Source of the DNA: Scyliorhinus canicula
Taxonomy: Eukaryota
Direction of reading: 5' to 3'
NCBI RefSeq assembly: GCF_902713615.1
Contig: NC_052160.1
Span: 24,639,856 to 24,703,855, forward strand
DNA: 64,000 nt
The notes below the pieces were generated by a model. The model made no database searches. It saw only the letters and a list, made by a program, of their open reading frames with translations, and had not been told where the DNA came from. The position numbers and the translations under genes are program-made. How positions within the stretch are numbered: the stretch's first letter is position 1; each line of letters opens with the position of its first letter. Below, in pieces: positions 1 to 64,000 of the stretch.

Positions 1-2334
1 AGGTCGGTGTGCTGTGGCGCGTTGGAACTGTTGATCGATGAGTCGAGCGCCATATCCCGTTTGTACGAGGTCATCTTTCAGCGCCTGTAAATGTCTGTTA
101 CGCTCCTCCTCATCTGAGCAGATTCTGTGCATACGGAGGGGTTATCCATAGGGGATGGCTTCAATGTGTTTAGGGTGGAAGCTGGAGAAGTGGAGCATCA
201 TGAGGTTATCTGTGGGCTTGCGGTAAAGCAAAGTGCTTTACTTAATGGAGATGAGTGTGTCCAAGAATGCAACCGATTTTGGAGAGTAGACCATGGTGAG
301 TCTGATGGTGGGATGGAACTTATTGATGTCATCGTGGGGCAGCACGGTGGCGCAGTGGGTTAGCCCTGCTGCCTCACGACACTGAGGTCCCAGGTTCGAT
401 CCCGGCTCTGGGTCACTGTCCGTGTGGAGTTTGCACATTCTCCCCGTGTTTGCGAGGGTTTCACCCCCACAACCCAAATTTGTGCAGGGTAGGTGGATTG
501 GCCACGCTAAATTGCCCCTTAATTGGAAAAAATGAATTGGGTACTCTAAAATTAAAAAAATAAAAATGTCATCGTGTAGTTGTTGCAGTGATTCTTCGCA
601 GTGGGTCCAAAGGAGAAAAATGTCATTGATGTATCTGGTGTATAACGTTGGTTCAAGGTCCTGTGCGGTGAGGAGGTCTTGTTCAAACTTGTGCATGAAG
701 ATGTTGGCATATTGAGGTGCGAATGTAGTCCCCATGGCTGTTCTGTGTGTCTAGATGAAGAACATGTTGTCGAAGGTCAAGATGTTGTGATCCAGAAAGA
801 AGCGGATGAGTTGCAGAATTGCATCTGGAAATTGGCAGTTGTCGGTGTTGAGTACTGAGGCTGTTGCAGCAATGCCGTCGTCATGGGGGATGCTGGTGTA
901 GAGTGCGAGACGTCCATCGTGATGAGGAATATTGCTGGTTCAACTCGTCCATGGTGCTGAGTTTCTGTAAGAAGTCAGTCATGTTGCGACAGAAGCTGGC
1001 ATTTCTTGTACGATGGGCTTCAAGATGCCCTCGATGTAGCCGGAGAGGTTCTGACACAGGGTCCCATTGCCTGATACGATAGGCTGGCCTGGTGTGTTGG
1101 CCTTTTGTACTTTCGGGAGGCAGTATAGATCTCCAACGCGAGGTGTCCCTGGGATGAGAGCACGTATGATGCTCTGAAGGTCTGGATCCAAAGTTTTGAT
1201 CAGTCTGTTGAGTTGGCGGATCTGTTCCTTGGTTGGATCTGCGGGTAACTGTCTGTAGTGTTCCTGGTTGTTGAGTTGTTGGTACACTCCTTTGCAGTAG
1301 TCCGTTCTGTTCAGTATGACGGCGGCCCCTCCTTTTTCTGCTGGTTTGATGACGATGTTGCGGTTGGTCTCGAGAGCGCGGATGGCATTGCGTTGTGCTT
1401 GGCTGACGTTCGGGGCTGTCTTGTGAATGCGACTGATGAATCTGGCATTGACGCGTCTCCTGACAGCTTGAGCATATATGTTGAGTCTAGGGCAGCGGCC
1501 TTCCTGAGGGGTCCAATTCGACTCTTTCCTTTTCGGTTGCTGCACCACAGATCTCTCATGTTGTTTCAGTTCATGGGTTGTCTCATTAGGTTCGCTGTTG
1601 GCCTCTTGTGGTCTGTGGAAGAACTCCCAGAGCCTCATTCGCCTGATGAATTCCTCAGTGTCTGCTGCGAGACTGATGGGGTCCATTTTGGTGGTGATGC
1701 TGAAATTGAGCCCTCTGCCGAGGACTTCGATTTCGTCTGGTTGAAGTCTGACAAGTTGACAATAGATTTCCCTGTATTGTTTTCTACTGTGGTACTGGGG
1801 GAAGCTTGGTTGCTGCTGGTGGTGATGCCGAGTTTCTAAAGATTCCAGTTCTTGGTGTGCATGTATATGGCGTAGTATCGTTGTCTCATCTGTTTGGTGG
1901 TGTTCTGCAGCTGGTCTGCTGCGCCCTGAGCGCAAGTTGAGAATATGGCCTCTATCTTGGTTTCCAGGTTCTGCTGTAGAGCTGGCGTACGAGGTGATTG
2001 AGGAGTGTGAGAGAGGTACGACGGCAGAGTCTCTCAGCGTAGTCTGTGTTGGAAGTCGACTTGAGTGGGTTTGTGATCTGTAGCCCTTTCAGGATCTTGT
2101 CTGCTTTCTTGCATCTTTGTAGAAACGTAATGTCAGTGTCTATATGCGCAATCTTTTTGGAGATCCTCTCCAATTTGAGCCGGCAGTTTGCGGTGTCGAT
2201 GGTAGCCATGATGTGGAGATGCCGGCGTTGGACTGGGGCGAGCACAGTAAGAAGTCTTACAGCACCAGGTTAAAGTCCAACAGCTTTGTTTCAAATCACT
2301 AGCTTTCGGAGAATAGCTCCTTCCTTAGGTGAAT
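1..2334 (-). mobile_element. Penelope-like element, degraded RT ORF with upstream partial pLTR; continues off the left edge
   Basis: Fragments PAEKGGAAVILN, LYCLPKVQK..PG.PIVS, MGTTFAPQYANIFM, RYINDIF; ATG at 2209; frameshifts and stops. Confidence 0.88.
337..565 (+). mobile_element. tRNA-derived SINE (HE1-like head, poly(A)-tail type) inserted in the PLE
   Basis: A/B boxes (ggttcgatccc); TSD atgtcatcgtg at 326-336 and 566-576. Confidence 0.92.
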
Positions 2335-2912
2335 CCTGCAGGAAAGGATGTCCCGAAGCGTGGTACATTGGCGAGACCATGAAGACGCTTCGACAACGGA
2401 TGAACGGACATCGCGCGACAATTGCCAGGCGGGAATGTTCCCTTCCAGTCGGGGAACACTTCAGCAGTCATGGGCATTCAGCCTCTGATCTCCGGGTAAG
2501 CGTTCTCCAAGGCGGCCTTCAGGACGCGCGACAACGCAGAATCACCAAACAAAAATTTATAGCCCAGTTCCGCACACATGAGTACGGCCTCAACCGGGAC
2601 CTTGGATTCATGTCGCATTACTTTCAACCCCCACCATCTGGCCTAGCCTTGCGAAATCTGACCAACTGTCCTGGCTTGAGACAATTCATACTTCTTTAAC
2701 CTAGGATTATCCCTCTCTCTGGATCTGTAAAGACTTAATTACCTGCAAATGCTCACATTCAAAGCATTGTCTTGCATCTTTGACCTTGTCTATATATATG
2801 TTTCTGGAACATACCTCTTCATTCATCTGAGGAAGGAGCAGTGCTCCGAAAGCTAGTGATTTGAAACAAACCTGTTGGACTTTAACCTGGTGTTGTAAGA
2901 CTTCTTACTGTG
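2335..2912 (+). mobile_element. Inverted 3' segment of the same Penelope-like element: GIY-YIG endonuclease C-terminus plus pLTR
   Basis: WYIGETMKTLRQRMNGHR...PVGEHFS...GLNRD; 2821-2912 is the reverse complement of 2243-2334. Confidence 0.88.
2818..2865 (+). ncRNA. minimal type I hammerhead ribozyme in the pLTR
   Basis: CUGAGGA core, stem II ggagc/gctcc, GAAA, palindromic AGCU stem III, predicted CUA cleavage after 2855, stem I tcat/gtga. Confidence 0.75.
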
Positions 2913-3145
2913 ATCATTCAATTAGATTATGGTTGATCTGTACCTCAACTCCATCTACCTCAGCTCCATATCCTAGGAAAAAATATTGATCTCAATCATG
3001 TCCAATTGTCCCAGACCCCTCAGCCCTTTGGGAAGAAAATTCCAACATTTTCTAGACTCTCAGGTTGAACAAAAATGCATTACAGGAAATAATCAAGAAT
3101 TTATTCCAGATAACAGTGTGACAAGCAACAAAGAGAAAATCTTAC

Positions 3146-3313
3146 ACTATCAGCTTTTGGCCTTGAAGAACTGTGTGTTGCTGCAGCATTTCAAAGTTGT
3201 ACTTCTCATCAGTGGCGTGTTGGTCCACAATGAACAGGTCTGAATCCAGCTTGGCGATGATAAACCCCAAGTTAAACTGGCCAATAATCTCCATGCTGGC
3301 AAATCTGTCTTTG
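3146..3313 (-). CDS. PMS2: PMS2 exon 12 (endonuclease motif DQHA-X2-E-X4-E); later exons lie left of the window
   Basis: [55 protein letters not shown]; 168 nt. Confidence 0.97.
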
Positions 3314-4652
3314 CTGCAAACAGTACAAGACAAGTCCATTTAATATATAAATCTAGTGCAAAGTACTTCAGAAAAGTGAAAGGCTCCATTATTCCAATCA
3401 ATAAATAAGATTTAATTTGAGATGCAGTAGAGCTACACTGTACATCCAACTGCACACGGTCAGAGATAGGTTACAGTGATCTCAAGTTGGGACTTATTTT
3501 CCTTCACAATAGATAAGTAATCAGATTTTTACTTAAACTTTGTTTTGAAAATATATTTTGTTAGTTCAGTCTGGCACTGAGTGCTTCCAACTACCATTCT
3601 TGAGCTGCATTAAGAGTGTGCTGATTTATTTACAGTGCTGCATTTTGGATGACATGTTAAACTGAGGTGCCATTGGTTGTTCAAGTGGCCTATAAAATAA
3701 TGACCGGGAGATGGTTAAATGGTATTCAGGAAGAATGATAAATTCTATGAATCTATGACCAAAGTGCACTCTTCACTACTATATGTTTAAAAATAACATT
3801 AGCCAAGTAGCAATTATAGTGAATTAAGTGAAACCTAGGAGCTGCTTTGGTGGATCTGTACAACTAACAGCTGGAGCACTCATGGGCAAAACAACTTCTT
3901 AAAAAAAAGAGCTGGATAAATATCTGGTTTAGGAATCAGTATAGACTGACAGAAGGGATTATCCAAATCGATGGTTCCTGTGTTGTTGAAGCTGGGGAAG
4001 GGGGCAAATATGTTGTCTGTGGAAGCAGTTGATTTGGGTTGAACAGGGAATATAGGAGGGTGGATGACTGGAGCTTTACTGGACTAATTGTAAAGATCAA
4101 GGAGTACTGATATAAACTTCACCCCAGCAAAGTACACAAGATGGCACATATAGTCTACAGAAAAAACTAGCTTGAAGGGCCAAATGATCGTATTCTATGC
4201 TTTATGACCATGTTTATATATTTTTTAATATATAACTCATTTATGATTAAGTTACTGTTGTCATGGGAGTGTCCCTTTAAGAAATGTTTATACATAGAGT
4301 ACTGTAGCTGTGTGGGGTATTTATGTTTGTAGTTGATAAAAATGCTTACTCTGTGTGTTTATAAAAATGTTAACTAAATTTATAGAATAAACTTTGTTTT
4401 TGATTATAAATGCTTGAGGCCTCAGTTGAATAATACCTGAAAGGTAGGCCCTTGTGCTCCTCATAACCAAAATTAATAAGCAGTTGTAGGTCAGGTGAAC
4501 TCCATGATATACTTTGTGCACAATTAACAGCCAGTGTATGTTTTTGGTTTGTTTTCAATTCTTCAACTGTTATCAATAGCTGGGATAACTTAACCTTTAG
4601 CTTTGATTACTGCAATAGAATAATTTATATTTGTATTTCATAGAACATTCTA

Positions 4653-7600
4653 TTTAAAAAAAAATTTTAATTCAAATTTTCACAAAATATAAATAACAGA
4701 AAATACCAAGAACAGAAACAACAACCCCCCCCCCCCCCCCCGTATACAAAAAAGAAGAAATTAACGCTCGACATTAGCAAAAAACAAATATACCGCTCCC
4801 TCCGCCTTATTTCTACCGTTATGCCAGGAAATCCAGGAATGGTTGCCACCTCCTGAAGAACCCCTGCACTGATCCCCTTAGGGCAAATTTCACCCTCTCC
4901 AATTTAATAAACCCCGCCATATCATTGACCCAGGCCTCCACGCTTGGGGGTCTCGCATCCTTCCACTGAAGAATCCTCCGCCAGGCTACTAGGGACGCAA
5001 AGGCCAGAATGCCGGCCTCTTCCGCCTCCTGCACTCCCAGCTCCTCTGCAACCCCAAATATTGCGAGCTCCCAGCCCGGTTTGACCCTGGATTCTACCAC
5101 CCTCGACACCATCCTTGCTACGCCCTTCCAAAATTCCCCCAGCGCTGGGCACGCCCAGAACATATGGACATGGTTTGCTGGGCTCCCTGAGCACCTAATA
5201 CACCTGTCCTCGCTCCCAAAGAACCGGCTCATCCTTGTCCCGGTCATGTGAGCCCTATGCAGCACGTTAAACTGTATGAGGCTAAGCCTCGCACAAGAAG
5301 AGGAGTTCACCCTTCCTAGGGCGTCCGCCCACATCCCCTCCTCAATCTCCTCATCCCATTTACCCTTCAGCTCCTCCACCGAGGACTCATCTACCTCCTG
5401 CATCACTTGGTACGTTACCAAGATCCTCCCCTCTCCAACCCAAACCCCCGAGAGCACCCTGTCCTGGACCCCACGCGGCGGCAACAGAGGGAACTCCGCC
5501 ACCTGCCGCCTGACAAACGCCCTTACCTGCATGTACCTAAAGGTGTTCCCCGGGGGGAGCCCGAACTTCCCTTCCAGCTCACCCAGGCTCGCAAACTTCC
5601 CGTCTACAAACAGGTCCTTCAACCTCCTAACACCTGCCCTGTGCCAACTCAGGAACCCGTCATCAATTCTCCCCGGGACAAACCGGTGGTTCCCCCATAT
5701 CGGGGACTCCATCAAGGCCCCCACCTCCCCCGTGCCGTCTCCATTGCCCCCAAATTTTGAGGGTAGCCGCCACCACCGGGCTCGTGGTATACCTCGTTGG
5801 AGGGGGCGGCAGCAGCGCCGTTACCAGCGCCTCCAGGCTCGTGCCCACACAGGACGCCATCTCCATCCTCTTCCATGCTGCCCCTTCCCCGTCCATTACC
5901 CACTTACGCACCTACGCTGCGTTGGCAGCCCAATAATACCCACAGAGGTTGGGCAGCGCCAGCCCCCCCCAACCCTGCCCCGCTCCAAGATCACCCTTCT
6001 CACCCTCGGGGTCCCGTGCGCCCACACAAACCCCGTAATGCTCCTGTTAACCCGCCTGAAAAAGGCCTTCGGGATAAGGATCGGGAGGCACTGGAACAGG
6101 AACAGAAATCTCGGGAGCACCGTCATCTTGACTGATTGCACCCTACCCGCCAGAGACAGCGGCAACATGTCCCATCTCTTGAACTCATCCTCCATCTGCT
6201 CCACCAGCCTTGTGAGGTTAAGCTTATGCAAGGCCCCCCAGCTCCTGGCCACCTGGACCCCCAAGTACCTGAAGCTACTCCCTGCCCTTTTTAGTGGGAG
6301 CCTACCAATCCCCCCCTCCTGGTCCCCCGGGTGTACAACGAACAGCTCGCTCTTCCCCAAGTTGAGCTTGTACCCAGAGAAATCTCCAAATTCCCGGAGA
6401 ACCCTCATCACTTCCGGCATTCCCCCCACCGGTTCCGCCACATACAGCAATAGGTCATCCGCATAGAGCGACACTCGGTGCTCCTCCCCACCCCGCACCA
6501 GCCCCCTCCAGTTCCTCGACTCCCTCAGTGCCATGGCCAGGGGTTCAATTCCCAGCGCAAAAAGCAGGGGGGACAAGGGACACCCCTGCCTCGTCCCTCG
6601 GTATAACCAAAAATACTCCGACCTCCTCCTATTCGTGGCCACACTCGCCATCGGGGCCTCATATAACAGCCTCACCCACCTGACACACCACTCCCCAAAC
6701 CTGAACCTTTCCAGCACCTCCCACAAGTACCCCCACTCAACCCTATCAAAGGCCTTCTCCGCATCCAACGCCACCACTATCTCTGCCTCCCCTTCTACCG
6801 CCGGCAACATTATAACATTCAAGAGCCTCTGTATGTTAGTGTTCAGCTGCCTCCCCTTCACAAACCCTGTTTGATCCTCGTGGATAACCTGCGGCACAGT
6901 CCTCTATCCTCATGGCTAAAATCTTCGCCAACAGCTTGGCGTCTACATTTAAGAGTGAGATCGGCCTGTATGACCCACACTGCAGGGGATCCTTGTCCCA
7001 CTTAAGTATCAAGGAAATCAGTGCCCGAGACATCGTCGGAGGCAGAGCCCCCCCCCGTGCCTCGTTGAAGGTCCTAACCAACAGGGGGCCCAACAGGTCT
7101 GCATACATCTTATAGAATTCGACCAGGAACCCATCCGGCCCCGGCGCCTTCCCCGACTGCATGCTCCCTATCCCTTTGACCAGCTTCTCCAGCTCAACCG
7201 GCGCCCCCAGTCCCTCCACCTGTCCCTCCTCCACCCTCGGGAATCTCAGCCGGTCCAAAAAGCGCCCCATCCCGCCCTCCTCCGCTGGGGGTTCGGACCG
7301 ATACAGTTCCTCATGAAAGTCCCTGAAGAACCCATTAATGTCTACCCCTCTGCGCACCACATTTCCTCCCCTATCCTTAACTCCACCAATCTCCCTGGCC
7401 GCATCCCGCTTACGGAGCTGGTGCGCCAGCATCCTGCTCGCCTTCTCCCCATATTCATACACCGCACCTTGTGCCTTCCTCCACCGAGCTTCCGCCTTTC
7501 TGGTGGTTAGCAAGTCAAACTCAGCCTGGAGACTACGCCGCTCCCTCAGCAATCCCTCCTCCGGAGCCTCCACGTATCTCCTGTCCACCCTCACCATCTC

Positions 7601-8899
7601 CCCCACCAGTCTCTTCCTCTCTCTCTGCTCTCTCCTCTCCCTGTGGGCTCGAATGGAGATCAGCTCCCCCCTAACCACCGCCTTCAGCGCCTCCCAGACC
7701 TTCCCCACTCGGACCTCCCCATTGTCATTGGCCTCCAGGTACCTCTTGATACATCCTCAAATCCACCCGCCCACCAGCAGCCCCACCTCCAAGCACCAAA
7801 GCGGGTGCTGGTCTCTCTCCTCCCCCAGCTCGAGATCCACCCAGTGCGGGGCGTGGTCAGAAATGACTATCGCCGAATACTCAGCATCCTCCACCCTCGC
7901 AATCAGCGCCCTATGCATAATGAAAAAATCAATCCGCGAATAGGCCTTATGCACATGGGAGAAGTATGAAAGTTCCTTGGCCCTCGGCCTCGCAAACCTC
8001 CATGGATCCACCCCTCCCATCAGGTCCATAAACCCCCCCTCAACACCTTAGCCGCCGCTGGCCTCCTACCCGTCCTGGACCTGGATCGATCCATTGGCGG
8101 ATCCAGCACCGTGTTGAAATCCCCCCCCCCCATTATCAGGCCCCCCACCTCCAAATCTGGAATCCGGCCCAACATGTGCCGCATGAAACCCGCATCGTCC
8201 CAATTCGGGGCGTATACATTGACCAGCACCACCCGCTCCCCCTGCAGCTTGCCGCTTACCATCACATATCTCCCGCCGCTGTCTGCCACCACATTCGACG
8301 CCTCAAACGACACCCTCTTCCCCACCAGGATCGCCACCCCCCGATTTTTTGCATCCAGCCCCGAATGAACCACTTAGCCTACCCATCCCTTCCTCAATCT
8401 AACCTGATCCGCCACCTTCAGGTGCATCTCCTGAAGCATGGCCACATCCGCCTTCAGCCCCTTCAGGTGCACAAACACGTGGGCCCATTTGACCGGCCCA
8501 TTCAGTCCCCTCACATTCCAGGTTATCAGCCGGATCAGGGGGCTACCTGCCCCCTCCCCCGTCGACTAGCCATTACCATTCTTCAGTCCGCCATGTGCTC
8601 GCGCCCCCCGCTGAGCCCGTTCCCCACGACGACAGACCCCCATCCCGACCCCCTCTACATGCTCCAGCTCCTTCTCGGCCATTCCAGCAGCAACCCGGTA
8701 CCCCTCCCTCAAGCTAGCTGCGTAACCCCTTCCATTGTACTTCCGTAAGTCAGCCGATTCCTGCTGACCCCGGCTGCTCCCGCCACTCCAATGACCCTCC
8801 CCAGTGCAACACAACCTCGCGTCCCATCCCCCCCCCCCAGTGCCGGCCCCGCCCACTGCTCCTCCAGCACGGGAGAGAAGCCCGTGATTCCATCCCGAG

Positions 8900-8932
<33 letters not shown>

Positions 8933-10111
8933 ACCCAATACGTGGGAAAAGACGGGCACATGACCCAACAGGACCGCGAACCACTCCCAAACTCTCAACC
9001 AGTGAAAAAAAAAACAGACGTGACAAAACGCCCAAGTAAACAGATAACAGTCCCAAAAAAGCGAAAAAGCAGAACAGCAAAAAAAATCATCAAATAGAAC
9101 TGATAAAAGCGGAAGGATACCAAGGTCCGGGCTGTGTACACCGTTCCCCAGCCCCCAGTTCAAGTCCAGCTTCTCTGCCCGGACGAAAGCCCAGGCCTCC
9201 TCCAGAGAGTCAAAGTAGAGCTGGCGGTCTTTATAAGTGACCCAGAGGCGTGCCGGCTGTAACAGGCCAAACTTGACCCCCTTCTTGTGGAGCACTGCCT
9301 TCGTCCGATTAAAACCAGCCCTTCCCTTTGGCACTCCAGTCCTGGTAGATCCTGACCTCCGCATTCTCCCACTTACTACTCCTCTCCTTCTTCGCCCATC
9401 CCAGCACACACTCACGGTCGACGAAGCGGTGAAAACGGACCAGCACCGCCCGTGGCGGCTCGTTTGGCTTGGGTTTCCTCAGCAGCACCCAGTGGGCACC
9501 CTCCAGCTCCAAGGGTCCCTGGAACGACCCCGCACCCATTAGCGGGTTCAGCATCATAGTCACATAGGCCCCCAAATCCAAACCTTCCAGCCTCTCTGGG
9601 AGGCCAAGAATCCGCAGGTTCTTTCGGCGGGAGTGATTCTCCATCTCCTCCATCCTCGCTGACCACTTCTTCTGGAGCGCCTCGTGCGACTCCACCTTCA
9701 CTGCCAGGAGTTCGTCCTCGCTCTCCAAGGCCTTTTGCCGGAGCTCTCGGATCTCCGCACCCTGAGCCGTCTGGGTCGCCATGAGCTTGTCCAGGGAGGC
9801 CTTCAGCTCCCTGAAGGAGCGCTGAAGCAGCTCCTGTTGCTCCCGCACCCACTGCTGCCACGCTGCTGATTCCCCGCCCGCCGCCATCTTGCCTTTCCTG
9901 CCTCGCACCTTTCTCTGCTCCAAAGCCAATTTTTTGACCGCTCCGCTCCTGGTCCAGGCCATCCACCGACGGAGAATCTTAGAGGAAGTGTTCCCACACG
10001 GGGAAAAGTCCAACCAGTACCGCTGCGGGCCCTTAAAAGAGCCCAAAAGACCGAAAATAGCGGGAGCTACCGAACGTGCGGCTTCGGTCCGCATCACCGC
10101 AACCGGAAGTC
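4653..10111 (-). mobile_element. near full-length L1-clade LINE, copy 1 (ORF1 ~9160-9887; ORF2 EN-RT-CCHC ~4819-8575, frameshifted)
   Basis: RRKNLRILGLPE, NVYAPN, GDFNT, SDHAP, KAPGPDG, LDAEKAFD, GTRQGCPLSP, YADD; 16-bp TSD ttcatagaacattcta at 4637-4652 and 10112-10127. Confidence 0.95.
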
Positions 10112-10659
10112 TTCATAGAACATTCTAGATCATGCATTATTACATCATCTTTGCAATCAGGTAAACCTGTGGTGGTTTATAATGTATAAACCTATATTCA
10201 AAGCAACTATAAATGCATAATACTAAAGTATGAATTTAGAGATACAACAACAAGGTGATTATATTACTGGACTCGTAATTCCGACGGCTGTCTAAATCCG
10301 GTGGCACAAGTTCAAATCTCACCACGGCAATTTAAATTCAATTAATTAAATAAATGTGGAATGAAAAGCATCAGTAATTGGTGCGCATGAAACTACCAGA
10401 CTGTATAAATGCCAGCTGGTTCATTGATGTACTTTAGAGAAGGAAATCTGCTGTTTTTACCTGTTCTTGCATACGTGTGATTCACGACCTAAAGTGATCT
10501 GCTTGACCTTTACTTTGAAATGCCCTGGTAAGCCAATCAGTTGTAATCAATGTGGTGGCGAGTTCTCAAGGGCAAAAACGAATGGGCAATAAATGCTGGC
10601 TTTAACAACAGTTGTAGCATTCTGTGAATGAATTTTAATAACGCTGACCATTTAATTAC

Positions 10660-11545
10660 CTAATCTCTTTTCGGAGCTCAACTTCTGCTGCTTGATTATC
10701 TCCGGGAGTAATCTGGGCTCGAAATCGCCTGCATCTCTGCACCTCTTTTTGTTCTGCTTGCTGTTTACTGACCAACTTCATCCTTTCAGCAAGTCGGCCC
10801 ATAGAAAAAGGGAGCTTCACAACCTTTTTATTCATTTCTACTGGCATATCGACTTCTGACGTTTGAAACATCCCAGGACCTGAAGACAGGCCATCGTCCA
10901 AACACAAGCTACCGGTCTTCATGCGTTTTACACCCTGGGTGACATAACCGTGCGAGCAAGAACCTGCCAATGGTTGGCTGCTACTTCCTGTTGAATCAAC
11001 CTTCTCGGTTAGCACAGCAATGCTAGGTACCAAAACCTCACAGTCAGTCATTTCAGTTCTCAGTTCTTCATCTCCTTTCCCAGCTTCTGAAACATTCTGG
11101 AGTACATTGGGCAAGCTAGTCGCACCACCAGAGGCATCAGTAGATCTGGACAAAGTGTTAGCCTCTGGTGTGTTGCAGCCAAGTTCTGAGCTTTCTCTTG
11201 TGCTGCCTTTCCCAGAATCTGTATCACTTTCAGAGTTCATGGAGTCTTGTTCCGTTTGTCTGGGATTTTCAGATGCTGGGCAGTGGTCTGTCCTACATTC
11301 AGGCTGAGGGTTACTCAGCTTACAACTGGTGAAAAACTTGTGTAGTTTTCTTTGCACCGGAAAATCCTGTTGTTTGTTAGACCTGGGCCCACATAATGAT
11401 GATTGGTGTAGGGAGAATTCCTCACGTAACCTGGCAATGCTTAGACTCTTCTCTTTCTCTGAATTTGATTGCACAGCTGCTGATTCCTGCCTGGTTGGAA
11501 CAGAGGACTCTTGACTGATTGTCTGGGTAGCTTTTCCAGAAATTC
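10660..11545 (-). CDS. PMS2: PMS2 exon 11 (long disordered linker with NLS-like KRMK)
   Basis: SIARLREEFSLH, DSGKGST, KKVVKLPFSM, RFRAQITPGDNQAAEVELRKEI; tttag|...|gtaat; 886 nt, phase 1 to 2. Confidence 0.94.
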
Positions 11546-12520
11546 CTAAAACTGGGAACAAAGCTTAACATTTAGAATCACAAAATGGTCTTATGCAATA
11601 TTACAGTATATGCTACTTAGACCTTTATTGTTCAGTCAGTAGAATGGCACACCTGTCTGGGCAATTTCCAATCCGCTGGTTGCACAAGTTTTAAAATTTG
11701 TTCCTGCTTCATGGGTGTCACTGATTCAGCTGGGAGGGGGGGGGGGGGGGGGGGGGGTTGAATTAAAAATGCACTTATAATGGCATGTGAACAGTCAACA
11801 ACAGATTTTGTTAGTATATGTATAAGAGATGCACGATAGTACAGTCTCTGAAATGACCAAATTTATCCATAATTAGTTGCAATTTAAAACACTCAGAAAT
11901 TCAAAGCCCTTCACAAAGCGTAATGTCCTTTCAAGTACTACAGAAGTATATGTTACTTGCATAATTCCATTTCTAATTCACAGGATACCAGTTACACACT
12001 GAATTTGAAATATTTTAAACCATTCAATGTAGAACACGCAAGTCCATGTTAATGCTGGCTTTACCAGCGACATCCACGTACCATGTACAAATAAAAATAA
12101 AATAATTTAATAGAAACACATTAAGTGTCTGTTTTTAACTGTAGAAACAGGATTTCTACAGAATTGCGCTATAAAGTGTTTATATCAGAATGACTTGTTT
12201 GAAATACAGCTCACATATAGCAATATAATAATCTACAATGCAATTATAACTCACCGACCTACATTAACATCCAGTACTTGCAATTCACTGACAATCATAC
12301 AATAACTAATAGCTACACTATAGGTTTTTATTTTCAATAGACTTTGATAGAATATTTGTCCTTCTATAGTTTGTTAAACCTATAATATGCCGCATGCTTG
12401 AACTAATAATAATAATCTTTATTGTCACAAGAAGTTAGTGTGAAAAGCAAGGTCAGCTATTTTATGCTCAGTTTCCTCAAGGCTTTTATTGTTGAGAATA
12501 ACGGCTGCTATGTTCTTTAC

Positions 12521-12673
12521 CTGGCATCTGAAGAAACCTCTGATTAATGTTGAGCTTGTTAACATTCGAATCGTACATTTGAATAAGGGATGTCTTTAGG
12601 GTTGCAAGAAGCAACTTTTCCTCCTGAAGAAGAATTTGTCTTTTGTCTGGTGTAACATTGAGGTCAACACATT
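12521..12673 (-). CDS. PMS2: PMS2 exon 10
   Basis: [45 protein letters not shown]; 153 nt. Confidence 0.96.
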
Positions 12674-12897
12674 CTAAAAATGGCAAAGCACATCTCGTAA
12701 ATGAAGATAGCTGAATTTATCAGGAGAGTACATAATACCTAGGTTGAATAAATCATCAGAATAGACTACAATCAATACACAATTTATTTGCTTTTCCCAC
12801 TTAAAAGAAACTGTTTAGTGCATTAGTTCATAATGTTTCTCGTTTAAATTATTTGCAAATACAAAAATTCCAAAACATATGTCTGACTGTGACTTAC

Positions 12898-12982
12898 CAG
12901 AATCAACACAGATGTTAAGGGCAACAAATGGATATTGGTGTCTGTTGTACATGTGATATACTTCATTTACAAGTTTGGAAAC
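12898..12982 (-). CDS. PMS2: PMS2 exon 9
   Basis: [28 protein letters not shown]; 85 nt. Confidence 0.96.
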
Positions 12983-13482
12983 CTAAAAATAATGTTAGAC
13001 CACTTTAGTCATCATCAAATAAACAAACACAATGATAGATGGTCACTAGATACATCTAGTGAGACTACATATTTGACTTCTCCATTCATGTCAAATATTT
13101 AAATTTTTTACCATCACTCAAAACGAGTAGCCAGTATGCTGTCTGCCAGGACAAGCACAATAGTGATGTAAACTGATTCAACCATGGGTTTTTCCATTTA
13201 TTCCTATGAGAAGGTTCATCGGTTCTCAACGGTCCAGCCGAGATCACAAACAAAACACAAGGAAGCATCAACAGTGATCAGGAACTGCTAGCAAAGAACC
13301 ACTGGCACAGACCAGAAAATAAGCTGACCACAAAGAATCAAGGGCACAAACTATAATCAGAGACTGGACGCATTTAGTGATAACTGCATAACATACGGTC
13401 ATCTGTAACCATAGCAATGACATGCATTGTCAAGTTACTCTAATTTAATAATTCACAAATTTTCATAGTTATTGTTCCCTAC

Positions 13483-13582
13483 CTTTGTTGGATCACATGG
13501 TCGCTGATTGATAAAGAAAAACTGTCGATCGGTTGAACTCCTGCCAACGCCGTGATCGCTACGAGACACAAACCCTGTGATT
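13483..13582 (-). CDS. PMS2: PMS2 exon 8
   Basis: [33 protein letters not shown]; 100 nt. Confidence 0.96.
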
Positions 13583-14618
13583 CTTCAGTGTACCACAGAA
13601 AGGAAAGTTATTGTTGTTGCACACAAAATATTATTCATTAGTATGAGTTGCCAGATCAGCAGAATAGCTGTGCTGTTGTTGCATCTAAAACTGGTCCCAG
13701 AGGAGGAAGAGCTCCCCATCACTGATATTTAGATGCCTAGTAGTAATCCAGATCTGGCCAAAGACTCTCAAATGACAATTATGTGAACCCATTTACAGAT
13801 TAGGAGGATGTGTGCGTGAATAAGCAGTTTAATGTTTTATTCAAAAGATGGCACCTCTCACAATACAGCACTTAATGTCAGCCTGGATTATGGGCTCCAG
13901 TCTCTGGAATGGTGATTTGAACCCACAACCTTCTGACTCAAGTGACCAAAACTACTACTCATTGAATCACAAATACACTTGCTAAGCCAGTTTAGACATC
14001 ATAAGTGGCAACCATATTGTTGGAACTATAATTGTCTTGTATAGGACAGAAAGGGTATGGATAGCATGTTCACTTCCCTGAAGTGCATGAGTGAACAAGT
14101 TGGGTTAATTTTTCTAGTGACAGGCATCAAATTCCCATGTTAATTGAAATCAATTTCACAACATTTAATTTTACAGTGTAGCCAATCTAAATAACGCACT
14201 GGAGCTACTCGTCAAGTCGTCTTTGGCAAGACCTCCTGAACTCATGGCTTCCACAACATAGAAGGATAAAGGGCAGTAGGCACATGAGAACATGAGCACT
14301 GTAAGATTTGGAAAAATATTGTCGTTCCTTCATCGACGATAGGTCAAATTTCTGGAACTCCCACCCAAACAGCACCGTATGTGAATCTACACCACATGGA
14401 GTGCAGCAGTTTAAGGCAACAGCTAACCACCACATTTTCAAAGGGAACAAAGGATCAGCAATAAAGGCCTACCGTACATTGGTGTCCACATTTCATAAAT
14501 GAATGAAAAGATCTTACTTTACAACTGTTCAAAATGTTAAAATCAGATACATTATGTAGCAGTAGAGCAATATTTAACCCTTCGAGTCTGTTCCGCTATT
14601 CAATGAAATCATGGCTGA

Positions 14619-16121
14619 GGACTTTCGGTTGCGGCTATGCAGAGCTAAGTCGTACGTTTGGCAGCTCCCGCTAGGAACGGACTTTTGGGCTCTTTTCAGG
14701 GCCCACAACGGCATTTTTACGACATTTCCCAGTGTGGGAAGGAGACTGCAACATTCCCCCGACATTGTATGGCTTGGATCAGGAGCGGGGGGACTAAAAA
14801 AGTGGTGGTGAAGCCAAAGAAAGTGCGAGGGAAGAAAAGCAAGATGGCCAGGCAGCGTGGATGCAGTGGGCGGAGGAGCAACAGGAGGGCCTCCAGCGCT
14901 GCTTTAGGGAGCTTAAAGCGGACCTGCTGGAGCTGATGAAGGCTTCTATTGACAAGCTGTTGGAGACCCAGGCGGCCCAGGGGATGGCGATCCGTGAGGT
15001 CCGGTAAAAGATCTCAGATAACGAGGATGAGATCTTGGGCCCAGCGGTAAAGGTGGAGGCGCGCACGAGGCACTCCACAAGAAATGGCAGGAACGGTTCG
15101 AGGAGATGGAGAATCGATCGAGGAGGAAGAATTTGCAGATCCTGGGCTTCCCGGAGGGACTGGAGGGGTCGGACGTGGGGGCCTATGTGGTCACCATGTT
15201 AAACTCTCTGATGGGAGCGGGGTCCTTCCAAGGCCCCTGAAGCTGGAAGGGGCCCATAGAGTGCTGGCGAGGAGGCCCAAGGTTAACGAGCCGCCGCGGG
15301 CGGTGCTGGTGCGGTTTCATTGATTCGTCAACCGGGAGTGTGTGCTCAGATGGGCCAAGAAAGAGAGGAGCAGCAGGTGGGAGAACGCGGAGGTTCGCAT
15401 TTATCAGGACTGGAGCGCGGAGGTGGCGAAGAAGCTGTGCTGCACAGGAAGGGGGTGAAGTTTGGCATGCTGCAGCCGGCGCGTCTGTGGGTCACCTACA
15501 AGGACCGGCACCATTACTTTGAGTCCCCGGAGGAGGCGTGGGCCTTTGTTCAGGCCGAGAAGCTGGACACAAACTGAGAGTTGGGTCGAGGGGTCGTGGG
15601 TGGGGATGATTGGGATTGCCGTGGTTGTGTTACATTTTGAGGGGGGGGTTCTCTGTTCTTGTTTATTTTTGATTCGGGGTGGGCGGTTAAGGAGGGTTGG
15701 GCACTGATTTGGTTGGGTCTGTCGGGTGGGCTCTTGGAGGGGGGCAAGTAAGCAGAATGGGGGGTGGATGGCCGGAAGGGGGGATGGGGCCCCGCGGGGG
15801 TGAGTGAGGCCCGAGCCGGGGGTGAGGGGACTAGGCCTGTAAAAGGAGCTGCGCCAGAGGAGGCGGGGTCGGCCAGGTGGAAAGCGCAGGCTTTTTCCCG
15901 CGCTGAAGGCTGAAGTGGGTGGGGCCGGGGCCGGGAAGCACGGGCTTTTTCCCGCGCTCGGGATGGATGGGGGAGGAGGAGAGCCTGCTGGTGGGTAATG
16001 GAGGGTGGGGGGGTCCCACAATGGGAGGAGTCGAAGGAGAGGCGGGAGTGGCCGCGGTCAGGAGTCAGCTGACTTACGGGAGTGCAATGGGGGGGAGCAA
16101 CGCAGCTAGGAGGGGTCCTAG

Positions 16122-16157
<36 letters not shown>

Positions 16158-19100
16158 CTGCTGCTGGTATGGTCAAGGGGGAGCTGGAGTGAGTAGAGGG
16201 GGTCGGGACGGGGGTGGGCGCATGGCTGGCCGAGGAGGGGTTATGGCTAGTCGGTGGGGGAGGGGGGCGGGCAGCCCCCTGATCCGGCTGATAACCTGGA
16301 ACGCAAGTGGACTGAATGGGCCGATTAAATGGGCCCGGGTGTTCGCGCACCTGAAGGCGGATGTGGTAATGCTCCAGGAGACACACCTGAAGGTGGCGGA
16401 CCAGGTAAGATTGAGGAAGGGGTGGGTAGGCCAGGTGTTCCATTCAGGGCTGGATGCCAAAAGTCGGGGGGTGGCGATCTTGGTGGGAAAGAGGGTGTCG
16501 TTCGAGGCGTCGAGCATTGTGACAGACAATGGCGGTAGGTACGTAATGGTGAGTGGTAAGCTGCTGGTCAACGTGTACGCCCCGAACTGGGACGATGCGG
16601 GCTTTATGCGGCGTATGTTGGGTCGGATCCCGGACTTGGAAGTGGAGGGCCTAATAATGGGGGGGATTTTAACACGGTGTTGGATCCGGCACTGGATCGC
16701 TCCAGGTCTAGGACGGGTAGGAGACCGGCGGCAGCTAAAGTGCTGAGGGGATTCATGGACCAGATGGGAGGGGTGGACCCTTGGAGATTTGCAAGGCCGG
16801 GGCTAGGGAATTTTCATTCTTCTCGCACGTTCATAAGGCCTATTCCCGGATCAACTTTTTTGTCATGAGTAGGACGCTGATTGCGAGAGTAGAGGATACA
16901 GAGTACTCAGCGATAGCCATTTCGGATCACGCCCCGCATTGGGTAGACTTAGAGCTGGGGGAGGAGAGGGACCAGCGCCTGTTGTGGCGCTTGGAGGTGG
17001 GGCTGTTGGCGGATGAGGAGGTGAGCGAGCGGGTCCAAGGAAGCATAGAATGATACCTGGAGGCCAACGATAACGGGGAGGTTCGAGTGGGGACGGTCTG
17101 GGAGGCGGTGGTTAGGGGAGAGCTGATCTCCATTAGGGCCCACAAGGAGAAGAGAGAACAGAGGGAGAGGGAGAGGCTGGTGGGGGAGATGGTGAGGGTA
17201 GACAGGAGATACGCGGAGGTGCTGGAGGAGGGATTGTTGAGGGAGAGGCGCAGCCTCCAGGACTAGTTCGACCTGTTGACCACCAGGAAGGTGGAGGCGC
17301 AGTGGAGGAAGGCCCAGGGGGCGATTTATGAATACGGGGAAAAGGCAAGCCGGATGCTGGTGCATCAGCTTTGGAAGCGGGACACAGCTAGGGAGGTCGG
17401 GGGAGTTAAGGATAGGGGACGGAATGTGGTGCAGAGTGGGGTTGGCATCAATGGGTCTTCAGAGACTTTTATGAGGAACTGTATCGGTCCGAGCCCCCGG
17501 TGGAGGAGGGAGGGATGGGCCGCTTTCTGGACCAACTGAGGTTCCGAGGGTGGAGGAGGGACTGGTGGTGGGATTAGGGGCCCCTATTGCGCTGGAGAAG
17601 CTGGTCAAAGGGATAGGGAGCATGCAGGCGGGGAAGGCGCCAGGGCCGGACGGTTTCCCAGTCGAGTTTTACAAAGAATATGTGGACCTGTTGGGCCCGT
17701 TGCTGGTTAGGACCTTCAATGAGGCAAGGGAGGGTGGGGTTTGCCCCCGACGATGTCCCGGGCACTGATCTCCTTGATCTTGAAGCGGGACAAAGATCCC
17801 CTGCAGTGTGGGTCATACAGGCCAATCTCGCTGTTAAATGTAGATGCCAAGGTGCGGGCGAAAGTCTTAGTCATGAGAATTGAGGATTGTGCGCTGCAGG
17901 TCATCCATGAGGACCAGACGGGGTTCGTGAAGGGGAGGCAGTTGAACGCGAATGTGCAGAGGCTCCTGAACGTTATTATGATGCCGGCGAGGGAGGGGGA
18001 GGCTGAAATAGTGGCGGCGATGGACGCTGAGAAGGCCTTCGATAGGGTAGAGTGGGGTACTTGTGGGAGGTGCTGAAGAGGTTCGGGTTTGGGGAGGGGT
18101 TCGTCAGGTGGGTTAGGCTGTTGTACGAGACCCCGATGGCGAGTGTGGCCACAAACAAGAGGAGGTCTGAGTACTTCCGGCTGCATCGAGGGACGAGGCA
18201 GGGGTGTCCCTTGTCCCCCCTGCTCTTTGCATTGGCGATTGAACCCCTGGCTATGGCACTGACGGAGTCGAGGAAATGGAGTGGGCTGGTGCGGGGTGGG
18301 GAGGAACATAAGGTGTAGCACTATGCAGACGACTTGCTGCTATAAGTGGCGGTTCCGGTGGAGGGGATGCCGGAGGTAATGAGGATCCTCAGGGAGTTTG
18401 GGGATTTCTCACGGTACAAGCTCAACATGGGGAAGAGCGAGCTGTTCGTGGTTCACCCAGGGACCAGGAGAGGGGGATTGGCGAGCTCCCACTAAAAAGG
18501 GTGGAGAGGAGCTTCAGATACTTGGGGGTCCAGATGGCCAGGAGCTGGAGGACCCTGCATAGACTTAATTTCACGAGGTTGGTGGAGCAGATGGAGGAGG
18601 AGTTTAAGAGGTGGGATGCGTTGCCGCTGTCCCTGGCGGGTAGGGTGCAGTCAGTCAAGATGACGTGCTCCCAAGGTTTTTGTTCCTGTTCCAGTGCCTC
18701 CCCATTCTTATCCCAAAGGCCTTCTTTGGGCGGGTCAACAGGAGCATTATGGGGTTTGTGTGGGCGCGAGGGACCCAGAGAGTGAGAAGGGTGTTCCTGG
18801 AGCGGAGCAGGGATTGGGGCCGGGGGGGGGCTGGCGCTGCCCAACCTCTGTGGGTACTACTGGGCCGCTAATGCGGCGATGGTGCGCAAGTGGGTGATGG
18901 AGGGGGCGGCATGGAAGAGGCTGGAGATGGCGTCTTGTGGGAGTACAAGTCTGGAGGCGCTGGCAACGGCGCCGCTGCCTCCAACGAGGTATACCACGAG
19001 CCCGGTGTGGCGGCTACCCTCAAAATTTGGGGGCAATGGAGGCGGCACGGGGTTGGGGGCCTCGGTTTGGAACCACTGGTTTGTCCCGGGGTGAATGGAT

Positions 19101-19826
19101 GGAGGGTTTGCGGGGTGGCACAGGACAGGGATAAGAAGGCTGGGGGACCTGTTTGTAGATGAGAAGTTCGCGAGCCTGGGCGAGCTGGAGGAGAAGTACG
19201 GGCTCCCCCCAGGAAACACCTTTAGGTATCTACAGGTAAGGGCGTTTGCAGGTGGCAAGTGTTGGAATTCCCACTGCTGCCGCCATGCACGGTACAGGAC
19301 AGGGTGCTCTCGGGGATATGGGTTGGAGAGGGGAAGATTTCGGCAACATACCAGGTGATGCAGGAGGAGGAGGAGGCCTCAGTGGAGGAGCTGAAAGGTA
19401 AGCGGGAGGAGAAGTTGGGGGAGGGGATCGAGGAGGGGACATGGGCAGAGGCCCTCAGGAGGGTGAACTCTTCCTCTTCGTGCGTGAGGCTCAGCCTCCT
19501 ACAGTTTAAGGTGCTGCGTAGGGCACACATGACTGGGACCAGGATGAGTCGGTTTTTTGGGGGTGAGGATAGGCGTGTTAGGTGCTCAGGGAGCCCAGCA
19601 AATCATACCCATATGTTCTGGGCATGCCCAGCGCTGGGGGATCTGAGGGGGTGTACATATTTGCTATGTTTGCTGTGTGTTTTGACGGGTGTTAATTTAT
19701 TATGTATGTGCAGCTGGGAGGGGGGGGGTACTGGGGTGTTTTGTTTTGTATTTAATTCTATGGGGTTCTTTTTCAATTCTGTTGTTGATATTTTGTGAAA
19801 ACTTTAATATAAATTTTTTTTTTTTT
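14619..19826 (+). mobile_element. near full-length L1-clade LINE, copy 2 (same family, opposite orientation; deletion at the ORF2 3' end)
   Basis: Same ORF1/ORF2 motifs; 17-bp TSD aatgaaatcatggctga at 14602-14618 and 19827-19843. Confidence 0.95.
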
Positions 19827-19879
19827 AATGAAATCATGGCTGATTTAACTCCATATGTTAACTATTGATCATCACTCAC

Positions 19880-19977
19880 CTGTAGAGCTTTACAGGAATT
19901 TCAGTGGGATGAATTCCATAATCTTCACAAATAGTCTCACTAGGGCTCAGTTGAACAAAAGAGACAAGATTCTGTAA
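19880..19977 (-). CDS. PMS2: PMS2 exon 7
   Basis: LQNLVSFVQLSPSETICEDYGIHPTEIPVKLY; ccag|...|gtgagt; 98 nt. Confidence 0.93.
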
Positions 19978-20123
19978 CTGGAAATCACAAAATTAATATA
20001 CTACATAGAATATCATGCTGCTCTGAAAGCACAATGGAATTACCCATTTTTCTGGATTTTCTCCGCAGCCCTGAAAATTGTTTTCTCTTCAATTATTAAT
20101 TCAATGTGCTTTTGAAAGTTGTT

Positions 20124-20947
20124 ACTAAATATGCCTTCACTACCCTTTTAAGTAGAGCATCCCTCGTTTCTCTATTTCAATACGAGTTATACTGCAATGT
20201 TTAACATGTACATACAATCACATGGGCAGCAACATTAAACTTTCGCGGTAACGGTTGTGTTTTTGCAAGCTCCGCTCTGCTCATCATTTAATTCTAGTGC
20301 ACATTTCATATTTGCATTTTCTTGATGTACATGGTCGCGAGAGGTGTTTGGCCGGTGTTTTCTACCTGAAAAGAGTAAAGATAAAATGCTTAATCCTGGT
20401 TTGTTTGTGGTGGCTGGAGTGGGTTGAGATGGGTACAGCTTTCAGTGGTGCAGTTGCTAATGAGGCGGCTCCCGGGTCCACAGCCTCAGACTGAAGGGAC
20501 GATCCTTTAAAACGGAGATGAGGAGGAATTCCTTCAGCCAGAAGGTGGTGAATTTGTGGAACTCTTTGCTGCAGAGGTCTGTGGAGGCCAAATCACTGAG
20601 TGTCTTCAAGACAGAGATAGATAGGTTATTGATTAATAAGGGGATCAGGGATTATGGGAGAACACAGGAGAATGGGGATGAGAACCATATCAGCCATGAT
20701 GGAATGGTGGAGTAGACACGATGGGCCAAATGGCATAATTCTCTCCTATGTCATATGGTTTCCCACCTTGGCACTAGGATTAAATGATGAGCAGAGCGGA
20801 GCTTGCAAAAACACAACCGTTACCGCGAAAGTTTAATGTTGCTGCCCATGTGATTGTATGTACATGTTAAACATTGCAGTACAACTCGTATTGAAATAGA
20901 GAAACGAGGGATGCTCTACTTAAAAGGGTAGTGAAGGTATATTTAGT
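20124..20947. repeat. 177-bp inverted repeat (arms 20124-20300 and 20771-20947) with a 470-bp spacer
   Basis: Arms are reverse complements with ~3 mismatches; spacer holds a CR1 3' fragment (~20475-20758). Confidence 0.92.
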
Positions 20948-22601
20948 GCTGTGTGCATCAACGGATGATGGCTGCTGGCGAAGATGTTGCTCTGGCTGAA
21001 AATCTTGGCTCTGCGGTACAGGGTTCAATTCTAAGAGTTGTGGGGTGCTTTTGTGGAAGCAATGGAGGCGCACAAGGAGGTTCTTGCAGTGGTGAGAGCC
21101 CTGGTGAGGGGCCGTGTCCATAGGGTCGGTTTCCTGCTTATTGTCCATCATGACGGATTCGGGAGTAAGAAGAGGTGCGGGAAGAATGCACCACTAGGCC
21201 CGGTCCTCAATGCGAGGTGGTGGAAAGCTCCCCAAGCAAGTTCGAGATTTGGCAACCATGTGTTGCCGATCTTGATTTGGATGAGGGGTTTATCGTATCA
21301 GATTTGATGGAGCACAATAAGGCTCAGGGCCAGTTTGGCCTGCCGACCACTGGTCATGTTTTGTTTTGTCCTGTTCCCGATGCTAGTCCTGAGGGTTTGA
21401 AGATGGTCGAGTTATCGCCCCCCCGCCCCCGAAAGAACCCCCTAAGAGGTAGGTTGGGACAGGTTTAAGATAATTGGCAAAAGAAGCAAGGGCGACGTGA
21501 GAAGAAGAAATCTTTTCACACAGCGAGTGGTTCGGATCCAGAATGTATTTCCTGAGTGTGATGAAGACAGAGTCAATTGAGGTTTACAAAAGGGATTTGG
21601 ATCCTTATCTGAAAAAAGAAACATTTGCAAGCCTATAGGGAAAAGGCAGAGGATCGGCACTAGGTGAACTGCCCCTTCAGAGAACCAGCACTGACGCAAT
21701 ATGGCCTTGTTCTGTGCTATATCCATTCTATGATGAATGGCCAGTTACTCTGTTCCTTAGGGCTCTGGTTGAGAAACAGATGTTGGTCAGTACACTAGGA
21801 GAACTCCCTACTCTCTGAATAATGCCTTGGGATCCTTAAATTTCCACCTGAGCAGACACACATGACCTTGGCTTAAATGCCTCATATGTAGCTAGCACCA
21901 AGTGTCAGCCTAGATAGTGCTCACGTTGGTCAGTCTTTTAATAAGTAAGTTGTAAATTAATGCTATCCAGCAGGCAATTTGTTCAGTGTGTGCGAAGTGT
22001 ACAATATATTCGGTGGGTATGAAAGCGCTTGGTGTTCAATTAATTTTTGTACTGCTTGTGGCTGCAGAACATGGCATTTCCCAGTTTCAGCACCAAGCTC
22101 TCCCAGCAAAGCTTCCCCAACATCCACATCCCTTTGTTGCACCTTTGTGGTATCTCTATTTTTTACACCATTGACACATAGATACAGCATGCATATGGCA
22201 AGGTAATACTACCTGCCCTGCCACATAGAAAATCCTTTCCTCCCAATCGTCCATCACATTATACAAATACATCAACCACAGAGAAGCTGACAACTTGGCC
22301 TGCTTTACACTGGAGCTAAAATTAGACTGCCTGCATATGGCAACAATGAGTGTGTGAAAGAAGCTAGAAGAGTGACAATCTCAGCTTGCAAACATGCTGA
22401 ATATTTGCTGACTATGTTAACTCAGCTGTAATGAGAGGTCTGATAGGCCTAGGACAAGGAATCCTCCCAGCTTGCAGCTGATAATCAAGTAGCTGTTACA
22501 GTGGAATCTGCAATACCCCAAGTTCTCCCTCATGGAGGAGGCAGCATCAACATTATTGAAGTGGATACACAAGGTTCGAGCAGCTAAAGTTCTTTTGTAC
22601 T

Positions 22602-22948
22602 GGGCAGCACGGTAGCATTGTGGATAGCACAATCGCTTCACAGCTCCAGGGTCCCAGGTTCGATTCCGGCTTGGGTCACTGTCTGTGCGGAGTCTGCACA
22701 TCCTCCCCGTGTGTGCGTGGGTTTCCTCCGGGTGCTCCGGTTTCCTCCCACAGTCCAAAGATGTGCAGGTTAGGTGGATTGGACATGATAAATTGCCCTT
22801 AAGTGTCCAAAATTGCCCTTAGTGTTGGGTGGGGTTACTGGGTTATGGGGATAGGGTGGAGGTGTTAACCTTGGGTAGGGTGCTCTTTGCAGGAGCCAGT
22901 GCAGACTTGATGGGCCGAATGGCCTCCTTCTGCACTGTAAATTCTATG
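22602..22948 (+). mobile_element. HE1-like tRNA SINE with CR1-type tail
   Basis: gggcagcacggtagc head, B box, tail gggccgaatggcctccttctgcactgtaaattctatg. Confidence 0.9.
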
Positions 22949-22961
22949 AAAAATATTTTAC

Positions 22962-23129
22962 CTGCTTTGATCCGAATACTGTGCCGATGTTTTCCTTCAA
23001 TGTGGTGGAACCATTAGTGCAAAACACAGGATTCCTCTTTCCTTGTCCAAGCTGATTTGTGCAATTTATCCGTGTACCTGTAGAAATTATGCAATATGCC
23101 TGCAGCACCTGTGCCATTTTACTGTATTC
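22962..23129 (-). CDS. PMS2: PMS2 exon 6
   Basis: [56 protein letters not shown]; 168 nt. Confidence 0.96.
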
Positions 23130-23783
23130 CTGTTTTAAACAAAATTAAAAGCAAGAGTGCAGCCTGAACATTAAACATTTTTTTTTCAAATGCAGGATGA
23201 ATATTGCAATCAGGCTTGTTGGGAGAACTATGGGCCCAAATTTATATTATGAAAATGCACTGAAGATGAAGTTAGATAAACACACAAGGGGAAAAAGGAT
23301 TAGAAGATTATTCTGAGATGAAGTTAAATGGGTGGAGGCTTGTGTGCAGCATAAACACCAGCTGAATGGTTTGTTTTGGTCTCATACATTCTATGTTAAA
23401 AACTGAAAGTGCTTGAAACTGAAATAAAAGTAAAAAGTGCAGGGAGATGCACAGTAAGTTTTCAGTATTTGTAAAAGAAAAGATGGGTTCTAGCAAAGAG
23501 TACACACCAAAATATTATTCCTTTTTAGGTGCTATATGTTTCCAGCTTTTATTGTTTTTGTGCCAATGTAGAAAACATTGTGCCAATGTAGAAATTCCAG
23601 CTACTACTGTTACTGGCAGTGAGTCAATGCAGAGCAGCATAGATAATAGAACTCCAGTTCCTGAGCCATCTCACCATCCTTATTGTATTCGAGACAGGTA
23701 CCTACATTATTAGACCCAGAGAGCGATTGATTGAATTAAACGTACATGGTTTTTATGAAAAACTTAAAAAGACACAAACTCAC

Positions 23784-23967
23784 CTTTTTAATATTGCGCT
23801 GAAACTCTTTGTGCCTGACTGGTAATGTACAAAACAACTGCTGAACACTAACTGTCATCCCTTGCTGTCGAGGATGTGGCACCTTTTCACGGATTCGCCC
23901 GTTATGGTCAAAAACCAGGCGGGTTCCAACCTTGGCGGTTTTGTGACATGTCACAACACTAAGGTTG
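23784..23967 (-). CDS. PMS2: PMS2 exon 5
   Basis: [23 protein letters not shown]...[18 protein letters not shown]; 184 nt. Confidence 0.96.
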
Positions 23968-24741
23968 CTGGTAAGAATGAAAGGACAACATTAAGAGCAC
24001 ATTCCCAGCACCTCCTGGTCCCATCCCTGCAGATTAAAATTAAAACAATGCAAGAGCAGTAGATTCAAATATGTATTTGTCAACAGCAGACTAGTTTACA
24101 CACTGCTATTGTCTTATCACCGCATCATGCATTCTGAAAATACCCATTCTGCTCACTACCCAAACAAGATGTTTGTTAGCCTCCCATTAAAAAATAAAAA
24201 AGACTTGCAATTCTATAGTCTTTCGCATTTTAAACAAAATACTTTACAGCTAATGAAGTGATTTTGAAATGCTGTTATTGTTGTAACGTAGGAAATAAAT
24301 TGAAGTCAGAGCCCTTGTCCTCATCTATAAATAGCCCCATGGACTTTCCCCTGTCCAAATCAACAACCCTCTACATTTCTTCTTGACTGTCCCACTTTTA
24401 ACATTCTCTTTCAAATATTGTACGCGTATGATTCTGGCCTTCTGTGCTCTGAGGCAAAGCTTTCAGCTGCACTGGATCAGCTCTTTAAACTCTGCATCAC
24501 CCTGTCCTTCTTTAAAATCCAGTTCATAACGCATTTCTTTGACACAGCTCACTCCTATTAACCCATCACTTCCTGTCTTGGTAACAATTATTCTTACCCT
24601 AGTTACAAAGACTGTTGGTACAATTCTTCTGTTAAAAGCAGTATGTACACACAGCTATTTACAAATAATCTTCGAAAGTGCAATGCCTACTGCACACTTG
24701 TGTCCAGTGCACGAGTGTGTTCCTCCCCATTATAATGGCGT

Positions 24742-25070
24742 GGCAGCACGGTAGCATTGTGGATAGCACAATTACTTCACAGCTCCAGAGTCCCAGGTTC
24801 GATTCCCGGCTTGGGTCACTGTCTGTGTGGAGTTTGTACATTCTCCCCATGTGTGCGTGGGTTTCCTCCGGGTGCTCCGGTTTTCTCCCACAGTCCAAAG
24901 ATGTGCAGGTTAGGTGGATTGGCCATGCTAAATTTCCCTTAGTGTCCAAAATTTCCCTTAGTGTTTGGTGGGGTTACTGGGTTATGGGGATAGGGTGGGG
25001 GTGTGGACTTCCAAGAGCCGGTGCAGACTCGAGGGGCCGAATGGCCTCCTTCTGCACTGTAAATTCTATG
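24742..25070 (+). mobile_element. HE1-like tRNA SINE with CR1-type tail
   Basis: Same family as the 22602 copy. Confidence 0.9.
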
Positions 25071-25330
25071 ATCCTGATTATATGGATTGGAGGAGCTCAT
25101 AAAACTCCTCCTCCAAACAGGACTAACCTGTCCAATGGTTGGTATAAAGATGGTTGGAAGCAAAGAAGAAGTATTTACTTCAGAGCCTATCAATGTTAAT
25201 CATTCAGCCTTCAACTACTTCACACAATTCTCCAAGGAAAGAATGTGAAAATACAAAAACAGTACTGCCAACTGCAGATTACATGTACATTGCAAATTAA
25301 CTGTTGATATTGAAGGTGTTGTCATAATAC

Positions 25331-25433
25331 CTCAGCGCACATAAGGAACTCAAAGCTTCCCCTCTAAATCCAAACGTCTCCACATGTAAGAGGTCGGAGA
25401 AATCTTGCAACTTGGAAGTGTAATGCTTCAGAG
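25331..25433 (-). CDS. PMS2: PMS2 exon 4
   Basis: [35 protein letters not shown], including the MutL signature GFRGEAL; 103 nt. Confidence 0.97.
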
Positions 25434-26048
25434 CTTTCAAATGAATAAACATAAATTTGTGACATGCAAAAACACTTATTTGTTAACACAAATGTGACTA
25501 AAGTAACTTCTAATTCAGGTTCACAATTAAATTCTGAACAAATTTCACACTTTACCAACAAATCTGTAGCAACTATTAAAGCTCTCAATTTTACATAAAT
25601 CATCCCAGCCTTGGACTTATATTTAAGATTTTAAGCAAGTAGGTTGTTGTTAGCTTTTTCATTCAGGGTCAGTATGAAGTTCTCTCAGTTCATGAACAAT
25701 ATTAGACACAAACTAAAGCTTCACAAACCAAAGAAAAGCACACCAGTCGACTTTTAAACCTAATATTCAAATTATTCAGTGTCAAACTTTGGGCAATTTG
25801 CTTACTTAGACCAGCCTTCAGATTGCCCATACTCTCATTATTGAGGTTCCTTCCAGCCAGCAGTTGCAAGACTTTCAAAACAAGTCTAGGCTGACTTCAA
25901 ACCCAAGTCAAAGTGTGGAAAGGTCAGTTTGATATCCTACAGTAACAAACATGTGCTTTATTATTTAGTACAGGATTGCATCACTAATTCCTACACGTGT
26001 ATGCCTGCAGAATTCACTACGTTTTTTAAGACGTTACCACAAATGAAA

Positions 26049-26387
26049 GGGCAGCACGGTAGCATGGTGGTTAGCATAAATGCTTCACAGCTCCAGGGTC
26101 CCAGGTTCGATTACCGGCTGGGTCACTGTCTGTGCGGAGTCTGCACATCCTCCCCGTGTGTGCGTGGGTTTCCTCCGGGTGCTCCGGTTTCCTCCCACAG
26201 TCCAAAGATGTGCGGGTTAGGTGGATTGGCCATGTTAAATTGCCCGTAGTGTCCTAAAAAAAAGTAAGGTTAAGGGGGGGTTGTTGGGGTTACGGGTATA
26301 GGGTGGATACGTGGGTTTGAGTAGGGTGATCATTGCTCGGCACAACATCGTGGGCCGAAGGGCCTGTTCTGTGCTGTACTGTTCTAA
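26049..26387 (+). mobile_element. tRNA SINE, second tail type (gaagggcctgttctgtgctgtactgttcta)
   Basis: Near-identical to the 58396-58730 copy. Confidence 0.9.
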
Positions 26388-26833
26388 AGGTACTAATCTA
26401 TACACACATATACATTGAAATACTTGTGTTGAATGTACACTTCTTGTCCTCAAAACTGGCTTCCTGTTGTCACTGTAATATCCAGCACAGGGCCTATGTA
26501 TCTTAATTCCATCCAGCGGTTTCGGGGGCAGGGGCAGAGAGGAGGAGGAGGAGAGCTTTTGCTGCAACCAACTAACTGAAACACTAATTGGGCTGGAATT
26601 TGAACTCCAGTGTCAATTCAATTTCATGGAGGCCAGGGGTTTATCAGATTTGCCCGAGACATCTGACCAAACAGTCAAACTGCCATTGGAGGGATTCTTT
26701 CTGACACATTTTAATCACCATCACCAAATTAAATTATGGAAGTGAATAGGAAATAACATTTAAAACATAAAAGACTGGATTGTTTTTCCATTTCTCACCC
26801 AGAAATTATAGCCATTTTAAAATTAAAACGTAC

Positions 26834-26920
26834 TCAGTCCTTCAAAGTTTTTTTCTTCCACTCCATTCCCATTGTCCGATACTTCAATCAAATCTGCTCC
26901 AAATTCTTTCAACCTAATAT
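26834..26920 (-). CDS. PMS2: PMS2 exon 3
   Basis: [29 protein letters not shown]; 87 nt, AG/GT bounded. Confidence 0.96.
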
Positions 26921-27307
26921 CTGAAAAACATGCAGCCCAAGAGATAGGAATAAAAATTAAAATACTAGATATTTAATCGGGAGGAAATTTGTTGTTCTGG
27001 AAAGTTTAAGTACAATAGCTAAACTGGTTTGCATGTGACACCTACTGCAAGCTGCATTGGAAAACAGCCGTCTTTTATAGAAGGCAAATACAGTCTCCAC
27101 CATTTAAATCACGCTTGTTTATATTGGACAAATACTGCAAAAACTTTTGCCATTACTATAATCAAGGTGCCCTTTATGTTGTGTGAAGGAAGCTACTTGG
27201 GCAGAACCAGGTATTCAGCGAACAAGCCACAGCTCTGATGAAATTACCATGAATACTTAATCAACGTGAAGTGCTGTTCATTACCAACCCAAGATTTTAA
27301 GGAGTTG

Positions 27308-27620
27308 GGTGGCATGGTAGCACAGTGGTTAGCACTATTGCATCACAGCTCCATGGTCCCGGGTTCGATTTCCCACTTCTCCCTGTGACTGCGTGGGTTT
27401 TCTCTGGGTGCTCCGGTTTCCTCCTACGGTCCAAAGATGTGCAGGTTCAGTGGATTGGCCCTGCTAAATTGCCCTTGGTATCCAAAAAAGGGTAGGTGGG
27501 GTCAATTGGGTTATGGGGATAGCGTGGAGGTGTTGGCTTAAGTGGGTGCCATTTCCAAAGGCCGGTGCAGACTCGATGGGCCGAATAGCCTCCTTTTGCA
27601 CTGTAAATTCTATGATTCTA
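27308..27620 (+). mobile_element. HE1-like SINE, internally deleted
   Basis: Head, core and ctgtaaattctatgattcta tail. Confidence 0.85.
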
Positions 27621-28163
27621 AACATCAACGATTGACGTTTATCAAGCCTCATTTGATTTTTAAAATATCAGGTGCTTAAGAGAATTTCAAATGCTAAGGT
27701 GGTAAGACGTGTTCACTTTCAGCTATCAGCATTTTACATTTCCCTTCCTAAAATTATTTGCCTTTTTACGTCTCCTATCACTTTCAATGGCCTCCACAAA
27801 ACTTACCTGGGCTGCATCTTGATGACTTCTCATTTCTCTCCTGCCAAGCTCCTGCTCCATTCTGTAAAGTGCCTTGAGGAATTTCATTACAGTAAAGCTG
27901 CCTAGTGCAAGTTGACATTGGTATTTGCTACCAGCTGTTAATTGTTATGTAACTAATGCCCCAGGAGAATCTCTTCACAACAGCTGTCTGAAATACATGA
28001 AAGCACAACAACTTCCTTTATCATAGAATGATACAGCACTGAAGGAGGCCTTGCAGCCCCTTGTGGCCACCCTGTCTCTTGGAAAGAGCTACTTCCTGCT
28101 CAGTATATAAATGTAAACTGCTGGAAAGTAAAATTGATTTGGTTTAGTCATTTTTGTCCTCAC

Positions 28164-28303
28164 CAATGTTAGTAGCTCCAGCATCAAGACTGTTTTCCAC
28201 CAACTCTTTTACAGCAGTGCTGAGGCTTAACACAACTTGTCCTGAACAAATCTGGTGTACTGACTGCTGGTCAATTGGCTTGATACCTCTTGCAGGTGCT
28301 GAA
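28164..28303 (-). CDS. PMS2: PMS2 exon 2 (MutL GHKL ATPase N-terminus)
   Basis: [46 protein letters not shown]; ttag|...|gtgag; 140 nt. Confidence 0.96.
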
Positions 28304-28489
28304 CTAAATCAACAGAAAATAGAACAAGACTGAAACAAAACCACACTATGCACACAAAAGTATGTTACTTCAATCCTGGTACAGTTAAGCAATGAAACTC
28401 ACATACACACTATGCCAATCCACCTGGTTTAGATTGGAGAAATTGAATTTTTATAGATTGCTTAAATGTCCATTGCGTACAATCCTTAT

Positions 28490-29830
28490 TGAGTAGGATC
28501 CTATCACTTGCATGGTTTGGTGGGGGGAGCATTTACAGCATCTATGGGAAAATCTTGTCAACTGAGATGGCCCCGCTAGACGATGTATGGGCAAAATGGG
28601 AGGGAGAACTGGGACCTATTTTAGATGGAGAAGTGTGGGGAGGCCCTTTGCAGGGTGAACTCCACATCCTCCTGCGCACGACTTAAGTCTAATTCAGCTC
28701 AAGGTAGTAAATAGGTCTCACCCAACTAAAGCTAGGATGAGCAGTTTCTTTTTGGGAATGGAGGATAGGTATGAGCGATGTTCTTCTCATAGAATTTACA
28801 GTGCAGAAGGAGGCCACTGGGCCCATCGAGTCTGCACCGGCTCTTGGAAAGAGCACCCGACATGAGGTCAACACCTCCACCCTATCCCCATAACTAAGGG
28901 CAATTTTGGACACTAAGGGCAATTTATCATGGCAAATCCACCTAACCTGCACATCTTTGGACTGTGGGAGGAAACCGGAGCACCCGGAGGAAACCCACGC
29001 ACACACGGGGTGGATGTGAAATGAAAAAATGAAAATCGCTTATTGTCACGAGTAGGCTTCAATGAAGTTACTGTGAAAAGCCCCTAGTCGCCACATTCCG
29101 GCGCCTGTCCGGGGAGGCTGGTATGGGAATCGAACCGTGCTGCTGGCCTGCTTTAAAAGCCAGCGATTTAGTTGAGTGAGCTAAACCAGCCCCACTGCAG
29201 ACTCCGCACAGACAGTGACCCAAGCCAGAATCGAACCTGGGACCCTGGAGCTGTTAAGCATTTGTGCTATCCACAATGCTACCATGCTGCCCTTCTTTGG
29301 GACCTACTAATCGCACCAACATGTTCTGGTCGTGTCCCAAGATGGCAAGCTTTTGGGTCTCCTTCTTTAACACCATGTCAGCGGTTCTTAACATTGATCT
29401 GGAGCCTTGTCCTTTGGTGACTATTTTTGGGGTATCGGACAGGGGTGAAGGCGAATGTTCTTGCCTTTATCTCACTAATAGTCCTGAAGCGAGTTCTGCT
29501 GGGATGGAGGTCTTCTGCTCCGCCTAGTGTCTTGTACTGGTTGGGTGACCTTATGGAATTTTTACATCTGGAAAAGATCAAGTACATCGTCAGGTGCGGT
29601 CGAGGGGATCTACCCGAGGTGGTGGCCATTCATTTCCTACTTAATTACCATTAGCTGTTGGGCAAGGGGGGGGAATTCTTATTGCTGAGGAAAGGGCATT
29701 TCTTTACTGGGTGGGCTTTGCATGGTCATGGTTGGTTCCGTTTTTTTCTAATACTGCATTTTGTAATATCATTTTTCCATGTTGTCATTGTGTATTTTGC
29801 TTGTTATAAATGAAAATTCTTTAATAAAAA
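28490..29830 (+). mobile_element. old L1 ORF2 3' fragment interrupted by nested minus-strand SINEs (28787-29293, with a second SINE at ~29018-29193)
   Basis: KWEGELG, MFWSCPK, FLHLEKIKY L1 C-terminal motifs; 3' aataaa. Confidence 0.8.
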
Positions 29831-30417
29831 TATTGTACGTTGCATGTTATTATCAATAATCTGGCAGTTTACTTTTGTCCTTTGTTACAATGTCTCAGAT
29901 CCAATAAATTGTTACAGGGACTTCACACCACAAGACAATTCAATACTGCAAGAGGGGACTTGTTTTTCTTTTACTTGGAGGGGCTTCATTTTCCATACTG
30001 ACCGCATCCAACTCCTGACCTAACTCAGCCCTATAAAGTTTTCAGCAAAATATACAGGTAACATAAACAAAAACAAACTTGCATTAAATAGCACCTTTTG
30101 CATCAGCAAGCATCCCAGAGCACTTCAAAACCTTCACTGTATGGTCTGGAGGCAAATACAGAAGCAAGATAACATAAACTGTTCTTAGTAGTGTTGGTAG
30201 AGCATTAAATGGTAGCCAGGATGCTTTGAGAGACCTCATGCCCTTTTTTCCAAATATCACCAAAGGATCTTTGACAGCTACCTGAGAGCAGGCAAGGTAT
30301 TGTTTTAACATCTTTTCAGAAAGCTGGTAGCTTTGACAATACAGCACTCCCTTTGACTGTGCGCTCAAGACTCTACAACAACAACTTCCATTTATATGGT
30401 GCCTTTAACATAGCAAA

Positions 30418-30647
30418 ATTTAAAAAAATATAAATTTAGAGTGCCCAATTCATTTTTTCCAATTAAGGCACAATTTAGCGTGGCCAATCCACCTACCCTG
30501 CACATCTTTTTGGGTTGTGGGGTGAAACCCACGCAAACACGGGGAGAATGTGCAAACTCCACACAGTAGTGAGCCAGAGCCAGGATCGAACCTGGGATCT
30601 CGGCGCCGTGAGGCAGCAGTGCTAACCACGGCACCACCATGCTGCCC
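30418..30647 (-). mobile_element. tRNA SINE, poly(A)-tail type
   Basis: Reverse complement of the 337-565 family. Confidence 0.88.
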
Positions 30648-31134
30648 TATCCCAAGACCATTTATAAGCCAAAGAAAAATATTGATGTCAAAAAGCCTGA
30701 CCAAGAGGTAAGCTTCAAGGAAGATCTTATACAGCCAACAATGGCAGAGCATAGGAAGTATGGTTGCATGGGGCCAGAATTGGAAGAATACATATCTCAG
30801 GGGATTAATAAGGGATCAAAGGTTATGGGAAGAAGGCAGGAGAATGGGGGTGAGAAAAATATCAGCCATGATTGAATGATGGAGTAGACTTGATGGGCTG
30901 AGTGGCCTAATTCTGCTCCTATGTCTTATGGGTTGCAGGGCTGCAAAGATTACAGAGATGGGTGAGGACATGGGGGATTTAAAAAGAAGAATGCAAATTT
31001 TTTAAAATGTTATCAGACCGAGAGCCAGTGTAGGGACAGGGACCACAGAGTGATGGGAGAATAGGACATGGTGCTAATCTGGATGAAGGGGAACACGAGT
31101 TTTGGATACTCAAGTTTATGGTGGGGAGAAGTAT

Positions 31135-31455
31135 TGCATTTATGTAGCACCTTTCACGACCACTGGACATGTCATAGCACTTAATAACCAATGAGGTACT
31201 TTTGAAGTTCGCCAACTGTTGCAATGCAAAAAGTGCAGCATGTTCCCATAAGCCAGCAGGGATAATGAGCAGATAATATATTTTAGTGATGTTGATCCAA
31301 GAATAAATGTCGACACCTGAGGCAACTTTCTTTCTCTTCTTGTATGATCTGAAAGTTGGCAGCTCTGGCAGTGCAGCACTCCCTCAGTATTGCACTGCAG
31401 TGTCAGCCTGAATCTTGCCCCTGGAGTGAACCCAGAACTCTGACTCCGAAACCCA
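31135..31455 (-). mobile_element. ancient Deu-domain-like SINE remnant
   Basis: Degenerate match to the 60395-60720 family; boundaries approximate. Confidence 0.55.
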
Positions 31456-31567
31456 CTGCACCATGGCTGACACTACCCCCCCGGGTCCCCTCTGCCAGGG
31501 GAGTTCTGAAGGGAACTGGGGCCACTCCAATCCCTCGGTCGACATGCATCGATTCTCTAGGACTCAC

Positions 31568-31578
31568 CAGGCTTCCAT
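31568..31578 (-). CDS. PMS2: PMS2 exon 1 (ATG GAA GCC TG; M-E-A-C)
   Basis: Minus strand ATGGAAGCCTG|gtgagt; phase 2 matches exon 2; lies in the GC-rich promoter region. Confidence 0.8.
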
Positions 31579-32133
31579 CACTCCCCACACAACGCCAATG
31601 TGCTCGCTCGCGCCCAGCTCGTCACTTAACGGACACTGGGTAAACAGCGCACCGCCGCCGGTTGCGCCTGACGCGACCAGTCAGCGTCTGCGCTGATCCC
31701 TGTGGCGCGGCGGTCCCCCGAACGCGGATCCACTCTCTGGGAAATGTAGTTCATTCGCCAGCGTTCCCCTCGTGAACCCCGCGCCATTAAACTACAACAC
31801 CCATAACACTGCGCGCCACCCAGAACCAGTTGTTCTCCCTTGTTTTCTTTTTACGGTAAAAGTTTTCGATACGGACGGACGAACTTAATTATAACAAGGA
31901 GTCGAATTTATCTTTTAATGTTCGATCATTTGAACCAAACCATGGGGGGGGGGTACTTGATTTGATTGACGTTCACGCTATCCAATCAGACACCGGAGGT
32001 GGACGTAAAGGGACCAATGGAATGAAGGCGGTTAGCTGGCCGACACGGCCTGCTGGGAGGTGTCCGGTCTCTATGGTGCTTTGGTCCGGGCGGTTGGTAA
32101 GGTGCGGCTGAGCAGGGCTTGACAGCTGTGAGG
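31579..32133. promoter_or_regulatory. PMS2/AIMP2 bidirectional promoter and 5' UTRs
   Basis: CpG-rich 555 bp between divergent ATGs; two opposed ACTACA..CCCA (ZNF143/THAP11-type) motifs at 31735-31750 (-) and 31791-31809 (+); CCAAT at 31982 and 32014; TGACGT at 31967. Confidence 0.85.
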
Positions 32134-32235
32134 ATGTACAAGGTAAATACGTATCACCAGGACGAGGGTGCCGTCGACCTGCCCACTTGCATGTACAAGT
32201 TGGCGAATGTTCATCGAAGCGCTGCGGACGTCCAG
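32134..32235 (+). CDS. AIMP2: AIMP2 exon 1
   Basis: MYKVNTYHQDEGAVDLPTCMYKLANVHRSAADVQ|gtacg; matches the AIMP2 N-terminal MY.V..YH / LPTCMY motifs. Confidence 0.93.
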
Positions 32236-33124
32236 GTACGAGATGTCAAGGGGGTCGGTGGTGGGTTGTGGGTTGGACAGGCCTGCGCCTCCCACAGGCC
32301 GCAGAATCCCCACCGGCTTCTCACCATTTTTTTTTTTTGCAACTCCAGCAAACCGTTTGAAAATGTTAAAAACGTAGGTGAAGAAAATGGAAATACTCAG
32401 CGGGTCTGACAGCATCTGTGGAGAGGGAAACCGAATTGAGTCGAACATGGACCTTTCCCATCTTCGGGACATCCGCAGTGTTTTATGGCCAATCAATTAC
32501 TTTAGAAATGTCACTTTTAGGGGCAGCCAGATTGCACACATCAAGCTCCTACAAATTTAATTTTTAAATTGTTGATTGAGGGATACCAGGGACAACTTAT
32601 CTTCAAAGTGGAATGATGGAATCTTTTACATCCACCTGAGATGATAGGTGGAGCCCTGTTTACCTTCTCACCTCCGAGGAAGTGTATCTTGATGAGCTGC
32701 TGCTCTTGTTTGTTAATAGCCTTGAAATCGTATTCTTGGGAAGTCTGTATTTCAGAACAGCATTTGTGAAGATTTACAGCCCACTAGCATGAGGAATCAA
32801 ACACTTTTACTGTTCTTCATTAAAAGGGGAACTTGGCCCTAAACCCTTCGTTTTTAAAGTTCTATCCCTCCAGAAATTAATTGGCTTATGTCACCACTTT
32901 TAGTGTGTTGTGTATTTTTATCCCTATATCTCTTGTTCCACTAACATTTAGTTTTCAAGGTGCATATGGCCTCTGTTTTCTTCCTACCAAATGCATTCAA
33001 TCAATGTTTTATTTGTGAATTCCTCACCATTTTGTTTATTAATATCTTGTATTTTGTTAAAGTCTTTGCTAATATTGTCTATATTTTGCATGGTTCAGGT
33101 CTCTATTATAAAAAGGAGATAGAG

Positions 33125-33346
33125 GGACGGCATGGTGGTGCAGTGGTTTGTACTGCTGCCTCGGTGCCGAGGACCCAGTCCGATCCCAGCCCTGGGTCAC
33201 TGTCTGTGAGGTTTGCACATTCTCTCTGTGTCTTTGTGGGTCTCGCCCCCACAGCCCCAAAGGATGTGTGGGGTAGGTGGATTGACCATGCTAAATTGCC
33301 CTTAATTGGAAAAAAAAAAATTGGGTACTCTAAATTTAAAAAAATA
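33125..33346 (+). mobile_element. tRNA SINE, poly(A)-tail type
   Basis: 14-bp TSD aaaaggagatagag at 33111-33124 and 33347-33360. Confidence 0.9.
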
Positions 33347-33689
33347 AAAAGGAGATAGAGACACTGGAAAAAAAGTCTGAAAGAATGATGCCAGAATTGG
33401 CAGATTATACCTATCAGTAAAGACTGAACATGTTTTTCTCTAGAAAAGGGAGGGTTGAGCAGTGATTTGATAAAGACCTTTAAAATTATGAAAGTGTTTA
33501 ATAGAGGTAGGCACAGACTTGAAGGAGACCAGTGCTAAGAACCATAAATTATAAGAGTTGGTGATAAATCCAATTCAGAGTTCAGGAAAAACATCTTTAC
33601 CAGAGAGCTGTGAAGGTGTGGAACAGGGTGTGGTTGGAATAAATGCCTCGGTGTACTTAAGGGAAAGCTGTATAAACATATGAAAGAGG

Positions 33690-34478
33690 ATGCACCCTGC
33701 TAGAGCGACTGCTGTTTCTGGATGTGGAAGGGGAGGGAAGAATTGGGGATATATACAAGTGGCTAGGGCCGGGGTGGGCAGGGGGGTAGGGAGCAGGGAG
33801 GTGAGTGGATGGTGAAGATCAATGAAAAGTCAGAAGGGGAGTTGGGATGGGAGATCAATTGAGGAGTGAGGCATTGCGTAGGGTAAATAATACCTCCTCC
33901 TGTGCAAGGGTGAGCCTGTTGCAGTTTAAGGTGGTGCACAGGGTGTATATGATGGGTGAGAATGAGTGGGTTCTTTCAGAGGTTAGCAGATGAATGAAAT
34001 GTGGGCGGGGGCCAGCGAAAATTGGGACGATTCTGGTCGGGAGGGTTCACGGTCTTAGCCAGGATAGTGGAGGAGGAGGTGGACCTTTGGTGGTGATATT
34101 TGGGGTTTCCGAAGCTCATGGAAGGAAGAAGGCTGATGTCGTGGCCTTCATCTCTCTGATTGCAGGGTGGTGAATTTTACTGGAGTGGTGGTCGGCATCG
34201 CCACCAGGGGTAGCGACTTGGTTGGGTGATCTGTACTACTACTTGCGGTTGGAGAAGATAAAATATGAGTTAAGGGGCTCTGCAGAGGGGTTTGAGAAAA
34301 GGTGGGGGATGTTTGTGACCGTGTTTGAGGGACTGTTCATTTTGGGGGGTGGGGTGGAAAGGGGAAAACATTTGTGCAGACTGTATAATTGATTGCTGGG
34401 AAGTATGTTTCCTGGGGTATTGATGTGTTGTAACCTGTTTTGATACATATTGGTAATAAGTTACATTAAAAAAAATAT
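33690..34478 (+). mobile_element. degraded L1 3' fragment
   Basis: Resembles the ORF2 C-terminus (tgtgcaagggtgagcctgttgcagtttaaggtggtgcacagg; RLEKIKYELRGS); A-rich end. Confidence 0.75.
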
Positions 34479-34780
34479 ATGAAAGAGGAAGTAGGGATAT
34501 GTTGATGGGGTTCGATTTAAGAGGGATCGGATGAAGGTTACTTGGAGCATAAACACCAACATCAGTTGAATGTTTCTGTGCTGTGAACATGACATAATTT
34601 GTAGTTACTGCCCTTATATTTATTTTGATGGTGACAGGACAATTTAAAGGTTTTTCTCTTTTATAAATGCATATGGGATCCTGCACTGTATAAATAGAGA
34701 CCATAATCAAGGGCAGTGATACTAAATAAACCTTCATAGATCACAGTTAATAAGTTGTAAGTGTTTGGATATTTAAAATA

Positions 34781-35450
34781 ATTCTTTCATGGGATGTGAA
34801 TATTACTGGCTAGGCCAGTATCTGTTGCCCATCCCTAATTGCCCTTGAGATGGTGGTTGTGAGCCTCTTTCTCAAACCACTGTGGTGTATGTGATACAGA
34901 AACGGCCACAGCGCTTTTAGGGAGTTCCAGAATTTTGACCCAGTGACAGGTTAGGAACAACGATATTGTTCCAAGTCAAGATGTGTGATTTGGAGGTGAT
35001 GCTGTCCCCATGCATCTGCCTGTGCCCTTCTAGGTGTTAGAGGTCAGAGGTTTAGAATATACACTCAAAGGCAGTTTTAAGAGTTTCTGGTGTACATCTT
35101 GTTTACCTCTGCATTGATGGCAGGGAGTGTACGTTTTTGAGGTGTCAATCAAGTGGACGGTATTGAGCTTCTTGAATGTTATTGGAGCTGCACTCATACT
35201 AGCAGGTGAAGAGTATTGCATCACACTCCTGGTCTGTGGCTTAAAGATTGTGGGCAGGCTTTGGAGAGTCAGGAGGTGAGTTACCCGCTGCTCAATTCCC
35301 AGCCTTTGACCTGCCCTTGCAGCTACAGTATTTATATGGCTGCCTCCGTTTCTGGTCAATGGTAACCCCTAGGATGTTGTTTAGTGGGTGATTCAGCAAT
35401 GGTAATGCCAGGGGTGATGGCAAGTATTGCTTGTTGGAGATGTTCATTAC
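34781..35450 (-). mobile_element. LINE RT 3' fragment (CR1/L2 group)
   Basis: ILGVTIDQK, SHINTVAARAGQRLG, QTRSVMQYS; related 3' ends at ~14190-14505 and ~10400-10635. Confidence 0.7.
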
Positions 35451-36203
35451 CTGGCACGAAGGATAAATTGTTTCCATTGATGTGGGGTCAGAAACCAGAG
35501 GACACTGATTTAAGGTAACTGGCAAATTATTGAGTAAGGGAAAAATGGATACTTTATTTCTACTTGAGTGAGTAGTTGTGATTTGGAATGCAGTGTCTGA
35601 AAGGGTGGAAACATAATAGGGTAGCTCTTTTCAAAGAGCAGACACAGGCCCAATGGGCCAGATGATGCTGCACTTTTTTCTTTTCTAACTCTAACCTTCA
35701 ATGATTCCTGTGATTATTTATTGTGTAAACTGGGTGTAGAAAGCCAAAGTACATTACAATTAGTAATTTTGTGTCTGTGTGAGATTCCTCTGGGTGCTAC
35801 CGTTTCCTCCTCAGTCGAAAGATGTGCAAGTTGGGTAGATTGGCCATGTGAAGTTGCTTCTTTATGTCCCGATGCTTAGATGGGGTTGGGGAGGGGGTGG
35901 GCCTAGGTTAGGTGCTCTTGCGACAGGTCGTTGCCAACTCGATGGGCTGAATAGCCTCCTCTGCACCATAGGGATTCGATTCTATGATCCCTGACAGGCA
36001 TTTCATCTCCCTGATTCTCATTCATAATACAAATAGAGAAAAGAATTTGCATTTGTTTAGCTTGTGTAGCTTTAAGAGTTGCAATATACTTCTATCGACT
36101 TTTGAATCCCAGTAACTGTTGAAATACAGCAGCCAATTTGCACACAGCAAGGTCTGACAAACAACGATGAGAAAAATGACTACTTATTTCATTGGTTTTT
36201 CAG

Positions 36204-36410
36204 GGTGCAGGCGAGTGTCCAGCACTCCAAAACTTGGAATCAAGGCAAACAGAAATTCTGAAACGTCTGTATGAGTTGAAGTCAGTTGTTGATGGGCTCT
36301 CGAAGACTGTCCTTACACCAGATGCTGACCTTGATGTTGCAGAAATCAACCACGCCTGTCTTCTGCCAACAATCCATACTGCAGCTAATTTAGAGTCCGT
36401 ACTGGGAAAG
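36204..36410 (+). CDS. AIMP2: AIMP2 exon 2 (leucine zipper)
   Basis: [38 protein letters not shown]; 207 nt, phase 0-0. Confidence 0.96.
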
Positions 36411-36554
36411 GTAAGTTTGAATCTCAACTCTTTTCTTGTTGAACAAGCAAGTGCTTTAGGGATGAACTTAATGGAGAAAAAGAAATGTGGAATTTCTTCA
36501 GCATCCTTCATGGCCACTGGATGTCCCAAAGCTCAGAGATGGCTGAGGCACTGA

Positions 36555-37740
36555 ACCAATATTTGCCTCTGTCTTCACGATAGAAAATAACAATTTCCCA
36601 AAAACTATAGTTAATGCAGAAGAACTTGGTGCAATAACTATCATGGAGGAGACAGTACTGAATTAACTGATGGGATTAAAGGCAGATAAGTCTCCAGGGC
36701 CTGATGACCTGCACCCTAGGGTATTAAGGGAGATGGCAACAGAGATAGTGGATACATTGGTTATGATATTTTAGAATTCCCTGGGTTCTGGAAGGATCCC
36801 GGTTAATTGGGAACATGCTAATGTGATGCCTCTATTCAAAAAGACTGAGGCAAAAAGTAGGAAACTATAGACCAGTTAACTTGACCTCCTGTGGTGGGGA
36901 ATTAATCAGTCATTAAGGAGGATACCTTTGGAAAGACAAAACTGTCACCATTGTCAGCATGGTTTTATGAGGGGTAAGTCATGCTTGACAAACTTGCTTG
37001 AGTTCTTTGAGGACATAACTAGCAAGGTGGATAATGGGGAACCTGTGGATATGATATGTCAAAACCTCCAGCAGCATTTGATAAGGTGCCTCATAAAAGA
37101 CTGATCCCAGAAGGTGAGATCTCGGGGGATTGGGGGTGGATTACCAGATTGGATTGAGGATTGACTGACCGAAAACAGAGGGTCGGGATGAATGGGTCTT
37201 TCTCTGGCAATTTTACAATTTATATAAATGATCTGCAAGCAGAGATAGAGTATAATGCAGCAAAATTTGCGGATGATACTAAAATAGGTGGGAAAGCAGG
37301 CAATGAAGAGGGGATAAAGATTTTACAAACGGATATGGATAAACTAGGAGATTGGGACAAAATTTGGTAGATTGAGTTTAATGTAGATCAGCATGAGGTT
37401 ATCCATTTTGGCTGGAAAAATAAAGGCAAATTATTATCTAAATAGAAAGCAGATTCATATCTGGTGTCTTTGTTTATGAATCGCAGAAAGTTGGTATGCA
37501 GGTACAGCATGTAATATAAAAGACCAAAGGAATGTTAGTGTTTCTTGCAAAAGGACTGGAGTATAAAAATAGAGAAGTGTTAATTGCAATTGTATAGGAT
37601 GTTGGTGAGACCACGTCCGGAATACTGTGCCAAGTTTTGGTCTCCTTATTTGAGGAACAATGTGGTAGCATTGGAAGCGGTTCAGAGGAGGTTCACCAGA
37701 TTGATTCTGGGATGAAAGGAGATTAAACAGTTTGGGCTGG
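36555..37740 (+). mobile_element. CR1 LINE RT fragment
   Basis: DKSPGPDDLHPRVL, HGFMRGKSCLTNLLEFF, KFADDTKIGG; degraded. Confidence 0.85.
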
Positions 37741-37741
37741 A

Positions 37742-40644
37742 GTTTGCCCAACTCCTACCAGCAATACTACTTGATGAACTTCTGCCCACTTTTCATTCGC
37801 CTGCATATGTAAAGGTCTCCATTTTCTCATCAAGACATCACTTTTACGGTAATAATACTCTGGTATACACTCAGATTCCTCTTCCGTATATGCTTTCTGA
37901 TACATCTGTTTTATTTCTATATCTTTCTGTTTTAACTCCACCAATTTTCCTGAACTAAAAATATCTGCCTCATCCTCCACCTGTTCTTGTTCTTTTTCAA
38001 CCATCTGATCAAAAAGTGTTTCTGATAATTGCACTTCAACGTCATCTTCACTCTTTTTGATTTCTCCTCGTCTTAACCTGTGACTTTGCAACCTTGTTAC
38101 TACACCATCCGGAAAAACCCCAGGATATTCGTCCTTCAACACTTCAGTTATCTGATTTTCCACTGGCTTATCAACCAGAGTAGGCATCACTCCCACCTGC
38201 GATCCAGCTGTATCATGACCCAAGATAAACTGTATTCCTGGACAAGAGTTTCTCTATTACTCCTACTACCACATCACCACTCTTCACTGAACTTTCCAAC
38301 TTTACCTTGTATAATGGAACACTACTCCTCTCACCCTGAATTCCACATATTACCACCTTTTCTGGCAATATTCTTCCCAGACTACATAACTCCTCATCTT
38401 TTACCATTAAAGATTGACTAGCTCCCGTATCTCTTAAAATTGTGACATCTTTACCTACTCCTCCTGATACACGAGTAAACTTTACCCACACAAGTAAATT
38501 CTTTAAAGAGATCTGGCACCTTCTTATCAATCACCTCTTGCTAAGGTTGTACAATCTTTTGCACCTCCTTCGCTTCACTTGGGCTTTCCTTTACTACTTT
38601 AACAAACCCCACTGTCTTATCCTGTTTTACCACATCAGCCTTCCCAGTGCTTCAACCACCAACACTGTGACTTTACATCGCCTAGTTTATTACAGTGAAA
38701 ACATTTGAAACTTTGTCTTTTCCACCCTCCTGGATTTCTTTTTTAATCTGAGGTACACTCCTTATTATCTCCCATCAGCTCACCTTTACCTTTACCACTT
38801 GTATTTCTCACATCCCCAGTTTCTATCCCTCACAGGCTGAAACTGATGTCGGAAACCAAGCTTTGATTTATGAACTAATTCATAATCATCTGCCATTACT
38901 GCTAATCTCGCAGTTTTAACCCTCTGTTCTTCCACATGAGCTCTCACTACATCAGGAATTCAACTTTTAAACTCCTTCCAAAAGTATAGTTTCTCTGAGA
39001 GCTTCATACGTTTGATCTATTTTCAAAGCCCTTGTCCACCTATCAAAATTACTCTGATCCTTTCAAACTCCATGTATGTTTGACCAAATTCTTTCCTTAA
39101 ATTTCTAAACCTTCATCTGTAAGCTTCAGGCACTAGTTCATATGCACCTAAGATGGATTTTTTTCACCTCCTCATATATGTCTCGGATACCTCCTCCGGT
39201 AGTGATGCAAACACTTCACTAGCCCTACCTGCCAGCTTTGTTTGAATCTGTAATACCCACATGTCTTGTGACCATTTCATTTGTTTAACCACCTTCTCAG
39301 ATGAAATGAAAAAGGCTTCTACCTCCTTCTCGTCAAACCTTGGCAATGCTTGGACATATTTAAATAGATTCCCACCAAGCCTTCAACTTTGACGCTCTTT
39401 CTCACTATCCTCATCACCATCATCCAACTGTACGTCTCCCTTTACATCTGCCCATTTTAATTGACTGTCATGTTTCATGGCCATTTTCTGAAGTTCAAAC
39501 TCTCTCTCTATCTTTTTCCTTGATCTGTGAGTCCCTTTCTCTTTCTTTTTGTTCTGCTCGGGCTAGTCTTTCTGTTTTCCTTTCTTCTCTCTTTTTCCTC
39601 TCTCGCTCTTTCATATTCAAGCTGCTTTAATTCTTATGTTCCATTTGTTTAATTTGTAACTGAATTTTTACCATTTCCAATGAGTCAAACTGTATCTCAG
39701 GTAACTTTAAATGCTTGGCTACCGCCATAATTACCTCATCTTTTCACATTTTGTCAGGTAAATTTGCCAAATCTAACAGTCTGCTTTTAGTCTCTGTCCG
39801 TAAGGTACTGTGTGTGACCGTCTCCACCCCCAAAAACTACAGAACCTTTTAAGAGCCATTGTCTACAACACACTCCCTACTTAAACTGAAACTGCACACT
39901 TGATAAGCACCCACAATATGCTCACCCCTCACGGTCTTTAAGTTCACAAAACCAATCCAACAGATAGACCTTTATCCCCCTCGAGTCCCCAATTGTTATG
40001 GGCAAGGGTTCAGAGAACCACAAAGTGTATCATGGAGTTCATCTGACCCACAACTTTTACTAGATTGTGGTACGGGGAGCACACAGCCCACTCGACAGGT
40101 GTGATATAGCAGAAATGGAAAAGTATTTTTTAAAAGCAAAACAATATTTATTCTATGAACTCAAGTTAACCTTTGTAAGACCATTTTTGCTGAACTGTTC
40201 ATTCTAGAAAAGCATTTGGAGGGTTTGGATAGAGATTTGAAATTGGCAGGAGGGTAATCTTCCAAGTTGAGGCAGTGTAAGAAGTGCAGGCAATTGTGCT
40301 GATTCTTGCACAAGTTTTGATACCTTCACCCTCACCAACAGGATCATCGTGGCGATGGTGGTCTGTTAAGGAATTCTTCCTTCAAGTATTCACAGTTGCC
40401 TGGGTGAGAGGACATGCTGCAAATCCAGACATAACCATTTTTATTTTTGCAGAGTAGACTTGAAAGGTTGAATAATTCACTCCTGCTCCTAAGTCGTATG
40501 TTCCAGTACTTGGCATGTGACAAACTACCTGTTTGTTCCAGTGGCATGGCTATTGCTTTTCAATATGATTGATATTGTTTCTTAAAGGTACTCTCACTAC
40601 AGATATTTATATAAACACCCATTTCTTAAAGGTACTCGCATGAC
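37742..40644 (-). mobile_element. Gypsy (Gmr1-like) LTR retrotransposon 5' remnant: LTR ~39994-40644 (interrupted), PBS ~39974-39991, gag, protease, start of integrase region
   Basis: PRFDEKEVEAFF..EK gag, ILRDTGASQSL protease, LMRKWRP..HQVVL; TG..CA LTR ends; PBS tggggactcg resembles tRNA-Pro. Confidence 0.8.
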
Positions 40645-41928
40645 ACTATTCATGCCTGTGTCATTCGATATAATGGTAATCTTGGGTCCAGTTGAAATCT
40701 AATAAAGTAACTTTACTGGGTCAATTTTTGTTGTTATGTAAAGGTATCAAAGGGAATGGAGTTGGAATACAGACCAATCATAATATGTAATTAGGCTGGG
40801 AGTGAGGCGGGGGGAAGGTTGAATGGTCTCCTTCTGTTTGTCCATCTCTGCATTCACAATTGTCTTTAATTATATTTCATTTTAGAGTTCGGGTGTTCTC
40901 CGAGACATTGTCATCAATGCCAGCCCTTCTGAGGTGCCACTGTCTCTGTTAGTCCTGCATGGTTTGCTGTGTGAACAATACAAGGTGCTATCCACCGTGC
41001 ACGTACACTCCTCAGCGCAAAATGTTCCCTCCAAACTCTGGAACTGTCTAGGTGAAGGAAACCATTGCCATTCACGAAGGGAATCTCAACTTGGCTTTAC
41101 TCTTGTCTGGAAGGATGGTAAGTAAAAAATATTAGGGCGTATTTAAAACTTTCCTGAAAACAAACTTTATTGTTGGAGTTTGCAGGTGAGTAATTTTGTA
41201 AACCAAGTCAAGCTCTGCATTATGTACAGTAGAATTGAGACATTGCTGTAAAGATAATTAAACTGGGGACAATTTTGTTAGTTTTAGTAATGTAATCAGG
41301 AAGCATTCGTTAAAATAAGATTGTGCTTAGCTATTTAAAAGTAAATCTATAAATCTGTATTTGCAATTTTATACTGAAGCAAGCAGGCTGTTTTATAAAT
41401 AGTTCAAAGGACAGAATATTGGCCTGGTATATTACACACAAGTGGGTGCAATAGCTAGTGACACTAACAAATGTGGAATAATCCAGTGAGCAGAGTCCAG
41501 AGTAAAATCTTGACATTTGGCAGATGTGCCATTTTTGCTGAATTGTTCATTCTAGAAAAGCATCTGGAGGGTTTGGATAGAGATTTGAAATTGGCAGGAG
41601 GGTAATCTTCCAAGTTGAGGCAGTGTATGAAGTGCAGGCAATTGTGCTGATTCTGGCACAAGCTTTGATAATACCCTCACCCTCATCATCGTGGCGATGG
41701 TGGTTAGTTAAGGAATTTTCCCTTCCAAGTATTCTCAAATCTGAGCCCCAGATGTCTGGGTGAGAGAGGACATGCTGCTAATTCAGACATAACCATTTTT
41801 ATTTTTGCAGAGTAGACTTGAAGGGCTGAATAATTCACTCAAGTCTTATGTTCCAGTACTTGACATGTGATGCACTACCAGTTTGTTCCAGTGGCATGGC
41901 TATTGCTTCTCAATATATGATTGATATT
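40181..41928 (+). repeat. direct local duplication of ~400 bp (40181-40576 and 41529-41928) flanking AIMP2 exon 3
   Basis: Both copies start ccatttttgctgaa and end tgattgatatt; roughly 85-90% identical by eye, with small indels. Confidence 0.9.
40886..41117 (+). CDS. AIMP2: AIMP2 exon 3 (GST-like N domain)
   Basis: [25 protein letters not shown]...[10 protein letters not shown]; 232 nt. Confidence 0.96.
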
Positions 41929-42082
41929 ATAATGGGCCTTCATGATGACACTTATCAGAGCAGCTGTTTGTTCACTAGTTGTTCATTGATCTGGGTCTGA
42001 GGACTGCCAAGCACTGATCCTGTCTGTCATGTGCTGGGAGGGTTAGCTGTCAGAACAGCCATTAGTGAACTGTAGAAATTCT

Positions 42083-42306
42083 ACGGTGGCTCAGTGGGTT
42101 AGCCCTGTTGCCTCACGGCGCTGAGGTCCCAGGTTCGATCCCGGCTCTGGGTCACTGTCCGTGTGGAGTTTGCACATTCTCCCCGTGTTTGCGTGGGTTT
42201 CGCCCCCACAACCCAAAGATGTGCAGGGTAGGTGAATTGGCCACTCTAAATTGCCCCTTAATTGGAAAAAATGAATTGAGTACACTAAATTTATATTTAA
42301 AAAAAA
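42083..42306 (+). mobile_element. tRNA SINE, poly(A)-tail type
   Basis: TSD aact(g/a)tagaaattct at 42068-42082 and 42307-42321. Confidence 0.9.
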
Positions 42307-42393
42307 AACTATAGAAATTCTGAATGTGCAAGTTTTGAAGTTTGCCTGTGTGTTTGTTAGACCTTTCATGTACAAACTCTTTTTTTTTGGCAG

Positions 42394-42776
42394 TGCACAA
42401 ACCTCAGATGAAGTTCAGCATCCAAAGCATGTGTTCCATCGAAGGTGAGGGAAATGTTGCCCGCTTCCTTTTTGCCCTACTTGGCCGTAGATATGATGCA
42501 GTGACCTCAACACGGATCGACAACTGGGTGGATGTTGCCATCTTCCAGCTAAAAAAGGGCAGCAGCAAGGAGAAGGCAGCTGTGCTGCGTTCCTTGAACT
42601 CCGCACTCTGCAAGAACCCCTGGGTTGTGGGAGTTGATCTGACACTGGCTGATGTTGTGCTATACTGTGCCTTGAGGCAGGCGGAGATTGATGGTTTTCC
42701 AGCCAATGTCCAGAGATGGGTTAAATCCTGTGAGAATCTAGCATGCTTTAATCTAGCACTAAAGCTGCTGAAGTAA
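42394..42776 (+). CDS. AIMP2: AIMP2 exon 4 (GST-like C domain, stop)
   Basis: [24 protein letters not shown]...[15 protein letters not shown]; total CDS 924 nt. Confidence 0.97.
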
Positions 42777-42872
42777 ATCATTTATCATTGAAATTGTATT
42801 TTTAGCCCATTGCAGCTAATACATGTGCATTTAAATCTCAACTGCATATGAGAGTACCTATTTAAAGCATTT

Positions 42873-42878
42873 AATAAA
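42873..42878 (+). terminator. AIMP2 polyadenylation signal
   Basis: AATAAA ~100 nt after the stop, followed by a T-rich tract. Confidence 0.7.
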
Positions 42879-42944
42879 TATCTTTTTAAAGGTATTTTTT
42901 TTTTTTTTTACTGAAAAGCATCTTTTTTGATTGAAGTTGCACAT

Positions 42945-42950
42945 TTTATT
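42945..42950 (-). terminator. candidate EIF2AK1 polyadenylation signal
   Basis: AATAAA on the minus strand ~1.6 kb past the EIF2AK1 stop, next to the AIMP2 3' end. Confidence 0.45.
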
Positions 42951-43674
42951 TCATCCGAATTTAACAGTTATTTCTGCCTCTGCAATAACAGCCAGACGTG
43001 CCACATTTCAGGCACATAGATGGGCCAGTTTACTGAACTGACTTCATGTGTAGGTTCAGTGATCTGAAATGCTGAGTGGTTTTGTCATTCTGTCAAACAG
43101 AAATTGTTGGGGAAACTAGCTACTTCGAGACGCTTCATAAAATCACATTAAAAAATTGATTTTCTCCTCTCTGAAAATTCCACTTTTTCTTTCACACCCA
43201 ACCCTCAGAAACTGTTACATCTCAAATGCAACCACATTTAAATAAAACTGACTGCCCTGTCAAACAGTACAAGGATTAAAATAAAACCAACTTGCACTTT
43301 GGAGGAAATCGAGGTTATTACTGAACTTGAGGACAATCGTTTCTCGACACCGTAGGTGATTCTTGTAGTATGGACTGTAATCAAGGAGTAGTGTTTCCTG
43401 CAATACAATTCTATGGTAAAATAACCAAACACTGAATTGGTAACTGAAACAGCTTGATCCCATCTGTGCAGTCAAAGGGCAACAGTTAAAGGTTTATATG
43501 AATTGCTAAGCTGTCTGGAAGTATTTTAATATATTTTGCATCGGGTAAGATAGCATTTAGTGAAACCAGTAGTCACAGTACATGTAATGCAAACTTGAGC
43601 TACAGCTTTAGTTACAGAGGAGTAAATTAGTGATCAGATTAGTGAAAATGGCATTTACACCTTTTGTCTACTTT

Positions 43675-43896
43675 TAAAAAAAAATTTAGATTACCCAATT
43701 ATTTTTTCCAATTAAGGGGCAATTTAGTGTGGCCAATCCACCTACTCTGCACATTTTTGTGTTGTGGGGGCGAAACCCATGCAGACACGGGGAGAATGTG
43801 CAAACTCCACACGGACAGTGACCCAGAGCCGGGATCGAACCTGGGACCTCGGCGCCGTGAGGCGGTTGTGCTAACCACTAGGCCACCATGCTGCCC
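43675..43896 (-). mobile_element. tRNA SINE, poly(A)-tail type, in the likely EIF2AK1 3' UTR
   Basis: 16-bp TSD accttttgtctacttt at 43659-43674 and 43897-43912. Confidence 0.9.
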
Positions 43897-44566
43897 ACCT
43901 TTTGTCTACTTTAACATTATTCATCCTCAGAAGATGGGCATCAGATTTATTGTTCATCTTCACTTGCCCTTGAAGGTAAACATGAGCTAACCTCTTGAAC
44001 CATTAGTAAGTTTGGTGAAGCTATGTACTTCCTTGCTGCCCTACAGATTCTTAAAATGGACTTGCAAAGTGCAGTTATGTGGAAAACACAGCTACTCTAG
44101 TCTTTGGTGTGGTCAAGAAGAAATATCCAAGACACAACTACCTGCTATTTATAAAATGAGAAAGGCTTTCATTTATATGGTGCATTAGGATGTCAAGCAC
44201 TTGTTTGAATAAGCTGTTTTTTGTTACTGACGTTGTCTGAGGGATAGATCTTGTTCAGGACACCAAGGAAAACTCCCTTACGTGATTAGGGTCAAGTAAT
44301 CTTTTATGCCCATCTGAGAACCAAAAAGTCTATTTAACAACACACCCTGAGTGGGGCTTGCACCTACAATCTTCTGACCTGAAGTGAGTCCCACCCACTG
44401 AGCCACAGCTAACAAAGCCTTGATAACCACTCCATAATTTAATGTTTGATCTTTCTCACCTTATAACTCATTAAATTAAACTTAACACACACATACATAC
44501 ATGAAACATTCAAAATGAGTGGGTGGAAAAGATGGAGAAAATTTCTTCCGGATATCATTAAGATCT

Positions 44567-44719
44567 CTAACTAGGTTCCCCCTCTCCAGACAGTAACTTG
44601 ATCTTTTCTTTGAGGTTTTTGATTTCATCTTCTTGTTTGATCACTTTCCATTGTAGGATCTTAATTTCTTGCTCCTGGGTCACTAGTCTCTGCTCGAGAT
44701 TGTCTTGAGGTGTAGTCAC
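44567..44719 (-). CDS. EIF2AK1: EIF2AK1 (HRI) last exon, C-terminal coiled coil
   Basis: VTTPQDNLEQRLVTQEQEIKILQWKVIKQEDEIKNLKEKIKLLSGEGEPS*; acceptor atgtag|; phase 0. Confidence 0.88.
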   Translation of the reverse strand: MTTPQDNLEQRLVTQEQEIKILQWKVIKQEDEIKNLKEKIKLLSGEGEPS

Positions 44720-44924
44720 CTACATGTGAAATACCAGCCATTATCGGGGAAGAGATAAAGAAAATCAGTGAAGCATTAGATAAGACAGCACAAGGAGGTT
44801 ATCAAACCCATCAGCTCTTTGCATAAACGATCCAAAACTAATCTATATTTCCCCTCGATTCTCATTGAAGGCCAAAGTTTGATCTAAATAAATCATGTGA
44901 AACTACATAGCCCTGTCGCCAAAG

Positions 44925-45330
44925 ATGTACATTTTTATAGTGTCTTTGTGACCTCCGGACATCCCATAGTGCGTTACAGCTACTTCGTTACTTTAAGTTT
45001 AGTCACTGTTATAATGTAGGAAATGCAATAATTAATTTGCACACAGCAAGATCCCACAAGTAAATGAATGATCATTAATATGTTTTTAAGATGTTGGTTG
45101 TGGGATAAATGTTGACCAGAACACCAAGGAAAATTTTCCTATTCTTCCAATAGTGGCTGAAAAATCTATTACATCTACTTAAGGGCAGTTTAAAATTTCA
45201 TTCAAAAAAAGGCATATCTGACAATGTAGTACTCTCCCAGCGCTGCACTGGGAGTGTTGTGCTGGAGTAGAGCTTGACCCCACAACCTTATTACAAAGAG
45301 ATGGAGCTATCCACTAAACCCAAGCTGATT
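44925..45330 (-). mobile_element. ancient Deu-domain-like SINE
   Basis: Reverse match to the 60395-60720 family; boundaries approximate. Confidence 0.6.
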
Positions 45331-45580
45331 AAATGCAATATGTGAAATTGAATTGCTCCGATGAGAAACTGGATAATGCTCACTTCTCCAGATCAACTCA
45401 TGGGCGTGCTAATAAAACTGCATTCTTAGAAATCACCTTTTTGTAAATCTCTTTCCCTCATTTGTCAATGGTTCTTACGGAGAAAAGCAAGAATGCTGAC
45501 ATGAAGTTTATTTGTGTTGGATAAGTTTCTAATCTTGCTGTCTAAAACCAACTTCAAAGAACTAAGCTTTTCACCCCTAC

Positions 45581-45814
45581 CTCAGGTGAATTATGGAAGA
45601 GTTCACTGGCCAACATCTCATCTGCACTCGGTCTGCAGGCAGCAATTCCACTGGTTAGTCTCTTAACATATTTAGCATGTACAGGCCACCGTTGTGTAAA
45701 GTCTCCTGGAATGTGGCATTCTCGAAGCGCAGTGAGCGTCTTTATCTTTTCCATCACTGTTCTAAATGGCTGGAAGAGCTCCAGTAAGATGATACCGACA
45801 CTGTACATATCTGA
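45581..45814 (-). CDS. EIF2AK1: EIF2AK1 exon, kinase subdomains IX-XI
   Basis: SDMYSVGIILLELFQPFRTVME...RPSADEMLASELF; 234 nt. Confidence 0.96.
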
Positions 45815-46789
45815 CTAAAAGTGAAGATTGAAGCAAAGACATTACAGCATGAAGCATCCACACTAAACAGTCCTTTCTGGAGTTCACCCTCCACATGAGC
45901 AAATTACATCACTCACTTCCAGTATCCTTAATCTTTTTTCCTATGAATGCCTATTGAATCGCATCAAGAATGTTTCAACCACAGAGCTTAGTGTCCAGGC
46001 AACTGAAGGCACGGCTGAGAAACCTCTGATGCTGTCATGGGGAATCCCTTGTGCCAAGTGCATCAGGAAAACAGGGCTATCATTGCAGAAAATCAATAAA
46101 ACATTTTTTTAAATCACTGCAGAAAACATTCTTATACACCAAGGGGACAATCTTCAGATACAGGTCTAAAGCTCATCAAAACACTGTTGTCTGTGTCCTA
46201 AGTCATATCAAGTCCTGTTCACCCACTGATTTAGACTAATTTATGGTCCGGCCATGCCTGGATTTAAAAATTATTACTATTGTTTTTAAATCCCTTGATA
46301 ATCTCCAGCCCTACAACGCTTGAGATATTTGCATCGCTCTAATTCTGGCCTCTTGAGCATCCCCAATTATCGTTGCTCCAGCATTGGTGGCCTTATCTTC
46401 AGTTGCCTGGATCATAAGTTCTGGAATTCCCTTTCTAAACCTTGTGTTTACCCTTTCCCAGCTCCTTTAAAATGCTTCTTAAAACCTACTCTTTTGACCA
46501 AGCTTTTGGTGACCTGTCACTATTTTGTTTGATAATGCTCTTGTGATACACCTTGGGGATGCCTCACTACATTTAGGTGCTACATAAGTACTCATTGCTG
46601 TTGCAGGTTTGATGACCGTGAACACCACAGACTAATACAAAGTATTAGAAGCTCCAGGATGGATAGTTGTAAAGTATGGGGTGAAGATGTAACACACACA
46701 TTCTCTCAATTTTACAAGAGCCTTATATTAATAGAGTCATTTCTACAGGTATAAGAAATGATTAAACCATTTTATGCCTCTATTTCCTG

Positions 46790-47072
46790 TGTATCATAGG
46801 CTGTACAGAAGGGGGCAATTCGGCCAATCGAGTCTTGGAAAGAGCACCCTACTTAAGTCCATCCCAGTAACCCCACCTAACTGTTGGACACTAAGGGGTA
46901 ATTTAGCATAGCCAATACGCCTAACCTGCACATCTTTGGACTGTGGAAGGAAACTTGAGCACCCGGAGGAAACGCATGCCTGACACGCGGAGAAAGTGCA
47001 AACTCCACACAGACAGTCACCCGAATTGAACCTGGGATGCTGGAGGCAGCAGTGCTAACCACTGTCCCGCCC
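46790..47072 (-). mobile_element. HE1-like SINE, diverged
   Basis: Core cctaacctgcacatctttggactgtgg and tRNA head. Confidence 0.8.
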
Positions 47073-47690
47073 TATAAATAAAATCTTATTTCCAGTTGTC
47101 CAAATTTGTTACACTTTTCAGATATTAAATTATAAATTAATATTTCCATGTGTATAATCGTACCGGCTTCTGTCACACTGAAATTATCCTTTTCAACCAA
47201 AGGTGGTGCTGTTATTTTACATCTCACAAGCTCCTCCGCCTCCACTGCAGATACTCCCCTACAATCCCCCACATTTTGTTTTTTACATATAATGTAAAAA
47301 TCAATATTTTATATAGAGATTAGGATAGGTTGTATATATACTATATTATGTCTGATCGCCCTACTTCAATTATCCTGCGGCCTCGAACACTTTCACAGAA
47401 GATGGCACTTGATATCCTGCGCGCAACACCACAGGAAATCAAATAATACAATGAAAAAACAAACGACCCAATATAATAAATCAGACTTGATAATCTAACA
47501 AAGGAAAATTTGTGGCTTCTTCTATTCAACTGATGAATGATCCATCTACTTGCCTTGATTCTGTAATCTTTAATACCTCACATAATCCCAACTGACCCCA
47601 GTCTCAAGAGGTTTTTTTTTAGGGAGGCAGAGGAAGAGTTCCAGACTCCCAATAATTTAATAAGTGATTAGATATTTTTACTTGTAACCC

Positions 47691-49005
47691 TTTTTTTTTT
47701 AAATAAACAATTTAATTGAGGTAGTTTTTGGCTTTATAAACAGTTACAGACATCATCAGAAAGAAAGCAAAAAAGGCAAAAGTGTGCAAACATCCACGTA
47801 CTATCAATACTTCCATCGTAACATATTGCACAAGCCCGCTCCCCTCCCACCGGTACTACCCGCCATATTTTCCCTCCTACTCTACTCTACCCCCCCACCC
47901 CCCTGCTGACGCTCACTCTCCCGCAAAGAAGTCAATAAATGGTTGCCACCTCCGGGTGAACCCCTGCACAGATCCCCTCAAGGCGAACTTAATTTTTTCC
48001 ATCCCCAGGAAACTCGACATGTCCGCAAGCCACCACTCAGTCTTCGGGGGCTTTGAGTCCCTCCTCGCCAATAATATTCGTCGCCGGGCTATCAGGGAAG
48101 CAAAGGCCAACACATCGGCCTCTTTCTCCCCCTGGACGCCCGGGTCTTCCGAAACCCCAAGAATTGCCACCCTGGACTCATCACCACTCTTGTTTTTAGC
48201 ACCTGGGACATGACCCCCGCAAATCCCTCCCAGTACCCCCTCAGCTTAGGGCATGCCCAAAACATGTGAACATGGTTCGCTGGTCCTCCCGCGCACCTAG
48301 CGCATTTGTTCTCTATCCCGAAAAATTTGCTCATCCGAGCCACCGTCATGTGGGCCCGGTGAACGACCTTAAATTGGATCAGCCCGAGCCTAGCACATGT
48401 CGTTGTCGAATTTACCCTACTCAGGGCCTCTGCCCACAGCCCATCCTCCATTTCCCCGCCTAGCTCCTCCTCCCATTTAAGTTTCAGTTCCTCTGTCTGG
48501 GACCCTTCCTCCCTCATGAACACCTTATATATACCCGAGACTCTGCCCTCCCCTTCTTCCCTCCTAGAGACTATTCTGTCGAGGATCCCCATTGGCGGGA
48601 GGCACGGGAAAGACGGGACCTGTCTACGAACAAAGTCCCGCAACTGTAGGTATCTAAAATCATTTCCCCTTACCAACCCAAAGTTCTCCTCCAAGCTCCT
48701 CAAACTCGCGAAGCTCCCTTCCAGGAACATATCACCCACCCTTCCCGCCCCTGCTCGCCGCCATACTCGGAACCCCCCATCCATACTGCCGGGGGCAAAC
48801 CGATGGTTGTCGCAGATTGCCGCCCAGACAGACGCCCCCATCTCCCCCACATGCCTCCTCCACTGGCCCCATATCCGCAGGGTCGCCACCACTACCGGGC
48901 TGGTGGTGTACTTGGCCGGCGGCAGCGGTAGAGGAGCCGTGACCAGGGCTTCCAAGCTGGAGCCCCTGCACGAAGCCGCCTCCACCCGCTCCCAAATAGA
49001 CCCCG
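47691..49005 (-). mobile_element. 5'-truncated L1 (related subfamily)
   Basis: ORF2 C-terminus NHVHMFWACP, EKIKFALRGS; poly(A); TSD tacttgtaaccc(tttt) at 47679 and 49006; TTTT/AA endonuclease site. Confidence 0.92.
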
Positions 49006-49132
49006 TACTTGTAACCCTTTTAATTACATCCTGAATTGTTTTTAATCAGCTGTAAATATCAATTAATTAACAAGGTCTGGAGAATACACATTTAGAAAAT
49101 GGAAATTTAACATTTTTAAGAGATACCGGTAC

Positions 49133-49212
49133 CTTGAAATCATAGGTAGAGCCTCTCAGTTGTTCAGGGGAAGCATATAGACAAGTTCCCACTCCTGTGG
49201 TATGCTTTGAAT
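49133..49212 (-). CDS. EIF2AK1: EIF2AK1 exon, activation loop / subdomain VIII
   Basis: DSKHTTGVGTCLYASPEQLRGSTYDFK; 80 nt. Confidence 0.96.
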
Positions 49213-49659
49213 CTGGGAGTAAACAGAAAATAAGAAAAGTCAATAATGCCCTCGTGTACAAGAAAACTCAACAGAAATGAAGGTCAGTTTATCACTCATC
49301 ACATAGCTTCACAAACTAGATAATTACTATCGCCATCCATCTTATTTTTGTATTTCCTCAATTTTTCTGATGGTTCCATTGTCAAAAGTGTGCTTGGCTT
49401 AGAAATGTAAGAAAGTGCACAGTGGCAGCCCAGATTAACACTCAGGGCTATTTCATTCGCACACATCTGAACGGCAGTGATGAAACAGGTTAAAATTATA
49501 ATTCAAAATGCAAGATGCTTTTCCTCAATCAGCTAACCCATTTTCCTTCATCTATAATTAAGTTGGTAGCACTCTTGCTGCAGTTACAGGTTCAAGCCAC
49601 ACTCCAGCGATTTGAGCACAAACTTTCGGCTAATATTTCACTGAAGTGCTAACAGAATG

Positions 49660-49880
49660 CCAGTTTAGCTCAGCTGGTTCGTGATGCAGAGCGAGGCCAG
49701 CAGCCCGGGTTCAATTAACATACCAGGTGAGGTTATTCACGAAGGCCCTGCCTTTTCAACCTTTCCCCTCACCCGAGATGTGGTGACCCTCAGGTTAAAT
49801 CACTACCAGTCACCTCTGCCTCTCAACGTGGAAAGCAGCCTATGGTCATCTGGGACAATGGCGACTTTACCTTTTACCTA
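49660..49880 (+). mobile_element. tRNA-derived SINE of a different family
   Basis: tagctcagctgg A box, gggttcaat B box; body unlike the HE1 copies. Confidence 0.6.
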
Positions 49881-49957
49881 ATAAAATGCTGCACTGTTGG
49901 TGTGCTACACTGTCAGTAGTGCCATCTTTCAGATGTGATGCTAAATTGAGCTACGGA

Positions 49958-50184
49958 GGGGCGGCACATGGCACAGTGGTTAGCACTGGGACTATGGCAC
50001 TGAGGACTCGGGTTCGAATTCCAGCCCTGGGTCACTGTCTGTGTGGAGTTTGCATATTTTTCCAGTGCCTGCGTGAGTTTCACACCCACAACCCAAAGAT
50101 GTGCATGTTAGGTGGATTGGCTACGCTAAATTGCCCCTTAATTGGAAAAAAAAATAATTGGGTACTCTAAATTTAAAAACAAAA
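49958..50184 (+). mobile_element. tRNA SINE, poly(A)-tail type
   Basis: TSD aaattgag(c/g)tacg. Confidence 0.88.
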
Positions 50185-50964
50185 AATTGAGGTACGTACT
50201 GCCTAGACCCCAACAACTATTTGAAGAGTAAAAAGTTCTGGAGTGCACTGCCTAAAAAGGTGGTGGAAGTAGATCGAATAGTAACTTTCAAAGGGGAATT
50301 GGATATATACTTAAAAATGAATAAGGGGAAAGATTGGGTCTAGTTGGATAACTCTCAACGAGCTGGTCCAGGAAGCCAAATGTTGTAAGATTTTGTAAGA
50401 TTCTATGATTCTCCTAGTATCCTGGTCAGCATTCTTTCCTCAATCGTTTCTACCAAAAACAGTTGTCTAGTTATTTATTCACTTGCTGTTTGTTGGGGCA
50501 TTGCTTCCTACACATTATCTGCCCGGTGGGCTTACATAACAACAATAACAACACTTTGAAAATGTATTCATCAACTTGTGTGTGCGATAAGGCCCTCTAT
50601 AAATATAAATTCTCTCAGTTTAAAAAAAAAAGAATATGATTCTTTCAGCGAAGATGTTTCATCTAGCCCAGAGACTGGAATCCCCTATAGTAATGAGGGA
50701 GTTCTTCACTGACAGAACTTCTGTATTTGGATAAGTAAATCAAGGCTCCTTCTGTCCTTTGAGATGGATTGAATAGATCCCATGTATGCCCCTATTCAAA
50801 TAAGAACTGGGAGTTCGCCCCGATGTCCTGGCCAATATCTTTTCCACAATTACAGATTATCTGATCTTATCACACTGGCGTTTATGGGAATCTGTTGTGT
50901 GCAAATTTGGTGCCGCGTTTCCCACATTACAACTGTGAGTACACTTCAAAAGTACTTCAACGGC

Positions 50965-51177
50965 CAGGGTAGCACGGTTGCCTCACAGCGCCAAGGTCCC
51001 AGGTTCGATCCCAGCTCTGGGTCACTGTCCGTGTGGAGTTTGCACATTTTCCCCGTGTTTGCGTGGGTTTCGCCCCCCCCATAACCCAAAGATGTGCAGA
51101 CTAGGTGGATTGGCCACACTAAATTGCCTCTTAATTGGAAATAAAAATTGGGTATTCTAAATTTTTTTTTTTTTTTA
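50965..51177 (+). mobile_element. tRNA SINE, poly(A)-tail type, nested in a Deu-like SINE (~50715-51225)
   Basis: TSD aaagtacttcaa on both sides. Confidence 0.85.
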
Positions 51178-51928
51178 AAGTACTTCAATGGCCGAAAGGC
51201 ACTTTGGGATGTCCTGAGGTTGGTTATCAGAAGTCAGATTTAAAGTCACTGCGCATAGATTGCAAGTGAGACCCTTGCTTGAGCTGGGGAGTCTGCAATC
51301 ATGAGGTGTTGAAGGAGAATTGGCGAGTTGCCTAGCTGAGACTAGTGGAAGGATCCCAAGAAATCTCAAACCTCAGAAAATACCAGGAACACTGAGGAGA
51401 GTCAAAGTGAATCTCTGAGAGCTGTAGGCACACCTTGGTTTGGTCCAAAGAAAAGTGAAGGAATCTTCAGGATCCTGTAAGGTATATGGAAACTCTTGGG
51501 TGGAAATAAAAGTAGAAAAAAAGTGTTCTGTTGAGATTTTTGAGTGTAAAAGTACATATAGGTGCTTACAAAATAATGTTAACTTAGTAGTTCCGAAGAT
51601 ATTAGCGGTTTCCGAAGAACAGTCCTAATGGACTTGAAACGTTAACTCGGTTTCTCTCTCCAAAATGCTGCTAGACTTGCAAAGTTTTTACTATTAGTAG
51701 TAATGACTTTGTTTAACTCTTGTACAGCTAAAGGGTTTTATTCAAACTGTGAAATCTTGTGGCCTAATTCTTTCAATGAATAACCGAGAGCTCCAATTTC
51801 CCTTTAAAAGTTACCGGTCTCTTTCTAGATTGTAACAAAATGCATGTCTGTTTGTGAATTGGGATAAATTACCTGAAACATCAAAAAAAAATTGAAATCC
51901 ACAGTTTACAAACTTGATATAGAGATCT

Positions 51929-52990
51929 CACGGTGGTGCAGTGGTTAGCACTGCTGCCTGAGGCGTTGAGGACCTGGGTTCAATCCCCACCCTGGGTCAC
52001 TGTTCGTGTGGAGTTTGCACTTTCTCCCGTGTCTGCGTGGGTCTCACCCCCACAACCCAAAAAGATGTGCAAAGTAGGTGGATTTTTATTAAAACAGTAA
52101 CCGTCAGATTTGTACAAGGCCAAATGGTACAAACACTAATTTTGCGTTGGAGAAATAGGGTACCCTCCCCTCTGTACCAACATATGGGAGGGGGGGGGGT
52201 AGGATACTCCGATTATTAAAACAGTTCACAACATAGTTGTGCAAAAAACAAACAGTACACGCACTACACTTTGTGCTGGAGAGACCAGATACCCTTGCCT
52301 TTGTACCAACAGAAAGGAAGGGGAAGGTGGTGGGGAGGGAGGGAGTTAGGGTGTTGGTGGAGGGGGTCCAATAGGGCACTGCCTGAACTATATGGAGGCA
52401 GAAAAACAAAAGAACCTTCAATTATGATGTGCAAGATTCCGGGAGTCCCCCAGAGGGGGTATGGGGCGACACAGTGTCATGCACGAGTTAGCCCTGCACC
52501 CCACTGCAGAGAGCCTCATGAGCACCTTCCCCCCCTGACACTGGGAGCTGACAGTCGAACAGTCGCGCTCTGGGCCCGGATCCTCCACCACACTGAGTGT
52601 GGCGGGCGACACGGGCCCACCAACAAACCCAGGGGCTGCCTTGATCCCCCCACCGGGATCATCGACAGGCGAGATCTCCTCAGGCTCCTCCTGGGGTCCC
52701 GGGCCAGCGGGAGGTGGTGGTGCAGATCCCTACTCCGTCCCCGCCGCCTGGCCACCGGTAGACCCTGAGGACAACTCCGGAAACAGCTGCGGGATGGTGG
52801 CAGAGGTGGCAGAAGACAGCAGTTGGGACAGAGGGTCTTCCAAACCATAACCCGCGAAGAACCCAAGAAGCAGGGGCTAATCGCTGTCCCCTTCTCTTCA
52901 GAAATTGTAGGTGGATTGGCGACGCTAAATTGCCCCTTAATTGGGAAAAATAGAACTGGGTACTTTAAATTTATTTTAAAAATAAAAATA
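51929..52990 (+). mobile_element. tRNA SINE split by an 822-bp minus-strand insertion (52085-52906)
   Basis: SINE halves rejoin at the duplicated gtaggtggatt (52074-52084 and 52907-52917). Confidence 0.85.
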
Positions 52991-53170
52991 ACAACTTGAT
53001 ACAATTAAATTGCAACAGCAGTCACACATCAGAGAGTTGTAAAAGTGCTGTAAATGTTCAGTTGCAGGGAGAAAAACTTTGCTAAGAGCTTTAGGAGTTT
53101 ACTCTCCACATGGAGGGGAAATGAAGAGTTTTTCACTCACCGAGATGTAGCTATGATCTGCAATACTCAC

Positions 53171-53291
53171 CAGTTACTTTGGTTGGTGCTGGCCATTGAT
53201 CAGAAGTCTCAGCGATTATGTCATTGCAGGCCAGTCCAAAATCCCCAATCCGAACATGGTAGTCAGAGCCATGGAGAAAAATGTTCCTTGG
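53171..53291 (-). CDS. EIF2AK1: EIF2AK1 exon, subdomains VIb-VII
   Basis: [22 protein letters not shown]; 121 nt. Confidence 0.96.
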
Positions 53292-54019
53292 CTTTAAGAG
53301 AGAGCATTGTGAGTTAAGCTTACTTTGGCATGTCTTTATCATAAACTAAGTAGCTTTAATGGCTTGAATTGTAGAATGTTACAGCACCAGCGGAGAGCAT
53401 CTGATCCAGCTTGTCTGTAGTAATTATTTTTCAGAGCTATTGGAATGTGCTCCCCTATGCTGTAAAATTCTATTGTATAACTACTACAACAAAATATTTC
53501 AATCATCAGAAGGTGATCAAATATACAGTAGCTCCCTTGTACTGCTTTCTTACCTGAAAAAATAATTTGTGGTATGCACTTGGTTGTACGGAGGGGCAGG
53601 GGACGAGCATATTTGGTATTTAAATGGGTATTTGCCATGACAAATTCAGTTGGCACGGTGTTACTTGATGAGATCAGTTAAATGGCATCAGGTCACTCTG
53701 TTAATTCCGAAAACCACCTTCGGAGTGTAACATTGCAATCTGAATTCCAAACGGAACACGAAGATTGTGATGTTACAATCTGTTACCATTGCGATGCTAA
53801 ACAAATCAAAATTGTGCGGTTCCAACCGCTGCCTCCTAACAGGAAACCTTTCCCACACATCAAAGCAAGGAGGGAGTCTGCAAGACTCTCAATCTGATCA
53901 CATCTAAGCGACAACAATCAGTTTTCCCACAGATCAGTTCCACGAAGAATGCATAAGGAGGGAATATTCTGATCCTGAAGTCATTTTGTACAAAATCCCT
54001 GCTTAAGAACCTTCCAAAA

Positions 54020-54184
54020 ATGTGCGAATGCCAGGCTGAGTTTAACGATCTCCATGCCAAGCTTCACGATGCTATTATGCAAGGAGACAAAGAGAATATC
54101 AAAAGGTTGCTGAAGGTCCATCCAATCAATGATCCCATTACTATCTGGAAAAACTGTGCCTTATTCCCCATACTTCCAGCTCAG
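54020..54184 (+). CDS. ANKRD61: ANKRD61 exon 1 (nested antisense in an EIF2AK1 intron)
   Basis: LHAKLHDAIMQGDKENIKRLLKVHPINDPITI resembles the ANKRD61 N-terminus; cag|gtaac donor. Confidence 0.85.
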
Positions 54185-55539
54185 GTAACTCCAGCAATTA
54201 ATTCAGATAATCATTCACTTTCTCTTAAGTGTATCAGAGATTTTACATAAAATCTATAACGGACGACTTTAAAATGATCTAATGATAGCATTTAGCCTTC
54301 CTCATTTTTTGAACTTGCATCCCAACTATCCATCCATCCAATTCACTTCCCCCACCTAGTGGTGCACTAAGGCAGACTTTTGTCTGTTTCCATAGCTAGT
54401 AATTCCAGGAATAGGCCACCAGTCTGTTGCCAGGGGCTTATTCACATGGCGGGGGGCTACTACACAGCATCCCAGCTATACCTGGGGATAATACTCCATG
54501 GAGTGTTGCAAGAATCATGGGATTCTTTCCAAATCCCTTGCCACATAAAAAACTTGTCAGTAGAAATCAGTAGAAACAAGCCTCCAGCTTCTATCAATAG
54601 AAGCAGAGCAATCCCTAAATCGTAGACTGATGCAGACAGAAGGGGGACAGGTCCACTGAGTTAGAGCTGGCCCTTTCGAAGAGCAAATGAATTAGTTCAC
54701 TCCTCTGCTCTTTCCTCAAATTCCTGCACTTATTTTCTCCTTTCAGTACCTATTCAGTTCCATTTTGAAAGTTACTATTGAACGCTTCCACCATCCCATC
54801 AGGCAGTGCATTCCAAATTCTAACTACTCATTGCATAAAATTATTTTTGTTCATGTTGCCTCTGGTTCTTTTGACATTCACTTAAATCTGTGTCCTCTAG
54901 TTATCAACCTTTCTAGCATTTCTAAACAGTTTTACTTTATTTACTCAATCTAAATTCATCATTTTAAACACCTCTGTCAAACCTATACCTTTTTGATCAA
55001 TTTGTCAAAATAAAAGAAGATTGTCCTCTGATCTCAAATAGATCCATATTTGCCAGGTCCCAAGTGTAAAGATGATCATTCCACTTTCCTCAAGTGAACA
55101 CCAGCATAAATTTGATGGGCTGAATGGCCTCTGGTCCTGTTACCATTCTATGAGGTATTCGTCTGGATGGACTTCAAAAAGACATTTGATAGAGTTAGGG
55201 TAAAGGGCTGATACTCAGAATGTGACTAGGGGCATCTGTGTTGGGACCTCAGCTATTAATGATTTAAATGACGGGATAAAGATCCACATATCGAAATTTG
55301 CCAATGACACAAAGATAGGAGGTAACATTTAAATCAATCAAATGAATGGGCAAAACCGTGGCAAATTAATTTCAAAGTAAGTAAATATGAGGTCACTGAC
55401 TGTAACTAACAGGGATGAAACAGGGTACTTTCTTTATAATGAAAAACTAGAAACAATGAGACTTGGGGGTCTGGGTACAGGCATTATAAAAAAGTCATGA
55501 GCACGTACAGAAAACAATCAAAATGGCTAAAGGAATTAG

Positions 55540-56090
55540 AGTCATAGAATTATACAGCACAGAAAAGGCCCTTTGGCCCATTGCATCTGCGCCAGTCAAA
55601 AATAACCACCTAACCATTCTAATCCCATTTTCCAGAACTAGGTCCATAGCCTTGTATGCCCTGGCATCACATCTAAATACTTCTTAAATGTTATGAGGGT
55701 CTCTGCCTCCACCACCTTTTCAGGCAACAAACTCCAACCACCCTTTGGGTAAAAATGCTTTTCCTCACGTCCCCTCTCAACCTCCTGCCCCTTACTGTAA
55801 ATCTATGCCCCCTGGTCATTGACCCTTCCACCAAGGGGTAAAGTTTGTTCCTGTCTACTCTATCTATGCCCCTCATAATTTTATATATCTCAGTCTCCTC
55901 TGCTTCAAGGAAAACAATCCAAGTCTATCCAATCTCTCTCCATAACGAACACTCTCCAGCCCAGGCAACATCCGAGTAAATCTCCTCTGCTCCTTTTCCA
56001 GGGCTATCACGTCCCTCCTGTAATGTGGATTCCAGAACTGCACACAATACTCTAGCTGTGGCCTAACCAACATTTTATACAGTTTATAAT
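55540..56090 (-). mobile_element. CR1 LINE 3' fragment
   Basis: LVRPQLEYCVQFWNP, RRFTRMLPGL, TRGHRF. Confidence 0.85.
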
Positions 56091-56105
56091 ACTGTATTTA
56101 CTGTT

Positions 56106-56408
56106 AGCACGGTAGCACAGTGGGTAGCACTGTTGCTTCACAGCTCCAGGGTTCCAGGTTCGATTCCCGGCTTGGGTCACTGTCTGTGTGCAGTCTGCAT
56201 GTTCTCCCCGTGTCTGCGTGGGTTTCCTCTGGGTGCTCCAGTTTCCTCCCACAAGCCCCGAAAGACGTGCTGTTAGGTGAATTGGACATTCTGAATTCTC
56301 CCTCAGTAGATCCAAACAGGTGCTGGAATGTGGCTTCTCGGGACTGTTCACAGTAACTTCATTGCAGTGTTAATGTAAGCCTACTTGTGACAATAAAGAT
56401 TATTATTC
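56106..56408 (+). mobile_element. tRNA SINE, fourth tail type (cacagtaacttcattgcag...gtgacaataaagattattatt)
   Basis: HE1-like head and core with a distinct 3' half ending in TTA repeats. Confidence 0.85.
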
Positions 56409-56419
56409 TTATTACATAC

Positions 56420-57345
56420 AATACTGGCCCTTATATCCAGAGCACCAGAATACACAGGGTAGAAGTTACGCTTCGACTGTATCAGATCCAGGTAAGACCA
56501 CCCCAGCAACATTGTGGACAGTTCTGGGCACCACACCATAGGAAGGATATATTGGTCTTGGAGGGAGTGCAGCGTAGATTTCCCAGAATTACACCTAACC
56601 TCTAAGGACCAAATTATAAGGAGCGATTAAACAAACTAGGATTGTATTCTCGAGAATTTAAGAGTTTAAGGGGTGAATTGATTAATGTTTCAAGATATTA
56701 AGGAGAACAGATAGGGTAGATAGATACTGTTTCTGGTGGTTGGTGTGGACTAGGGAGCATAATCTAAAAATTAAAGGCAGAAGTTTCAGAAACTAAATTA
56801 GAAAACACTTCTACTCACAATGGGTGGTAGAAGTGTTTAACTCTTCTTCAAACAACAATTCGTGTTACATCAATTGTAAATTTAAAATGGAGATAGATTT
56901 TTGTTATCCGAAGGTATTAAGGGGCATGGCGCAAAAACCATATGGAGTTCAGTCACATCAGCCATAATCTCAATGAATGGTGGCACGGTAGCACAGTGGT
57001 TAGCACTGTGGCTTCACAGCTCCAGGGTCCCAGGTTCGATTCCCGGCTTGGGTCACCGTCTTTGTGGAGTTTGCACATCCTCCACGTGTCTGCGTGAGTT
57101 TCCTCTGGGTGCTCCGGTTTCCTCCCACAGTCCAAAAATGTGCAGGTTAGGTGGATTGGCCATGCTAAATTGCCCAGTGTCCAAAAATGTTAGGAGGGGT
57201 TACTGGGATAGGGTGGAAGTGTGGGCTTAAGTGATGTGGTCTTTCCAAGGGTCAGTGCAGACTCAATGGACCAAATGGCCTCCTTCTGCACTGTAAATTC
57301 TATGAATGGCAGAGCAGGCTCAAGGGGCTAAATAGCCTCCTCACA
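56420..57345 (+). mobile_element. CR1 3' fragment with an HE1-like SINE inserted at ~56982-57305
   Basis: LYQIQVRP..QFWAP, LEGVQRRF; SINE head and tail. Confidence 0.8.
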
Positions 57346-57880
57346 TAAGCTATCTAATAAGGAAGTCTGCTGATTGGGCTCAAAGAGAAAAAGTTCCTTT
57401 AAATGGAGAATACTCCCAGATTAATTTTCTTAATCCCAAGAGTGAAGTTATGAGGTGTTCCATTTTAAATATGATAAAGGGGAAAGAAAACGCATTAAAT
57501 AGTCAGCCAGAGTTCCTACTCCCAATCGTGACCCCTCCTGGTAAATTCAGGTATGCAGACAGCTAATGAGGGTGGAATCAGACTAAGTCCTGGTTCTCCC
57601 CCACCACAGTTGTACAGCGAGCTGTGACTGCTACTGTCTCAATTTCACTACAGGATTGACGAGACACACAGATCTGTAATCCATCACACGTCAAAGACAA
57701 CAAGGAAAAAGCGGTTGCAATAATAAATGAGCGGTGATATTAAGGCGTAACATTCTCTATCTAACCTAAGCTGATAAATTTTAAGCAAATTCAATTATTT
57801 AAGACAATCTCCAAGAAGCAAATACTTTTCAAAACAGTGTTATGAGTCTAATATTTGTAATACATTTCTATCATCCTAAG

Positions 57881-57975
57881 GGATTAGCCATCCTTCCAAT
57901 CCACTTGGCTGCAACATACAGAAAGGCAAAGAGTTTACAATGCTTACTTCAACTAAAGGCTGATATAGAGGCGAG
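57881..57975 (+). CDS. ANKRD61: ANKRD61 exon 2
   Basis: GLAILPIHLAATYRKAKSLQCLLQLKADIEAR ankyrin repeat; taag|...|gtaag; 95 nt, phase fits exon 3. Confidence 0.88.
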
Positions 57976-58395
57976 GTAAGTGATCCAGTTAAGCATTCTG
58001 ATCTGTTCTGGTAGTTCTTGAGAGGTGTGCGTGAGGCCTTTCTAGATGGGATGGGAGATGGGATGGGACAAGGGTCCTCGGTGGACCAGAACTAATATTC
58101 AATATTTAATCAAAATGATGATGGTGCCATGGTAGTAAAAGAAAGAACTTTGCACTTACAACCCCAGGACAGCCCAAAACACTTAACTTTACAGCCATTG
58201 ATTATTTTGTTTAAAGTAACAATGCAGTTATGTTGGTTGAAGGATAAATATTGATCCCAGGACTTGGGGGGGAGAACTCTCCTGCTCTTCAAATTTCCAC
58301 CTTAAGGGATCTCTGGTATCCATCTGAAGGGCATATGGCACCTCGGCAAGTCTGACAATGCAGCACTCCATACTGCAGTAGAGCATCACCCAGAT

Positions 58396-58730
58396 GGCAG
58401 CACGGTAGCATGGTGGTTAGCATAAATGCTTCACAGCTCCAGGGTCCCAGGTTCGATTCCCGGCTGGGTCACTGTCTGTGCGGAGTCTGCACGTCCTCCC
58501 CGTGTGTGCGTGGGTTTCCTCCGGGTGCTCCGGTTTCCTCCCACAGTCCAAAGATGTGCGGGTTAGGTGGATTGGCCATGCTAAATTGCCCGTAGTGTCC
58601 TAAAATGTAAGGTTAAGGGGGGGTTGTTGGGTTACGGGTATAGGGTGGATACGTGGGTTTGAGTAGGGTGATTATTGCTCGGCACAACATCGAGGGCCGA
58701 AGGGCCTGTTCTGTGCTGTACTGTTCTATG
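58396..58730 (+). mobile_element. tRNA SINE, second tail type
   Basis: Near-identical to 26049-26387. Confidence 0.9.
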
Positions 58731-59029
58731 TGGCTCACAAATATTTGGAGTGGAACTTGAACCCATGACCGTCCATAAAAATGCTGAAAAGATGCAGCTG
58801 AGAAAGAACCATCCTGTCTAATCACACTTTCCAGTAGTCTGTACGTAGGTTACTGCACTTTAAGTACACATCCAAGTACTTTTTTAATCTGATGAGGGAT
58901 TCTGCCTCTCCTACTCTTTCAGACCCCCCAGCATCCCAATTCAAAACAAAAGGGTGCTTTGCACTGAGCCACGACTGACACCAAGTTATTGTTGCAAGTT
59001 ATTGCCCAGAAACTGACATTTTCACAGAA

Positions 59030-60250
59030 CTGTTACCGTGTAGATGGAGGCCATTTGGCCCATCTTATCAGCACCAGCTCTGCAAAAAAGCATCATGACT
59101 TAGTGACATTCCCCTGCCTTTTCCCTGTACCCGTGCACATTGTTCATCTCATGACCTCTTGAATGTCTCAATTGAATCTGCCTCCACCACACTTCCAGGC
59201 AGTGCATTCCAAACCCAAACCACTTGTGTGAGAAAGCCTTTTCTGACATCACATTTGCTTCTTTTGCAAATCACTTAAGATCTGTGCCCTCAACCCTTTT
59301 AAGATTAGGAACAGTTTCTCCCTATCTACTCTGTCCACCCCCCCTCATGATTTTGAACATCTCTATCAAATCTCCTCTTGGCTTTCTCTCCAAGGAGAAC
59401 AGTCCCAACCTCTCCAGTGCATCCTCACAGCTGAAGTTTCTCATCCCTGGAACAATACTTGTAAACCTCTTCTGCACTCTCTCCAATGCATTCACACCCT
59501 TCCTATAGTTATGGAATCCAGAACTGTGCACTATATTCCAAACGGTGTCCAACATGTGTCTTGTATAGGTTCAGCATAACCTCCTTGCTCTTGCACTCTA
59601 AGTCCCTATTAATAAAGCCAAGAATATTATAGGCTTTATTAACTGCTCTCCCCACCTGTCCTGCCACCTTCATGATCTATGCACATAAACACCCAGGTCC
59701 CTCTGCTCCTCACCCCCTTAAGAATTTTACCTCTTATTTTGTATTGCCTCTCCATGTCCTTCTTATCAAACTGCATCACCTCACACATCTTTGCATTGAA
59801 CTTCCTTCACCACGCTATCTGTCCACTCCTCCAACTTGTTTATTTCCTTTTGAATTTCTACACTGTCCTCTTCACAGTTTACAATATTTCCATGTTTTGT
59901 GTCATCTGCAAACTTTGAAATTGTCCCCTGCACATCATTAATATATATTAGGAACAGCATGGGTCCCAAAAAGGACTTTTGGGGAACATTTCTACAAACC
60001 GTCCTTCAGCCCGAGAAATATCCATTACTCTCTGCTTCCTTTTATTCAGACAATTTTGTATCCACATTGTTACTATCCCTATCATTCTATGAGCTGTAAC
60101 TTTTCTCACAAGTCTGTTGTGTGGCACTGTATTGAATGCATTCTGCAAGTCCAAGTACACCACATCAACAGCATTACCCTCATCAGCCCTTTGTTACCTC
60201 CTTAAAACACTATTAGTTAAACACTATTTCCTGTTTAGAAATCCATGCTG
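59030..60250 (-). mobile_element. CR1 LINE RT / 3' fragment
   Basis: VYLDLQNAFNTVPH, FLIYIND, KFADDTK, LERVQKRFT. Confidence 0.87.
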
Positions 60251-60394
60251 TGTTATAGAAATTCACTTCCTGGGCTTCTTAAAAGCTACATAATGACTGT
60301 ACTTAAGCTACAAATCACATTGCAGGCACAAAATGCATGTGATTTATTGAGATATGTGATATCTAATCATTTGCCTCTTCCGAGATAAAAGCAC

Positions 60395-60720
60395 TCCAGA
60401 GCAGCACTGTCAAAGGTGCCATCTTTTAAATGAGACATTAAACTCAGGCAGGCCCTGTCTCCCCTCAGGTGGATCCTAAAACCTCTATTTCCAAGAGCAG
60501 AGGAGTTGTCCCTGGTGTCCTAGGTCAAATATTTATTCCTCAATCAACATGACAAAAAAAGTATCTGGTCATTATCACATTGCTATTGGTGGAAACTTGC
60601 TGTGTGCAAACTGGCTGCCTCGTGTCCTACATTCCAATTGACTACAATTTAAAAGTGCTTAAGTGGCTCTAAAATGCATTTGTCGTGAGGTTGTGAAAGG
60701 CACTATATAAATGTAAATCC
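60395..60720 (+). mobile_element. Deu-domain (SacSINE1/AmnSINE1-like) SINE
   Basis: gcactgtcaaaggtgccatcttt..gagacattaaac..caggtgga..ctggtcattatcacattgc..aggcactatataaatg. Confidence 0.7.
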
Positions 60721-60765
60721 CCACTATCAAAAATTCTCATGGGTTTTCTTTTCTCTTTGCCTTAG

Positions 60766-61795
60766 AGATGCCTTAGGCCGAACAGCACTGCACTTGATCA
60801 TTGTGCACTGGCCCAACATCATCCAGGACTGGATCGTACCAAAGACCAAGTTCGAGAAAGCCATGGCGGGCATGCAGAGTCGGGCTGAATGCTGCCTGCG
60901 GCTACTATGTCAGCATGGGGCGCAGGTCAATGTGGCCACCCAGAGCAGGAGCCAGGACACAGCAATGCACCTGGCTGTGCGTCATGGGGCTTGGCCGGCA
61001 GTGGCTATCCTGGCGCGGTATTGTGGCAACCTAGAAACAGCAAATCAGCACGGTATGACCCCACTGCACATGGCCAGTGGGCTGCTGGACCGGCGAATGG
61101 TGGAGGAGCTGCTTGGCCGGGGGGCACGGCTGGACAGCAAGGTGGCGGGCAGCGGCAGCACACCGCTCCAGCTGGCTGTCTGTGCCGCCTCGGGCAAGGG
61201 CGCACAGCAGCTGGGGGCTGGCCTGGACTGTGTGCGGGTGCTCCTGGCAGCAGGCGCCAGTGTTGTTGCCCAAGACCAGCATGGGAGGGCAGCAGTTCAC
61301 GAAGCCTGTTTCGGGGGCCGGGAGGAGCTCATTGACCTGTTGCTGGAGCATGATGCTGACCTGAGCCTGTGCACAGAGCTGGGCGAGTCACCCCTCTCCC
61401 TCTTCCTGGAACGTAAACCTAACCTCCGGTGCAGCCGCCTGCTGGCCAAACTGCTCAGCCTCTCCTGTCCTTTGCGGCTCGCCAGCAAGGAGGGGGGCCA
61501 GTTGCCTGGTGGACTGCTCGGCCCAGAATTCCGTCAGTACCGGGAGTTTCTGCTGGCCCTGAGCCAAGAACCACCAGCCCTTCAGGATCTCTGCCGGGTG
61601 GTAGTCAGGAAGGTCTACGGCCACCGGCAGAGGCAACGTCTCAAAGAGATCCTACCCACTTCAGTGTGGCAGTTTGTGTATGGTTACCAGGACTATGCAA
61701 AGAGACTGGCAGAGATCGCAGTCAAGCCAATAGAATGGCCAGACCGTGAGGGTCAAGGCGATCTTGACAACAGCCTGCTCCACATGCACCTCTGA
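60766..61795 (+). CDS. ANKRD61: ANKRD61 exon 3 (ankyrin repeats plus SOCS-box-like C-terminus)
   Basis: Ankyrin motifs GRTALH, GMTPLHMA, GSTPLQLA, GRAAVHEACFGG, GESPL; pyrimidine tract and ttag acceptor; total 429 aa. Confidence 0.93.
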
Positions 61796-61925
61796 GTGGG
61801 CGCAGACTTTTACCAGCAGGTATTTATTTATTTTTTGAAGCACTGATGGGAATTGGTGTTGGGTCCGAGTGGCTTTTAACATAACTCGGTGGTAATGGAT
61901 AATTCTAACAATGGAGCAGTCAGAA

Positions 61926-61931
61926 AATAAA
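61926..61931 (+). terminator. ANKRD61 candidate polyadenylation signal
   Basis: AATAAA ~130 nt after the stop. Confidence 0.55.
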
Positions 61932-61954
61932 ACAATTTTGAAAAGATTCCTCCA

Positions 61955-63060
61955 TTTACACGGTGTTTACAGCACAAAAACAAGTTATTCAGCCCGTCTG
62001 GTTCTAAACCAGTCTTTATGCTCCACACGAGAACCCCCCCCCCCCCCCCCCCCCATCCCTTTCCATCACACTCTATCAGCATATCCTTCTATTCCTTTCT
62101 CCTCCACGTGTTTATCCAGCTTCCCCTCCAATGCATCTATGCTATTCGCCTCAACTACTCTTTTTGCAGTAGCAAGTTCCACATTCTCCCCACTCCCTGG
62201 GTCAAAGCCTTTCTCTGGAGTTCTCAAATGGATTTATTAATGACCAATTTATAATTATGGCTCCTAGTTCTGGTGTCCCCCACAAGTACAAACATCTTCT
62301 CAATGTCTCCTCTGTCAAACTCTTTCACAATATTAAAGCTCTCTATTCAGTCACCTTCCAGAGAATAGAGCCCCAGCCAGTTCAATCTTTCCTGATAGGC
62401 AAGACCTATCTTGGCATCATTCTCGTAAATCCTAAATTCTCCAGTGCCTCTATATTCTTTTTCTACTAGAACAGAATTATTGACTACTGAAAAATGAGGT
62501 CTAACCAAAATTCTGCAGAAGAAGCACAACTTTCCTGCTTTTCAATTCTCTACCCCTTGCTTTAAGTCTTATTAATCTGCGTTACTATTTTGACAATTTA
62601 CCTCTATCCTCAGATCCCTCTGTCTCCCCTACACCATTTAAACACAAATTTCAAAGGAGTACCTTTTTACCAAAATGTACTATCTCATACTGATCTACAT
62701 TGAAGGTTATTTGCTGATTACATCCACCCTGCAAGTTTATTCATGTATTCCTGCATTTTGTTTAATCCTCTGTAATAACCTCACCCATTAATTTGGTGTC
62801 ATCCGCAAATTTTGAAATTTCACTTTTGATTCCAGAGTTCAAGTCGTTTCAGTAACTGGTGAATGGCAGTGTTCCCAGCAGGATTCTTTACGAAACATCA
62901 CTTTCCAGCTTTTACCAGTCCAAGTAACTTACCTTTTCCCCCTACACTTAGTTTCCTACTTTGTAACCAACTTGCTATTCATTCTGCTACTTGTGCCATT
63001 ATCACATGCTCTGATCTTGGTCACAAATCTACCCTGCAGTGCTTTATCAAAGGTAGCCTG
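61955..63060 (-). mobile_element. degraded CR1 LINE fragment
   Basis: Reverse-strand KFADDTK (ggtgtcatccgcaaattt) and CR1 3' UTR-like end. Confidence 0.75.
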
Positions 63061-63469
63061 TGAATCGTTTGATCGATTTGTTTCCTTATTGAAATGTTAC
63101 GTGTGGAATTTTTGAGGTTTGGCTCTTGTGATACAAACGCAGGTCTACCAAAGAATGGTACTGTTGTGTCATTTGTTCCCACCTTGCATTTGACTAGATT
63201 TCAAGAATTTGTGAACCAAATCCAAATATTTTCCCGAAGTTTAAATGAAACACTGGGTTCATCTTTTAAAAAATAAAATATTGTTGTTATCTAACCGTGG
63301 TTCTTAATTTCACCATAAGTATCAGCAGGAAGGGGTTGTGGGTTATTCTAGAAAGAGTAACTAAGAAATCAAAGGTTCATGAGATTGCTCAGTGCAGACA
63401 CAGTATTTATGAGAAATTTCATATCGGGTCACCTCCATCCTCTTATTAGATTACAGGCACTAGAACGTT

Positions 63470-63850
63470 CTCCTTCGAGCACAGAAAGACAAGGGGAGGT
63501 ACGATTGGAGATGTTAAAAATTATGACGGGGTTTAATAGAATAAGTAAGAAGAAACTATTTGTGCTACCAGGAGGGTCAGTATCCAGAGATCACAGATTT
63601 AGGATGGCAAAGGAACCAGGGGGAGATGAGATGGCGAGTTCTTTCTTTACTCAGTGAGCTGCTGTGATCGGGATTGCGCTGCCTGAAAGAGTGGTGCAAG
63701 TAGATTCGACAATAACTTTCAAAAGTGAATTGGATAAATCCTTGAAACGAAAATATCTGCACAGCTATGGAGAGGAGTGGGAGTGGGACTAATCAGTAGA
63801 GTAGCTCTTTGAAATAGTAGGCATGAGCATGATAGGCTAAATAGCCCCTT
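63470..63850 (+). mobile_element. CR1 3' fragment
   Basis: EMLKIMTGFNRI..SRDHRF; CR1-type 3' UTR. Confidence 0.7.
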
Positions 63851-63894
63851 TCGATACATCAAAGTCTTGCATGAACACAGTGATACGTACTCAC

Positions 63895-64000
63895 CTTCAA
63901 GTCTCTATGCATAACACCCTTGGAGTGGATAAAACACACTCCCTCAAGCAGCTGGCGAAATATATGAATGGTGCAGTCAGGCTCCACTAAACTAAATGCA
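63895..64000 (-). CDS. EIF2AK1: EIF2AK1 exon ending in HRDLK (probably truncated by the window edge)
   Basis: AFSLVEPDCTIHIFRQLLEGVCFIHSKGVMHRDLK|gtgagt. Confidence 0.92.

Follow-up and report, generated by a model that had tools for sequence, protein, structure and literature searches.

A predicted ASB-type SOCS box in shark ANKRD61, an ankyrin-repeat protein encoded antisense within HRI

The SOCS box is a three-helix fold (H1–H3) packed on a substrate domain (PMC3779351). The BC box follows the consensus (S,T,P)LXXX(C,S,A)XXXPhi (PMC3355856), and in ASB9 the residues P255, P256, L258 and C262 were found in contact with Elongin C (PMC3779351). The Cul5 box has been defined as LPPhiP, with a proline at the fourth position (PMC4812663, PMC3355856) that was reported as important for Cul5 (PMC3355856), and the Cul2 box as PhiPXXPhiXXXPhi, located 8–23 residues past the BC box (PMC3355856). 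Cul5 binding was not detectable for SOCS1, which carries an incomplete Cul5 box (PMC4812663); in ASB9 it is mediated by an L-V-L-P motif (PMC3779351). The ASB family is counted as ASB1–18, and ANKRD61, which bears the name of an ankyrin protein only, is not among its members (PMC3779351, PMC11263391). ANKRD61 was called "completely uncharacterized", or a generic protein-interaction scaffold, in papers of 2022 and 2026 (PMC10088045, PMC13279872). Immunostaining for ANKRD61 was most prominent in oocytes in one study, and a transcriptome study showed lower ANKRD61 levels in oligoasthenozoospermia.

ANKRD61 shares the architecture of ASB9, ASB7, ASB8 and ASB18, a stack of ankyrin repeats with a three-helix SOCS box C-terminal to it; the protein does not represent a new kind of system. 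With SOCS2, SOCS1 and the CIS family, ANKRD61 has in common the BC box consensus and the three-helix fold (rmsd about 2.1 Å over 41 columns and, for SOCS2, 32% identity within the aligned region), whereas their substrate domain is an SH2 domain instead of ankyrin repeats, and the canonical LPPhiP Cul5 box reported for these proteins (PMC4812663) contrasts with the box of ANKRD61, which has no fourth-position proline. The VHL box of pVHL, FEM1 and other CRL2 receptors, a BC box with PhiPxxPhixxxPhi 8–23 residues downstream (PMC3355856), can also accommodate ANKRD61, and pVHL is among the fold matches of its isolated C-terminal domain, but the sequence profiles of ANKRD61 lead to ASB boxes and not to VHL boxes. 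FEM1B and FEM1C match the ankyrin part of the ANKRD61 model only (about residues 1–269).

The window analysed here is a stretch of 64,000 nucleotides of Scyliorhinus canicula DNA, in which ANKRD61 occupies positions 54020–61795 of the + strand as three exons. Exon 1 (54020..54184), read from the sequence, starts with ATG, comprises 55 codons, ends in phase 0 and is followed by a GT donor at 54185–54186; tblastn gave 91% identity to residues 1–55 of the Mustelus asterias ortholog P0001. Exon 2 (57881..57975), identified by tblastn and by its sequence, contains the first ankyrin repeat and is bordered by AG at 57879–57880 and GT at 57976–57977. Exon 3 (60766..61795), an open reading frame encoding most of the ankyrin repeats, the SOCS box, the tail and the stop codon (61793–61795), showed 94% identity to residues 87–429 of P0001 (tblastn). 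The three exons, with GT/AG borders, sum to 1290 nt and reproduce the 429-aa spliced protein of the preliminary description.

Transcript support was obtained from spliced Logan contigs. The junction between exon 2 and exon 3 (57975 to 60766, with 2790 bases skipped and GT..AG ends) was present in contigs of three runs (X1, X2 and X3) from three studies, and these runs were taken to be RNA because their contigs are spliced at this junction. The spliced contigs span exon 3 with zero mismatches and extend to at least 61950. Almost no reads were found on the ANKRD61 exons in one raw oligo-dT run (X22), which, set against the spliced mRNA of the three other runs, suggests that expression is tissue-restricted.

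Orthologs of ANKRD61 were found in sharks, rays, chimaera, coelacanth, caecilians, mammals, teleosts and snakes (E-values from 1e-211 to 1e-41), and additionally in birds and lizards. The shark protein showed 94% identity to the Mustelus ANKRD61-like protein and 43–46% to mammalian ANKRD61. With similarity over the full length and an opposite-strand position inside HRI, the gene at 54020–61795 (+) is the shark ortholog of ANKRD61.

The preliminary description had proposed that ANKRD61 is an ankyrin and SOCS-box, ASB-like protein, and both homology and predicted fold support this proposal, through the profiles of ASB7, ASB9 and ASB18 and the superposition on ASB8 and ASB9. The AF2 model (m0ad1a34c01ac; predicted, not solved) had a pLDDT of 86.5. 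Its ankyrin-repeat stack, the presumed substrate-binding domain (60767..61465, +), was recognised by the Pfam families Ank_2, Ank, Ank_4, Ank_5 and Ank_3 (E-values from 5e-28 to 2e-11) and consists of paired helices over residues 7–232, with pLDDT mostly above 90, so that, as in ASBs, ankyrin repeats lie N-terminal to the box both by Pfam and in the model. A linker helix precedes the box (61523..61567, +; model residues 253–267) and, when the profiles are aligned, pairs with the helix that stands before the box of ASB7 and ASB18. The whole SOCS box lies at 61568–61684 (+). Its three predicted helices (272–284, 289–295 and 298–305; pLDDT 84–91) reproduce the three-helix SOCS fold.

When known structures were superposed by VIA-align, ASB9 covered model residues 4–307 to the C-terminus of its chain (Z 21.4–21.8, 256–261 residues) and ASB8 covered residues 63–308, through all three SOCS helices; the model thus overlays both proteins to their C-termini. 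The superposition of other ankyrin proteins ended near residue 270. Among the Swiss-Prot AlphaFold models, the neighbours after ANKRD61 itself (ranks 1–4) were almost all ASBs, with ASB8, 18, 16, 11, 13 or 10 at every rank from 5 to 19 and alignments that reach residue 305. The 68-aa C-terminus folded alone retrieved, by Foldseek, mainly chains with a SOCS box or a VHL box taken from complexes with Elongin BC, including ASB7, SOCS1, SOCS2 and VHL, with an rmsd of about 2 Å over 41 columns; all E-values in this search with the isolated domain were above 0.5, and the composition of the list alone was used.

Against Pfam SOCS_box (PF07525, curated cut-off 23.5 bits) the shark protein scored 21.2–22.6 bits (E 1.2e-4 to 3.5e-4), which falls slightly short of the cut-off; the match spans profile positions 1–22 of 39 only and corresponds to the BC box. 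Hemiscyllium ANKRD61 reached 28.4 bits, above the cut-off, and the chimaera, coelacanth and caecilian proteins 16–18 bits; Pfam SOCS_box found no match in mammal, teleost or one snake ANKRD61, and matches at E ≤0.01 were obtained for 6 of the 30 orthologs. The Pfam search that had been suggested thus returned 22.6 bits in this shark and 28.4 in Hemiscyllium, and the expectation that the signal would be clearest in shark was confirmed, mammals giving none. A profile of 31 C-termini searched against the PDB gave ASB7 (1.4e-5) and ASB9 (5.6e-4 to 2.2e-3) as the only matches below E 0.01, with alignments covering their SOCS boxes, cullin box included. Alignment to the ASB18 C-terminus by hhalign had 91.6% probability (E 8e-7), and the BLASTP match to ASB18 was collinear, starting in the ankyrins and continuing into the BC box. 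Reciprocal profile similarity to proven ASB SOCS boxes was thus found for ASB7, ASB9 and ASB18. With language-model features, SOCS_box clusters were the three best named matches (0.92–0.93) and filled 21 of 100 matches.

Profiles built from single groups were less productive: with a mammal-only profile no SOCS box was retrieved from the PDB, and with a teleost-only profile ASB7 came up at no better than E 0.54. Since mammalian and teleost sequences have no profile match on their own, the SOCS box has been left unannotated; by sequence comparison, the proteins of cartilaginous fishes, chimaera and coelacanth, which evolve slowly, are the bridge needed to reach the SOCS-box family. In this respect ANKRD61 differs from the ASBs: its box scores under or close to the Pfam threshold and escapes profile detection in mammals. 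The earlier view that the mammalian box is more degenerate holds for the profile signal, which is absent, but not for the motif, since S-L-x-D-I-C-K-x-x-I and L-L-P are intact. When the 68-aa C-terminal alignment was used as a profile against the whole library, 40 matches reached E ≤0.001, nearly all of those checked or aligned being of ANKRD61 type; save for three or four unrelated weak matches, only the family itself appeared at that level. This search is neutral on the SOCS box, because ASB boxes (about 28 bits) cannot reach significance at that database size. A metagenomic ankyrin protein (P0157) showed a weak SOCS_box match and a canonical L-P-C-P.

The BC box with its Pro-Pro lead-in, E-P-P-A-L-Q-D-L-C-R-V-V-V, is encoded at 61568..61606 (+), matches Pfam SOCS_box positions 1–22 and forms helix H1 (model residues 272–284). 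The frame read from 61568 on the + strand continues E-P-P-A-L-Q-D-L-C-R-V-V-V-R-K and ends in the stop codon at 61793–61795. In agreement with the preliminary description, ALQDLCRVVV (61577–61606) fits LxxxCxxxV: the Leu, the Cys and the final hydrophobic residue match the BC box consensus, and the first position, Ala here, is occupied by Ser or Thr in most mammals, in snakes and in several sharks and rays. The conservation of the box over orthologs, proposed as a check, was borne out by the Leu and the Cys, both invariant in 30 ANKRD61 orthologs. Equivalents of all four Elongin C contact residues of ASB9 (P255, P256, L258 and C262) are found in the shark protein; the pattern Pro-Pro-x-Leu-x-x-x-Cys is identical in the ASB9 BC box and is kept in ANKRD61 from shark to mammal.

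The cullin box, L-P-T-S-V-W-Q-F-V-Y, lies at 61652..61681 (+) and corresponds to helices H2 and H3 (model residues 289–305; AF2 helices 289–295 and 298–305). It had been described as a cullin box without the first Pro of LPxP; the box stands, but the first proline is present and it is the second that is missing. This first proline is invariant in 30 orthologs and the Leu before it nearly so. The spacing from the BC-box Cys to the Pro is 20 residues and fixed in most family members, the spacer from the Cys to Leu-Pro being 20 residues in ANKRD61 versus 21 in ASB9, and LxxxCxxxPhi followed by the fixed spacer and [LMI]P was found in 70 of the 79 proteins tested. The Leu-Pro is kept from shark to mammal; against L-P-T-S in this shark, most mammals have L-P-V-K and most teleosts L-P-E/D-K/R. 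LPTSVWQFVY aligns to L-P-E-D-L-K-Q-F-L of ASB9.

Taken as homology and predicted fold, these data indicate that the C-terminus at 61568–61684 is a genuine ASB-type SOCS box, and the antisense, three-exon shark ANKRD61 gene, combining an ankyrin stack with a true SOCS box, most likely encodes an ASB-type cullin-RING substrate receptor. From sequence and model we infer Elongin BC binding, cullin binding, a ligase function and a substrate. In this scheme the Pro-Pro-x-Leu-x-x-x-Cys helix H1 would dock into the Elongin C subunit of Elongin BC, and a cullin, most likely Cul5-Rbx2 and possibly Cul2-Rbx1, would be brought in jointly by Elongin C and the Leu-Pro cullin box. The ankyrin stack would hold a putative substrate on its concave face, and this substrate would then be ubiquitylated. 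Weighing against this reading are the Pfam score 0.9 bits short of the cut-off, the fourth-position proline missing from the Cul5 box together with the SOCS1 result, the failure of mammalian or teleost sequences to give a SOCS-box match by themselves, the high Foldseek E-values of the isolated domain and the 37 residues that follow the box. Judged by its conserved motifs, ANKRD61 is probably an overlooked ASB-like protein-degradation adaptor in all jawed vertebrates. We lean towards regarding it as a functional "19th ASB", i.e. an Elongin BC-cullin-RING substrate receptor in all jawed vertebrates including humans, in which the proline-less box may permit both Cul2 and Cul5. In the papers surveyed that name ANKRD61 or ASB19, no experimental data on Elongin B/C binding by ANKRD61 were found. 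The conserved box gives ANKRD61 a concrete and directly testable biochemical hypothesis, that of a cullin-RING substrate receptor; if correct, it would add one more receptor to the E3 ligase catalogue, of relevance to germ-cell proteostasis and to ligase-recruiting degraders.

The choice of cullin gives rise to the best-surviving alternative, in which ANKRD61 is a receptor of Cul2 rather than Cul5 through a VHL-box-like motif, following the logic of the ankyrin-containing FEM1 receptors of CRL2. L-P-T-S-V-W-Q-F-V agrees with the Cul2 consensus PhiPxxPhixxxPhi and starts 15 residues after the BC box, within the range of 8–23 (PMC3355856), and the isolated domain has pVHL chains in its list of fold matches. 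The LPPhiP Cul5 box was matched by no ANKRD61 ortholog examined; the fourth-position proline that favours Cul5 is missing except in three rays (L-P-G/T/R-P), where the third residue is not hydrophobic. However, ASB9, a proven Cul5-binding ASB whose L-V-L-P mediates that binding (PMC3779351), likewise has no fourth-position proline (LPED, as against LPTS in the shark protein), so LPPhiP does not define ASB membership. In sequence as well as in fold, the closest proteins are ASBs (ASB7, ASB9, ASB8 and ASB18) and not those with a VHL box, and since the Cul2 and Cul5 consensus motifs overlap (PMC3355856), the motif alone cannot discriminate the cullin. The preliminary statement that the box is closer to the Cul2 pattern is therefore right as to the consensus, but the same kind of box occurs in Cul5-binding ASB9. 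We regard a Cul2-specific receptor as unlikely, while giving it some weight.

It is less likely still that the box is a relic of an ASB-like ancestor, with helices that merely cap the ankyrin stack or that bind Elongin BC without a cullin, leaving a plain ankyrin scaffold. The profile signal has gone in mammals and teleosts, the Cul5 box is incomplete, the literature regards the protein as either a scaffold or uncharacterised (PMC10088045, PMC13279872), and the SOCS box of ASB9 too packs on its ankyrin domain (PMC3779351), all of which would be consistent with such a relic. Against this, the BC-box Leu and Cys and the cullin-box Pro are invariant across jawed vertebrates, and the Leu of the latter nearly so, among neighbours that change freely, with a spacer fixed in most members. 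Invariant contact residues at a fixed spacing are expected of a binding interface rather than of a mere cap, and the reading as an ASB-type receptor is preferred.

The antisense nesting in HRI (EIF2AK1) noted in the preliminary description is real and conserved. The HRI exon with the DFG motif (53151..53342, −; limits those of the open reading frame, with inexact splice sites) lies just upstream of ANKRD61 in + coordinates; its top PDB match was 9rhh, eIF2-alpha kinase 1 (E 2.1e-10), against only 6e-4 for GCN2. The exon with the HRDLK motif (63859..63987, −; open reading frame limits) lies just downstream and corresponds to Pfam Pkinase positions 99–126 (E 6e-7). Since the DFG and HRDLK exons adjoin each other in the kinase domain, ANKRD61 sits in one HRI intron. 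The same antisense arrangement was found in Mustela (mustelid) and Plectropomus (teleost), and its occurrence in these genera and in this shark could be read as functional coupling, by which ANKRD61 would regulate HRI or the proteostasis of the integrated stress response, or the transcription of the two genes would interfere. Conserved nesting is, however, predicted by gene structure alone, because a gene borne in an intron is hard to move, and the raw oligo-dT run nearly without ANKRD61 reads suggests tissue-restricted expression. The coupling, like the link to stress-response proteostasis put forward in the preliminary description, is speculation, and we consider it very improbable.

A fortuitous match of the motif has a negligible probability and was rejected. 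In its favour, LxxxCxxxPhi is short and common and the Pfam score falls just under threshold, but four independent lines all indicate SOCS boxes: reciprocal profiles, three-helix superposition, language-model features and the invariance seen in more than 30 orthologs.

The shark protein does not end with the box, and in its extra helix and tail ANKRD61 differs from the ASBs. After ...QFVY, 37 residues follow, where about 35 had been estimated beforehand. The tail (61685..61792, +) forms the extra helix (model residues 308–319) and a disordered end (323–342, pLDDT below 50), and its terminal motif is conserved among chondrichthyans.

The search for exons by tblastn, guided by the Mustelus asterias protein P0001 (94% identical, named ANKRD61-like), placed shark ANKRD61 on the forward strand in three exons at 54020–54184, 57881–57975 and 60766–61795, with borders read from the sequence that were GT/AG in every case. 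The exons summed to 1290 nt (429 codons plus stop), which reproduced the spliced 429-aa protein of the preliminary description. A 333-codon open frame that starts within exon 3 ends in the SOCS-box-like stretch, which from 61568 (+) read E-P-P-A-L-Q-D-L-C-R-V-V-V-R-K-V-Y-G..., later ...L-K-E-I-L-P-T-S-V-W-Q-F-V-Y, with the stop codon at 61793–61795. The exon 2–exon 3 joint (2790 bases skipped, GT..AG ends) was found in contigs of three runs from three different studies; the same contigs matched exon 3 without a mismatch and continued likewise through the 3′ UTR as far as 61950 or beyond, so that the exon encoding the SOCS box is included in a spliced transcript. In a raw oligo-dT run the ANKRD61 region had almost no reads, which suggests restricted expression. 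From their lengths beyond 61950, the ends of the three spliced contigs were predicted to fall in the range of about 61977 to 62046. About 250 bases past the stop codon, at 62036–62060, lies a run of about 25 C.

Across 30 orthologs ranging from shark to mammal, three residues did not vary, namely Leu and Cys of the BC box (L-x-x-x-C) and Pro of the subsequent L-P; the Asp within L-x-x-x-C and the Leu preceding the Pro were almost invariant. The pattern LxxxCxxxPhi, a spacer and [LMI]P was present in 70 of 79 proteins (42 best sequence matches and 37 from a profile search), the Cys–Pro spacing being exactly 20 residues in most, 17 in rays and 19 in some teleosts. In ASB9, Leu258 and Cys262 enter the Elongin C cleft, Pro255/Pro256 likewise contact Elongin C, and the cullin-box motif is L-V-L-P 281–284 (Muniz et al., PMC3779351); at the aligned positions shark ANKRD61 has P-P-A-L-Q-D-L-C and ...I-L-P. 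The mammalian motif, previously taken as degenerate, proved intact (S-L-E-D-I-C-K-R-N-I and L-L-P). The snake proteins (P0040–P0042) have a perfect BC box (S-L-Q-D-I-C-K-F-N-I) with M-P in place of L-P in the cullin box, and a different sequence instead of the conserved vertebrate N-terminal ankyrin region. In rays and sawfish (P0006, P0007, P0009, P0010 and P0011) the loop singled out is the site of the three-residue insertion of ASB9 relative to other SOCS boxes (PMC3779351).

The Pfam SOCS_box profile (PF07525) matched the shark protein over profile positions 1–22 of 39 only, with 21.2–22.6 bits (E 3.5e-4 to 1.2e-4), slightly under the curated cut-off of 23.5 bits. The Hemiscyllium C-terminus exceeded it (28.4 bits), those of chimaera, coelacanth and caecilian scored 16–18 bits, and no match was obtained with the C-termini of three mammals, two teleosts and one snake; altogether, 6 of 30 orthologs gave a match at E ≤0.01. 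In the reverse search, an HMM of 31 aligned ANKRD61 C-termini was run against all PDB sequences and retrieved ASB7 (E 1.4e-5) and ASB9 (5.6e-4 to 2.2e-3), with nothing else below E 0.3. The alignments sit on the SOCS boxes of both proteins, and that with ASB9 extends through the cullin box. Comparison of the same alignment with the C-terminus of a fish ASB18 by hhalign gave 91.6% probability (E 8e-7), and BLASTP of exon 3 against this ASB18 gave a collinear alignment spanning the ankyrin repeats and entering the BC box. As stated earlier, shark gives the clearest signal: mammal-only and teleost-only HMMs found no SOCS box in the PDB. The mammalian box is invisible to profiles, and the domain has therefore probably gone unannotated there; at least one shark ortholog (P0002) already has the box marked by automatic Pfam annotation, so that the signal is partly visible to annotation pipelines. 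The ANKRD61 C-terminal profile also matched P0157 (E 4e-4), a 416-aa ankyrin protein from a JGI metagenome contig with a weak Pfam SOCS_box match (18.3 bits, positions 2–35) and a canonical L-P-C-P Cul5 box, which is possibly the ASB protein of a eukaryote not yet sampled.

In the AlphaFold2 model built for the exon-3 protein (pLDDT 86.5, pTM 0.84), the repeat stack was followed by a linker helix and then by three short helices at residues 272–284, 289–295 and 298–305, corresponding to the H1–H3 pattern of SOCS boxes (PMC3779351). Upon structural re-alignment of the PDB matches, ordinary ankyrin proteins ended near model residue 270; ASB9 was aligned over residues 4–307, up to its own C-terminus (Z 21.4–21.8, 256–261 residues), and ASB8 over 63–308. 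Among Swiss-Prot AlphaFold models, ranks 1–4 were mouse, rat, human and bovine ANKRD61, aligned through residues 305–315, ranks 5–19 were exclusively ASB8, ASB18, ASB16, ASB11, ASB13 or ASB10, and ASB4, ASB7 and ASB2 appeared among ranks 21–29, all ASB matches being aligned to residue 305–309, within a few residues of their ends. With the 68-residue C-terminus folded alone (pLDDT 77.7), no Foldseek match reached statistical significance; roughly three quarters of the 37 rows were ASB7, SOCS1, SOCS2 or pVHL chains of Elongin BC complexes, superimposed at about 2 Å over about 41 columns. The three top named matches by language-model features of the shark C-terminus were SOCS_box clusters (0.92–0.93, 182–193 shared features), and this set made up 21 of 100 matches. 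For a mammalian C-terminus SOCS_box was again first, yet at values (0.76–0.82) that give a lead only. A chance motif was rejected, as profiles, fold, language-model features and conservation all point to a SOCS box, and we conclude that ANKRD61 ends in a SOCS box homologous to those of ASB proteins. Homology and fold thus support the proposed reading as an ankyrin and SOCS-box, ASB-like protein.

Unlike in typical ASBs, the box is followed by a tail, modelled as one further confident helix (residues 308–319) and about 20 disordered residues. Its last 20 codons (61733–61792) encode, at the extreme C-terminus, a motif of approximately [DE]-L-D-x-x-L-x-x-[ML]-H-L, common to sharks, rays and chimaera and absent in mammals, in which ANKRD61 ends about 18 residues past L-P.

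Judging by what SOCS boxes are known to do (PMC4812663, PMC3355856, PMC3779351), ANKRD61 would likely act as a ligase adaptor: within the Elongin BC dimer, H1 would dock onto Elongin C, which jointly with the cullin box would bind the cullin N-terminal domain, and the ankyrin groove would offer substrate to the RING-bound E2. As to the cullin, L-P-T-S keeps the first Pro of LPxP, which had been described as missing, and lacks the second, at the fourth position. A proline there is reported as favouring Cul5 (PMC3355856), and SOCS1, with an incomplete Cul5 box, showed no detectable Cul5 binding (PMC4812663). L-P-T-S-V-W-Q-F-V also matches the Cul2-box consensus PhiPXXPhiXXXPhi, 15 residues past the BC box (reported range 8–23; PMC3355856), as the earlier assignment closer to Cul2 implied. 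However, ASB9 (L-P-E-D-L-K-Q-F-L) likewise lacks the fourth-position Pro and binds Cul5 (PMC3779351), so the motif cannot decide the cullin. Since every close relative of ANKRD61 is an ASB, Cul5 is the more likely predicted partner, and Cul2 a rather improbable one.

Among the papers on ANKRD61 retrieved by full-text search, none connected it with SOCS boxes, Elongins or cullins; the ASB family is counted as ASB1–18 (PMC3779351, PMC11263391), and none of the retrieved mentions of ASB19 concern ANKRD61. One paper, in which the staining was mainly in oocytes, calls the protein "completely uncharacterized" (PMC10088045), and a 2026 paper describes it as a protein-interaction scaffold down-regulated in oligoasthenozoospermia (PMC13279872). 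ANKRD61, conserved throughout jawed vertebrates but uncharacterised, thus gains a testable function.

The ORF at 53151–53342 (−), reading ...K-P-R-N-I-F-L-H-G...I-G-D-F-G-L-A-C..., had eIF2-alpha kinase 1 (9rhh) as top PDB match (E 2.1e-10; GCN2 just 6e-4), and that at 63859–63987 (−), containing H-R-D-L-K, matched Pkinase positions 99–126. These flanking ORFs are successive parts of the kinase domain, and ANKRD61 therefore lies antisense within one HRI intron. In Mustela erminea and the teleost Plectropomus leopardus, ANKRD61 is annotated within an opposite-strand gene with HRI2_3H and Pkinase domains, so that the nesting described as fixed holds in shark, teleost and mammal; a functional link between ANKRD61 and HRI is unsupported. 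More HRI-like exon ORFs were seen on the minus strand of the window. Upstream of ANKRD61, a GST_C-bearing, AIMP2-like exon at 42342–42773 (+) corresponds to the AIMP2 neighbour of HRI/ANKRD61 in Mustela, a conserved gene order; the regions 36192–36554 (+) and 45554–45808 (−) were listed with this exon and the HRI-like ORFs as conserved in order.

Intron 2 of ANKRD61 contains a high-copy repeat (58268–58835), with a summed contig depth of about 0.4 to 1.4 million in three RNA-like runs and raw reads mapping to it in the thousands, rich in variants and internal joints; its features suggest an abundant SINE-like element carried within many transcripts. Similar ORF peptides occurred, for example, at 24678–25199, 25929–26249, 56120–56356, 56901–57230 and 58410–58595, and the peptide ...G-P-R-F-D-S-R-L-G... 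was repeated on both strands across the window. In the same intron, ORF fragments at 59322–60163 (−) with reverse-transcriptase-like wording (...Y-L-D-L-Q-N-A-F-N-T-V-P-H...) look, as judged from these peptides, like LINE remnants.
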